Assembly (NCBI GenBank): GCA_016700135.1 | Contig: CP065004.1 | Location: 300,001-332,000, forward strand | Direction of reading: 5' to 3' | Length of the DNA: 32,000 bases | From: Candidatus Saccharimonadota bacterium | Lineage (GTDB): Bacteria; Patescibacteriota; Microgenomatia; UBA1406; GWC2-37-13 | Part shown: positions 1-32,000 of the stretch, one piece after another | Numbering within the stretch: the first letter of the stretch is position 1 | Layout of the letters: each line of letters begins with the position of its first letter | Program-made: the position numbers and the translations under genes | Notes under the pieces: model-generated | Told to the model about the DNA's origin: nothing | Databases searched by the model: none | What the model saw: the letters and a program-made list of their open reading frames with translations, nothing else

Positions 1-102
1 TTCACTTTTCAGTTCCTCAATGATGACAGAAGGATTCCCCGGATACACGGTTGTTTTTGTTGTAAGCGGGACTGAAATATCAATAATTTCTGTATATTGC
101 AT
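1..102 (-). CDS. 5' end of a putative cyclase-family (arylformamidase-like) protein; continues past the left window edge
   Basis: Reverse-strand ATG at 102..100 opens MQYTEIIDISVPLTTKTTVYPGNPSVIIEELKSE. The IDxSxPL...VYPG(D/N)P N-terminal pattern is typical of the putative cyclase family. Only 34 codons are visible. Confidence 0.4.
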   Translation of the reverse strand, partial: MQYTEIIDISVPLTTKTTVYPGNPSVIIEELKSE

Positions 103-141
103 AGTAGTTTATAACTGATAAGAATTTAGAGTGTCGCAGTT

Positions 142-1056
142 CTATTTCTTCACTGCATGACCGCCGAACTGACCTCTCAATGCCGAAACGACCTGTCCCG
201 TATAGCTTGGTTTCTTTTCGGAATCCAGTCTGAACTGGTATGATTCAGCTATCACCGGAACTTCTTCACCCAAATCCTTTGCAGTCTCAACGGTCCACTT
301 TCCCTCACCGCTGTGACTGATTGATCCCGAAATCGTTTTCAGATCTTCACCCCACTCCGTATACGCTTTATGGAGCCATCCGACAAGCCGTGATTCGATC
401 ACGCTTCCCGTATTGTAAATCCGCGCGACTTCCGTCAGATCCAGATTGAACTGTGACTTTTTCATCACGTTAAAACCTTCTCCTATTGCCTGCATCATCC
501 CGTATTCAATCCCGTTATGGACCATTTTGACAAAATGACCGGCACCGACACCCGCAAAATGAGCATACCCGTCTTTGATTGAGACATCTTTATACAACTC
601 TTCCATTTTCCGAAATTGTTCTGCTGAACCTCCGACCATGAGACAGGCACCGTTTCGTGCGCCTGACGGGCCGCCCGAAACTCCGACATCAATATATTGA
701 ATACCTTTTTCTGACAATTTTTCAGCGCGGGGAGCGTCTTCTTTATAAAATGAATTTCCTGCCTCAACAACCGTATCTCCTTTGTCCAAAAACTCCGAAA
801 GACCCTGATTACCGAAGAGTGCTTCTTCAATCGGGGCGCCTGCAGGAAGCATGAGCCAGACAACACGGGGAGTTGACTCGAATTTTGAAATCATTTCCTG
901 ATAACTATATGATGCTATCATGCCGAGTTGTGCGGCCTCGTCTACCTTTGCCGGAGTGCGGTTTGTCACAATCACCCTCCACCCTTTTTCATGCAATTGT
1001 TTTGCAATACCCATTCCCATTTTCCCCAGTCCGACTATTCCGATTTCTTTTTTCAT
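142..1056 (-). CDS. gnd: 6-phosphogluconate dehydrogenase (decarboxylating), short ~300-aa form
   Basis: 304-aa ORF with an N-terminal Rossmann motif (IGIVGLGKMGMGIA). GHFVKMVHNGIEYGMMQAIGEG matches the 6PGDH signature region. It lies directly downstream of zwf. Confidence 0.9.
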   Translation of the reverse strand: MKKEIGIVGLGKMGMGIAKQLHEKGWRVIVTNRTPAKVDEAAQLGMIASYSYQEMISKFESTPRVVWLMLPAGAPIEEALFGNQGLSEFLDKGDTVVEAGNSFYKEDAPRAEKLSEKGIQYIDVGVSGGPSGARNGACLMVGGSAEQFRKMEELYKDVSIKDGYAHFAGVGAGHFVKMVHNGIEYGMMQAIGEGFNVMKKSQFNLDLTEVARIYNTGSVIESRLVGWLHKAYTEWGEDLKTISGSISHSGEGKWTVETAKDLGEEVPVIAESYQFRLDSEKKPSYTGQVVSALRGQFGGHAVKK

Positions 1057-1144
1057 AATGAAACACGATGTAGGCGGTAGGTGACAGCTTGCAGCAATCT
1101 TATATTCCGTAAATAGATGGCGTTTACAGCCTACTGCCTACTCA

Positions 1145-2581
1145 CTACAAGCGATTCTCAATAACGGTTCCTTTTTTATATGTAATAAGCCCTGGTTCTC
1201 CTGTCGACTGCCACGCCGTGACAATCGGCTCAATAAATTCCCACTCACTCATGATTTCCTCCGTTGATACAAAAAGCGTTTGATCTCCGCGCACGATATC
1301 GTAAAGCAACGCTTCATAGTCGTCTACAAATTCTTCGTCCATATACGCATCGTGATAGTTAAATCCGAGAGAATGTTCTTTGACATCGTAGGTAAATCCC
1401 GGTTTCTTTGCGATGAAATTCATGGTAATTTTTTCTTCCGGACGAAGATGATAATGGAGCGTATTTTTTTGCGTTCCCGGAACGGAATACAGACAGAACG
1501 GCGATTCTTTAAAGGTCACAACCACTTCAGTCAAATCGCTTCCCTGCGCTTTCCCTGATTCCAGATAAATCGGAACTCCTTCAAAATTTTTCTTGTTTGA
1601 AAACGCCTTGATTTTAAAATACGTTTCGGTATTTGACTGAGGAGATACTCCTTTTACTTCATGATATCCTTCAAACTGTCCCCGAATTGTCTGGTTTTTT
1701 ACGTCTTCTTCTTGCATAATCTGCAGGGACGCTAAAGCCTCACTTCGTTTCTTTTTTACTTCATTGGGGTCAAGAGATGAAGGCGGATCCATCAAAAAGA
1801 GACCCAGTAACTGAAGCATATGATTTTGACCGACATCGCGAAGTGTCCCGACCTTGTCATAGAAATCACCTCTGCTCCTGACAGATACCTTTTCCAGAAG
1901 CCGCACTTCGATTTTTTCAATATAGTCTTTGTTCCAGGCAGGAGTAAGGAAAGAATTGCTGAAGCGGAATACCAGGATATTCTTGACGGTTTCTTTTGCG
2001 AGATAGTGGTCCACCCGGTATATCTGTTCCTCTTTAAAAAGCTCCCCCAGCTGGCGATCAAGCCGTATCGCCGTTTTGCGATCCGTTCCGAACGGCTTTT
2101 CCAGAATCACCCGGGTCCATCCTTCCTCAGGGCTGCAGGGTTTGGTAAGTCCCGATGTGTGCAGATGAGTCACAATGTCAGAGTAGGCATTGGGAGGAAC
2201 AGCCAAATAAAATAATTTATTGGAACATATTTGCCATTCTCCGTCTACAAGCCCGAGCATCTCCGCCAAATGATTGTAAGCATCGGGACTGAAAAAATCA
2301 CCTCCTACATAATAAAAAGACTCTAAAAATGTGTCGTATAAATCCGGCTGCGCATATTCACCCTTTTCCATTATTCCTTTGAGATACTCTCTCAAACGTA
2401 CATCATCATAGTCCCGTCTTGAAAAGCCGTAAACGCGGAACCGTTCCGGGAGTTTCTTTTTCCTGTACAAATGATACAGCGCTTTGAGTATTTTTTTTCG
2501 GACTAAATCACCGGTTATACCGAAGATGACAAAGATTGTAGGCAGGGCAAATTTTGACGGAAGAACAGGTGTATGCTCCAT
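1145..2581 (-). CDS. zwf: glucose-6-phosphate 1-dehydrogenase
   Basis: FVIFGITGDLVRKK is the NADP-binding motif and RVDHYLAKE matches the G6PD active-site motif (RIDHYLGKE). I place the start at MEHTPV (ATG 2581) rather than the ORF-track 2629, which would overlap the upstream gene. Confidence 0.9.
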   Translation of the reverse strand: MEHTPVLPSKFALPTIFVIFGITGDLVRKKILKALYHLYRKKKLPERFRVYGFSRRDYDDVRLREYLKGIMEKGEYAQPDLYDTFLESFYYVGGDFFSPDAYNHLAEMLGLVDGEWQICSNKLFYLAVPPNAYSDIVTHLHTSGLTKPCSPEEGWTRVILEKPFGTDRKTAIRLDRQLGELFKEEQIYRVDHYLAKETVKNILVFRFSNSFLTPAWNKDYIEKIEVRLLEKVSVRSRGDFYDKVGTLRDVGQNHMLQLLGLFLMDPPSSLDPNEVKKKRSEALASLQIMQEEDVKNQTIRGQFEGYHEVKGVSPQSNTETYFKIKAFSNKKNFEGVPIYLESGKAQGSDLTEVVVTFKESPFCLYSVPGTQKNTLHYHLRPEEKITMNFIAKKPGFTYDVKEHSLGFNYHDAYMDEEFVDDYEALLYDIVRGDQTLFVSTEEIMSEWEFIEPIVTAWQSTGEPGLITYKKGTVIENRL

Positions 2582-2606
2582 AGGATTATAGCAATATAAG
2601 TAACTA

Positions 2607-4313
2607 TCAGCGTTCCATCTCAACCTCAATGACCCGTTTCAGGATCGCAAGGGAGGACGCATAGGTAGCCTCAACTCCTTCATAACCGAGGTTTCTGGTT
2701 CCGAGTGTGATCGCTTTCGTGAACGGCGTATCCGATGCATAGTGGATGATCCCGATATCTATCGGGGCGTTGAGCATAGTCACCGTTGTATTTTTGGGAT
2801 ATCGGTCGAAATGAGTCGTCTCGTATAAAGCGCTCAGATAAGGACCGTCCTCCATCTCGACTATCGTGTAATCTTCAATGAAGTACTGTTGAATCGCCTC
2901 TTCGGGATGGAGGAATGTGCCTTTCGTAGATACGACTTTCTGATTGGTCAGGACACTTCCCGCACGAAATTCCGTGAAGTAGTCTTTTGTAAAGGCATTA
3001 TTAAAAATGAACGTATTGTCACTGTACGTATCATATACTTTTGTCGGTAGTCCGATATCACCCAAGTTTGCATGCAAAAATGAGGCTTTCCCCAAAATAT
3101 ATACACCGCGAAGATCATTGACGTTGTGGAGAATCGTTGAGAGTACCATATAGGCTCCTGAGCCGAGAGGATAATCTATGTTGAGGACCAGTGCTTCGGA
3201 ATCGTCAAATTTCCCTTGAGCAATCCCCAGTTTTTTAGCCAAGCCTGTTTTCCCGACATCTTTCAGTGAAAATACCTGCGCATTGATATCGAGATAATGT
3301 TTCGCATCAATAAAATCAATACCCAATTCGCGTTCGTAAGCTTCCCGTTTTTCTCGAATTTCCGGATGCTCCCTTTCATACTTTTTCAGTATGTACCAGA
3401 GAAAATTTTCTTTCGAACCGGGATGCTCTCCTTTCTCGATCTGTTTCCAGTATGAGAGAAACCGCTCGGATTTATGTTCCTCAAGATATCCGATCAGCTC
3501 CTTTTCAATGCCTATGACCCAACCGGTGAGATTGTTTACGATGCTGTGAGTGTTTGATGAGACAAAATACAAAGGCTTATTCCTCAGTTCCTTATACCGC
3601 GTATGTTCAATAATATTTTCGAACCATCTCTGTGCTGCTTTTTTATAGTCGACATAATTACCCCGAAGCAGTCTTACGTTAAAATGAACTTCCTTTTCTT
3701 TGATGTTTTGGAGCTTTTCAAACATTTCTTTATCCCAGATTCGAGCCAGACGTTCCCAGTTTTCATCATCAATTTCAAGAACATCCTGAATCTCTTTTTT
3801 GTTCTTTGCGGAAATTTCTTTAGCATTTTTCAACCTGCTATGGAGTTTGTTCCACTCGATTTCATATGCCGTGAGAAGACCTACCATGTCATCCAGATCA
3901 GTCACGGAGTTGATGAACACGGCAAGCTGGGACTCTCCGTCATAGTACATCTTGCGGCGGCGTGCCGGTGCATGAACTTCCTGCCAGAACTCTATTTTGT
4001 ATCCTTCCCGCACAAAGATATCACCTATCTGTGCCATAACGATTTTGGAAATCTCGGATATATGAGGCGGCAAACGAAGATACGCATACATAAAAGCCTC
4101 AACATCGATTTTCTCCTGATCGGCGAATTTATGGATAGAAGGCCTCATGTTCTGATACAGCCGTACTACCTGTTCTATATTCATTTCTCCTTCTGCACGT
4201 AAGAATGATCTGTACGCATTGATATATATCGTGGTTGGGGAATGTTCTTGATCCATAACTGTACACATTTTAGCAGAAGTACGGATATTCTGAATGCAAG
4301 AAATGATTGACAT
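2607..4313 (-). CDS. hypothetical protein: long helical N-terminal region plus a C-terminal nucleoside phosphorylase / AMP-nucleosidase-like domain
   Basis: 568-aa ORF, first gene of the zwf-gnd operon. The C-terminal LVLNIDYPLGSGAYMVLSTILHNVNDLRGVYILGKASFLHANLGDIGLPT ... IVEMEDGPYLSA parallels the PNP_UDP_1 pattern (xGxGxxxAA...GxxGG...GD, then xxEME). An alternative start at MDQEHS (ATG 4256) lies 10 nt downstream of TGCTAAAAT (4275..4267). Confidence 0.75.
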   Translation of the reverse strand: MSIISCIQNIRTSAKMCTVMDQEHSPTTIYINAYRSFLRAEGEMNIEQVVRLYQNMRPSIHKFADQEKIDVEAFMYAYLRLPPHISEISKIVMAQIGDIFVREGYKIEFWQEVHAPARRRKMYYDGESQLAVFINSVTDLDDMVGLLTAYEIEWNKLHSRLKNAKEISAKNKKEIQDVLEIDDENWERLARIWDKEMFEKLQNIKEKEVHFNVRLLRGNYVDYKKAAQRWFENIIEHTRYKELRNKPLYFVSSNTHSIVNNLTGWVIGIEKELIGYLEEHKSERFLSYWKQIEKGEHPGSKENFLWYILKKYEREHPEIREKREAYERELGIDFIDAKHYLDINAQVFSLKDVGKTGLAKKLGIAQGKFDDSEALVLNIDYPLGSGAYMVLSTILHNVNDLRGVYILGKASFLHANLGDIGLPTKVYDTYSDNTFIFNNAFTKDYFTEFRAGSVLTNQKVVSTKGTFLHPEEAIQQYFIEDYTIVEMEDGPYLSALYETTHFDRYPKNTTVTMLNAPIDIGIIHYASDTPFTKAITLGTRNLGYEGVEATYASSLAILKRVIEVEMER

Positions 4314-4368
4314 ACGACTCCGGCTTTTTTATACTCTAAAACGGTATAAAATTTACATCATACTGCCA

Positions 4369-4473
4369 ATGTTTTTTCAATAAAGGGAGATATACAAAGA
4401 GGAGTGCTCCCGGCCTCACAAGATCAATCGGAACTGTCTTATCACAACGACCCTTTGAAGTGGTCGTTTTTTT
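4369..4473 (+). promoter_or_regulatory. candidate cis-regulatory leader RNA (pseudoknot plus intrinsic terminator), copy A, class unassigned
   Basis: GGGAG 4385-4389 pairs with CTCCC 4407-4411. GAGG 4399-4402 pairs with CCTC 4414-4417. The terminator is CGACC 4448-4452, a 9-nt loop, GGTCG 4462-4466 and T7 at 4467-4473, ending 18 nt before the FTR1 ATG. The same blocks recur at 14462..14564. Confidence 0.6.
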
Positions 4474-4491
4474 ATAAGTTACCCTGACAAT

Positions 4492-5310
4492 ATGTTACCT
4501 GCATTCCTTATCACTTTTCGCGAAGTCATTGAAGCGACGTTGATCGTTGCCACGATTCTCGGCATTTTATACAAACTCAACCATACAAAAAGTATTAAAA
4601 CCGTCTGGTATGCAACAGGTATTGCCGCTTTAACAAGCGCTTTACTGCTTCTCGGCGGCAGCATTCTCGGCGTAAAAATGCAGGAGCTTTATACAGGGAG
4701 AGTAGAGGAACTTATCGAAGGTATCTTCATGGTGACTTCAGCAATTTTTATCACATGGGCTGTCTTTTTCCTCCATTCATATTTCGGAAAATACAAAGTA
4801 CAACTATTACAGAAAGTGAAGAAAACTCTGGAAACGCAGGAACAGAAGGGAATATTTGTACTCGTTTTTACGGCCGTATTCCGTGAAGGATTTGAAATTG
4901 TACTATTTCTTTCGACAATCTACTTTTCTTCCGATCCGGCACATATTTTTACAGGGTTTGCGTCGGGTATTATTGCCGGACTTATTGTTTCATATCTGTT
5001 TTTCAATGCGACGGTGAAGATGCCGATTTATTATGCGTTTCGGGTGACAAGCGCTCTCCTGATCTTGTTTGCTGCAGGACTCTTATCACGCGGGATCCAT
5101 GAGTTTGCCGAAGCAGGACTGCTCCCCGAGATAGGAAATGTGATATTTCATATAGTTCCTGCAAAGGGAACATTTGTGGGAGACATGATAAAAGCAGTTT
5201 TCGGGATCACTCAGTCAATGGATTATGTGCAGGTCAGCCTCTATTTGATGTATACCGCCGCTATGACGTGGTTTGTATTTTTCAGGAAAAGCACTGCTGA
5301 GGAAACCTAA
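4492..5310 (+). CDS. FTR1/EfeU-family high-affinity iron permease
   Basis: 272-aa polytopic membrane protein with the two REXXE motifs of the FTR1 family (REVIE near the N-terminus, REGFE mid-protein). Confidence 0.85.
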   Translation: MLPAFLITFREVIEATLIVATILGILYKLNHTKSIKTVWYATGIAALTSALLLLGGSILGVKMQELYTGRVEELIEGIFMVTSAIFITWAVFFLHSYFGKYKVQLLQKVKKTLETQEQKGIFVLVFTAVFREGFEIVLFLSTIYFSSDPAHIFTGFASGIIAGLIVSYLFFNATVKMPIYYAFRVTSALLILFAAGLLSRGIHEFAEAGLLPEIGNVIFHIVPAKGTFVGDMIKAVFGITQSMDYVQVSLYLMYTAAMTWFVFFRKSTAEET

Positions 5311-5954
5311 ACGGCTTTCTGTGTGTTACCGGCAACTGCGACATATATCAGTGATGCGGTCTCTGCCACGGCAAAAAATCCGATGAGGAATGTCCATATC
5401 CCTATGTCCTGAAATGCCACATGGAGAAACAGCAGCCAGACAATGAAGTAGACCATTGAGTGAATCCGTCTCCACCAGGGGCCGAGCTTGCTGACGCTGA
5501 GATCATTTGACGTGATAAAAACCGGTGCCAGAGTATACAGTGCAGCTACACCCATAAACTCAAAAAGAGGAGGCGGAACGATAAGGGGAGCTCCGCCGAA
5601 AAGAATCGGCAACAGTCGTATGGAAGAGTAGTGGAGGAATGCCAGAGAAAACATCGTAATTCCCAAATGACGTCTGATGACCATCAGAAAACTTGTCATC
5701 ATGTTTCTAATGCCAAAACGACGTAAGATACCCGGAGTAATGACGGCACAAAAAGTGATAAGAGCAATCTGACCGCTCATTATTCCCACTTCATACACGG
5801 CGGCACGATTGACATTCTGTGATGTCCAGTAGGCAAAAAGTATCCACAAGCCCATAAGGAATGCATACAGCATGTAAAATCCGCGGAGAATGTCCTGTTT
5901 GTGATGAATTCCCTGGCGGAAAAATCGGGTTAAGATCGACTGTTTGTTTTCCAT
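5307..5954 (-). CDS. ferric-reductase-like / MsrQ(YedZ)-like haem-b transmembrane protein
   Basis: Polytopic ORF with conserved His pairs in TM helices (RRHLGITMFSLAFLHY; WWRRIHSMVYFIVWLLFLHV), resembling the MsrQ/ferric reductase transmembrane domain. The start is set at MENKQS (ATG 5954), which has a -10-like TATTAT 5 nt upstream. The longer ORF-track start would abut truB. Confidence 0.7.
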   Translation of the reverse strand: MENKQSILTRFFRQGIHHKQDILRGFYMLYAFLMGLWILFAYWTSQNVNRAAVYEVGIMSGQIALITFCAVITPGILRRFGIRNMMTSFLMVIRRHLGITMFSLAFLHYSSIRLLPILFGGAPLIVPPPLFEFMGVAALYTLAPVFITSNDLSVSKLGPWWRRIHSMVYFIVWLLFLHVAFQDIGIWTFLIGFFAVAETASLIYVAVAGNTQKAV

Positions 5955-5959
5955 ACCAT

Positions 5960-5965
5960 ATAATA
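5960..5965 (-). promoter_or_regulatory. -10 element (TATTAT, TG immediately upstream) 5 nt before ATG 5954; leaderless-type promoter
   Basis: The reverse strand reads TTGTATTATatggtATG. It fits the same architecture as the other promoters listed here. Confidence 0.4.
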
Positions 5966-6010
5966 CAATATTCACACCACCCGGACCCCGACTAGAAATT
6001 CGATACACCT

Positions 6011-6637
6011 ATGATAAAAGCATTTTATAAACCGAAAGGAATATCCTCATATGACTTGATACGGAAGCTGAAATCAAAATATTCCGGTCAGAAAATCGGT
6101 CACGGAGGAACGCTCGATCCGCTTGCGGAAGGAGTACTTGTGATCGGTATCGGGCGGGAAGGAACCCGAAACTTGCACAACGTCCTGAAAGGGACGGATA
6201 AAGTATATGAAGCCACAATAGAGCTGGGAAAAGTATCGGAAACTGACGATGAAGAAGGACCGGTTGTCACTACCGGCCCACAGGAAAAACCGACTAAAGA
6301 AAAACTTCTCAGTGCGCTGGAATCGTTTAGAGGAGAAACCGATCAGACACCGCCGCGGTACTCAGCTATTAAAATTGACGGAGTTCCGGCATACAAGCGG
6401 GCCAGAAAAGGCGAGGAGTTCATTTTGCCCAGTAAAAAAGTCACCGTAACCGATCTTACGCTTCTCACCTATCGATTTCCGATTTTTACGGTGCGGATGA
6501 CGGTCACTTCAGGTTTTTATGTCAGATCGTTTGCACGGGATCTGGGAGAGAAACTGGGAACAGGAGCCTACCTAAAATCGCTTGTCCGCACAGCTGTCGG
6601 TGACTACACCATCGATAAGGCAGAACATCTGGAATAA
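6011..6637 (+). CDS. truB: tRNA pseudouridine(55) synthase
   Basis: GHGGTLDPLAEGVLVIGIG is the catalytic-Asp motif of TruB. The protein has 208 aa. Confidence 0.9.
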   Translation: MIKAFYKPKGISSYDLIRKLKSKYSGQKIGHGGTLDPLAEGVLVIGIGREGTRNLHNVLKGTDKVYEATIELGKVSETDDEEGPVVTTGPQEKPTKEKLLSALESFRGETDQTPPRYSAIKIDGVPAYKRARKGEEFILPSKKVTVTDLTLLTYRFPIFTVRMTVTSGFYVRSFARDLGEKLGTGAYLKSLVRTAVGDYTIDKAEHLE

Positions 6638-6674
6638 TCTTACATTATATTGATACTGCAATCCGAAATTAGTA

Positions 6675-6703
6675 TTGTAATGACTATCTTTTCAGAGTAT
6701 AGT
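6675..6703 (+). promoter_or_regulatory. candidate sigma-70 promoter for the Lys-rich small protein
   Basis: TTGTAA (6675-6680), a 17-nt spacer, then TATAGT (6698-6703). It lies about 55 nt upstream of ATG 6763. Confidence 0.35.
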
Positions 6704-6762
6704 GAATGTATAGGTAATGTGTCTTGTTACCAATTCATGACTTGAAAGGTGGTGAGGCCAAC

Positions 6763-6900
6763 ATGCCAGTAAAGAAAGCAAAAAAAGCTGTCAAGAAAAC
6801 CGCTAAGAAAAAGGTAGCAGCTAAAAAGAAAACAGTGAAGAAAACCGTCAAGAAAGCAGCTAAAAAGAAAACAACCAAGAAAAAAACAGCAAAAAAATAA
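6763..6900 (+). CDS. 45-aa lysine-rich basic protein (histone-H1-like KKAAKK repeats)
   Basis: ATG 6763 is preceded by AAAGGTGGTGAGG (GAGG 5 nt upstream). The translation is MPVKKAKKAVKKTAKKKVAAKKKTVKKTVKKAAKKKTTKKKTAKK, followed by a strong terminator. It is too short for the ORF track. Confidence 0.65.
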   Translation: MPVKKAKKAVKKTAKKKVAAKKKTVKKTVKKAAKKKTTKKKTAKK

Positions 6901-6910
6901 TCTCTTTTTG

Positions 6911-6958
6911 AAAAGATCACAGTCAATGACCGCGGTGGTATGCTGTGATCTTTTTTTT
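6911..6958. terminator. intrinsic terminator, potentially bidirectional
   Basis: AAAAGATCACAG (6911-6922) pairs with CTGTGATCTTTT (6943-6954). A T-run follows on the + strand and an A-run/T-run on the reverse strand. Confidence 0.75.
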
Positions 6959-7053
6959 CCTTCATTCACACCAAAGGTCATAGTGATAACCCTTAAAGGG
7001 AATGAAGGAATCTCCGAAGAAGATTCCTTCATGGTCAACATGAATTGCCGGAA

Positions 7054-7164
7054 TCAAAGCGGCCAGTTCAGACCCGCTCCGCCGGCCTGATACGCGAACC
7101 AGAGTCCGTACAGTAGCAGCGCTGCAACGATCACGTACAGCAAAACCTGTAAGGAGTTCTTCAT
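7054..7164 (-). CDS. possible 36-aa hydrophobic peptide
   Basis: The reverse-strand ATG at 7164 is preceded by AAAGGATCAGGAAAG. The translation is MKNSLQVLLYVIVAALLLYGLWFAYQAGGAGLNWPL, a single predicted TM helix. There is no homology evidence. Confidence 0.25.
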   Translation of the reverse strand: MKNSLQVLLYVIVAALLLYGLWFAYQAGGAGLNWPL

Positions 7165-7277
7165 CTTTCCTGATCCTTTCTCAATTTCATGCGGATGAAT
7201 ACGATATTATCCTCCAGGCTCTCAAGCTTTGAAGAGCATTCGGATAATGTATCATAGTATATCACTTTTCCGTTGAA

Positions 7278-7286
7278 TGTTATAAT
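7278..7286 (+). promoter_or_regulatory. extended -10 (TGtTATAAT) 6 nt before ATG 7293; leaderless-type promoter
   Basis: The sequence reads aTGtTATAATtttctcATG. Confidence 0.55.
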
Positions 7287-7292
7287 TTTCTC

Positions 7293-7880
7293 ATGATCTC
7301 TGAAAAACGTGCTCAAATTATGAAAAATGTCGTTTCAAAACGACAGAAGGGAATTACCGTTGTGTTAGAAGACCTGCATGATCCTCACAATGCGGCGGCC
7401 GTTCTCAGGTCCTGTGAAGGATTCGGGGTACAGGAGGTGTACTTCATTTTTGAAAATCAGGAAGAGTTTAATCCCCGGAAAATCGGGAAATTATCCTCAG
7501 GATCTGCGAACAAATGGCTGGATTTCCGTATGTATCATTCAACTGAGGAATGTATTACTGAGCTTCACAAAAAGGGGTATACAGTATATGCAACAACTCT
7601 TGATGATAAGGCAAAATCCCTGTATGAGGCAGATCTTCGGGAAGAAAAGATAGCGCTTCTTTTCGGCAATGAACACAGCGGGATTTCTGAAAAAGCTTCG
7701 GAGCTTTCTGACTATACGATGTATATTCCGATGCGCGGCTTTGTACAAAGTTTCAATGTATCGGTAACCGTCAGCATCTTTCTGTTTGAATTGACAAGAC
7801 AACGAATCAGTGACAAAAGACTCCAACCGCTCGATAGTAATATCCGGCAGAAACTTCTCGAAGATTTCCTCAAACGGTAA
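7293..7880 (+). CDS. SpoU/TrmH-family RNA 2'-O-methyltransferase
   Basis: HDPHNAAAVLRSCEGFGV, LLFGNEHSGIS and IPMRGFVQSFNVSV match the three SPOUT (TrmH) motifs. Confidence 0.85.
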   Translation: MISEKRAQIMKNVVSKRQKGITVVLEDLHDPHNAAAVLRSCEGFGVQEVYFIFENQEEFNPRKIGKLSSGSANKWLDFRMYHSTEECITELHKKGYTVYATTLDDKAKSLYEADLREEKIALLFGNEHSGISEKASELSDYTMYIPMRGFVQSFNVSVTVSIFLFELTRQRISDKRLQPLDSNIRQKLLEDFLKR

Positions 7881-7885
7881 GATTC

Positions 7886-7914
7886 TTGCATTTCTTTTCC
7901 CGTTATCGTACAAT
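7886..7914 (+). promoter_or_regulatory. sigma-70 promoter of the Fur-family gene
   Basis: TTGCAT (7886-7891), a 17-nt spacer, then TACAAT (7909-7914). The inverted repeat TGCAA-N5-TTGCA (7914-7928) overlaps the -10/+1 region. Confidence 0.6.
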
Positions 7915-7935
7915 GCAACTATATTGCAATAACTT

Positions 7936-8349
7936 ATGAAAAACGACAATATTGAACAATTAAAGGACAAAGGTCATCGTATCACACAGGCAAGAAGTGC
8001 TGTTATAGAACTTTTGGAGAATACGGATCGTCCGACTTCAGCAAAAGCTCTTCACACAATGCTTGAACGAATAGGAATCCATGTGAATGTGACGACTGTA
8101 TACCGTGAACTTGACTTCCTTCTTGCAGAAAATATTATCGAAAAAGTACCTTTGAAAGATACGGAACTGCATTATGAAATGAAAGGACGACCGCATCACC
8201 ATCATCTTCTTTGTACAGCGTGCGGAAATATTGAGGATATCTCGTTGGAATCAGAACATGTTCTTTTGGAGGAAGCACATACCGTTTCTTCCTACCAAAT
8301 AAACAGACACTCGCTTGCATTCTACGGCAAATGCCCGAAATGCCAGTAA
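7936..8349 (+). CDS. Fur-family metalloregulator (Fur/Zur/PerR not distinguishable)
   Basis: A winged-helix N-terminus (ITQARSAVIELL...TVYRELDFL), an HHHH stretch, and CTAC plus CPKC zinc-site cysteine pairs. Confidence 0.85.
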   Translation: MKNDNIEQLKDKGHRITQARSAVIELLENTDRPTSAKALHTMLERIGIHVNVTTVYRELDFLLAENIIEKVPLKDTELHYEMKGRPHHHHLLCTACGNIEDISLESEHVLLEEAHTVSSYQINRHSLAFYGKCPKCQ

Positions 8350-8919
8350 TTATTGGCCGAGAAGCTGATCAATACGGGCTGTGTCGTATCCTACCACCAC
8401 TTCATTATCAATCCAGAGCTGAGGGACACCCATTTGTCCTGATTTTTGAACCATCTGCATCGCCGCCTCCCGATCTTTTGAGACATCAACATCTTCATAC
8501 GCAATATCTTTCTGATCAAGATATGCTTTGACCATGTGGCAATACGGACAAGTCGGGGTAGAGAAGACTTTTACCGATTGAGGACCTTCCTTCTTTTTTC
8601 CCTCAATAATTCCCGTAATAATTTCCCGAAACTCCTCTACTGTTTTTACACCCATATAGAGTCCCTTCATGGCGCCGTCTTTGAAGAAAATGACCGTCGG
8701 TAATCCCGCGATCCGATAATACGATGTAAAGCTCGGATTGGAATCCAGATCAACGCTTACGAAAGTGAGATCTTTTCCTTTATATTCCTCTTCAAGCTTT
8801 TCAATGACCGGACTGAGATGCTTGCAGGGTTCGCACCATTCTGTCTGAATAATGACACCGACCGTGCCTTTTTTTTCGACGACTTCTTTTTTAAAATCAG
8901 ATTGGGATATGTTTTTCAT
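8350..8919 (-). CDS. thioredoxin-glutaredoxin(NrdH-like) fusion protein
   Basis: The N-terminal Trx fold has the active site WCEPC and a cis-Pro in GLPTV. The C-terminal Grx/NrdH-like fold has CPYC and GVPQL. The start overlaps the PadR stop (ATGA). Confidence 0.8.
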   Translation of the reverse strand: MKNISQSDFKKEVVEKKGTVGVIIQTEWCEPCKHLSPVIEKLEEEYKGKDLTFVSVDLDSNPSFTSYYRIAGLPTVIFFKDGAMKGLYMGVKTVEEFREIITGIIEGKKKEGPQSVKVFSTPTCPYCHMVKAYLDQKDIAYEDVDVSKDREAAMQMVQKSGQMGVPQLWIDNEVVVGYDTARIDQLLGQ

Positions 8920-9254
8920 GTTTCAATACAACTGGTAATAAGTGTATTTACGATTTTCTTCTGTCGCTGTAAATCCTTTACCCATTCCTTAAGCAACTTC
9001 TCTCCGTCAGGAGTGATCCGATAAACGACCCGTTCCGGTCCGCTCTCGCCGGGTTCTTTTGTTTTTGTTACACATTTTTCTTTGTGCAATTTTGATAGGC
9101 ATCTATAGATATTGCTGATATTTGCATTGCAACTCAGTTGCATTTCGATATGCTGCTGTATTTTATAACCGTAATTCGGACCTTGTGAAAGGAGGTATAA
9201 AATACAGGGTTCATAGTAATTTTCGATCACTATTCTCGGAAAGTTTTTTCTCAT
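8916..9254 (-). CDS. PadR-family transcriptional regulator
   Basis: ILYLLSQGPNYGYKIQQHIE ... RVVYRITPDGEKLLKEW is the typical PadR winged-helix pattern. Confidence 0.85.
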   Translation of the reverse strand: MRKNFPRIVIENYYEPCILYLLSQGPNYGYKIQQHIEMQLSCNANISNIYRCLSKLHKEKCVTKTKEPGESGPERVVYRITPDGEKLLKEWVKDLQRQKKIVNTLITSCIET

Positions 9255-9355
9255 AGACTATATGCAAGTCTAATATAGTCAAATAAAAAAGTCAACCTCT
9301 CCTCTATCGGATTAGAAAAGTGCGTTCAAACGATATAGACGAAGATTTCCGTTCT

Positions 9356-10267
9356 CTATCCCCTCTCCCCTTCCTCTTTCAAAAGAAGCGTATTCTTATC
9401 TTTTTTGATTATCATAAAAAGCACCAGGTTCATTACAGCAAGAACTATAAAACCTGACAATCCTAATGATCCCACCAACAAAGTGTTCCCTCCTCGTGTC
9501 ACAAGTATGGCAAGTCCGGCACTGGCATTGATCCCTCCGTGAAGGATTGAAGCTGCAATTACCGATCCCGATTTCTGACGGATATACGTAAAAATAGGTG
9601 AATAAAGCAACGTAAAAACGGTCATCAACAAAACTCCGAATACCGGAGAATCAGGATAATTGTACCCCTGAAGAATGATCGGCGCATGCCACAATCCCCA
9701 GACAACTCCCGTAAAAATTGACGTGTACCAGAAACCGTATTTTTTCAGCTCGTTGTAAAGATAGCTTCTCCAACCAAGCTCTTCACCGAAGGCTGCGATT
9801 GCATTTACCGTCACGGCAGCCACTAACCCTTGAATAATTGCCAGCCAGAACGGATGAATAGGAGAAGAGGCAATCTGCTCCTTCATTTTTGCTAAATCAG
9901 AAGGAGATAATATCGAAGCGTATTTCTCAATCATACCTTCCATGCCGGGTGAAAAAGAGACTGCGGGCAAAAGCAAACTTACCCCCATCCCGGCTATTGA
10001 AACAATAAACGGAAGAAGAAGTGCTGCAGCAAAATATTTGTTCGGTTTGAAAAAAATGTGAAGCGGTTTTTTGAGCGGCTTCTTATAAACAAATTTCTGA
10101 AGAATCACAGCGGAGACCATCGGCATAAACATATAGGAAATAAGCATGAGAAGAGCGCCCCGATGGGTAAGCCTCCCACCGGTCAGATAATACATCCCTG
10201 CCAATCCCCAACTCAATCCGAATGACAGCAAAATGTACTGTTTTACCTGTTTTGATAACGGTTGCAT
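9356..10267 (-). CDS. CPBP-family intramembrane glutamic endopeptidase (CAAX protease/Abi)
   Basis: FGEELGWRSYL (EExxxR), LWHAPI (FxxxH-type) and ILHGGINA (HxxxN) are all present. The start is set at MQPLSK (ATG 10267), 6 nt downstream of TGtTACAAT. The longer ORF-track start would overlap the divergent gene. Confidence 0.8.
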   Translation of the reverse strand: MQPLSKQVKQYILLSFGLSWGLAGMYYLTGGRLTHRGALLMLISYMFMPMVSAVILQKFVYKKPLKKPLHIFFKPNKYFAAALLLPFIVSIAGMGVSLLLPAVSFSPGMEGMIEKYASILSPSDLAKMKEQIASSPIHPFWLAIIQGLVAAVTVNAIAAFGEELGWRSYLYNELKKYGFWYTSIFTGVVWGLWHAPIILQGYNYPDSPVFGVLLMTVFTLLYSPIFTYIRQKSGSVIAASILHGGINASAGLAILVTRGGNTLLVGSLGLSGFIVLAVMNLVLFMIIKKDKNTLLLKEEGERG

Positions 10268-10273
10268 ACTCTC

Positions 10274-10282
10274 ATTGTAACA
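10274..10282 (-). promoter_or_regulatory. extended -10 (TGtTACAAT) 6 nt before ATG 10267; leaderless-type promoter
   Basis: The reverse strand reads ggTGtTACAATgagagtATG. Confidence 0.5.
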
Positions 10283-10296
10283 CCGCTCAAGAATCA

Positions 10297-10304
10297 TGCA
10301 TAAT
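10297..10304 (+). promoter_or_regulatory. -10 element (TG-CATAAT) 6 nt before ATG 10311; leaderless-type promoter
   Basis: The sequence reads aTGCATAATaaaggtATG. It sits back-to-back with the 10274..10282 element inside a 43-bp divergent intergenic region. Confidence 0.45.
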
Positions 10305-10310
10305 AAAGGT

Positions 10311-10841
10311 ATGTCTTTTTTCTTTATTACATTGGTCATTGCTCTTAAATTTGTTGTCCCTGCACTGATGTTGTACTTCCCCTTTGCCTCACTTTGGGCT
10401 AACTATATATTGGATGTAGTTGACGGTGACATTCTGCAGTATCTCGGGATGAGTGATATGAATTATCAGACGGTCGACAAAACGGCTGATTATGTATCTT
10501 ATATTTTCATGCTGCTTCTGGGTATGCGCTGGCGGATCAAAAAAACTGTCATTGCACTTTTTATATATAGAACTATCGGTCAGATTTTATTTTTTCTAAC
10601 ACGAAATGAACTCTTTTTCTTCTATTTCCAGAATTTTCTGGAACCTTTAATGATGATTTATGCGTTGATTTTGCTTTTCCAAAAAGATGAATCAAAGGCT
10701 TACCGGGTCTACAAGAAATATTTCTTCCTGATTTGGGCAATTATTATCGCGTACAAAGTCTGGAATGAATGGTACCTGCATTTTGCGAATATTGACCTCT
10801 CAACAATGTTTTTCGGGATTGACGGAGCAAATATTCGGTAG
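10311..10841 (+). CDS. hypothetical polytopic membrane protein
   Basis: 176-aa hydrophobic ORF starting MSFFFITLVIALKF. I recognise no motif. Confidence 0.6.
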   Translation: MSFFFITLVIALKFVVPALMLYFPFASLWANYILDVVDGDILQYLGMSDMNYQTVDKTADYVSYIFMLLLGMRWRIKKTVIALFIYRTIGQILFFLTRNELFFFYFQNFLEPLMMIYALILLFQKDESKAYRVYKKYFFLIWAIIIAYKVWNEWYLHFANIDLSTMFFGIDGANIR

Positions 10842-10928
10842 CACTGTCATCCCGAATTTATTTCAGGTTCTTGCGTAATTAATATGCAAGACTTTTCCGA
10901 TATATTCTGATATACTTGTCCTTTCCCT

Positions 10929-12758
10929 ATGAACATCCGAAATATTGCCATTATCGCTCACGTGGACCACGGTAAAACAACCCTGGTTGACGCTATGCTC
11001 AAACAAGCTCATATCTTTCGTGACAATCAGAAAGAAATGCAGGAGGAACTTTTGATGGATTCAAACGACCTTGAGCGTGAAAAAGGTATCACTATTTTGG
11101 CTAAAAATACTGCAATTGATTACAAGGGAGAACGTATCAATATCATCGATACACCGGGCCACGCTGATTTCGGAAGTGAAGTTGAGCGGGTTCTTAATAT
11201 GGCAAGCGGAGCACTGCTTCTCGTCGATGCAGCGGAAGGTCCGCTTCCGCAAACCAGATTTGTTCTGAAAAAAGCACTGGAAGCCAAACTCAGAGTCATT
11301 CTTTTCATCAATAAAATCGATAAAAAGGATGCCCGCGCTATTGAAATTCAGCGTGAAGTAGAAAATCTCTTTTTGGATTTAGCTGATGATGAATCGGCGC
11401 TTAATTTCACAACTCTTTACGGTGTAGGCCGTGACGGAAAAGCATTCAAAGAACTTCCGTCAAACTATACATCTGATCTTCCCGGAGACCTTTCTCCCCT
11501 TCTTGATACCATCGCAGAAGAAATTCCGAACACAAATATTAATGAAGATCAGCCTTTCCAGATGCTGATATCGACCGTTGATCATGATCCGTATGTCGGA
11601 CGTATCTGTATCGGAAAAGTAACAAGAGGGACACTCTCAAAAGGACAAAGAATTTCACTTGTTGATGACGGAGAGATTATAGGGACATATACCGCCACCA
11701 AACTTTTTACCAGTAAAGGATTAGGCAGAATTGAAACCGATAAAATTATCTCAGGTGATATTGCCGCTTTAGCCGGTATTCCTGAGCTTACCATCGGACA
11801 GACAGTGACGAATCCGGAGCATCCTGAACATTTGCCGAAAATCAAAGTAGAAGAACCGACTATTAAAATCAAAATCGGTCCGAACACCAGTCCTTTTGCA
11901 GGCCGTGAAGGCGATTTTGTAACTTCCCGTCAGATAAGAGCAAGGCTGTATAAAGAACTGGAAACAGATCTCGGACTACGTGTTGAAGACGATCAGGAGA
12001 CTACCTCATTTATCGTCTCAGGACGGGGTGAACTTCACCTTGCCGTGCTTATTGAAACCATGCGCCGTGAAGGTTACGAGATGGAAGTTTCAAAACCGCA
12101 GGTCATTTATAAAAAAATTGACGGCGTGCAATGTGAGCCGTATGAAGAACTGACTATTGATGTCAATAAAGATTATATGGGTGCGGTCACCGATGAACTG
12201 GGAAAAAGAAAAGCAAAAATGATGAACATGACTCCCCAAGGGGATACTGCAATTCGCCTGATTTATAAAATCTCAAGTAGAAACCTTATCGGTATTCGTA
12301 GTAATCTACTGACCAACACCCGCGGAACTGCAGTCATGCATACATACCTTCTCGGTTATGAACCCCTGGGAACAGATATGGAAAACATCAGACGAGGCGC
12401 ACTGATATCGACACAAGGCGGGGAGACGCTCACCTACGGACTTGCCAATGCTCAGATTAGAGGTGTCATGTTTTATGGACCCGGAGTAAATGTCTACGAA
12501 GGAATGGTGGTCGGACTGGCTTCTCAAGAACGGGATATTGAGGTCAATGTCTGCAAAGCAAAACAGCTTACAAACAATCGATCATCCGGTGAAGGAGTTA
12601 AAGTAATCCTTGAGCCTCCTACAACACTTTCACTGGAACAGTATCTTGATATCATCGGTGATGACGAACTTCTCGAAGTCACGCCGAAGAATCTGAGGCT
12701 GAGAAAAAAATACCTCACCATCGCTGACCGTCGCGTGGCAAAAAGAAACGAGTCATAA
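10929..12758 (+). CDS. typA: translational GTPase TypA/BipA
   Basis: AIIAHVDHGKTTLVD (G1), DTPGHADF (G3) and NKID (G4). The 609-aa length and overall pattern are characteristic of BipA. Confidence 0.95.
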   Translation: MNIRNIAIIAHVDHGKTTLVDAMLKQAHIFRDNQKEMQEELLMDSNDLEREKGITILAKNTAIDYKGERINIIDTPGHADFGSEVERVLNMASGALLLVDAAEGPLPQTRFVLKKALEAKLRVILFINKIDKKDARAIEIQREVENLFLDLADDESALNFTTLYGVGRDGKAFKELPSNYTSDLPGDLSPLLDTIAEEIPNTNINEDQPFQMLISTVDHDPYVGRICIGKVTRGTLSKGQRISLVDDGEIIGTYTATKLFTSKGLGRIETDKIISGDIAALAGIPELTIGQTVTNPEHPEHLPKIKVEEPTIKIKIGPNTSPFAGREGDFVTSRQIRARLYKELETDLGLRVEDDQETTSFIVSGRGELHLAVLIETMRREGYEMEVSKPQVIYKKIDGVQCEPYEELTIDVNKDYMGAVTDELGKRKAKMMNMTPQGDTAIRLIYKISSRNLIGIRSNLLTNTRGTAVMHTYLLGYEPLGTDMENIRRGALISTQGGETLTYGLANAQIRGVMFYGPGVNVYEGMVVGLASQERDIEVNVCKAKQLTNNRSSGEGVKVILEPPTTLSLEQYLDIIGDDELLEVTPKNLRLRKKYLTIADRRVAKRNES

Positions 12759-12991
12759 TATCTCTGCTTTCTTAAACATAATTCTCTTTTTGCCTGCTCT
12801 CCCTTATCATAAGCAGTATCATATTGATTTACATATCGAATATGATGTAATATTATAGGTTTTTATTAACCCGGGAATTTGCTTCCTGTGGTTTGTGAAA
12901 TCTATAGCACTTTAATAATGAGGGAAGGTTAATAATAATAAAAGCACTTGTCTAGTGCCCTAGTAACATTTTATATTATAAGATGTTATTC

Positions 12992-13023
12992 GAGCACTAG
13001 ATGTATGAGTGCTCTTTTTATTT
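12992..13023 (+). terminator. orphan intrinsic terminator in an AT-rich intergenic region
   Basis: GAGCACT (12992-12998) pairs with AGTGCTC (13008-13014) across a 9-nt loop, followed by TTTTTATTT. It lies 234 nt downstream of the typA stop. Confidence 0.55.
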
Positions 13024-13219
13024 GCAATCCAACAACTACAAAAAAAGAAAGGAGAATGCCTGACATTCAACTACGTTGTACAGGTGAAGCAGAAACCTGG
13101 AAGAGATCTTCGGATCGAATCGAATCTAAAGGAGTAATCCTGAGGAACTGCCGGTGAGAGCTCAATGTTCAAACCGCAATCACTATCCAAGACGTAGTAC
13201 TTTCAATGGAGGCAATCTC

Positions 13220-13735
13220 ATGTTTAGCAGCATTCCTGATCTGTTCAACCGCCGCAATGGCGACAAGTCCAAGAGTGTCGATCCCAATGCTATCCAGGTG
13301 ACGATCGAGGAGACCTACAGCATCCCGGTCGCGGCAGACCGCGAGATCGTGCAGACCGCCGTCCGCGAAACCTTGGAGCAGGTTCTGCCTGCCCTCCTGG
13401 CATCGCAGCGCCGCTCGCCGTATGATCGCTCTCCCTTTGAGTCCCCGTTCCGCAGCCGCCGCTCACCGTTTAGCTCGCCCTTTGGCGACGAAAACGACGA
13501 AGACGGCACAGACGCACTCGCCGCAATCATGGCCATGGCCATGATGGCCCTGCAGTCCGAGGAGAACGGTGAGCGCGACTGCGCGTACGGCGAAGACGAC
13601 TGCATGATCGGTCACGCCATGCGGACTCTGAACCTCTACGTGGAGGACGAGGAGTACCGGCGCTGGGCCGAAGAGGATGAAGGCGACGAAGAAGACATGC
13701 TCGCTGAAGAGGCAGCCGAGCAGGCTGCCGACTAG
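13220..13735 (+). CDS. acidic SPF-repeat protein of unknown function, encoded on a GC-rich island
   Basis: GGAGG (13208-13212) lies 7 nt before ATG 13220. Codon third positions are strongly G/C in this frame. The 171-aa product contains RSPYDRSPFESPFRSRRSPFSSPF and an acidic tail, EEDEGDEEDMLAEEAAEQAAD. Confidence 0.7.
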   Translation: MFSSIPDLFNRRNGDKSKSVDPNAIQVTIEETYSIPVAADREIVQTAVRETLEQVLPALLASQRRSPYDRSPFESPFRSRRSPFSSPFGDENDEDGTDALAAIMAMAMMALQSEENGERDCAYGEDDCMIGHAMRTLNLYVEDEEYRRWAEEDEGDEEDMLAEEAAEQAAD

Positions 13736-13785
13736 ACTGTCTGAGCTTCCGCTTTGAACAAAGCCCTTTCTGACCGTAGTTTGTT

Positions 13786-13810
13786 GGAGGGGGCACTCCG
13801 TGCCCCCTCC
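13786..13810 (+). terminator. perfect GC-rich hairpin downstream of the island gene (no U tract)
   Basis: GGAGGGGGCAC, a tcc loop, then GTGCCCCCTCC. It has no T-run, so terminator function is uncertain. Confidence 0.35.
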
Positions 13811-13850
13811 GACGCTTTGCGCCTTCCCTCATTCTTTCCTTTTAACAGAT

Positions 13851-14393
13851 ATGTCACTTACAGAATTACGCCCTCATTTCCCCGGATATATCGATGTCGC
13901 ACCGACCTGTCAGGATACCGAATGGCGCTGGTTGGAATATTTTCATTATGCAAACGGAGAGCCGCTCCAGACAAAAATGATTCAGGTAGTTAGCGCTCAT
14001 GATCCTCATCAATTTTGGACAACTACGGCCGTCATGAAAGAAAAACAGGGAGATAAACTTCTGGGATCAAAGACACACTTGTGTCTGACGGGAGAAATTG
14101 CAGGATTTGTAGCCGCAAATACACTGTCTCATGCCGAGCGGTTACGGTCTTATTACAAGCTTGCTAACAATCACTTCATGTTTTTCGGAGGAGTTCTGAT
14201 GAGACCTTTGATGGTATCTCCTCTTCCCCGAATGGGCTTTGATGAGATAAAAAATACATACTATAATCCGGATAATTCTGATTGGTATCTTGTACACCTA
14301 TTTGATTTGATTTCTCAAAAAAATATTCCTGTTGACCGGGAACGGTTTATAGCAAACGTCACAGCATTCTCACACTCCATCGGAGTCATCTAA
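13851..14393 (+). CDS. hypothetical protein (180 aa)
   Basis: The ORF from MSLTELRPHF has native-like composition and no recognisable motif. The ORF-track start at 13800 lies inside the hairpin and is rejected. Confidence 0.55.
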   Translation: MSLTELRPHFPGYIDVAPTCQDTEWRWLEYFHYANGEPLQTKMIQVVSAHDPHQFWTTTAVMKEKQGDKLLGSKTHLCLTGEIAGFVAANTLSHAERLRSYYKLANNHFMFFGGVLMRPLMVSPLPRMGFDEIKNTYYNPDNSDWYLVHLFDLISQKNIPVDRERFIANVTAFSHSIGVI

Positions 14394-14461
14394 GATCTTC
14401 CCTTGCACACTTCTCTCTTCTTTTTTATAATAGAGTACTTGTCAATTCAGATTGTCAAAAT

Positions 14462-14564
14462 AATGTTTTTCGAATAAAGGGAGTCTTTCATCTGAGGTTC
14501 CGCTCCCGGCCTCGTCATAACAGCTATCAGTTTAACCGCGACCTGACTTTCCGGTCGTTTTTTT
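14462..14564 (+). promoter_or_regulatory. candidate cis-regulatory leader RNA (pseudoknot plus intrinsic terminator), copy B
   Basis: GGGAG 14479-14483 pairs with CTCCC 14503-14507. GAGG 14494-14497 pairs with CCTC 14510-14513. The terminator is CGACC 14539-14543, a 9-nt loop, GGTCG 14553-14557 and T7 at 14558-14564, ending 8 nt before ATG 14573. Confidence 0.6.
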
Positions 14565-14572
14565 GTGCCATC

Positions 14573-15640
14573 ATGGATTCTTCATCATTTGAAACAATGC
14601 GTGAAGAACAGCTTCAAGAACGTGAAAGCGCGGATGTCACAAATGCCGCCCATATCCTCGGCAAGACCATGGGTGTCTCTCTTGACGGGATTCCGAGCTT
14701 TATGAAGCCTCAGGAAATTCCCGGTTTGCCGAAACAACAGGAAGGGATACCTGCCGATCATGATTGTACTATATGTGCCGTCACGGCAGCCTGCGGATTT
14801 TTCAGTGAAGCACAAAAAAACGGAGGGAATAATCCGTTGATGAGACGATTACAGGCAGTTCAGGAACTGACAAAATCTAATCCGGATATTTTGAAAGGCC
14901 CCGACGCAGAGAGTCTTATCAGGGAGCGTATGGACGCATTAAAAATCCAACCGGAAACGGTTATAACTCCTTCTTCAGAAGTTACTCCGACGAAACAGGA
15001 GGCAGTAAAACCGGCTGCGTCCGTGATACCGGAACCCGTATCGATCGTGAAAGAGGCCTCCAAAGCACAAAATGAAATCCCCAACGTGAAACCTGTCGAA
15101 GCCGCCCCTCCTCCAATTGCAAAACCTGATCTGAAAACAACTGTCGCTCATTTTGAAGCAAAAGTCCAACCTACATTGTCAGTTGAAAAGCCAAATACAA
15201 TAGCATCTTTGCCACACGACCCTACCCCTGCGGAAACCGGAACCGTTCCTCCCACTGAAACTGCGCACCAATCAGCACCTCCCGCTGAACAATCCGTACC
15301 TTCTGCAGGAGATGCTCCTGTTGTAGGAGCATCTGAACATCAGAACAAACCAAATGAAAAATTGACAGAGAACACATTACTCAAAGAATCAGATGAACCA
15401 AAGAAAGAGACCCACCAACAAACTGGAGTGAAAGAGGTAGCAGTTTCTGAAACCTCAACTACAGCAGCAACTATCGACAAAACAGAACAACAATTTGAGG
15501 ATTTCCAACAATCTACATCGGAAGTACAGCAAACTAAGCATACGGCAAATCCTTCCGAGTATCCGCCCGAAACTCCCCACCAGGCGGGACAAACTGTAAA
15601 GGAAAAAGCAAAAGCCTCAAACGTATATGAAAGGCTCTAG
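14573..15640 (+). pseudogene. 5' fragment of an IS-disrupted gene for a ~900-aa acidic, Pro/Thr/Glu/Ser-rich protein
   Basis: The ORF runs into the IS left inverted repeat. There it gains two foreign codons (R, L) and stops at TAG 15638-15640. Confidence 0.8.
15626..15632. repeat. target-site duplication TATGAAA (left copy)
   Basis: Identical 7-mer immediately flanking each inverted repeat of the IS. Confidence 0.8.
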
Positions 15641-16347
15641 ACTAGCACATTAACAATTTGTAATAGTTCATTGTAAAGGATCGATGGGGATTTGCTCCAT
15701 CTCCATTCACACTCTTTCAAGTGTAATGGAAAGTTTTTCTTTACACCATTGAACTTAACGAGACGTCTTTTACAAAAGGACCAGAATGACTCTATGCCAT
15801 TGATATGGACCCCTTTTGTATTTGAGAACTCATTTTTCTTGTGATTGATTCTCAAATGTTTGTCATACCCGACATCAACAAGTCCGTTGTATCCGCTCCA
15901 CGAATCTGAATATACAGTACTGTTCAAGTCAATCTTTCCCTTCATAACAGCATGTAGCGTTCTTCTTTTACAGTTTGGAATGATACGAGTAAATACACGT
16001 CCTTGACGCTCATATATCCCAAATACTACCTGCTTAAATGACGTCCCACGACCTCTTTTACTTGACTTGCCTCTCATCCTTCGAGGTCCAAAGTATGATT
16101 CATCAATTTCTATCTCACCACCAACATATCGTTGCATCTGGTGCACTTGGTGATGATATATGAGTTGACGAATATTATTGTAATATTTGTTGACTGTATT
16201 GCGGTTGAGACCCAAAATACCAGAGGTCTGTGTAGCACTCAGATCGTGTGCAAAACACCATAGTATCTTTTTTCTCTTGTATTTTGATATCGGCCTATTG
16301 TTACAAACCATACCTCTAGTTTAGCACTACTCTGCTAGTCTAGAGCC
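15633..16347 (-). mobile_element. IS1595-family insertion sequence (small, IS1016-like size class), 715 bp
   Basis: Perfect 15-bp terminal inverted repeats: GGCTCTAGACTAGCA at 15633-15647 and its complement at 16333-16347. It has a single transposase ORF and 7-bp direct repeats. Confidence 0.9.
15637..16311 (-). CDS. IS1595-family (ISXO2-like DDE) transposase
   Basis: 224 aa. EIDESYFG, KRGRGT..K..VFGIYER.G.V, YSDSWSGYNGL, INH..NEF and HINGIESFWSF.KRRL are hallmark blocks of DDE_Tnp_IS1595. The stop codon lies inside the inverted repeat. Confidence 0.9.
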   Translation of the reverse strand: MVCNNRPISKYKRKKILWCFAHDLSATQTSGILGLNRNTVNKYYNNIRQLIYHHQVHQMQRYVGGEIEIDESYFGPRRMRGKSSKRGRGTSFKQVVFGIYERQGRVFTRIIPNCKRRTLHAVMKGKIDLNSTVYSDSWSGYNGLVDVGYDKHLRINHKKNEFSNTKGVHINGIESFWSFCKRRLVKFNGVKKNFPLHLKECEWRWSKSPSILYNELLQIVNVLV

Positions 16348-16354
16348 TATGAAA
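16348..16354. repeat. target-site duplication TATGAAA (right copy)
   Basis: See the left copy at 15626..15632. Confidence 0.8.
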
Positions 16355-17997
16355 TTACCAAGATCGATAAAACCGACATTGCTGAACTTCCGACATACAC
16401 AGCTAGGGAACATCAAAAACCGCCCGTGACGGAAACTTCTACTGAAGAAACACGAATGGAGATCCCAAGAGGTTTTGCTCAACCTGAGGAGTCACGGGTT
16501 TTTGGAGTAACTACCTCAACCAGGCTTGTTGCAGAACAAACGGATGTTCTTCCACAGATCTCCGAACCAGCCTCATACGTTCCGAAGGAATCTCTTCCCG
16601 ACGTCATGGAATCGGGATTTGTCATTCCCCAACCGTCGATTGAAATGCACATTGGGGATCATCCCGTCACGCCTGAGGAGTCTGCCATCAAACGACATAC
16701 CGGACAATCAGAAGACACTGCGGAGCAATTTTCATCACCTTCTGAAGTGCAACCGACTGATGTATCTGTCATAACGGACACGCCGAAAGAAAGGCTTCCA
16801 GAAAGCAACATCTCAACTCCCGTATCGGAAACTTCTCCGTTTGCAGCTGAAGAACAGTTCTCTTTCATGACAGTACCTGCCGAAGAGGCTGCTTCCACGG
16901 AAACAACACCGAATCAGACAGATACACCGAGCGGTTTTCAGGAATCTGTAATTACCGATTTTACCGAAAATGAGGAAAATTTATTGTCAGAACAAGCCCT
17001 TAACGCTGATACTCATATCCCGGATACTGAAACGTCAACAGTATCCCTAACACAAACGGAATCGGATGAACGAACAATTACTGCTGATTCAGAACTTATA
17101 CGAACAGACATTGCGGACTTACCGCCCAATACTGAAGTCATACTTGAAACGGGGCCCCAGGCTGTTTCTCTCACCGAGCAGACAATAACCCTTTTCTCAT
17201 ACAAAGATGCCCATAGAGAAGATAATAAAACTGAAGATTTAACCCCGGGAGTTTATCCCGAACATGGACTCTCACCAGTTGTTGATCTGCCTTACGTCCC
17301 TCTTGAATCCATTAACCTTACCCAACTGATTGAGTATGATGCTGCTGGTCTTGTCCAAAATACTTCTGATACCTCAGAAAAAGATCCTCAAGCTCACTTT
17401 AAGGTATATGAAGATTCAGAAGACGAGATCATATCTGAGCAGCCCGATAATCAGGAAATAATTCCGGGAATACCATTTCCTGAACCGTTTCCGCTTATTT
17501 TGAATACTGAGCAGGAAGTAGTTGATCAGATTTTCAGAGGGATTGAAGATCAAAACTACCAGGAAGAGCCAATCGGCGTTTTTGTACTCCCTATGGAAGA
17601 GTCTGTGTCCGATGAAAGCAGCTTCGTTGAAGATAATGTCCTCCCCGAAGTGATCGTATTTGTCTGGAATGAAGCACTTTTTGAAAATCTGACTATGCAT
17701 ATTGCTGAAATTAACGAAGTTATTGAAGATTTTGCCGTTGAAGAACAACTGGACGGGATGTTCTATATTCTTTTTGACAGTAACCCTGAAGTGGCCGACG
17801 AAGAATTGAAGAATGATACATTCGGCAAATATGACGACACCGTCATTCTCCTGTGGTATATCATCAAAATGATGGCGCTATTCGGACAGGCAATGCTTTA
17901 CATTGACCCGAGATCACTCATACCTGAATTTAAATATCCTTCACATAATATCGGATCTCTCCCGATTTCGGATCAAGAAGATCATATAAGTACGTAA
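16348..17997 (+). pseudogene. 3' fragment of the IS-disrupted acidic protein gene
   Basis: The frame is open from the right target duplication (TAT GAA ATT ACC ...) through the ORF-track GTG at 16426 to the stop at 17997. It is in phase with the 5' fragment once the IS and one duplication copy are removed. Confidence 0.8.
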
Positions 17998-18520
17998 TAT
18001 CTTCATCCCTGTGCCTGACACATCCCGAACTGCCCGGATCTTCTGATGATAATTTCTCAGGGTTTCCGGCTACTCCGTGAAGTCCGAAATATCCCGGTAA
18101 CTCCCAATTGCACTGTTCTCCTCCGCACTCCAGATACGGTGACGGTCCGAACGGTGCTTCAGACGGCGTCGGGACATCAAGTATCAAAAAATAAGGAGCA
18201 GTTTCAGGATTATTAGTCGACTCCATTTTGTCAGTCAGTACCCAGTACTCTCTCCCGACAAGGTCGGGAAGCGGTGTCGGTCGTTCACCGGGGATACCCG
18301 TTTTCACGGTGAATTTCCTTATGAGCTCACTTTCATGAATATCGCCCGGTTTCCCGAGATACAGATACTCAACATTTGATTTCCGATGAAGCAAAAACCA
18401 ATAAGCAGGCTTCATCACGTCTTTTTTTGCCTGAAACCGTGAAATGCTTTGAAATTGAGTTACGACAATACCGGTGAGAATAAGTGTGAGGACGCCCAGT
18501 ATAGGTATTACCTTTTTCAT
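17930..18520 (-). CDS. L,D-transpeptidase (YkuD domain), membrane-anchored
   Basis: GLHGVAGNPEKLSSEDPGSSGCVRHRDEDI matches the YkuD H...S.GC(I/V)R catalytic motif. An N-terminal TM helix follows MKKVIPILGV. The start at ATG 18520 lies 7 nt downstream of TGaTACAAT. Confidence 0.8.
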   Translation of the reverse strand: MKKVIPILGVLTLILTGIVVTQFQSISRFQAKKDVMKPAYWFLLHRKSNVEYLYLGKPGDIHESELIRKFTVKTGIPGERPTPLPDLVGREYWVLTDKMESTNNPETAPYFLILDVPTPSEAPFGPSPYLECGGEQCNWELPGYFGLHGVAGNPEKLSSEDPGSSGCVRHRDEDITYLYDLLDPKSGEIRYYVKDI

Positions 18521-18527
18521 ACATGCC

Positions 18528-18536
18528 ATTGTATCA
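18528..18536 (-). promoter_or_regulatory. extended -10 (TGaTACAAT) 7 nt before ATG 18520; leaderless-type promoter
   Basis: The reverse strand reads tTGaTACAATggcatgtATG. Confidence 0.55.
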
Positions 18537-18552
18537 AACGTTACGGTCTTTT

Positions 18553-18561
18553 TGCTAAAAT
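18553..18561 (+). promoter_or_regulatory. extended -10 (TGcTAAAAT) 5 nt before ATG 18567; leaderless-type promoter
   Basis: The sequence reads tTGcTAAAATacggcATG. It sits back-to-back with 18528..18536 in a 46-bp divergent region. Confidence 0.55.
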
Positions 18562-18566
18562 ACGGC

Positions 18567-19661
18567 ATGCGAAATACATTTCTCACAATTCTGGTATTGC
18601 TTGCGGGGAGCATTTCATTTGTCGTATTCAAAAGTAATGCAGGTATTCAGAAACTCACCGTCAAATCAGAGAGCAACCAGGAAATATCACCGTCACAGGA
18701 ACCTACCGGGATACCGGATCAGAAAGTATTGAAAAGCAATTACCATATCTATCAATCATTCAACAACTGCGGTCCCGCATCACTTTCCATGGCTCTTTCA
18801 CATTATTCTATCAATGCCTCTCAGGAAGAGCTCGGGAAAGCTCTTCGACCGTATCAAAACCCCGCAGGAGACAATGATGATAAATCAGTCACATTGGAAG
18901 AATTAGGGAATAAAGTAGTTGACTACAACCTTATTCCCTTTCACCGGCCGGACGGTGATATCGAGCTTTTGACCCGTCTGATTGCACTGGATCTGCCCGT
19001 CATAACGAGAACATGGCTTACGAAAGATGAAGATATCGGCCATTATCGGGTAGTCACGGGATATGACAAAACATCGGGAGAAATTATTCAGGATGACTCT
19101 TATCAGGGACCAAACAGAAGATATTCCTATGAAGAGTTTGATGAATTGTGGAGCAAATTCGGTTATGAATATCTAGTCCTTGTCCCACCGGAAAAGAAAA
19201 ACGAAGTTGAGAAAGCCCTCGGTGATGAAGTAGATAAAACCGTAGCATGGGAACACGCAAAACAAAAAGCACAGAAGATACTTGCAGAAAACCCAGATGA
19301 TACAACTGCCCGCTTTAATCTGTCCGTTGCGGAATATTATCTGGGGAATTATAAACAATCAGTCGAAGAATACGAAAAAGTACGTGACAGACTACCTTTT
19401 CGGACACTCTGGTATCAATCGGAGCCTATTCGCGCCTACTTTGAACTTCAGGCTTATGATAAGGTATTCTCAATTACTGACAATATACTGAAAAACCAGA
19501 ACCGGGCATATTCAGAACTGTATATCATCCGGGGAGATAGTTACATGAAACAAAATCAACCCAAATTAGCAAAGCAGGAATATGAAAAAGCGGCCTACTA
19601 CAATCAGAATTTACAGATTGCCGAAGACCGCCTCCAATCTCTTTCTGTTACTCAACAATAA
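18567..19661 (+). CDS. peptidase C39-like domain protein with C-terminal TPR repeats, membrane-anchored
   Basis: An N-terminal TM helix (MRNTFLTILVLLAGSISFVVF). NNCGPASLSMALSHY is the C39-like catalytic Cys region and GHYRVVTGYD the His region. The C-terminal repeats are TPR-like. Confidence 0.75.
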   Translation: MRNTFLTILVLLAGSISFVVFKSNAGIQKLTVKSESNQEISPSQEPTGIPDQKVLKSNYHIYQSFNNCGPASLSMALSHYSINASQEELGKALRPYQNPAGDNDDKSVTLEELGNKVVDYNLIPFHRPDGDIELLTRLIALDLPVITRTWLTKDEDIGHYRVVTGYDKTSGEIIQDDSYQGPNRRYSYEEFDELWSKFGYEYLVLVPPEKKNEVEKALGDEVDKTVAWEHAKQKAQKILAENPDDTTARFNLSVAEYYLGNYKQSVEEYEKVRDRLPFRTLWYQSEPIRAYFELQAYDKVFSITDNILKNQNRAYSELYIIRGDSYMKQNQPKLAKQEYEKAAYYNQNLQIAEDRLQSLSVTQQ

Positions 19662-20157
19662 GCGTACCGACCTGTCCCTGCGCACGATGTTCACCCACTG
19701 AACAGTAGTATTCGAAAGTGCCTTTCTCCGTGACTGTAAACTCTACCGTTCCCGTGTCGCCGTTCTGAACGACAGGCATTTTGACTCCGAGCTCATCAAT
19801 GACAAAATCATGCATCATACTGACACTGTTCATTACAATGCGTACTTTATCCCCTTGCTTTACCCGGATTTCATTCGGTTTGTAGTAAAAACTTCCCGCT
19901 TCCACTTCAACAATCTGTACCGCTTCTTCTGAAGTACCGGCAGCCGATTGCTCTCCCGATCCGGAAGTAGTTGTATCCGGGGCCATAGAGTCATCCGTCT
20001 GACTTTCTGTTTCCGTTGTCGTATCTGTGTTGACTGCCTGTGAATTCTGATTGTTCTGTGTCATAAAAATCCCGGCCGCAACGACTGCCACGATAATAAC
20101 GGCTCCGATAATAAGCATATTGCTATTCCCTTTCGGTGATTGTGCTGCCTGTTCCAT
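19648..20157 (-). CDS. membrane-anchored cupredoxin-domain protein
   Basis: A TM helix, a Thr/Ser/Asp-rich linker, then a cupredoxin fold with MHDFVIDE (His) and YYCSVGEHRAQGQVG (Cys, His). Gln sits where related proteins carry the axial Met. Confidence 0.75.
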   Translation of the reverse strand: MEQAAQSPKGNSNMLIIGAVIIVAVVAAGIFMTQNNQNSQAVNTDTTTETESQTDDSMAPDTTTSGSGEQSAAGTSEEAVQIVEVEAGSFYYKPNEIRVKQGDKVRIVMNSVSMMHDFVIDELGVKMPVVQNGDTGTVEFTVTEKGTFEYYCSVGEHRAQGQVGTLIVE

Positions 20158-20249
20158 AATAAAAAATAAAATTTTAATTTTGTCTCAATGACAGCAATAA
20201 TTGTGTCATAGATGCTTTATTTTGTAAAGTAGTTTCAAAAAGTAAAGTA

Positions 20250-20258
20250 TGATACAAT
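20250..20258 (+). promoter_or_regulatory. extended -10 (TGaTACAAT) 8 nt before ATG 20267
   Basis: The sequence reads aTGaTACAATggatacctATG. The ORF-track ATG at 20249 is part of this promoter element. Confidence 0.5.
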
Positions 20259-20266
20259 GGATACCT

Positions 20267-20560
20267 ATGGCAGAATGCAATGTAGAAAAGACTATCAGGA
20301 TAATCTCCGGTAAATGGACAACTTCAATTCTCTATCAGTTAATGTTGGGTAAGAAACGTTTCGGTGAACTTCAAAAGACCATGGACGGAATCAGTTCTAA
20401 AACTCTCACTGACCGGCTGCGAATGCTTGAAGGGAAGAAGCTGATTTCCAAAAAGGTCTATCCTGAAGTTCCTCTTCATGTTGAGTATTATCTTACAGAA
20501 AAAGGAGAAAAACTCAATAAAATATTTAATGCGATGGATGAATGGGGACGGGAAGTTTAA
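20267..20560 (+). CDS. HxlR-family transcriptional regulator
   Basis: CNVEKTIRIISGKWTTSILYQL..GKKRFGELQK...ISSKTLTDRLRMLE...YPEVPLHVEYYLTEKG is the canonical HxlR pattern. Confidence 0.85.
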   Translation: MAECNVEKTIRIISGKWTTSILYQLMLGKKRFGELQKTMDGISSKTLTDRLRMLEGKKLISKKVYPEVPLHVEYYLTEKGEKLNKIFNAMDEWGREV

Positions 20561-20575
20561 TCATCTTTCGCAACT

Positions 20576-21604
20576 ATGAAACGCTTTTTACCAATCACTA
20601 TCCTGATTATCGCTTTGATTGCCGGATACTTTTTTCTAAACCGGAAAGCTGAATCGAATCCTTTCACATCGATAAAGGAAGTAATCGCGACACCTACTCC
20701 TGTATCGTTTGTCGAACTTACCATCCCCTACCTCCGAGAACGTTCCTACACAAGTACTCTCGGAGAAAGAACCTTATTTGAAAACAACGGATCATATGAT
20801 TCGTACCTCACGTCGTATGACTCTGACGGGTTGAAAATCAACGGACTCCTCACAATACCGACAGGTGAAGAACCGGAGAACGGGTGGCCAGCCATCGTCT
20901 TTATTCACGGATATATTCCTCCCGCTCAGTATCAGACTACTGAAAAATATACTGATTACGTCAATTATCTCGCCAGAAACGGCTTTGTTGTTTTCAAAAT
21001 TGATTTACGCGGACACGGAGACTCAGAAGGTACACCCGGCGGAGCATATTATTCATCCGATTATGTCATCGACACCCTCAATGCGTATGCAGCACTCCGG
21101 AACACGGATTTTGTAGATCCTGAGTCAATTGGCCTTTGGGGGCACAGTATGGCCGGAAATGTAATTCTGAGAAGTATGGCTGCACGGCCTGATATTCCCG
21201 CCGCAGTAATCTGGGCAGGCGCAGTATATACCTATGAAGACATGAGAAGATACGGAATAAGCGACAGCAGTTATGTCCCGCCGCCATCGGGATCTCCTAC
21301 ACGACAGACAAGAAGGCGTATTTTTGAAAAGGTCGGTGAATTTTCACCTGACAATGAATTCTGGAAACAGGTCGCAGCAACAAATTATCTTGATGATATT
21401 AAGGGATCATTGCAAATACATCATGCCGTAAACGATGATGTCGTCAGTATCGAATACAGCAGAAATCTGCTCAAAGTGGCGGAAGGTACCGGTTTTTCCG
21501 TAGAAGTAATTGAGCATCCGTCAGGCGGTCATAATATTTCCGATCCCGGTTTTAGTGAAGCCATGCAGGAAACGGTAACCTTTTTTTCCGAACATCTTCG
21601 ATAG
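20576..21604 (+). CDS. alpha/beta hydrolase (S9 prolyl-oligopeptidase/dienelactone-hydrolase-like), N-terminal membrane anchor
   Basis: GLWGHSMAGNV is the GxSxG nucleophile elbow. A downstream Asp (HHAVNDDVV) and His (SGGHNI) complete a plausible triad. Confidence 0.75.
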   Translation: MKRFLPITILIIALIAGYFFLNRKAESNPFTSIKEVIATPTPVSFVELTIPYLRERSYTSTLGERTLFENNGSYDSYLTSYDSDGLKINGLLTIPTGEEPENGWPAIVFIHGYIPPAQYQTTEKYTDYVNYLARNGFVVFKIDLRGHGDSEGTPGGAYYSSDYVIDTLNAYAALRNTDFVDPESIGLWGHSMAGNVILRSMAARPDIPAAVIWAGAVYTYEDMRRYGISDSSYVPPPSGSPTRQTRRRIFEKVGEFSPDNEFWKQVAATNYLDDIKGSLQIHHAVNDDVVSIEYSRNLLKVAEGTGFSVEVIEHPSGGHNISDPGFSEAMQETVTFFSEHLR

Positions 21605-24184
21605 TTACCTACTCCAGAGGTTGGGGAATTGTTCTCCATAAAGGGCTGTAGCAAACCAGACAATGTTTTGAGTGTAATAGTTTTCCGGATCTTCCCAATA
21701 CGAATGTTTCTTATTTTCGTACAACTTGCTGAGTATCTTTTCCGAATATATTTTTTCCGCTGTCTTCGGATCTTCGGCAAGAAAGTATCCGAGATTGCCT
21801 GCGTATGCGACTGCAGATTCATACTGATCCCATGGTTGTCCATCATGGGTGTATGAGACATACAGTTTACCGTTTCTGTTCCATTCTTCTCCCAAAAAGG
21901 CAAGTGATGAAAGGTACTCTTTTGCCTCAGGTCTGCCGAACCATTGATAGTCGAGTGCCACTCTCATCGGTACCCGGATGGCATTGTACCCGTATTCTAT
22001 TCCCTCAGGACCCGGTTTCTCGGACGGACGCACTTCACGCGATGACCGGTCAAGAACGCACCATTCAGGCGGCAACACTTCTCTGCCTCCTGATAGTCCG
22101 AAACTGCACCGCTGCAAAAGGTCATAAGATGTATCAACTAAGGATCCCCAGTCATGGCTTTTATCAATTTGGGCAAATATTTCGTAATGAGACGGAGAAA
22201 GATATGAAGGATTAATAGTGGCAAACTGTGATCCTGACGCCCAATTCCCGGCAGTCATGTAGGGATCATCCCCGATAACTACTACCTCATGGTCCCAAAT
22301 ACCGTTTAGTACTTTCTCAGACTCGCTCAGATATGCCGGATCGTCCCACTGTTTATACGCAAATGCTAATGCCAGTGCAATATCAGCATCTGCATCAGAA
22401 GCTGTTCCTTTGTCATCTCCTTTCCTTTTAAAACTCCAGAGAAACAGATTTTCATCGGTTTGAAGCTGTCCTTTTGTCCATGAGTAGACCTGATCAAACG
22501 TTTTCTTATCATCCATAAGAACGGCCCGAAGAAGAGCATAGGATTGTCCTTCCGACGTTGTGTCCTTTGTCGCGGGATCAATCACACGACCTCCATGGAT
22601 AAACTCATCCTTGTATGATGCCCATGTCGCCTGCAGTATCCGTTGGGGATATTCCGTACCCCAGATCTCGACACCCCATCCGTCACGCGAGAAAGTCGCA
22701 ATCGGCCGGGAATTGGCAAGAGCTTCTCCGACAAACGGGAACACTCCGGTATTGACATCATTCAAAAGCTGCGGAGATATGAGAAAATAATCAATATTTC
22801 CGGGATTTCCTTTCAGAATATCCTGCTGGATTTCAGGGTCATACTCAACCTTCCAGTAATGGTGAGCTTCCGCAAAATTTCCGTTATTTTTTTCCATCAA
22901 ATCTACAAATCCGTAATTATCCATCGTGTAAAAAGCATCCCGGTACTGTTTCGAGAGCATATACTCAATTGCTTCCATCTGCGGTTCCGTCTGATCGGAA
23001 AGATATAGCTTGTGACCGTCCCTCATGCTGAAGCTCAATATTACAAACACAATGGGCAAAACAATCATGAATGCCGCATTCGGAATCCATTTTATAGACT
23101 CTTTGGCTTTCACATTGCGGTAGAGCTCTTCTCCGAGATAGTATCCGGCATAGGCAATATTCATTGCAAAGAATGGGAAAAGCGGAATAATATAAAACTC
23201 AATGACGATACCGCCGCGGACCAGATAACCGATAAGCGATAACGTGAGTAATGAGAGAATTCGTGCAGCTTTTTGTCTGATCCCGATGATCAGATTCACG
23301 AGCGTAGTCCCAAATCCGAGCAGTATGATAACCGGATCTTCTCTCATCCAGATTCCGAAGTTGTGCCAGAAGGTACTTCCTGAAATATCGAATATACTTC
23401 CCCCATCCCGTTCCGCCTGAAAAATGAGAGTTTCAATAAGACTGACATGATTTGCTGATCCGAACATTCCTTCCGGGAACAATTCCCCTTTCAGCAGTGC
23501 ATACAAAAAATAGAGAGAAACAACCAGTCCGACATAGCTGATCCATTTGATGACGGCAAATAAGCGATGATGCTTATGCACCTGAAGATACACAATGTAC
23601 ACAAACACGGGAAGCATAAATACGGATGTTTCTTTTGAAAGAAATGAAAACCCGAATGCTATGGCACTGAACATAATATTACGAAGCTTATTGTTGTAGT
23701 AAAGTAAAAAAGCAAGAGAAACAAGTACCCAGAATACCATGATATTATCGAGGAGAATTCTCCGCTGGAAATATATTGCAAGTGGAGAAAATGAGAATAT
23801 GATGACACTCAAAGCGCTTGCTAAACGACTTCCTGACAACTTTTTCATTATGAAGTACACCAGGATGCTCGATGCCATATGCATAAGCAGCATAAAAACC
23901 CGGCCGAAATTTACGGAAAATCCGAAACTGAAAAAGTCAGGGATAATGGCATACCAACCTGCAAGCATCATCCAACCGAGAGGCGCATGATCATACCAGT
24001 AAGTGTAAGCATCCATTTGTCCCAGGTTTATCAGCGACCAGGCCCTTCCTAAATAGATTGCTTCATCATTTTCGTAGTATGGAAAATGAAACATATTGAC
24101 GGCATGAGCTATCGCCCCTATGAGGACAACAAGAAGTACCAGTCTACTCTCCCTCCGGTTGAAAAATGATATGATACGACGCAT
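21605..24184 (-). CDS. fusion of a GT-C (PMT_2/GT39/ArnT-like) polyprenyl-phosphate-sugar-dependent glycosyltransferase with a C-terminal GH8 glycoside hydrolase
   Basis: The N-terminal ~420 aa are polytopic, with the loop-1 acidic motif YYENDEAIY typical of PMT_2 enzymes. In the C-terminal ~340 aa, TSEGQSYALL is the GH8 catalytic-Glu region. ASDADADIALALAFAYKQW matches the PROSITE GH8 signature with one mismatch. Confidence 0.8.
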   Translation of the reverse strand: MRRIISFFNRRESRLVLLVVLIGAIAHAVNMFHFPYYENDEAIYLGRAWSLINLGQMDAYTYWYDHAPLGWMMLAGWYAIIPDFFSFGFSVNFGRVFMLLMHMASSILVYFIMKKLSGSRLASALSVIIFSFSPLAIYFQRRILLDNIMVFWVLVSLAFLLYYNNKLRNIMFSAIAFGFSFLSKETSVFMLPVFVYIVYLQVHKHHRLFAVIKWISYVGLVVSLYFLYALLKGELFPEGMFGSANHVSLIETLIFQAERDGGSIFDISGSTFWHNFGIWMREDPVIILLGFGTTLVNLIIGIRQKAARILSLLTLSLIGYLVRGGIVIEFYIIPLFPFFAMNIAYAGYYLGEELYRNVKAKESIKWIPNAAFMIVLPIVFVILSFSMRDGHKLYLSDQTEPQMEAIEYMLSKQYRDAFYTMDNYGFVDLMEKNNGNFAEAHHYWKVEYDPEIQQDILKGNPGNIDYFLISPQLLNDVNTGVFPFVGEALANSRPIATFSRDGWGVEIWGTEYPQRILQATWASYKDEFIHGGRVIDPATKDTTSEGQSYALLRAVLMDDKKTFDQVYSWTKGQLQTDENLFLWSFKRKGDDKGTASDADADIALALAFAYKQWDDPAYLSESEKVLNGIWDHEVVVIGDDPYMTAGNWASGSQFATINPSYLSPSHYEIFAQIDKSHDWGSLVDTSYDLLQRCSFGLSGGREVLPPEWCVLDRSSREVRPSEKPGPEGIEYGYNAIRVPMRVALDYQWFGRPEAKEYLSSLAFLGEEWNRNGKLYVSYTHDGQPWDQYESAVAYAGNLGYFLAEDPKTAEKIYSEKILSKLYENKKHSYWEDPENYYTQNIVWFATALYGEQFPNLWSR

Positions 24185-24187
24185 AGG

Positions 24188-26287
24188 TTACTGAAAAAGA
24201 TATTTTCGTACGGGTTCAGGTTTACGGTGAACGTTGAGATGCTGTGTTTTTTCCCAGGAAGAGGATCCCCTTCTGTGCCTGTAAAGTGCCCGTATAGCAC
24301 TAATACTGAGAAGTATTTGATACGGTAAGAAAAAGAGTAACAATTTGAACGACGAAAAAATCGGATACCGAAGGCTGTATTTCCTGGTAAATTCAAACAA
24401 TCCGATATTGAGTACAACAAGCTGTGAGATAAGTGTTAGGAGCGGTATGAATGTATAAACCGCAACATACACATCCAGTTTATAGGCAATTGCCGTATAG
24501 ACCATGAAGGGAATAATCAGTATCGTCACGCTCTGAATAAACGGAATGAGAAGGACATAGGATGCCAGCAGTTTTTTTCTTCCCCCTCCGAGATACAGCC
24601 ATTCACCTTTCAGAAAGATCTGCAGAAAGCCCTGAATCCATCTCGTCCGCTGTCTGATAAAATCCCGGACAGTATGAGGAGTTTCCTCCCGAGTCGCCAG
24701 TTTTTCATCATAGACTACCTGGAATTTGGCTCCTGCGGCACTCAGCCGAATACCGATATCAGCGTCTTCCGTGAGGCACTGTTCATCCCATCCGCCTACT
24801 TCATCAAGTATTTTTTTACGGAAAAATACCGTATTGCCACCCAAAGGGACAAGACCGTTATTTGCAAAAAAGTGAAGAGTAGATTTAAACCAGAAAAAAT
24901 ATTCAAGCACATTGAACGTCGCAAACCAGTGAGTGTCAAAATTCATCAACTGTACTCCCGATTGAACAACATCAATTTTCGGATCTTTCTGTACGACGGT
25001 ATTGACCACTTTATAGATATCCTTATTGGGCTGATCTTCTGCATCGAAAATGACAACAACATCATTTTTCACATACGGTAGTGCGATGTTGAGTGCGTGT
25101 GGCTTGTTTATAGGTCCGTCCATAAATGTCACAAGCCGAATCTTATCGTTCTGCAGCTTGTTTATGACATGATGTACTTTTTCGATAGTACCGATGTCAT
25201 CATACCGGCAGACAATAATAAGTTGTTTTTTTGTATCGTCATAATCAATCGCATTAATTGCGCGGATAGTATCGCCAATAACTTCTTTCTCATTCCGAGC
25301 CGGTAAAATGGCAGTGAAAGACAAATCGGAAGGAGCAAAACGGGCGGGAACTTTACTAGTGTGAATCCGATCCACATCTTCCCAGTAGTACAGCATGAGA
25401 TAAATATTGAATATTCCCATCACGAGAACAATAGATGAGAAGCCAAAGAGAACAAGTGAGAGAAACTGAGTAAACGGGAACAGAAAATATAAAAATACTA
25501 TCCCCGTGAGAAATAATCCGATAAATGATAGTATCAGATAGCTCGGCTTAATGAGTGTCAATCTCAGGTTCAGGCAATACAGAATGAATTCAACAATATC
25601 CGAAATCCGAAGTTTTGACGATCCGTATTCACGTTCTTTGAAGTGTATCGGGACCTCAGCTACTTTTGCCTTATGTTTAAAAGCATGGTGCAACAGTCCT
25701 ACTAAAAAGACATATCCCTTCGCTCCGATATACCGCAGCTGAATCTTTTTAAGCAGATTTGCATTGATCGCCCGGTAGGCACTCGTACAGTCATTTACTT
25801 TTCGTAATCCTCCGATATAACGTGCTACCCGATTCCCGACTGCGCTGTTCAGCCTTCTGAGCCACGACCACTCGGTAGGCAGGGATCCTCCTTTAGTATA
25901 TCTTGATCCGATTGCTATATCCTGGCCGTCAATCACCTGCTGCACGAGAAACGGAAGAATGTTCGGGTCATGGGAAAAATCCGCATCCATTCCGACTACA
26001 ATATCCGCATTCAGCTTTTCCAATGCATGTTTATATCCCTTCATGTATGCAATACCGAGCCCTTCCTTTCGGCCGAGAATCAGATGAATATGTTCATTGT
26101 GCTGGGCAAGTCTTCTGACAACCGCACTCGTTCCGTCCGGGGAATTATCATCTACAACAAGGACATCAAGTCCGTGAGAATCAAAACATTTCTTCTGCTC
26201 AAAAATATTACCGATCAGTTTTTCAATGTTATCCCGTTCATTGAAGGTTGGGACTACCACAACAACTTTTTGCTCTTGTTTGTTCAT
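24188..26287 (-). CDS. dual GT2 protein: polyprenol-phosphate mannose/glucose synthase-like domain, TM segment, then a processive beta-glycan synthase-like GT2 domain with C-terminal TM helices
   Basis: Domain 1: VVVVPTFNERDNIEKL, VVDDNSPDGT and MDADFSHDP (DPM1/Ppm1-like). Domain 2: ILPARNE, IFDAEDQP, LTEDADIGIRL (TED) and IRQRTRWIQG (QxxRW). The stop lies 3 nt before the next gene's ATG. Confidence 0.8.
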   Translation of the reverse strand: MNKQEQKVVVVVPTFNERDNIEKLIGNIFEQKKCFDSHGLDVLVVDDNSPDGTSAVVRRLAQHNEHIHLILGRKEGLGIAYMKGYKHALEKLNADIVVGMDADFSHDPNILPFLVQQVIDGQDIAIGSRYTKGGSLPTEWSWLRRLNSAVGNRVARYIGGLRKVNDCTSAYRAINANLLKKIQLRYIGAKGYVFLVGLLHHAFKHKAKVAEVPIHFKEREYGSSKLRISDIVEFILYCLNLRLTLIKPSYLILSFIGLFLTGIVFLYFLFPFTQFLSLVLFGFSSIVLVMGIFNIYLMLYYWEDVDRIHTSKVPARFAPSDLSFTAILPARNEKEVIGDTIRAINAIDYDDTKKQLIIVCRYDDIGTIEKVHHVINKLQNDKIRLVTFMDGPINKPHALNIALPYVKNDVVVIFDAEDQPNKDIYKVVNTVVQKDPKIDVVQSGVQLMNFDTHWFATFNVLEYFFWFKSTLHFFANNGLVPLGGNTVFFRKKILDEVGGWDEQCLTEDADIGIRLSAAGAKFQVVYDEKLATREETPHTVRDFIRQRTRWIQGFLQIFLKGEWLYLGGGRKKLLASYVLLIPFIQSVTILIIPFMVYTAIAYKLDVYVAVYTFIPLLTLISQLVVLNIGLFEFTRKYSLRYPIFSSFKLLLFFLPYQILLSISAIRALYRHRRGSSSWEKTQHLNVHRKPEPVRKYLFQ

Positions 26288-26395
26288 ATAAAAAAAAGAC
26301 GCATATAATCATGCGAAGACTCACTATATATGTACCAAATACGTAATTTGGTAAGAGAAAAGTGAAGATGTGGTAAGGGATATCCGCCAAAAAAT

Positions 26396-26404
26396 TGATA
26401 CAAT
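26396..26404 (+). promoter_or_regulatory. extended -10 (TGaTACAAT) 6 nt before ATG 26411; leaderless-type promoter
   Basis: The sequence reads tTGaTACAATactgtcATG. Confidence 0.55.
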
Positions 26405-26410
26405 ACTGTC

Positions 26411-27076
26411 ATGACAGACGTACGGATAGAATCCTCATGGAAGGAAGCGCTCCGTGAAGAATTCATTCAGGAATACTTCCGGGATTTGTCTTCATTTGTC
26501 CGCGAAGAGTATCTTTCAACAAATGTATATCCGCATCCGAAAAATGTCTTTCGGGCATTTGATCTTTGTCCTTTTGATAAAGTGAAAGTCGTAATTGTCG
26601 GACAGGATCCGTATCACGGAAAAGGTCAGGCAAACGGTCTCAGTTTTGCTGTTGATACATCTGTCCCGATTCCGCCTTCTCTGAAAAACATATTCAAAGA
26701 AATCCGATCCGATCTCGGGATCACTCCGAAAAACTCAGGTGACTTAAGCCGCTGGGCAAAACAGGGGGTGCTTATGCTCAATGCCGTTTTGACCGTAAGA
26801 GCGGGATCGCCGGCGTCACATAAAGGACACGGCTGGGAAGAATTTACCGACGCCGTGATCGCAAAACTGAATGATGAAAAAGAAAACATCGTCTATATGC
26901 TGTGGGGGAAATACGCTCAAGAAAAAGGAGCTTCTATAGATCGTGATCGGAATCTTGTTCTTTCATCAGGTCACCCCTCTCCGTACTCGGCACAGTTATT
27001 TCACGGGAATCATCATTTTTCCCGCTGCAACACATATTTGGCAGAACACGGAAAAGAGCCGATTGACTGGATTTAA
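26411..27076 (+). CDS. ung: uracil-DNA glycosylase, family 1
   Basis: GQDPYHGKGQANGLSF, PPSLKNIF, LMLNAVLTV and GHPSPYSA are the family-1 UDG motifs. Confidence 0.95.
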   Translation: MTDVRIESSWKEALREEFIQEYFRDLSSFVREEYLSTNVYPHPKNVFRAFDLCPFDKVKVVIVGQDPYHGKGQANGLSFAVDTSVPIPPSLKNIFKEIRSDLGITPKNSGDLSRWAKQGVLMLNAVLTVRAGSPASHKGHGWEEFTDAVIAKLNDEKENIVYMLWGKYAQEKGASIDRDRNLVLSSGHPSPYSAQLFHGNHHFSRCNTYLAEHGKEPIDWI

Positions 27077-27175
27077 AAATAGGCCTAGCGGTTATTTTAT
27101 GTAAATCCTTAAAACCGCTTATAAACAAAAAACCGGCTTGAATTTGTTTCATGTTCAAAAAGTTTCATCTTCTTC

Positions 27176-27204
27176 TTGACAAGCTCATTGTTACGCTCTA
27201 TTCT
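27176..27204 (+). promoter_or_regulatory. sigma-70 promoter with the -10 element 6 nt before ATG 27211
   Basis: TTGACA (27176-27181), a 17-nt spacer, TATTCT (27199-27204), then atatgtATG. Confidence 0.55.
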
Positions 27205-27210
27205 ATATGT

Positions 27211-27675
27211 ATGGCAAAATCATCCTTTTCTCAAACCCTGTCCCAACTTGAGGACACATTAGATGAATATTTCGGTAAGAAGGCACCTCAAATGCCCGAC
27301 AATATCAAGGACCTTATCGTGAAATTCGCACCGTATCTCGTCATCCTGGGATTGTTGTTTACCATTCCCGGACTCCTTGCAGTTGTGGGAATCGGAGGAT
27401 TTGCATCAATGATGGCGCCGTTTGGCGGCATAAATGCAATGCGTGCAGTTACCGGTATGTGGCTTGGGATCATCCTGATGATTCCGGTTGTGATCCTTGA
27501 AGCAATGGCACTTCCGGGGCTGTTTGCACAAACAAAGCAGGGATGGACGTATATGTATTGGGCATCGCTCGTTTCAATCGTTGCTAACGTGCTTCAGTTC
27601 AATCTGGTCGGCGCAGTCATCGGAGCACTTATCAGCTTTTACATTCTCTTTCAGATCAAAAATAAATACAAATAA
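27211..27675 (+). CDS. hypothetical membrane protein (154 aa)
   Basis: The ORF from MAKSSFSQTL has three or four predicted TM helices. The ORF-track start at 27151 would lie upstream of the promoter. Confidence 0.6.
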   Translation: MAKSSFSQTLSQLEDTLDEYFGKKAPQMPDNIKDLIVKFAPYLVILGLLFTIPGLLAVVGIGGFASMMAPFGGINAMRAVTGMWLGIILMIPVVILEAMALPGLFAQTKQGWTYMYWASLVSIVANVLQFNLVGAVIGALISFYILFQIKNKYK

Positions 27676-27681
27676 TCCCGG

Positions 27682-28467
27682 TTACGGCATCTCAAGGAAG
27701 TCATAGAACCACGGAAAGTGTGACGGACCGTAATATCCCCTGTCACGTTGCGGTAGCTGTGCCGCAATCTGCAGCATTACGAAATCCCGAGAAGGGATTT
27801 GTGCATTCCGGCTGAAGTCGTTGATTTCCCCTGCACTCATCGGAAATCCGAAAGTAATCGCTGCCTTATGAAATGGATTAACCGTTTTGTACTCGTGTCC
27901 GACAATTTTCTCAGTTCCTTCAAGTGAAATGGGAATGACCAGACTGTCCGGGGACTTCTTCATAAACAAATCTATACCTTTCTGTGCCGGTAAAAGCTGT
28001 GCAGTGGGACTGCGTGTTCCTTCCGGAGAAAGAGCAACGACACTTCCTTGTTCTCCCAAAGCACCCAGAATTGTTTCAATAACTCCGCGATGATTAGCGA
28101 ACTTTTCCTCATCAGAATACTCGGTATCGTAGTGCTGAATAATCGGTAATAGCTCAGCATTGTATTTTTTTGCGACGTAATGCATGAGTTTCGCAGCCGT
28201 ACCTCCCATTCGTCCGTCAAAGAACTTCATCGTAGCAGGTAATACTAACTTCGTAATGGATGATCCTCCCATCCTCCTCATCTCACGCATAACAACCAAT
28301 GGATCAATGATTGACCGATGATTGAATGGCACAATCACAGAGCCTGATCGGAGCTGATCCAGAAAAACGGTCTGACAGTCGTCTCCGTACCGTTCAAGTC
28401 TGATACTGTGATCCACAAATTCGCCGAGCCCTTTTAAATGTAAAGGCACCTCTTCCAGTTCACGCAT
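27682..28467 (-). CDS. lysophospholipid (1-acyl-sn-glycerol-3-phosphate) acyltransferase-like protein
   Basis: It carries the NHRSIIDP (HxxxxD) and SPEGTRS (PEGTR) acyltransferase motifs. Confidence 0.75.
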   Translation of the reverse strand: MRELEEVPLHLKGLGEFVDHSIRLERYGDDCQTVFLDQLRSGSVIVPFNHRSIIDPLVVMREMRRMGGSSITKLVLPATMKFFDGRMGGTAAKLMHYVAKKYNAELLPIIQHYDTEYSDEEKFANHRGVIETILGALGEQGSVVALSPEGTRSPTAQLLPAQKGIDLFMKKSPDSLVIPISLEGTEKIVGHEYKTVNPFHKAAITFGFPMSAGEINDFSRNAQIPSRDFVMLQIAAQLPQRDRGYYGPSHFPWFYDFLEMP

Positions 28468-28474
28468 TGCCGAA

Positions 28475-28483
28475 ATTATATCA
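28475..28483 (-). promoter_or_regulatory. extended -10 (TGaTATAAT) 7 nt before ATG 28467; leaderless-type promoter
   Basis: The reverse strand reads caTGaTATAATttcggcaATG. It lies in the 31-nt gap after the metK stop. Confidence 0.55.
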
Positions 28484-28498
28484 TGTCATTTCTTCCCT

Positions 28499-29785
28499 TT
28501 ACTTTACCGGCTGTTCCCAGCGAAAGTCATGACCGAAATGGCCGTTCTGTGCTGTCCTTGAATAAATCGGATCGAACAGCTGCAGCTGCTCAATAATCCC
28601 AGGAACGGTCAGATCAAGAATCTGAACTGCACGTTCACGAATTTGGTGCGGAGAGCGTTTCTCCGTTCCGAACGTATCAATAGTGACATTGTCCGGCCGT
28701 TCCTGTCCGATGGTATATGACATAAATACCTGTGCTCTGTCAGCAAGTCCTTCTCTTACAAGATTACTGGCTACAAACCGCGCCCCGTATTTTGCGGAAC
28801 GGTCTACTTTGGTCGGATCTTTGCCCGATAAGGCTCCTCCTCCGTGCGGGACTGCCCCTCCGTAAGTATCTACATCCAGTTTTCTTCCGACAACACCGGC
28901 ATCTGCTAGCGGCCCCCAGGCGGAATCCCATCTGCCGGCACCGTTTATGATGACCGGACCTGATCCGTCGAGGAGTGCTTTCTCATTAATATTCAGTCCG
29001 AAATTGTATTGATCAAGAACGGGTACGATAATATTGTTGTAAAGCTGTAAACGAACATCGGAAAGTGAGATTTCTTTTTCATGCGAAGCTGCTAAGGTCA
29101 CGTTTGTTACTTCAACAGGTTGTCCGTTTTCATACCTGAGTCCCACCTGACTTTTCCCGTCAGGTTTGAGCCAAGGTAACGCTCCGTTTTTTCTCGCCTC
29201 AGTCAAAGCATGAGTCAGATTATGAGCAATCTGGATCGGAAGCGGCATCAGGCTTGGATCCTCCACAGTCGCATAACCGAAAAATATTCCCTGATCTCCG
29301 GCACCTTTTGCTTCTCCCACACCGGCTGCAATATCAGCTGATTGCGTCGTTACATTCATAAAAAAGTGATCAAGAGCATGACTAAATCCGGCATCTGGAT
29401 CATCGTATCCGATCTCCTGAATCACCCGCCGTGCTACCTCCTCATATCGCGGTTGTACTTTATGAGGTGCAGTTACCTCACCTGCCAGAACAAGCATACC
29501 TCCGGGGTATTTTCCATCGAGACTACCTTTTGCCAGGCCCTCAATCGCCACCCGTGCCTGATCGGGACGGACAAGCATCCAATCAGGATTTCCCTGCTCC
29601 TGCAACGCAAGTCTCGTGGTATGAGCTTGTGTCAAAATGTCGTCCAGAATGGCATCAGCAACACAGTCCATTACTTTATCAGGATGCCCCTCAGTAACCG
29701 ATTCAGATACCCTGACTCCGTCTCGCCTCAAACCTGTATTTACATACCAGTTGGCAGGAACACTGCCGTGATAGACTTCTGTCAT
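28499..29785 (-). CDS. metK: S-adenosylmethionine synthetase
   Basis: SESVTEGHPDKVMD and GAGDQGIFFGYA match conserved MetK blocks, and the Gly-rich loop region (GGGALSGKDPTKVDRS) is consistent. The protein has 428 aa. Confidence 0.95.
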   Translation of the reverse strand: MTEVYHGSVPANWYVNTGLRRDGVRVSESVTEGHPDKVMDCVADAILDDILTQAHTTRLALQEQGNPDWMLVRPDQARVAIEGLAKGSLDGKYPGGMLVLAGEVTAPHKVQPRYEEVARRVIQEIGYDDPDAGFSHALDHFFMNVTTQSADIAAGVGEAKGAGDQGIFFGYATVEDPSLMPLPIQIAHNLTHALTEARKNGALPWLKPDGKSQVGLRYENGQPVEVTNVTLAASHEKEISLSDVRLQLYNNIIVPVLDQYNFGLNINEKALLDGSGPVIINGAGRWDSAWGPLADAGVVGRKLDVDTYGGAVPHGGGALSGKDPTKVDRSAKYGARFVASNLVREGLADRAQVFMSYTIGQERPDNVTIDTFGTEKRSPHQIRERAVQILDLTVPGIIEQLQLFDPIYSRTAQNGHFGHDFRWEQPVK

Positions 29786-29811
29786 AAAGAAATTTAAAAT
29801 AATAACGGCAT

Positions 29812-29978
29812 AAAAAAAACCTCTCCTGGACAGAGAGGTTCATGATTATTTACCTGCTCTAAGCAAGTCGTATCCTTCCCTGGTCCAGGGTTGGGTGGAG
29901 CACCGTTGTCCGACAATTATCGGACTCGGTTGCTGGATGGATCAGCGAGCCAAATCTCTCCCCATCTCTCTCGATTTA
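29812..29978 (-). promoter_or_regulatory. SAM-I (S-box) riboswitch with intrinsic terminator, controlling metK
   Basis: The reverse strand reads AUCGAGAGAGAUGGGGAGAGAUUUGGCUCGCUGAUCCAUCCAGCAACC...ACGGUGCUCCACCC..CCCUGGACCAGGG. It shows GAGAG, a GGAGAGA kink-turn-like block, GCAACC/GGUGC and a P4 hairpin. The terminator is CCUCUC-N7-GAGAGG followed by U8 (29812-29838). Confidence 0.8.
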
Positions 29979-29996
29979 AACGAAATTTACACAACC

Positions 29997-30024
29997 ATTA
30001 TATATCTCCGCACATTCTTGTCAA
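29997..30024 (-). promoter_or_regulatory. sigma-70 promoter of the metK leader
   Basis: On the reverse strand, TTGACA (30024-30019), a 16-nt spacer, then TATAAT (30002-29997). Confidence 0.65.
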
Positions 30025-30041
30025 TATCAAAGAAAGAGATC

Positions 30042-30728
30042 CTATTCCCACTTGCCGGAAAGCAGTGCTGTACTCGGATGTCTTGATGTATCAACTTTCA
30101 GTTTGGAAAAAATATCAGCAGATTTCATTGATTCCTCTTCATGTTCAGCCCGAATACCCAGTCTTCCGATATCTCCTCCTACTCCCACAAGTAATATCTG
30201 TGTACTTTTCTGGTTTAGGCTTTGGGTTACTGAAACGGGAGAATAATTGGAAAAAGGTGCATCAGGAGACGAAGGGCGGCGGTGGGCCGGTCGATGAAGC
30301 AGAATGTAGTTTCCTTCCTTTTCAATAGAAAACGATTTCTGCACTTCTCCGATGCGTTTGGGAAGTTCAAGTTTATACAGTAAATGAGAGTGATCTCTGT
30401 GTTTGAGAATCGCATAAATTCCTTCTCCGGCAGGACGGGATGCTCCTTTTTGCGGAGTCCCCTTTTGCTCTTTATATGTTTGAAATCCGCGTCCTCCTAC
30501 CATTTGTACGAATCCCCAGGTCGTTTCGCGCCCGTCATTTACGATTGGCAGTTTTTTATTTCCCATCACGACATACCGTGCAGGACCGTCAAGCGGATCA
30601 AGCACAATAAAAAATCGTGAAACATCATCCATACCGGAAACCGTTTCTATCCCTTTTTTCGGTTTATAGAAAAAATAAATATCTCCCTGTTCAATAAATG
30701 TCAGATCAATTTTCCATTTTTGTATCAT
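30042..30728 (-). CDS. hypothetical protein (228 aa)
   Basis: GGAGG (30740-30736) lies 7 nt before ATG 30728, so the ORF-track TTG at 30734 is less likely. The protein starts MIQKWKIDLTFIEQGDIYFFYKPKKG. I recognise no catalytic motif. Confidence 0.6.
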   Translation of the reverse strand: MIQKWKIDLTFIEQGDIYFFYKPKKGIETVSGMDDVSRFFIVLDPLDGPARYVVMGNKKLPIVNDGRETTWGFVQMVGGRGFQTYKEQKGTPQKGASRPAGEGIYAILKHRDHSHLLYKLELPKRIGEVQKSFSIEKEGNYILLHRPAHRRPSSPDAPFSNYSPVSVTQSLNQKSTQILLVGVGGDIGRLGIRAEHEEESMKSADIFSKLKVDTSRHPSTALLSGKWE

Positions 30729-30807
30729 AATCAAGCCTCCGCAAAGCAGTATAGTATTTCTCCCTCAAGGAAATATGAAAGAAACGCGGTAAAACGGTAA
30801 GAGGGAG

Positions 30808-32000
30808 CTATAGAAAAATTTCTTCGTGTAAGTGAGGTAAGTGAATTTGGTCAATTCCCAGCTCCTTTTGTACCCGCTCTGAAAGTGCGTTTCTTGAAGG
30901 ATCTTCTCCGTGGGTCAATATCACGTGCTTTACTTGTTTGATGTGCTTGAGCCAATCCATAAGCTGTTGCTGATCCGCATGCGAACTCATCGCATGTGTC
31001 GTATTTACGGAAGCACTGACTGAAATCATTTTTCCGTCAATGAGAACTTCGCGCTGGCCTTCCATAAGCTCCCGGCCGAGTGTTCCTTCCCCCTGATAGC
31101 CGACGATAAATATTCGGTTTTTCGAATGCGAAAGATAGTGAGCAGCATGTCCGACTATACGACCTCCTGACATCATGCCGCTTCCGGCAATAATGACTTT
31201 TGCATCGTTTTTAAAATAAAGCCCTCTACTCTCGCTTCTTTTGGCGATGATTTCAAGACCGTCGAATGCAAAAATGCCGCCGTTCTCGAGGTCTTCAGTG
31301 ATATGAATATTGAACATTTCGGGATAATCCATATAGATCTGGGTCGCCTGATCGGCCATCGGACTGTCCAAAAACACCGGAGTACGCGCTTTTACTTTAC
31401 CTTCTTTTTTCAGATGCATGATCATGTGAAGAATCTCCTGTGTCCTTTCGAGTGCAAAGGCCGGAATAAGGAGAGTGCCGCCTGACTGTTCTACAGCATT
31501 GATCTCTGCTTGAAGCATTGCAGTTGCATCTTCATCAGCATGCAATCTGTCTCCGTAGGTTGATTCCATGACTACAGCATCAGCATCATCGATAAATTCG
31601 GTAGTTTTCACAATATCTTCAGGATAATTCCCGAGATCACCGCTAAAGACAATTTTTTGGATTTCTGAATTCGGTCTCAGATCTTCTATCTCAAGTGTGG
31701 CAGATCCCAATATATGCCCGGCATCCCGCATTGTGACAACAAAATCTCCTATTCTCTCAGGAGCTCTGTACTCCATTGTCTTGAAGCGATCAATAGTTCT
31801 ATATGCCAAATTTTTGTCGTAAAGTGCTTTTTTGTGGTCCTGTATTGCTATTTTTGCGCTGTCCAGCAAAGAAAGTTCCGTAAGGTCACGGGTTGGAGGG
31901 GTCATCCAGATTTTTCCTTTAAATCCGCGCGGGATCAAGATGGGAAGTCTGCCGCAATGATCAAGATGCGCATGTGTGAGGACTACACCGTCTAGTTTTG
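30808..32000 (-). CDS. MBL-fold beta-CASP family hydrolase (RNA-processing nuclease-like), N-terminus beyond the right window edge
   Basis: The frame stays open upstream of the ORF-track TTG at 31938. It reads KLDGVVLTHAHLDHCGRLP (HxHxDH) at the window edge. Downstream beta-CASP-like blocks are MESTYGD and MSSHADQQQL. Confidence 0.8.
   Translation of the reverse strand, partial: KLDGVVLTHAHLDHCGRLPILIPRGFKGKIWMTPPTRDLTELSLLDSAKIAIQDHKKALYDKNLAYRTIDRFKTMEYRAPERIGDFVVTMRDAGHILGSATLEIEDLRPNSEIQKIVFSGDLGNYPEDIVKTTEFIDDADAVVMESTYGDRLHADEDATAMLQAEINAVEQSGGTLLIPAFALERTQEILHMIMHLKKEGKVKARTPVFLDSPMADQATQIYMDYPEMFNIHITEDLENGGIFAFDGLEIIAKRSESRGLYFKNDAKVIIAGSGMMSGGRIVGHAAHYLSHSKNRIFIVGYQGEGTLGRELMEGQREVLIDGKMISVSASVNTTHAMSSHADQQQLMDWLKHIKQVKHVILTHGEDPSRNALSERVQKELGIDQIHLPHLHEEIFL

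Follow-up and report, generated by a model that had tools for sequence, protein, structure and literature searches.

A conserved leader with a four-codon ORF, a pseudoknot and an open -1 frame upstream of iron permease genes in Roizmanbacteria-like genomes: a candidate frameshift switch

In the ermC leader (ermCL) frameshifting is induced by ketolides, and the movement of ribosomes in the new frame opens a downstream start (Atkins et al. 2016, PMC5009743). Ribosomes that have changed frame pass the stop of a short leader ORF into the spacer, unfold mRNA structure and switch the gene on, such that frameshifting is both sensor and effector, and the leader that we describe here would resemble ermCL in these respects. 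The two differ in that the ermCL shift is provoked by a ribosome-bound drug, uses no slippery run with a pseudoknot, and opens a structure that hides a Shine-Dalgarno (SD) sequence and the start codon, whereas the present leader appears to carry a hard-wired -1 cassette, with an ORF that is open for 30-53 codons and has the terminator inside it, in a host without SD sites. The 2016 recoding review (PMC5009743) contains no related case other than the drug-induced slippage in ermCL. Bacterial -1 cassettes (dnaX, IS3-family transposases, copA, phage G/GT; PMC5009743) are similar in having a run of identical bases with a hairpin or pseudoknot 5-9 nt on, a zero-frame stop close by and a new frame without a start codon of its own. 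These, however, lie inside genes and yield a second protein at a set ratio, whereas here the cassette occupies codons 2-3 of a 4-codon ORF and only the openness and the end position of the trans-frame are conserved.

The trp and pheA/pheL attenuators are alike in that a short Phe-codon leader precedes an intrinsic terminator and the position of the ribosome decides the fate of this terminator. Mutants in miaA (tRNA A37 modification) are impaired in attenuating the trp and phe operons (PMC9303304), and frameshifting in pheL is incidental (PMC5009743). Unlike these attenuators, the leader described here has no alternative antiterminator/terminator helices, and without a change of frame translation of its ORF would end long before the terminator is reached. 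Pseudoknot riboswitches (preQ1-I/II/III, SAM-II/V, fluoride, guanidine-III) also place a small H-type pseudoknot with conserved unpaired nucleotides, sometimes together with a terminator, in a 5' leader; the present element differs in matching no Rfam model, in having no competing expression platform and in that its pseudoknot is predicted to lie within a translated frame. Finally, Mycobacterium tuberculosis leaders that combine a B12 riboswitch with a uORF share the structured RNA and the effect of uORF translation on the downstream gene, while their sensor is a known B12 aptamer and no recoding is described for them (PMC11260477). CPR/Patescibacteria have tiny genomes and few known regulators; our literature search turned up no native cis-regulatory RNA described from this group (a review names riboswitches only as engineering tools), and searches on FTR1 together with riboswitches, and on leaderless translation in Patescibacteria, gave nothing relevant.

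We report that, on inspection of a 32,000-nt stretch of DNA (the window), two leaders at positions 4369-4473 (copy A) and 14463-14564 (copy B) have the same ordered blocks, are both compatible with an H-type pseudoknot and each carry an intrinsic terminator. In copy A the blocks are AATGTTTTTTCAATAAAGGGAG (4368-4389), GAGG (4399-4402), GCTCCCGGCCTC (4406-4417) and ACGACC-N9-GGTCGT with T7 (4447-4473); the corresponding blocks of copy B are AATGTTTTTCGAATAAAGGGAG (14462-14483), GAGG (14494-14497), GCTCCCGGCCTC (14502-14513) and GCGACC-N9-GGTCG with T7 (14538-14564). The 22-nt block, allowing ≤3 mismatches, occurs at exactly 2 sites, compared with 0 in 100 shuffles, and thus the repeat is far above chance; the 12-mer GCTCCCGGCCTC is present only at the two leader sites. 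A previous sequence-only reading had noted the shared ordered blocks, a GG linker common to both copies, loop lengths that differ by a single nucleotide (9 vs 10 nt and 4 vs 5 nt), and loops and a linker to the terminator that had diverged while the blocks were retained, and our analysis reproduces all of this. The same reading had regarded the motif as a conserved transcribed 5' leader, which agrees with sigma-70-like promoters predicted upstream of both copies, 30-40 nt 5' of the leader elements: TTGACA-17-TATACT for leader A (4307-4335, + strand; 11/12 matches) and TGCACA-16-TATAAT for leader B (14404-14431, + strand; 10/12 matches). The -35 box of the leader A promoter overlaps the start codon (4313-4311, minus strand) of a divergent DUF6909 gene. 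A conserved AAATGATTGACAT located 5' of the FTR1 promoters was considered as a Fur box and rejected, as it is the start of this divergent gene (MSII…) and not an operator; the B-type promoters have nothing in common with it.

Downstream of copy A, 18 nt after the T-run, is the ATG (4492) of a gene for an EfeU/FTR1-family iron permease that has no SD sequence (4492-5310, + strand). The gene downstream of copy B starts with an ATG at 14573 and encodes the N-terminal part (14573-15640, + strand) of a ~950-aa Pro/Thr/Glu-rich protein with an HDCxxC…C motif. An SD-like core was found for only 1 of the 23 Pfam-supported genes in the window, and in relatives in which FTR1 lacks the leader a TATAAT precedes the ATG by 6-7 nt, which makes their mRNAs leaderless. 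The host is an ultrasmall CPR bacterium (Roizmanbacteria) without SD sites. A Fur-family regulator is also encoded nearby (7936-8349).

The sequence-only reading had made its regulatory interpretation depend on further homologues, and we identified in total 19 distinct copies across ~10 related Roizmanbacteria-like genomes or contigs. The gene 3' of every copy (19/19) encodes either an EfeU/FTR1 permease or the fast-evolving "HDCxxC" protein; as a rule a genome has one of each, and one copy of each gene type is present on the same contig in the window and in L003/L028, L013, L016 and L046. This gene context suggests a link between the leader and metals. Scanning of viral contigs with the leader model gave chance matches only (all ≤20 bits), and 5 of the 10 loci that came out of the metagenome scan were chance matches within coding regions.

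The H-type pseudoknot of copy A (4385-4417, + strand) consists of P1, GGGAG 4385-4389 paired with CUCCC 4407-4411, and P2, GAGG 4399-4402 paired with CCUC 4414-4417, with loops of 9, 4 and 2 nt, and that of copy B (14479-14513, + strand) of P1, GGGAG 14479-14483 with CUCCC 14503-14507, and P2, GAGG 14494-14497 with CCUC 14510-14513, with loops of 10, 5 and 2 nt. The sequence-only reading proposed these two helices and expected compensatory changes in them. Pairing in P1 and P2 is intact in all 171 of 171 cells (100%) of the 19 distinct copies; P2 shows a double compensatory change (GAGG/CCUC to AUGG/CCAU) in one lineage and a G.U pair in another (L012). As P1 is invariant in every copy and the covariation in P2 comes from one lineage and one G.U pair, the data are compatible with the pseudoknot rather than proof of it. 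Across the family the loops are 9-11, 4-5 and 2 nt, and without exception (19 copies) the helices are joined by exactly 2 nt; with 5 + 4 bp the pseudoknot is small, and its loop layout, with a last loop of only 2 nt, is unusual. That the motif matches no described RNA class was confirmed with Rfam 15, whose families, all riboswitch classes included, have no match at gathering score in the whole window; when the two leaders were scanned by E-value, only noise was obtained (unrelated sRNA and snoRNA models at 15-21 bits, the best being 20.9 against a threshold of 47 bits). CsrA-type GGA sites were also considered and rejected, since they are not kept in the B-type copies or in L017.

The predicted intrinsic terminators are present in both window copies, in agreement with the previous reading. 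Terminator A (4447-4473, + strand) is formed by ACGACC 4447-4452 and GGUCGU 4462-4467 followed by U7 4467-4473 (-9.7 kcal/mol), and terminator B (14538-14564, + strand) by GCGACC 14538-14543 and GGUCG 14553-14557 followed by U7 14558-14564 (-8.9 kcal/mol); a simple terminator scanner missed them only because their loops are 9 nt. In the family, 13/19 copies have a terminator with a GC-rich hairpin and U6-8 (-7.5 to -11.4 kcal/mol) and 6/19 do not, and the stem ACGACC/GGUCGU is conserved across both gene types. Some FTR1 copies without terminator have a -10-like TACAAT 7-9 nt before the ATG that could be an independent promoter; in the window copies the stretch from T-run to ATG is too short to hold a promoter of its own. 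The sequence-only reading had proposed that an aptamer controls the terminator through a switching helix between CCCUUU in the terminator loop and AAAGGG at the 5' edge of the pseudoknot, and this part of it is not supported. The CCCTTT of copy A (4452-4457) is missing in copy B and in nearly all orthologues, which confines the helix to copy A and its closest relative L001, there is no antiterminator in folds or alignments (the MFE and centroid folds hold P1 and the terminator together), and six copies have no terminator to control. An alternative antiterminator between CGGCC of the pseudoknot and the GGUCG arm of the terminator was rejected, because copies whose 2-nt linker differs from GG cannot form it and yet retain the terminator.

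The conserved 5' block (AATGTTTTT..TAA) is a 4-codon ORF, AUG UUU UUY NNN UAA, which the sequence-only reading overlooked. In copy A it reads AUG UUU UUU CAA UAA (MFFQ*; 4369-4383, + strand) and begins at the first AUG of the predicted transcript; in copy B it reads AUG UUU UUC GAA UAA (MFFE*; 14463-14477, + strand). The distance from AUG to stop is 12 nt in all copies, and start and stop are retained in 19/19, counting the replacements in L013b (UGA in place of UAA) and L053 (AUG changed to CUG, with a replacement in-frame AUG two codons upstream). Codon 3 is only UUU or UUC, while codon 4 is free (Q, H, R, E, C, S, L, K or N) and never a stop; in L050 and L053 the base 3' of the stop is altered and the stop itself is retained. 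Of 15 predicted 5' UTRs, 14 have the start of the mini-ORF as their first AUG, and its stop is located 0-1 nt from P1. All 19 copies contain G_UUU_UUY (homopolymer T-runs of T5 to T7), which we read as a putative slippery run with tRNA-Phe as the slipping tRNA, at 4371-4377 (+ strand; G_UUU_UUU, 7 nt 5' of the pseudoknot) in copy A and at 14465-14471 (G_UUU_UUC) in copy B. On this heptamer re-pairing in the A-site is perfect and the P-site codon would become GUU, i.e., it departs from the canonical X_XXY_YYZ at the first position. The U-run is separated from P1 by 7 nt in 18 of the 19 copies, the exception being L053 with 6 nt; both values are within the 5-9 nt expected of a -1 frameshift stimulator.

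A -1 shift on this run would lead into an open frame, a feature that the sequence-only reading likewise overlooked. In leader A the -1 frame is open for 36 codons without an own start codon (4377-4487, + strand), through pseudoknot, linker, terminator and T-run to a UGA at 4485-4487, 4 nt 5' of the FTR1 AUG, and in leader B (14471-14572, + strand) it is fused in frame with the downstream gene (…RSFFCAI-MDSSSF…); the predicted trans-frame peptide is MFFSIKGDIQRGVLPASQDQSELSYHNDPLKWSFFYKLP. In 11/14 conservative representatives the -1 frame has no stop between the slip site and a point 13 nt short of the gene AUG, compared with 2.8 expected when the variable segments are shuffled (tail 1.4e-6), a statistic for related sequences in which the frame was picked after inspection, at a cost of a factor 2-3 in p-value. 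The other two frames are open over the same stretch in 2/14 and 1/14 representatives. For the region after the pseudoknot alone, the -1 frame is open in 14/17 (tail 4.5e-6; 1e-4 to 1e-3 in stricter subsets). Relative to the gene AUG the first stop lies between -13 and +29 nt (UAAAUG in L022/L028, an AUGA overlap in L021), apart from three exceptions (3/14): in L003 and L009 it falls on the 5' arm of the terminator or 1 nt short of it, and in L004 it lies 16 nt before this arm; L005 is a variant of L004 with one A fewer in which the -1 frame is open. As the -1 ORF ends before the terminator in 3 of ~15 lineages, coupling to the gene start cannot be universal. Start codons that would allow the -1 ORF to be translated on its own were looked for and none is consistent across copies; upstream in-frame stops are located at -7 to -31, and in many copies there is no ATG, GTG or TTG between this stop and the slip site. 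The -1-frame peptide shows no conservation across copies, except for a third-position bias (0/2/7) in the close pair of window copy A and L001, which would fit a purely regulatory ORF yet takes away one line of support. The -1 frame being open to the gene start suggests that the role of the pseudoknot is in ribosomal frameshifting, and not (or not only) in ligand binding.

Taking together the architecture of the ORFs, their conservation and geometry, the missing SD sequences and the association with two genes, all of which are observed, on balance we think it probable, while far from certain, that the leader is a translated regulatory frameshift switch and not a free-standing aptamer. Transcription would start at the strong promoter, and the first AUG, ~25-35 nt on, would open the 4-codon ORF; being 5'-proximal and in an unstructured U/A-rich context, this AUG could be used in a host without SD sites. 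Most ribosomes would make MFFX and stop at the UAA, 1-2 nt before the pseudoknot; the terminator, where present, would then form, and the gene AUG, 100-130 nt downstream and without SD, would receive no ribosomes, leaving the gene off. Some ribosomes may be stalled over G_UUU_UUY by the pseudoknot 6-7 nt on, with tRNA-Phe slipping by -1. These would read the stop-free frame through pseudoknot, linker, terminator hairpin and U-run and terminate -13 to +29 nt from the gene AUG, or, in copy B, continue in frame into the gene. In doing so they would block the terminator hairpin behind RNA polymerase, and the ribosome would be passed to the gene start by termination-reinitiation, turning the gene on. 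Since slippage sets the off against the on state, the efficiency of frameshifting is the control knob in this model; it may be regulated or may be fixed. Copies without a terminator are accounted for, as the -1 ORF still reaches the gene start there.

The main alternative that we considered, and think unlikely, is a classical riboswitch in which the pseudoknot and the conserved 5' tail are an aptamer for a metal or metabolite that gates the terminator, with AUG..UAA and the open -1 frame being incidental. Conserved single-stranded blocks beside two short helices, variable loops and a linker of exactly 2 nt in 19/19 copies are features of such RNAs, the terminator stem is kept across both gene types, the element is linked to two genes of one putative metal regulon, and, since no known class matches, an orphan class could apply. 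Against this, 6/19 copies lack a terminator or any other recognisable expression platform, P1 and the terminator coexist in the folds and are not mutually exclusive, and the two helices that could have served for switching are restricted to copy A and L001 (CCCUUU/AAAGGG) or lost where the linker is not GG (CGGCC/GGUCG). Nor is there an SD sequence available to sequester, and a riboswitch leaves unexplained both the depletion of stops in the -1 frame and the mini-ORF changes that preserve start and stop. We regard it as improbable that the element serves as the target of a regulator acting in trans (an RNA-binding protein or small RNA), as a DNA operator or as a short non-coding RNA ended by the terminator, with no role for translation. 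GGGAG, CUCCC and the U-run are invariant at sequence level, which is what recognition sites, more than plain helices, tend to show, and the Fur-family regulator at 7936-8349 is close by; however, the spacing to the promoter (30-40 nt) and the loops (9-11 and 4-5 nt) vary, which fits RNA loops better than an operator, the G.U pairs (P2 of L012; terminator of L053) are compatible only on the + strand RNA, the window copies leave no room for a promoter after the T-run, and the -1-frame signal is again left without explanation.

The remaining two alternatives involve translation or the slippery run and are less credible still. Attenuation by a leader peptide without recoding, on the pattern of trp and pheA, where a ribosome on MFFX/UAA would cover GGGAG, prevent the pseudoknot and thereby sense occupancy (Phe-tRNA supply or release-factor activity), agrees with the conserved AUG, two Phe codons and stop adjoining P1, and with a terminator downstream in 13/19 copies of a mini-ORF that is presumably translated; we consider it very doubtful, however, as the mini-ORF ends 60-80 nt before the terminator, no 2:3-type helix joins the pseudoknot to it, there is no reason for an iron permease to be controlled by the supply of Phe, and this reading does not explain why the -1 frame is open and ends at the gene start. 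To slippage of RNA polymerase on T5-T7, adding one U such that a subset of the mRNAs encodes the long leader ORF directly, we attach the least probability. One inserted U does yield exactly the open frame, the run varies from T5 to T7 between copies, and A- and T-runs elsewhere in the leaders are polymorphic in length (L004 vs L005; window copy B vs L012), but the pseudoknot at an invariant spacing of 6-7 nt is given no role. In addition, runs of 5-6 T are short for productive transcriptional slippage.

Returning to the frameshift switch, candidate inputs are a factor or ligand that stabilises the pseudoknot, or the iron-dependent ms2i6A37 state of tRNA-Phe. MiaB is an Fe-S radical-SAM enzyme, and a long shot is that iron is sensed via the translation machinery: at low iron MiaB would fail to methylthiolate A37 of tRNA-Phe, the hypomodified tRNA-Phe would hold the frame less well on UUU UUY, and more -1 ribosomes would override the terminator and turn on the permease and its partner gene. 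Known effects of these modifications are that ms2i6A37 favours frame maintenance on UNN codons and that an E. coli UTI89 miaA knockout has higher -1 frameshifting on the U_UUU_UUA HIV linker (PMC9303304); moreover, frameshifting in phage lambda is reported to be modulated by Fe-S cluster and sulfur metabolism via tRNA modification (PMC3296357). If true, a CPR organism with a minimal genome would have a feedback loop that needs no regulator. If the frameshift model holds, the leader would be the first hard-wired -1 frameshift cassette acting as a bacterial 5' leader switch and a new mode of gene control, in which one 50-nt module gates both transcription termination and translation initiation without SD sequences; the old idea of frameshift efficiency as a physiological sensor, possibly of iron via tRNA modification, would become directly testable, and the cassette is small enough for a portable synthetic switch.

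As to the second regulated gene, the HDCxxC protein has no Pfam match, protein searches gave only 1-2 relatives, and its AlphaFold models (pLDDT 34 and 50) were too poor for a structure search. In this genome the HDCxxC gene is split by an IS1595 element, with the C-terminal part located at 16426-17997.

The two leaders, copy A upstream of the FTR1 permease gene (ATG at 4492) and copy B about 10 kb downstream (gene ATG at 14573), contain the sequence blocks described in the sequence-only reading: a 22-nt 5' block (AATGTTTTTTCAATAAAGGGAG, 4368-4389, in copy A; AATGTTTTTCGAATAAAGGGAG, 14462-14483, in copy B), GAGG (4399-4402; 14494-14497), the 12-mer GCTCCCGGCCTC, which matches exactly at both sites (4406-4417; 14502-14513), and a terminator (ACGACC-N9-GGTCGT, T-run ending at 4473; GCGACC-N9-GGTCG-T7, 14538-14564). 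Allowing up to three mismatches, the window contains exactly two occurrences of the 22-nt block and 100 shuffles contain none. The whole window gave no match to Rfam 15 at gathering thresholds, and E-value scans of both leaders returned only noise. Strong sigma-70-like promoters are predicted at 4307-4335 (TTGACA-17-TATACT) and 14404-14431 (TGCACA-16-TATAAT), so that the conserved block begins approximately 25-35 nt downstream of the predicted transcription start. At 4307-4313 the -35 box of the promoter for the FTR1 leader overlaps the start codon of a divergent DUF6909 gene (ATG 4313-4311, minus strand); the DUF6909 promoter must accordingly sit on the opposite strand, within the 5' portion of the FTR1 leader.

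Pattern scanning across 185,579 species genomes returned 7 loci and a JGI metagenome scan 5 true and 5 chance loci, while a covariance model (R1) recovered second copies on the same contigs as well as more divergent copies, for a total of 19 distinct sequences (L numbers denote copies or contigs from related Roizmanbacteria-like genomes; a and b, two copies on one contig). FTR1 orthologues sharing 75-97% protein identity retain the element upstream (L001, L003, L004-6 and L009); it is missing from two others, L007 and L010, whose ATG follows TATAAT by 6-7 nt (L007:2480-2503; L010:2455-2503), i.e. leaderless mRNAs. The gene that follows is FTR1 or an HDCxxC-family member in every case (in the divergent L016 and L021 proteins this motif is the sole resemblance to the window protein), and one copy of each kind is present in each of the window, L003/L028, L013, L016 and L046; the element thus marks out a regulon of two genes within a narrow clade.

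With respect to the proposed H-type pseudoknot, all 171 cells of its two helices are standard pairs across the 19 sequences; with the partner shifted by 1-3 columns the figure falls to 46-59%. The pseudoknot is small, a 2-nt loop spanning a 5-bp helix; its other loops measure 9-11 nt and 4-5 nt, and CUCCC is separated from CCUC by a linker constant at 2 nt with any sequence (GG, UG, AG, AU, AA, GA or GU). Helix 2 (GAGG/CCUC) has two compensatory pairs in L017 (AUGG/CCAU) and one G.U pair in L012, but helix 1 (GGGAG/CUCCC), which is included in the RNAalifold output, is invariant and shows no covariation. Hence, the pseudoknot is modestly supported: compatible with the aligned sequences, not proven.

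The earlier interpretation holds in part: the leader is real, structured and undescribed and has a pseudoknot and a terminator, but the proposed gating of that terminator by a ligand is not favoured. In 13 of the 19 copies there is a terminator hairpin of -7.5 to -11.4 kcal/mol followed by U6-8, and the 5' arm of the L053 hairpin accommodates two A-to-G changes as G.U pairs. A riboswitch-terminator reading is nevertheless insufficient for this leader because six copies have no terminator (FTR1 of L013, L016, L017, L046 and L050, and the L021 gene), because helix 1 and the terminator coexist upon folding with no competing helix, because the suggested switching helix CCCUUU/AAAGGG is limited to copy A and L001, and because there is no Shine-Dalgarno (SD) sequence to hide, an SD-like core being found in only 1 of 23 Pfam-supported window genes. 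Overall leader folding energies are no better than those of shuffles. An alternative helix, CGGCC/GGUCG, was rejected since it is broken in copies with a non-GG linker that still keep the terminator. A TATAAT/TACAAT box precedes the ATG of several window genes by 6-7 nt (e.g. 7293, 26411 and, on the minus strand, 27682), which suggests that leaderless mRNAs are widespread in this lineage. TACAAT is also present 7-9 nt before the FTR1 ATG in the terminator-less copies L013 (minus strand, ~960-975) and L050 (545-565), where it may represent a second, leaderless promoter bypassing the leader.

The conserved 5' block reads AUG UUU UUY NNN UAA, a four-codon mini-ORF whose start is the first AUG in 14 of 15 predicted 5' UTRs. 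Codon 3 varies only between UUU and UUC, and codon 4 has at least 9 identities and is not a stop in any copy. The stop is UGA in L013b and is preserved despite neighbouring-base changes in L050 (UAAC) and L053 (UAA abutting GGGAG); L053 has CUG at the usual AUG, and two codons further 5' lies an AUG in the same frame (AUG AGA CUG UUU UUU CAG UAA). The distance from the U-run end to the first pseudoknot base pair is 7 nt (6 in L053), the same spacing as used by -1 programmed frameshift sites (PMC5009743); the first base of the putative slippery heptamer, G_UUU_UUY, is non-canonical.

Counted from the mini-ORF AUG, the -1 frame of most copies has no stop between the slip site and the end of the U-run, a stretch that takes in the pseudoknot, linker and terminator, and frames 0 and +1 have scattered stops. 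Of 14 representatives, one per lineage, 11 keep the -1 frame open up to 13 nt or less from the gene AUG, against 2.8 expected when only variable segments were shuffled (Poisson-binomial tail 1.4e-6; the frame was identified after inspection), compared with 2/14 for frame 0 and 1/14 for frame +1. For the post-pseudoknot region alone it is open in 14 of 17 (4.5e-6; 1e-4 to 1e-3 in stricter subsets). Relative to the gene AUG, the first -1-frame stop is at -7 in copy A (UGA 4485-4487), -4 in L013b, -3 in L022 and L028 (UAAAUG), +1 in L021 (AUGA overlap), -9 in L016a, -11 in L005 and L017, -13 in L053, +13 in L046b, +16 in L016b, +17 in L012 and +29 in L013a, L046a and L050; in copy B there is none and the frame continues directly into the gene. 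The three exceptions have a stop ahead of the terminator, overlapping its 5' arm in L003 (UAACGACC), 1 nt before it in L009 (UAG-A-ACGACC) and 16 nt before it in L004. L005, with an open frame, differs from L004 solely by one A fewer in an A-run (A6 vs A7; L005:2431-2445, L004:2430-2445), and T7 in copy B vs T8 in L012 determines fusion to the gene; such run-length differences could reflect phase variation in nature or errors of assembly. No initiation codon belonging to the -1 frame was found in the leader copies examined, nor is the -1-frame peptide conserved among those compared.

Judged from comparative sequence data in a shallow clade, gating of a leader ORF by frameshifting is the likeliest mechanism, ahead of a terminator gated by a ligand. 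Ribosomes would initiate at the 5'-proximal AUG and the majority would stop after four codons, while the pseudoknot would cause a fraction to slip -1 on the Phe codons, entering at G_UUU_UUY. Slipped ribosomes would translate over the terminator as far as the gene's AUG and end there, thereby suppressing termination and bringing ribosomes to the SD-less internal start. Unlike the riboswitch model, frameshifting explains why some copies lack a terminator, why the spacing is invariant, why the AUG and stop are conserved, and why stops are absent from one frame specifically. Regulatory frameshifting and leader-ORF attenuation are known kinds; our literature search found no report of a programmed frameshift cassette used as such a leader switch. 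The review by Atkins has a regulatory class in which new-frame ribosome movement affects a downstream ORF, as in ermCL, which the leader resembles in this respect and where the shift is ketolide-induced, and terms pheL frameshifting incidental (PMC5009743).

The input could be a ligand or protein altering pseudoknot stability, or the modification state of tRNA-Phe; alternatively, the frameshift ratio is fixed and there is no regulation. MiaB is an Fe-S enzyme. The ms2i6A37 modification stabilises UNN-codon reading and frame maintenance, and -1 shifting on a U_UUU_UUA linker increased once miaA had been knocked out (PMC9303304). Iron shortage could thus increase slippage and turn on iron uptake; the window itself has no miaB gene.

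The gene downstream of copy A encodes an EfeU/Ftr1-family permease, 100% identical to an 'FTR1 family protein' of Candidatus Roizmanbacteria encoded on a 1.45-Mb contig and with its nearest relatives in Microgenomates-group CPR bacteria, and is arranged tail-to-tail with a gene for a ferric-reductase/MsrQ-like membrane protein. AAGAAA-rich tandem-like direct repeats (6780-6898; Lys-rich if read on the plus strand) lie within an ORF of 104 aa (6727-7041), predicted on the minus strand, that has no Pfam match and whose coding strand is uncertain. Just upstream of a Fur/PerR-family regulator gene (7936-8349) is an imperfect inverted repeat, AATGCAACTATATTGCAAT (7905-7935), which may be the regulator's own operator. 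The product of the copy-B gene has no Pfam match, is Pro/Thr/Glu-rich with an HDCxxC…C motif, and is ~950 aa in relatives (L012, L022 and L028). In the window an IS1595-family (ISXO2-like DDE) transposase gene (15637-16311, minus strand) divides it into ORFs 14573-15640 and 16426-17997, the N- and C-terminal parts, and this target may thus be a pseudogene. Cupredoxin and C39-like peptidase/TPR genes follow (18474-20157), likewise in a relative (L028:7174-8782), and the cupredoxin neighbour gives a hint that the copy-B locus functions in redox or metal chemistry.

Follow-up and report, generated by a model that had tools for sequence, protein, structure and literature searches.

What function could be served by one and the same leader placed in front of two genes whose products are unrelated? 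The question is raised by a window of 32,000 nt from Candidatus Saccharimonadota bacterium (assembly GCA_016700135.1, contig CP065004.1, positions 300,001–332,000, forward strand), which is the whole stretch of DNA analysed; features lie on its forward strand unless stated otherwise. Leader copy A (4368–4475) is found upstream of a gene for an FTR1-family iron permease with REVIE and REGFE motifs (4492–5310). Leader copy B (14462–14564), which aligns with copy A, is found upstream of a gene for an acidic, probably disordered protein. The core pattern GTTTTTYNNNTRAAGGGAGN{10,30}CTCCCG matches exactly twice in the window and has no match in 100 dinucleotide shuffles of it. A gene for a FUR-family regulator (7936–8349) belongs to the neighbourhood and is given as context only.

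A sequence-only reading of the window had proposed the pairing elements of copy B, and these are present where it placed them: GGGAG (14479–14483) with CTCCC (14503–14507), GAGG (14494–14497) with CCTC (14510–14513), and a terminator stem of CGACC (14539–14543) with GGTCG (14553–14557) followed by seven T residues (14558–14564). From this T-run 8 nt (GTGCCATC) lead to the ATG at 14573. The stem sequence CGACC/GGTCG is common to the terminators of both copies, and the two downstream proteins are unrelated (BLASTP E=7.6). The length of about 900 aa given for the protein at 14573 needs qualification. The window holds only 355 codons there, as the gene is split into an N-terminal part with a conserved DHDCTIC motif (14573–15632) and a C-terminal part (16355–17997) by an IS1595-family insertion of 715 bp (15633–16347, minus strand; transposase ORF 15637–16311, minus strand). 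The insertion has perfect 14-nt inverted repeats (GGCTCTAGACTAGC) and a 7-bp target duplication, TATGAAA. Its removal in silico restores an ORF of 900 aa with a pI of 4.3, and intact orthologues have 954 aa and 935 aa. This disruption had been missed, as had a predicted mini-ORF with a frameshift-type signal in the leader itself. The protein contains no Pfam domain, and a homologue search returned only the proteins of relatives L089 and L113 and one 148-aa fragment; a distant homologue in L095 was recognised only by reading its sequence.

About 24 lineages of the Microgenomates (CPR) have the motif before a gene for an FTR1 iron permease, and in three other contigs it precedes orthologues of the copy-B gene. 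The association with two genes is conserved, with copy-A and copy-B leaders on one contig of a relative (L003, L113). The copy-B leader of L089 precedes the 954-aa orthologue, and the distant homologue in L095 also has the motif. Absence of the motif upstream of the orthologues in relatives would have counted against the proposal; it is present for both genes, and the leader proves to be a real and conserved cis-acting element. When 490 kb of loci and the window were searched with a covariance model, one copy per locus, two in the window and no extras were found. A literature search found no earlier description of this leader.

The upstream ORF, the heptamer and the predicted pseudoknot

The conserved 5′ part of the leader, ATG TTT TTY NNN TAA, is a tiny upstream ORF (uORF) that is presumably translated. 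It reads ATG TTT TTC GAA TAA (MFFE*) in copy B (14463–14477) and ATG TTT TTT CAA TAA (MFFQ*) in copy A (4369–4383). The form M-X(0-4)-F-F-X-stop, with an in-frame ATG or GTG, 0–4 variable codons, TTT TTY NNN and then TAA or TGA, is seen in 28/28 instances (27 initially, L113 being the 28th). A promoter-like site precedes each copy. That of copy B (TGCACA-16-TATAAT, 14404–14431) predicts a 5′ UTR of about 25 nt upstream of the uORF, and that of copy A (TTGACA-17-TATACT, 4307–4335) is kept in orthologous loci. Among 25 lineages, nine have a −10 box that ends 31–36 nt upstream of the uORF AUG, as in copy B, and 16 have a −10-like hexamer that ends 5–9 nt upstream of it, so that their uORF would be leaderless.

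The two Phe codons and the base before them form a putative slippery heptamer in the frame of the uORF, G_TTT_TTC in copy B (14465–14471) and G_TTT_TTT in copy A (4371–4377). In the 27 aligned instances the G and the five T residues never vary and the heptamer closes with C or T, as also in L113; the pattern X_XXY_YYZ is matched, as G_UUU_UUY, in all of them. The G is kept whichever codon it ends (ATG, CTG, TCG, CGG, CCG or CAG). After a −1 slip the A-site half, U_UUY, would re-pair perfectly and the P-site half, G_UU, at two of three positions, the first base of the P-site codon GUU being mismatched with tRNA-Phe. As a slippery site for bacteria G_UUU_UUY is suboptimal; equine arteritis virus provides an accepted case of G_UU as the P-site half, X_XX (PMC5009743).

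The heptamer is followed by a spacer (GAA TAA A in copy B, 14472–14478) that contains the zero-frame stop (14475–14477). In every instance it is exactly 7 nt long (NNN, then UAA or UGA, then A or C), and columns 1–20 of the alignment, A4, are gapless. Distances of 5–9 nt are usual between a heptamer and its structure (PMC5009743), and the spacer falls in this range.

Directly after the spacer begins a predicted pseudoknot of two helices. In copy B, P1 is formed from GGGAGT (14479–14484) and GCTCCC (14502–14507), and P2 from TGAGGTT (14493–14499) and GGCCTCG (14508–14514), the two 3′ arms being contiguous. The copy A knot (4385–4417) has GGGAG (4385–4389) with CTCCC (4407–4411) as P1 and GAGG (4399–4402) with CCTC (4414–4417) as P2, and across the family the helices read GGGAGC/GCUCCC and UGAGGAU/GUCCUCA. 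Both helices, already proposed from the two copies, are borne out by compensatory changes, which occur in P2, with double changes in 5/7 pairs, and once in P1. For P1 and P2 together 90.6% of the cells in 27 sequences pair, a percentage inflated by the choice of a register for the P2 5′ arm that maximises pairing in A4, and both-sided changes are seen in seven pairs. None of 500 shuffles attains the observed values, and slid controls give 44–50% pairing. L071 has a wholly different P2 and a loop 3 of 7 nt.

Each helix is predicted to be stable alone (P1 −6.7 to −10.4 kcal/mol, P2 −4 to −8.5 kcal/mol), and together they would supply the stable 3′ stimulatory structure of a −1 frameshift cassette. 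In single-sequence folding the complete leaders are no more stable than shuffles (z = +0.8 to −0.4), so that the support comes from cross-sequence comparison and not from thermodynamics. The loops (L1 7–12 nt, L2 1–3 nt, L3 0–1 nt) give an unusual layout, and P1 and P2 might for this reason be alternatives rather than a true knot. Outside the helices only UAAA, L2 and a junction G are conserved. L1 varies in both sequence and length, which leaves few conserved unpaired positions for a binding pocket.

The open −1 frame and the terminator

The −1 frame entered from the heptamer is open. In copy B (14471–14572) it comprises 34 sense codons, has no stop and no start of its own, and continues in frame into the ATG at 14573. 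In copy A (4377–4487) it comprises 36 sense codons followed by TGA (4485–4487), and ends 4 nt before the FTR1 ATG. Stop triplets were counted in 24 non-redundant lineages from the uORF stop to 14 nt before the terminator foot, or to the main ATG. The −1 frame contains none, the zero frame 18 and the +1 frame 28; the lineages with at least one stop are 0/24, 13/24 and 16/24, respectively. A binomial test of stop avoidance gives P = 8e-9, which overstates the significance because the instances are phylogenetically related, and the count per lineage is the safer measure. The TGA within P2 (TGAGGAT) is never in the −1 frame. No ATG, GTG or TTG precedes the open frame in 25/29 instances, so that it lacks an initiation codon of its own, as expected of a frameshift cassette, and its product is not conserved. 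Translation of the +1 frame and readthrough of the zero-frame stop were rejected as alternatives, both frames containing many stops. A small ORF from a GTG inside the copy A knot is not kept in copy B.

The stop of the −1 frame lies 2–4 nt before the hairpin foot, as UAA/UGA/UAG-(A)CGACC, in L003, L014, L017, L053, L086, L104, L107 and L116. It overlaps the start of the gene as AUGA in L033/L099, L040, L043, L068, L102 and L095, abuts it as TAA|ATG in L113, and is replaced by in-frame fusion to the gene in copy B of the window. Fusion was dismissed as a general rule by L113 and by the extra T of L089; the general rule is that the −1 frame reaches either the terminator foot or the start codon. 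The stop of L004, L016 and L084 is 11–13 nt before the hairpin, and a terminating ribosome would at that distance barely reach it. Three leaders are degenerate. In L080, where the stop and the 5′ half of the knot have disappeared, the leader ORF continues without a break to TAA-ACGACC; the leader ORF of L048 ends 11 nt before the terminator foot; and in L058 two coupled small ORFs relay to within 4 nt of the FTR1 ATG.

An open −1 frame without a start codon would also result if RNA polymerase slipped on the T-run of five to seven residues and added a U, standard translation then entering the −1 frame. Four lineages have a T7 run, which would suit such slippage, but most instances have just T5 (GTTTTTC). 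Efficient transcriptional slippage usually needs runs of about 8–9 or more. Polymerase slippage would moreover leave the invariant 7-nt spacer and the pseudoknot without a function, and we regard it as highly improbable.

The hairpin at the end of the leader resembles an intrinsic terminator. The copy B element (14538–14564) consists of GCGACC..GGTCGT (14538–14558), the last base of which is the first T of the T7 run, and the copy A element (4447–4473) of ACGACCC..GTGGTCGT (4447–4467), ending likewise on the first T of T7 (4467–4473). A hairpin with a T-run was modelled in 23/29 instances and located by hand in L109. The leader thus has the arrangement of an attenuator, a short and presumably translated ORF upstream of an intrinsic terminator. 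No antiterminator is found: 18/18 leaders have the terminator hairpin in their minimum-free-energy fold, whether the 5′ part is masked or not, and also when a ribosome footprint is placed at the zero-frame stop. The linker to the terminator is not conserved. It had been suggested that the identical CGACC/GGTCG stems take part in an alternative pairing, which none of the 18 folds bears out. Two further pairings were discarded: CGGCC:GGUCG is confined to Roizmanbacteria-type copies, leaders with CCCGUCC instead being unable to form it, and pairing of the U-run with the A-rich linker occurs in some lineages only and is absent from both window copies.

These folds bear directly on the riboswitch reading first given to the leader, by which a pseudoknot aptamer for a ligand such as a metal would control the terminator through alternative pairing. 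A conserved, covarying structure upstream of a metal transporter would fit, as would the terminator that follows in most lineages and the variation of the expression platform (terminator, SD hairpin or none) known from riboswitch families. The reading is nevertheless improbable, given the terminator in all 18 folds, the unconserved linker and the scarcity of conserved unpaired sequence for a pocket. Copy A, copy B and L043 have no Rfam match at the gathering threshold, nor anything above noise at E≤10, and the uORF, the heptamer, the fixed spacer and the open −1 frame are left unexplained. A ligand could still stabilise the knot and so tune frameshifting, which is compatible with the model preferred below.

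The presence of both a promoter and a terminator could alternatively indicate an independent small RNA, possibly Fur-regulated and merely syntenic with FTR1, with the C/U-rich strand GCUCCCGUCCUCA as a potential anti-SD-like seed. There are operator-like palindromes across the −10 box, and a separate TATAAT box lies between the unit and a leaderless FTR1 start in L012, L016, L048, L040 and L110. The C/U-rich strand is, however, fully paired in the conserved structure, and in most lineages the T-run is separated from the gene by only 8–30 nt without a promoter. An independent RNA explains neither the open −1 frame nor the copying of the element, with orientation and distance unchanged, before a second gene, and we give it very little credence.

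A candidate frameshift-gated attenuator

We consider it somewhat better than an even chance that the element works as a leader-ORF attenuator, with programmed −1 ribosomal frameshifting as its gate. The transcript would start at or shortly before the uORF, and a ribosome with the Phe codons of G_UUU_UUY in its P and A sites would have the pseudoknot, 7 nt further on, at its mRNA entry channel. Ribosomes keeping to the zero frame would terminate two codons on, allowing the intrinsic terminator to form and leaving the gene off. Ribosomes that shift to −1 would bypass the stop and translate 15–45 more codons in the frame that lacks its own start codon. Translation would then end at one of two places: at the terminator foot, where the ribosome would cover the 5′ arm of the hairpin, or past the hairpin, on or next to the start codon of the gene (AUGA, TAA-ATG or the in-frame fusion of copy B). 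The predicted outcome is transcriptional readthrough, a supply of ribosomes to a start codon with, in many cases, no Shine-Dalgarno sequence, or both.

Attenuation might also depend on the ribosome without any change of frame, a pause or termination on F-F-X-stop covering the 5′ arm of P1. A switch between P1 and P2 hairpins would then somehow alter downstream termination or initiation, with stalling that depends on the nascent peptide or on tRNA-Phe as a possible trigger. In favour of this, the uORF is conserved, with 1 nt between its stop and P1; P1 and P2, each stable alone and separated by an L3 of 0–1 nt, could be mutually exclusive. Against this, the terminator is left untouched in folding by both the P1 and the P2 state, and the lack of conservation of codon X and of the N-terminal residues argues against an arrest peptide. 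Attenuation in a single frame also fails to account for the absence of −1 stops (0 vs 18 and 28 in the other frames), for the end points at AUGA and at the terminator foot, and for the conservation at the nucleotide level of the G before U5. We regard it as unlikely.

Frameshifting in the proposed attenuator could be constitutive, and iron status could also modulate it, being the obvious candidate. One specific version is that the cassette senses iron through the modification state of tRNA-Phe: iron starvation would yield hypomodified tRNA-Phe, more slipping on G_UUU_UUY, entry into the −1 frame and expression of the FTR1 permease. A37 of bacterial tRNA-Phe is modified to ms2i6A, and the methylthiolation requires the [4Fe-4S] enzyme MiaB. 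Iron restriction reportedly leads to hypomodified tRNA and relieves phe and trp attenuation in E. coli. With eukaryotic tRNA-Phe, −1 slippage on UUU/UUC increases when the position-37 modification (yW) is lost (PMC5699536), and tRNA modification state tunes −1 frameshifting in E. coli (PMC3296357). Neither miaA nor miaB is present in the window. We hold this version to be doubtful; if it is true, it would represent an iron sensor built from a frameshift site that needs neither a riboswitch nor a protein.

Programmed frameshifting is known mainly as a means of obtaining two proteins from one message. The only accepted case of a bacterial leader-ORF frameshift that activates a downstream gene is the drug-induced one of ermC, and pheL, once the favoured natural candidate, proved incidental (PMC5009743). 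If the proposed mechanism holds, it would be an instance of natural regulatory −1 frameshifting, coupled to transcription termination and to translational coupling, in the Microgenomates, and among the first cis-regulatory mechanisms described for CPR/Patescibacteria. To our knowledge almost no gene regulation has been characterised in these bacteria, in which Shine-Dalgarno-led initiation is often absent. With its small size (about 100 nt) and full specification, the element lends itself to direct testing in E. coli or in cell-free systems.

Comparison with known systems

The H-type pseudoknot riboswitches (preQ1-II/III, SAM-II/V, fluoride) similarly place a compact pseudoknot in the 5′ leader, followed by a terminator or SD platform. 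Unlike these, the present leader has no Rfam match, its conserved nucleotides are almost all in helices, a predicted uORF stands at a fixed distance before the knot, and its platform is not mutually exclusive with another fold. With the trpL, pheL and hisL attenuators and pyrBI it shares a short leader ORF and an intrinsic terminator just upstream of the gene, and here too the position of the ribosome would decide termination. The pyrBI leader ORF runs through the terminator, so that the ribosome blocks the hairpin directly, and such direct blocking is what is proposed here for the −1 frame. In contrast to trpL, pheL and hisL, no antiterminator alternates with the terminator, which would be reachable only after a change of frame. 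The tandem Phe codons are likewise not regulatory codons of the usual kind, as they precede FTR1 or an acidic, ORFan-like protein and not genes of Phe metabolism.

The core of the leader closely resembles the canonical −1 cassettes of dnaX, IS3/IS911, T7 gene 10 and the coronavirus/arterivirus ORF1a/1b junction. It has an X_XXY_YYZ heptamer in the zero frame, a spacer within 5–9 nt, a GC-rich two-helix pseudoknot on the 3′ side and a −1 ORF without a start codon. The A-site half U_UUY is that of T7 gene 10 and the P-site half G_UU that of equine arteritis virus (PMC5009743). It differs from these cassettes in that its zero-frame ORF has only 4–8 codons, at or near the 5′ end of the mRNA, and in its unusual knot loop lengths. 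Given the lack of conservation of the −1 product, no second functional protein would arise from the shift; the output appears instead to be regulatory, by terminator occlusion or coupling.

The ermC leader ORF (ermCL), in which ketolide-induced frameshifting lets ribosomes pass the stop and open the downstream structure (PMC5009743), is a precedent for the logic. In both, a frame change in a short leader ORF would bypass the stop, remodel the downstream RNA and lead to expression of the main gene. The analogy is one of logic and not of family membership, the present leader having no antibiotic-resistance context. The ermCL shift is drug-induced, largely independent of sequence, and takes place without a dedicated heptamer and pseudoknot to release a sequestered start site, whereas the predicted cassette described here is hard-wired and conserved, appears to be directed at an intrinsic terminator, and is linked to an iron permease.

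Anatomy of the leader and its two window copies

Copy A of the leader (4368-4475) lies upstream of the FTR1 iron permease gene (4492-5310). Copy B (14462-14564) reads, in order, AATGTTTTTCGAATAAAGGGAG..TGAGGTT..GCTCCCGGCCTCG...GCGACC..GGTCGTTTTTTT, followed by 8 nt and then ATG 14573, and all coordinates assigned to it by the sequence-only reading were correct when the sequence was read again. The shared-core pattern gives exactly two matches in the 32-kb window and none in 100 shuffles, and the window holds no third leader copy. Comparison of the two downstream proteins bears out the earlier statement that they are unrelated. The ~900-aa ORF that had been read from ATG 14573 is only 355 codons long as it stands in the window, the gene being split by a 715-bp IS1595-family element (15633-16347; transposase ORF 15637-16311, minus strand), but reaches 900 aa (acidic, pI 4.3) once the element is excised in silico. 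Intact orthologues have 954 aa (locus L089 from another contig) and 935 aa (locus L113). The element has perfect 14-nt inverted repeats at its ends (GGCTCTAGACTAGC) and a 7-bp target duplication, TATGAAA, at 15626-15632 and 16348-16354, and its insertion looks recent.

An island of ~60% G+C at 13154-13810, in a genome of 43% G+C, has a counterpart at 1614-2781 of L113. It contains an acidic-protein ORF (13154-13735) followed by a very strong hairpin (13786-13810; GGAGGGGGCAC..GTGCCCCCTCC) that is kept in L113. Between this hairpin and the copy-B promoter the window has ~550 nt more than L113 (13846-14393), with an ORF at 13800-14393. Neither ORF has a Pfam match, nor has a 104-aa minus-strand ORF of lysine-rich AAAGAAAAC-type repeats (KKxAKK) at 6727-7041, the product of which may be a histone-like or nucleoid protein.

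The 5' block of the leader is a mini-ORF (uORF), which in all 28 instances consists of a start codon (27 ATG, one GTG), 0-4 variable codons, the pair TTT TTY, another variable codon and a stop (TAA or TGA). The peptide reads MFFQ* in copy A and MFFE* in copy B, with MSKLFFA*, MRRFFA* and MIPFFT* among those of other instances; the start always stands in frame with the Phe codons, a multiple of three nt away. A G precedes the U-run in every instance, closing ATG, CTG, TCG, CGG, CCG or CAG. Since it is invariant whatever the codon, the RNA sequence G_UUU_UUY itself is under constraint, over and above Phe-Phe. A -10-like hexamer ends 5-9 nt 5' of the uORF AUG in 16 of 25 lineages, implying that the uORF is leaderless there, and in the window copies and seven other lineages the end of a strong -10 box lies 31-36 nt before the uORF. 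Between promoter and uORF, the 5' UTR of copy B (14439-14462; equivalent positions in L089, L113 and L004) carries a direct repeat, TTGTCAA-N7-TTGTCAA, a possible target for a protein; the copy-A leader of L004 has ACTTGTCAAT as well. At four other loci (L043, L053, L078, L068) a palindromic, operator-like GTAATGTAnATTAC lies over the -10 box, ~10-25 nt before the uORF AUG. The same sequence is present in FTR1 loci that have no leader (L055, L056), directly 5' of the leaderless FTR1 ATG, and is a candidate Fur-family operator.

Downstream of the heptamer a spacer of exactly 7 nt (NNN, the stop codon, then A or C) leads to a putative pseudoknot of two helices. P1 pairs GGGAGC with GCUCCC, and P2 pairs (U)GAGGAU, inside the P1 loop, with GUCCUC(A) directly 3' of the P1 3' arm. 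With the register of the P2 5' arm picked for maximal pairing, 90.6% of the cells in a 27-sequence alignment pair, and two-sided changes occur at 7 of 13 pairs; none of 500 shuffles reaches these values, and slid controls give 44-50% pairing. Most of the covariation is in P2 (for example TAGGA/TCCTA, ATTGGC/GTCAAT and ATGGC/GCCAT), while P1 is near-invariant with one compensatory change, GGGTG/CACCC. Loop L3 is 0-1 nt long, which bears on whether P1 and P2 can coexist; it is argued that a continuous GCUCCC-GUCCUCA strand held by two purine segments is sterically feasible. In one locus, L071, P1 differs, P2 is unrelated and loop 3 measures 7 nt, a textbook H-type layout.

The −1 frame and the terminator

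As heptamer, 7-nt spacer and knot are together arranged as in a canonical −1 frameshift site, the three downstream frames were examined. Such sites usually have a spacer of 5-9 nt and may have G_UU as their P-site half; a U_UUY A-site slips in T7 gene 10 (PMC5009743). Stops were counted in 24 non-redundant lineages from the uORF stop to 14 nt before the foot of the terminator hairpin, or to the gene start if there is no terminator, a region that takes in the variable loop L1 and the linker. The −1 frame has no stop triplet in any lineage, against 18 in the zero frame (13 lineages with at least one) and 28 in the +1 frame (16 lineages), a difference that is hard to ascribe to chance; the naive binomial P for the −1 frame is 8e-9, weakened by relatedness between instances. 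The TGA inside P2 (TGAGGAT) falls in the zero or +1 frame and never in −1, which constrains L1 length modulo 3. No upstream ATG, GTG or TTG lies in the −1 frame in 25 of 29 instances, so that the uORF is the only way into this frame. The −1 product is unconserved beyond the x-L/I/V-K-G imposed by the RNA motif.

The end points of the −1 frame fall into two classes. In class I the stop (UAA, UGA or UAG) is followed by (A)CGACC, 2-4 nt before the foot (L003, L014, L017, L053, L086, L104, L107, L116), lies within the hairpin (L012, L109), or lies 11-13 nt 5' of it (L004, L016, L084). In class II the frame crosses the terminator or the leader has none: it overlaps the gene start codon as AUGA in L033/L099, L040, L043, L068, L102 and L095 (in L095 the gene is not FTR1 and starts Met-Thr), ends TAA|ATG in L113, ends 4 nt before the FTR1 ATG 4492 in copy A (TGA 4485-4487), and in copy B continues in frame into ATG 14573. 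Neither of the two downstream genes in the window has a Shine-Dalgarno (SD) sequence, as had been pointed out. Starts with neither SD nor promoter (both window copies, L113, L089, L043, L095, L018) all belong to class II; the exceptions are L003 and L004, where an SD is absent and the −1 frame is of class I. The T-run (e.g. 4464-4473, 14555-14564) is read UCG UUU UUU in five of the seven lineages whose −1 frame crosses the terminator, placing a further G_UUU_UUU heptamer in the frame being read, with a marginal excess over chance (P ~0.05).

No RNA switch acting on the terminator was found, the hairpin being present in the minimum-free-energy fold of 18 of 18 leaders, whether unconstrained or with the uORF and 12 nt masked as if a ribosome stood at the zero-frame stop. 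The CGACC/GGUCG stem had been read as a sign of alternative pairing; it is instead a family-wide feature (ACG[AG][CT]C...G[AG]TCGT). As the hairpin forms in every fold and the linker joining the knot to the terminator is not conserved, the terminator is constitutive unless physically covered, and a −1-frame ribosome at its foot would provide such cover. Three degenerate relatives bear on this. In L080, where the zero-frame stop and the knot's 5' half are gone, the leader ORF reads straight to TAA-ACGACC at the foot; in L048 it ends 11 nt before the foot; and L058 has two small ORFs overlapping as TAATG, the second ending 4 nt before the FTR1 ATG. Translation thus still reaches the terminator or start codon in all three, which supports reach as the functional output and the cassette as its gate.

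Distribution and downstream partners

The window FTR1 is 100% identical to a protein named Candidatus Roizmanbacteria, and its best 120 relatives (at least 66% identity) carry mostly Microgenomates-group names where the source names them. The motif is kept in orthologous FTR1 leaders of relatives with 84-97% protein identity. Among 80 metagenomic FTR1 loci fetched irrespective of the motif, 16 have it and four have degenerate versions; the remainder have a promoter immediately 5' of a leaderless start. When 185,579 species genomes were scanned with the pattern, 25 matches came up, of which 15 are true (uORF, P2 and expected context all present), 13 before FTR1 and two before copy-B gene homologues. 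As filed, six are labelled Gottesmanbacteria/Roizmanbacteria/Patescibacteria, eight 'uncultured Gammaproteobacteria' (including the contig that carries L001, a relative of the window at 97% identity) and one, L095, Weeksellaceae. The other ten are chance matches in unrelated genomes, mostly within coding regions; that at 3692-3727 of L106, a Paceibacteria contig, is a simple GGGAGATATA/TATATCTCCC hairpin flanked by the repeat gaatccccttgcggctaccaagg and unrelated to the motif.

The copy-B leader is kept before the orthologues in L089 and L113, the latter sharing a contig with the copy-A locus L003, and in L095 the motif precedes a distant copy-B homologue sharing the DHDCTIC N-terminal domain. 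The proposed two-member regulon is therefore real and conserved. FTR1 is by far the commonest downstream partner and is the ancestral one. The L095 contig (JBGSBR010000005.1), with its homologue of the Roizmanbacteria-specific copy-B protein, sits in a Weeksellaceae (Bacteroidota) bin; either the binning is wrong or the element is present outside CPR.

Proposed mechanism and known systems

Sequence comparison shows how the element is built, that its −1 frame is open and where this frame ends, and that there is no antiterminator; the remaining steps we infer. The uORF would be translated, and some ribosomes would slip to −1 on G_UUU_UUY while the knot sits at the entry channel. Those staying in frame would terminate two codons on, and the terminator would then act. 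Shifted ribosomes would open the knot, trail the polymerase and either cover the 5' arm of the terminator or reach the start codon and reinitiate; in copy B they would read on. The context suggests iron as a candidate input signal: FTR1 has REXXE motifs, a ferric-reductase-like gene is adjacent, a FUR gene (7936-8349) lies 2.6 kb downstream of the FTR1 gene, and Gottesmanbacteria-type loci have operator-like palindromes over the -10 box. Alternatively, the shift may be constitutive, simply coupling expression to translation. A few genes downstream of the copy-B gene there is a conserved gene for a cupredoxin-domain protein (19648-20157, minus strand; L113 8255-8782). Iron uptake of the FTR1/EfeU type elsewhere has cupredoxin and multicopper-oxidase partners, which hints that the copy-B neighbourhood is also related to metal handling.

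The leader matches no riboswitch family, and no prior description of it was found in the searchable literature, where absence is not proof of novelty. Judged from sequence, it is almost certainly a uORF-containing cis-regulatory element of some kind, and gating by frameshifting is slightly favoured as its mode of action. The leader agrees with a −1 PRF cassette in every sequence-level property tested here. It lacks cognate regulatory codons and an antiterminator, both of which define classical leader-peptide attenuators. An earlier natural candidate for such use of frameshifting, pheL, turned out to be incidental (PMC5009743). The present element, real and more interesting than first proposed, is a conserved, compact and testable candidate for regulatory −1 frameshifting in a CPR leader ORF. 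In pyrBI, attenuation works by ribosome occlusion. The element resembles a −1 PRF cassette combined with an occlusion attenuator of this type and with the ermC leader, in which ketolide-induced frameshifting takes ribosomes past the leader stop and opens the downstream structure (PMC5009743).

What the first reader, a model, noticed from the sequence alone, without database searches (positions are those of the whole stretch)
21605..26287. Two-gene operon of cross-fused glycan-synthesis enzymes (Ppm1-like + processive GT2 | GT-C + GH8)
The two translationally coupled genes (stop, 3 nt, ATG at 24184-24190) pack four catalytic modules:
- (a) a DPM1/Ppm1-like GT2, which normally makes polyprenyl-phosphate-sugar on the cytoplasmic face
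- (b) a processive GT2 carrying the DxD, TED and QxxRW motifs of cellulose, chitin, hyaluronan and PNAG synthases, flanked by TM helices
- (c) a polytopic GT-C (PMT_2/ArnT-like) enzyme, which normally consumes polyprenyl-phosphate-sugar outside the membrane
- (d) a GH8 domain, the family of the cellulose-synthase accessory endoglucanase BcsZ

The functionally matched pairs are a+c and b+d. Each pair is split across the two polypeptides, so the two proteins probably have to work together.

Together they could form a minimal, self-contained machine. It could synthesise, export and trim a beta-glycan and decorate it, or a surface protein, with a lipid-linked sugar.

I do not know of a characterised system with this architecture. 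Whether it is already catalogued needs a database check.
Basis: partly seen in the sequence, partly recalled or inferred. Interest (0 to 1): 0.7.

Follow-up and report, generated by a model that had tools for sequence, protein, structure and literature searches.

The report
Glycan synthase paired with GT-C transferase
Two back-to-back genes in a Candidatus Roizmanbacteria genome really do carry four sugar-handling modules, but comparison with about 80 other species shows the conserved pair is a membrane polysaccharide synthase plus a lipid-sugar-using (GT-C) transferase, an uncharacterised surface-glycan machine found in several bacterial phyla.

Summary
Two minus-strand ORFs (26287-24188, 699 aa; 24184-21605, 859 aa) are separated by TAA-cct-ATG. 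They carry a DPMS/Ppm1-like GT2, a processive BcsA/PgaC-like GT2, a PMT_2-type GT-C and a GH8 domain. All pass Pfam thresholds and give confident AlphaFold models.

The fusions are not artefacts: hundreds of full-length homologues exist, mostly in Patescibacteria.

In 64 of 74 species-level loci the processive GT2 lies directly upstream of the GT-C, often overlapping by 4 nt. This holds in Patescibacteria, Chloroflexota, Dormibacterota and Actinomycetota. The Ppm1-like and GH8 modules are optional: fused, encoded separately, or absent.

Transferase catalytic residues are essentially invariant. The GH8 catalytic set is intact in only 36 of 60 homologues, and here the general-base position is Asn734.

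Best reading (about 50%): one synthase-dependent machine. The GT2 extrudes a beta-linked backbone. The GT-C decorates it outside the membrane from polyprenyl-phosphate-sugar made by the Ppm1-like module. The GH8 domain binds and perhaps weakly trims the chain. Sugar identities are unknown.

No paper or curated family names this system.

The parts
24188..26287 (-). Gene A, 699 aa: DPMS/Ppm1-like GT2, then a 2-TM hairpin, then a processive GT2 with C-terminal TM helices.
   Evidence: ORF. Pfam. AF2 model with pLDDT 88.1. Foldseek matches.
25553..26287 (-). Module a (residues 1-245): polyprenyl-phosphate glycosyltransferase-like GT2. D46D47 lies at 26147-26152 and D101AD103 at 25979-25987. An interface helix spans residues 228-245.
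   Evidence: phmmer against PDB gives Pyrococcus DPMS 5mlz at E=8e-32 and ArnC at 1e-17. Foldseek top matches are 5mlz, ArnC and GtrB. The Asp residues are kept in 24 of 24 orthologous modules.
25391..25546 (-). TM hairpin (residues 248-299). It returns the chain to the cytoplasm, so both GT2 modules face the same side.
   Evidence: AF2 helices 248-269 and 272-299. Hydropathy profile.
24608..25318 (-). Module b catalytic domain (residues 324-560): processive-type GT2. DAED lies at 25034-25045, TED at 24764-24772 and QRTRW at 24638-24652.
   Evidence: Pfam PF13641 at 3e-45 and PF13632 at 1e-28. BcsA at E=6e-12. Foldseek matches BcsA, HAS and PcManGT. The motif residues are invariant in 72-74 of 74 loci, except Thr506, which is kept in 59 of 74.
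24272..24583 (-). C-terminal membrane helices of module b (residues 569-672). These are the putative glycan-conducting part of the synthase.
   Evidence: AF2 helices 569-601, 606-636 and 645-672. The PgaC_IcaA model aligns over residues 288-678.
24182..24190 (-). Gene junction: TAA, cct, ATG.
   Evidence: In homologous loci the junction is typically a 4-nt overlap or a gap of 1-5 nt.
21605..24184 (-). Gene B, 859 aa: GT-C membrane module, then an alpha/beta linker domain, then GH8.
   Evidence: ORF. Pfam. AF2 model with pLDDT 87.8 and pTM 0.79.
23036..24184 (-). Module c (residues 1-383): GT-C with 11 TM helices. D40E41 (24062-24067) and the YTYWYDH motif (23987-24007) lie in the first outside loop.
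   Evidence: Pfam PMT_2 and PMT. AF2 helices. D40 is kept in 78 of 79 loci, E41 in 79 of 79, and R141 and K184 in 80 of 80. No sequence relative exists in the PDB.
22655..22990 (-). Extracytoplasmic alpha/beta linker domain (residues 399-510). In GH8-less homologues it forms the end of the protein.
   Evidence: AF2 secondary structure. Homologues of about 520-540 aa end at about residue 507.
21638..22648 (-). Module d (residues 513-849): GH8 (alpha/alpha)6 barrel. E545 is at 22550-22552, D599 at 22388-22390, Y661 at 22202-22204, and N734, at the general-base position, at 21983-21985.
   Evidence: Pfam at 5.7e-44. Alignments to CelA and BcsZ. Foldseek TM-score normalised to target about 0.8 against BcsZ, CMCax and CelA. 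Catalytic-site census.

Best explanation
The two genes encode one synthase-dependent surface-glycan machine. Its conserved core is the processive GT2 plus the GT-C enzyme.

Proposed steps:
1. Module b uses a nucleotide sugar in the cytoplasm to polymerise a beta-linked chain and pushes it through its own membrane helices.
2. Module a, tethered to b in the same polypeptide, loads a sugar onto polyprenyl phosphate. Mannose is the leading guess, because its closest relatives are dolichol-phosphate-mannose synthases.
3. The lipid-linked sugar is flipped by a component not encoded here.
4. The GT-C module c, sitting beside the synthase, transfers that sugar onto the emerging chain outside the membrane. 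The chemistry of both families predicts an alpha-linked branch on a beta backbone.
5. The C-terminal linker and GH8 domains of gene B grip the acceptor chain, as the carbohydrate-binding modules of other GT-C enzymes do, and may cut it slowly.

Shown: the domain identities, conserved catalytic residues, topology and conserved gene pairing. Inferred: the physical complex, the polymer as acceptor, the sugars, and the binding role of GH8.
For: 1. Conserved b-c pairing. The GT2 lies directly upstream of the GT-C in 64 of 74 loci and within the locus in 72 of 74, usually overlapping by 4 nt or separated by 1-5 nt. This holds in Patescibacteria, Chloroflexota, Dormibacterota and Actinomycetota.

2. 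All four modules recur in different physical arrangements. Microbacterium has GT2 | GT-C | DUF4397 | GH8-sortase | Ppm1-like as separate genes. Anaerolineae has FHA-Ppm1-GT2 (L047). Other homologues have Ppm1 + GtrA/DPMS TM domain + GT2 in one chain (P0226, P0237, P0240). L057 has GtrA-GT2. GtrA-type domains belong to lipid-linked-sugar pathways.

3. Catalytic residues of a, b and c are kept in nearly every locus, so all three transferases are under selection.

4. Module a's nearest relatives are all polyprenyl-phosphate glycosyltransferases: DPMS, ArnC and GtrB. Module c matches PMT_2/PMT, which are users of polyprenyl-phosphate monosaccharides.

5. Topology puts a and b inside the cell and the DE loop plus GH8 outside.

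6. The GH8 catalytic set is intact in only 36 of 60 relatives, and the base position is Asn here. This fits a binding role. Precedent: the C-terminal CBMs of GT-C enzymes (ORF12/GT136, EmbC, AftD) bind the acceptor polysaccharide (PMC11127046).

7. Other outside appendages replace or join GH8: DUF4397 in mycobacteria and LysM (P0384).
Against: - No direct evidence of a b-c complex. No b-c fusion protein was found among ten long family representatives checked, and no multimer model could be run.
- No flippase is encoded in the window.
- Many loci lack a nearby Ppm1-like gene: only 24 of 80 have a hit of at least 130 bits. The donor must then come from elsewhere, or the GT-C does something else.
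- No characterised synthase-dependent polymer is known to me to be decorated by a GT-C, and the literature searches here found none.
- The GT-C acceptor could equally be a protein or a lipid.
- Sugar identities are guesses.
Confidence: 0.5

Rival explanations
1. Lipid-primed synthase with en-bloc transfer. Module a makes a polyprenyl-phosphate-sugar primer. Module b elongates it and carries the growing chain across the membrane. The GT-C then acts as a ligase, moving the finished chain from the lipid onto peptidoglycan, a protein or a lipid. GH8 sets chain length or releases the chain.
For: - It explains why a is fused to b and why b-c are always together.
- Cell-wall-related partners appear in relatives: a dedicated sortase fused to GH8, a DUF4397 protein with a sorting-signal-like C-terminus in Microbacterium, and LysM on P0384.
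- The best structural match to module b relative to target size is PcManGT, a minimal cellulose-synthase-like enzyme (TM-score normalised to target 0.75).
Against: - PMT_2/ArnT-type GT-C enzymes transfer single sugars from polyprenyl monophosphates.
- Most loci have a stand-alone GT2 of 420-480 aa with no Ppm1-like gene nearby.
Confidence: 0.2
2. There are two separate pathways that merely share an operon: a+c glycosylate a surface protein or lipid (Ppm1/Pmt-like), while b+d make and trim a cellulose-like beta-glucan (BcsA/BcsZ-like).
For: Each pair has a textbook precedent. Domain identities are confirmed. The GH8 domain's best structural matches are BcsZ-family enzymes.
Against: - Evolution conserves b+c, not a+c or b+d.
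- GH8 is missing from many loci and is catalytically eroded in 24 of 60. It has Asn at the base position here.
- Module a is absent from most loci.
- No PilZ domain or BcsB is present. The BcsZ and CelA equivalog models fall far below their cutoffs: 113 against 299 and 55 against 699.
Confidence: 0.15
3. Module b is not a polymer synthase. It is a non-processive membrane GT2 that builds a glycolipid or a short lipid-linked oligosaccharide, which the GT-C then extends or transfers. The result would be an envelope glycolipid or lipoglycan pathway.
For: Weak Pfam matches to Glyco_transf_21. There is a fold match to PcManGT. No partner such as BcsB or PgaD is present.
Against: The TED and QxxRW motifs are invariant, and the PgaC-like 2+3 membrane-helix architecture aligns over the whole PgaC_IcaA model. 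A glycan-cleft GH8 domain implies a polymeric ligand.
Confidence: 0.12
4. The fusions are assembly or frameshift artefacts, or the ORFs are decaying pseudogenes.
For: None found.
Against: Hundreds of independent full-length homologues from many assemblies have the same architecture. The catalytic motifs are conserved. The AF2 models are confident.
Confidence: 0.01

Closest known systems
Three-component extracytoplasmic glycosylation systems. Examples: GtrA/GtrB/Gtr(type); GacI/GacK/GacL; CsbB/GtcA/YfhO; ArnC/ArnEF/ArnT; and the PPPRS/MATE/GT136 system of PMC11127046.
   Same: A cytoplasmic GT2 makes a polyprenyl-phosphate sugar, and a GT-C uses it outside the membrane. Some GT-C enzymes carry a C-terminal acceptor-binding module. 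GtrA-type TM domains are fused in homologues of gene A.
   Different: Here the system is physically built around a processive synthase-type GT2. The conserved partner of the GT-C is that synthase, not the lipid-sugar synthase. No flippase gene is present in the window. The outside appendage is a GH8 fold rather than a beta-sandwich CBM.
Synthase-dependent exopolysaccharide systems: cellulose BcsA-BcsB-BcsZ, PNAG PgaCD/IcaAD, and hyaluronan synthase.
   Same: Module b has the D, DxD, TED and QxxRW motifs, flanking TM helices and a BcsA/HAS-like fold. Its best family-level match is PgaC_IcaA. A GH8 domain accompanies it, as BcsZ accompanies BcsA.
   Different: There is no PilZ, BcsB or PgaD partner. 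All equivalog models score far below cutoff. The GH8 is tethered to a GT-C, lacks the base Asp here, and is dispensable across the family. FHA, VWA or DUF4388 domains appear in relatives where c-di-GMP modules would be expected.
Ppm1/Pmt protein O-mannosylation of Actinobacteria, and eukaryotic DPM1/PMT.
   Same: A DPMS-like GT2 (27% identity to Pyrococcus DPMS by Foldseek, E=8e-32 by phmmer) is combined with a GT-C that matches Pfam PMT/PMT_2 and has a DE motif in loop 1.
   Different: No MIR domain is present. A profile of the GT-C finds no solved PMT, ArnT or other GT-C by sequence. The GT-C family is a separate clade of about 480 clusters at 50% identity with E<=1e-30, always linked to a processive GT2.
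Listeria Pss exopolysaccharide system with its glycosidase PssZ.
   Same: A synthase-dependent EPS in a single-membrane bacterium, with a dedicated (alpha/alpha)6 glycosidase. The GH126 founder CPF_2247 appears among the fold matches (rank 37).
   Different: PssZ belongs to GH126, not GH8 (PMC7479077). I know of no GT-C enzyme in that operon; this rests on my own knowledge and was not tested.

Membership tests
Polyprenyl-phosphate glycosyltransferase GT2 (DPMS/Ppm1, GtrB, ArnC) | GT-A domain with a DxD motif and significant similarity to characterised members | tested here: met
   D46D47 and D101AD103 are conserved. 5mlz at E=8e-32, ArnC at 1e-17, GtrB at 8e-7. Foldseek top matches are 5mlz, ArnC and GtrB.
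Polyprenyl-phosphate glycosyltransferase GT2 (DPMS/Ppm1, GtrB, ArnC) | Amphipathic interface helix and membrane anchor directly after the catalytic domain | tested here: met
   AF2 helix 228-245 followed by TM helices 248-269 and 272-299. The alignment to 5mlz runs into the first TM helix.
Polyprenyl-phosphate glycosyltransferase GT2 (DPMS/Ppm1, GtrB, ArnC) | Product is a polyprenyl-phosphate sugar | not testable with these tools
   Needs an enzyme assay with C55-P or dolichol-P and GDP-Man, UDP-Glc or UDP-GlcNAc.
Processive membrane GT2 synthases (BcsA, PgaC/IcaA, HAS, chitin synthase) | D, DxD, TED and QxxRW motifs | tested here: met
   D415AED418, T506ED508 and Q546RTRW550 are invariant in the 26-sequence alignment. 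Across 72-74 loci all are invariant except Thr506, kept in 59 of 74.
Processive membrane GT2 synthases (BcsA, PgaC/IcaA, HAS, chitin synthase) | Membrane helices on both sides of the catalytic domain and a synthase-like fold | tested here: met
   AF2 model. Foldseek matches BcsA, HAS and PcManGT at E of 1e-15 to 1e-12.
Processive membrane GT2 synthases (BcsA, PgaC/IcaA, HAS, chitin synthase) | Reaches a curated equivalog score for a named synthase (PgaC_IcaA, CelA, NodC) | tested here: not met
   PgaC_IcaA 130 against 422; CelA 55 against 699; NodC 39 against 550. It is therefore not a member of any named synthase family, and the polymer is unknown.
Bcs cellulose synthase operon | BcsA with a C-terminal PilZ domain, plus a BcsB partner | tested here: not met
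   No PilZ domain in gene A. No BcsB-like gene in the window.
GT-C fold, PMT/ArnT-like (GT39/GT83) | Pfam PMT_2 or PMT above gathering score | tested here: met
   41.1 against 26.1 and 32 against 22.7.
GT-C fold, PMT/ArnT-like (GT39/GT83) | Acidic DE/DxD motif in the first extracytoplasmic loop; polytopic with N-terminus inside and C-terminus outside | tested here: met
   D40E41 is kept in 78-79 of 79 loci. The model has 11 TM helices with K/R-rich loops on one face. The sidedness itself is inferred.
GT-C fold, PMT/ArnT-like (GT39/GT83) | Detectable sequence relationship to a characterised or solved PMT or ArnT; MIR domain for true PMTs | tested here: not met
   A profile of 20 GT-C modules finds no PDB chain at E<=1. 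Foldseek gives only weak matches to AglB, ALG12 and STT3. Pfam finds no MIR domain. It is a separate GT-C clade.
Glycoside hydrolase family 8 | Pfam GH8 and the (alpha/alpha)6 fold | tested here: met
   151 bits against 24. TM-score normalised to target 0.79-0.83 against BcsZ, CMCax and CelA.
Glycoside hydrolase family 8 | Catalytic proton donor Glu (CelA Glu95), with the supporting Asp and Tyr (CelA Asp152 region, Tyr215) | tested here: met
   E545 aligns with Q95 of the CelA E95Q mutant 1kwf. D599 and Y661 are present.
Glycoside hydrolase family 8 | General base Asp at the CelA Asp278 / AfmE1 Asp225 position (GH8a; PMC5407803) | tested here: not met
   Asn734 in this protein. Across 60 relatives the position is D in 43, N in 7 and other or gap in 10. 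The full set is intact in 36 of 60. A base at another position, as proposed for other GH8 subfamilies, could not be checked.
Gtr-type three-component glycosylation system | Dedicated flippase (GtrA, GtcA, MATE or ArnEF type) encoded with the GT2 and the GT-C | tested here: not met
   None among the window ORFs scanned with Pfam; a few had no Pfam match at all. A GtrA/DPMS TM domain is fused to the synthase in homologues (L057; P0226, P0237, P0240).

The most novel reading that the evidence does not exclude
This is a previously unrecognised class of synthase-dependent glycan secretion system that spans several phyla. In it, a dedicated GT-C enzyme is the obligate membrane partner of a PgaC/BcsA-like synthase, taking the place that BcsB or PgaD holds elsewhere. 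The GT-C branches the polymer co-synthetically from a lipid-linked sugar. The product is a major, so far undescribed envelope heteroglycan of Patescibacteria, Chloroflexota and many Actinomycetota.
Probability: 0.35. Interest if true: 0.8.

Novelty: new variant of a known kind. Interest (0 to 1): 0.6.

Why it matters
Patescibacteria have tiny genomes and poorly understood envelopes, yet they widely keep this two-gene unit. It is a good candidate for a main surface polymer, and so for attachment to hosts.

The same core pair occurs in cultivable Actinomycetota: Microbacterium, Nocardioides, Frigoribacterium, Mycolicibacterium, and some Streptomyces and Mycobacterium. The hypothesis can therefore be tested genetically and biochemically now.

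If the GT-C acts on the nascent chain, this would be the first synthase-dependent polysaccharide pathway with built-in lipid-linked-sugar branching. It would join two textbook routes of glycan assembly. It would also offer a compact two-gene cassette for making branched beta-glycans.

Tried and rejected
- Frameshift or assembly artefact: rejected.
- Canonical Bcs or Pga operon: rejected. No PilZ, BcsB or PgaD is present, and the equivalog scores are far below cutoff.
- True PMT or ArnT: rejected. The profile has no PDB relative, and there is no MIR domain.
- b-c 'Rosetta-stone' fusions, sought among family representatives with long N-terminal extensions: none found. The extensions were DUF4388, DnaJ, a transposase (probably a mis-called ORF) or unknown.
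- Looked for other glycan genes or a flippase in the window: found only housekeeping genes, an IS1595 transposase and ORFs with no Pfam match.
- tRNA and Rfam scans of the window were empty.
- The promoter and terminator scan was no better than shuffled sequence.
- Literature searches for the architecture in CPR, Saccharibacteria and Actinobacteria, and for DUF4397 and GT-C plus synthase, found nothing specific.
- My recollection that Listeria PssZ is GH8 was wrong; it is GH126.
- The exact-sequence contig look-up found no record.
- An alternative GH8 base was considered in E789, which is at least 90% conserved among close relatives. It is kept in only 23 of 60 across the wider family, so it is not a convincing substitute.
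Full report
**What is there.**
The window is from a Candidatus Roizmanbacteria (Patescibacteria/CPR) genome. A 100%-identical, full-length protein is recorded from a 1.45-Mb contig under the generic name 'glycosyltransferase family 39 protein'. Two minus-strand ORFs fill the flagged interval: gene A at 26287-24188 (699 aa) and gene B at 24184-21605 (859 aa). They are separated by TAA-cct-ATG. The neighbours are unrelated and on the other strand or convergent: uracil-DNA glycosylase upstream; an alpha/beta hydrolase, HxlR and a cupredoxin downstream. The unit is therefore a stand-alone two-gene operon. No tRNA or Rfam family lies in the window, and the promoter and terminator scan is uninformative.

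**The four modules are real.**
Pfam places a GT2 domain at residues 10-181 of gene A and a second, PF13641/PF13632-type GT2 at residues 324-614. It places PMT_2/PMT at residues 65-225 of gene B and GH8 at residues 518-754. All are above gathering score.

- *Module a.* Against solved structures, the N-terminal GT2 matches Pyrococcus dolichol-phosphate-mannose synthase (E=8e-32), ArnC and GtrB. All of these are polyprenyl-phosphate glycosyltransferases.
- *Module b.* The second GT2 matches BcsA.
- *Module d.* The GH8 domain matches CelA and BcsZ-type enzymes.
- *Models.* AlphaFold models are confident (pLDDT 87.8 and 88.1). Foldseek gives the same answers.
- *Module c.* The GT-C is more isolated. 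A profile of 20 family members finds no solved GT-C by sequence. Foldseek finds only weak matches to AglB, ALG12 and STT3.

**Topology.**
In gene A a two-helix hairpin (residues 248-299) separates the two GT2 modules, so both are on the same side, the cytoplasmic one. Three long helices follow the QRTRW helix. In gene B the model has 11 membrane helices. The short K/R-rich loops (115-120, 162-166, 201-204, 301-304, 358-362) and the Arg-rich N-terminus fall on one side. The D40E41 loop, the 232-270 loop, the linker domain (399-510) and GH8 (513-849) fall on the other. The GH8 domain being extracytoplasmic is therefore a well-founded inference.

**Not an artefact, and widespread.**
The best 120 homologues of gene B are all about 820-925 aa with PMT plus GH8. 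Most of the best 120 homologues of gene A are about 700-aa GT2+GT2 proteins. Many pairs in the two lists have matching longest-contig lengths, consistent with a shared contig. An exhaustive search with the GT-C part alone finds 481 clusters at 50% identity with E<=1e-30.

**What evolution conserves.**
I split the two proteins into five pieces and mapped them on 80 loci.

- *Core pair.* The processive GT2 lies directly upstream of the GT-C on the same strand in 64 of 74 loci with enough flank, and somewhere in the locus in 72 of 74. The junction is typically a 4-nt overlap or a gap of 1-5 nt. This holds in Patescibacteria, Chloroflexota (Anaerolineae, Dehalococcoidia, Chloroflexaceae), Dormibacterota and Actinomycetota (Mycobacterium, Mycolicibacterium, Streptomyces, Microbacterium, Nocardioides, Frigoribacterium).
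- *Ppm1-like module.* It is fused in only a subset. Elsewhere the synthase is a stand-alone protein of 420-480 aa, or it carries FHA, FHA+Ppm1, VWA, a GtrA/DPMS TM domain or an unknown N-terminal domain. Three homologues combine Ppm1-like, GtrA-type TM and synthase in one chain.
- *GH8.* It is fused in Patescibacteria, Chloroflexaceae and Dormibacterota. It is absent from many Anaerolineae and Dehalococcoidia, whose GT-C ends after the linker domain. In Microbacterium it is a separate gene.
- *Microbacterium operon.* It reads GT2 | GT-C | DUF4397 | GH8-sortase | Ppm1-like.
- *Mycobacteria.* The GT-C carries DUF4397 instead.

So all four modules do travel together repeatedly, which supports a single pathway.

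**Catalytic residues.**
- Synthase: D415, E417, D418, E507, D508, Q546, R549 and W550 are kept in 72-74 of 74 loci.
- GT-C: D40 in 78 of 79, E41 in 79 of 79, R141 and K184 in 80 of 80.
- Ppm1-like module: the Asp residues in 24 of 24.
- GH8, by contrast: E545 aligns with CelA Glu95 (it aligns with the Gln of the E95Q mutant 1kwf), and D599 and Y661 are present. The position of the general base, CelA Asp278 (equivalent to AfmE1 Asp225; PMC5407803), is Asn734 here. Across 60 relatives the full set E-D-Y-D is intact in only 36. The acid itself is replaced in 12.

The GH8 domain is therefore under weaker catalytic constraint than the transferases. Its conserved job may be to hold a glycan.

**Mechanism.**
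GT2 enzymes invert, giving beta-linkages and beta-linked polyprenyl-phosphate sugars. GT-C enzymes invert again. This is established family knowledge.

The most economical reading is one machine. The synthase extrudes a beta-linked backbone. The Ppm1-like module makes the lipid-linked donor; mannose is the leading guess from its DPMS similarity. A flippase not encoded here moves the donor outward. The GT-C, held next to the synthase, adds alpha-linked branches. Its linker and GH8 domains bind the chain and possibly trim it.

GT-C enzymes with C-terminal acceptor-binding modules are known: ORF12/GT136, EmbC and AftD (PMC11127046). I put this reading at about 0.5. The physical complex, the acceptor and the sugars are inferred.

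**Rivals.**
- A lipid-primed synthase with the GT-C as an en-bloc ligase (0.2). The sortase, LysM and DUF4397 partners in relatives hint at cell-wall attachment.
- A non-processive glycolipid or lipid-linked-oligosaccharide route (0.12).

**Known or new.**
NCBI and JGI names are generic: 'glycosyltransferase family 39', 'glycosyl hydrolase family 8', 'glycosyltransferase XagB'. No NCBIfam equivalog is reached: PgaC_IcaA 130 against 422, BcsZ 113 against 299. Six targeted literature searches found nothing on this architecture.

It is built from known families, but the arrangement is not described: a synthase obligately paired with a GT-C, with a lipid-sugar synthase and a glycan-binding or glycan-cleaving fold bolted on. 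I rate it a new variant of a known kind, interest 0.6. The fact that cultivable Actinomycetota carry the same core makes it directly testable.

Noticed in passing
L072:9928-12425 (Microbacterium radiodurans): In the actinobacterial version of the cluster, a DUF4397 protein has a signal peptide and a C-terminal sorting-signal-like tail: 'IETGG', then a hydrophobic stretch, then RRRGSR. The next ORF appears to fuse GH8 to a sortase domain. This suggests a dedicated sortase-substrate pair tied to the glycan system. The ORF start of the GH8-sortase gene is uncertain in this high-GC DNA.
   Followed up: partly
P0241-P0360; L071:7956-10913: In mycobacteria (Mycobacterium sp. JS623, Mycolicibacterium celeriflavum, M. 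psychrotolerans and others) the orthologous GT-C is fused to DUF4397 instead of GH8. It is annotated only as 'family 39' or 'ArnT family' glycosyltransferase.
   Followed up: partly
L015:5374-10643, L024:4975-10622, L026:9525-12699: Some Patescibacteria carry two tandem GT-C-GH8 genes, or a second GH8 copy, after a single synthase gene. In L026 the fused GH8 has lost the catalytic Glu while the extra copy keeps the full set.
   Followed up: partly
P0384; P0406 and P0411: One family member has GT-C + GH8 + a C-terminal LysM (peptidoglycan-binding) domain. Others carry an N-terminal DUF4388 domain, and synthase homologues carry FHA or VWA domains. These hint at phosphorylation-type regulation rather than c-di-GMP regulation.
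   Followed up: no
window 26300-26315 (- strand): A terminator-like hairpin (CGCATGATTATATGCG followed by a T-run) sits 13 nt upstream of the gene A start codon, in the divergent intergenic region shared with the UDG gene. No Shine-Dalgarno-like sequence precedes either gene. It may be chance or a 5' leader structure.
   Followed up: no
window 21604/21605: The convergent alpha/beta-hydrolase (S9/S33-like) gene ends at 21604 and the stop codon of gene B starts at 21605. There is no intergenic base between them.
   Followed up: no
window 15637-16311 (- strand): An IS1595/ISXO2-like DDE transposase ORF (Pfam PF12762, 1.7e-27) lies about 5 kb from the operon.
   Followed up: no
window 13001-14000: A local G+C peak (54% against about 43% elsewhere) covers an ORF (13154-13735) for a very acidic protein with no Pfam match. 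No tandem repeats or Rfam matches were found there.
   Followed up: partly
window 2607-4313 (- strand): A large DUF6909 protein (Pfam E=1.7e-173) is encoded immediately upstream of, and overlapping, the glucose-6-phosphate dehydrogenase and 6-phosphogluconate dehydrogenase-like genes.
   Followed up: no
window 8350-8919 (- strand): A single ORF fuses a thioredoxin domain to a glutaredoxin domain.
   Followed up: no
L002, L005, L007, L010, L011, L016-L018 and other record titles: Several MAGs carrying the typical Patescibacteria-type operon are labelled 'uncultured Gammaproteobacteria', 'Pseudomonadales' or 'Bdellovibrionales' in their record titles. These are probably mislabelled bins rather than real occurrences in those groups.
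   Followed up: no
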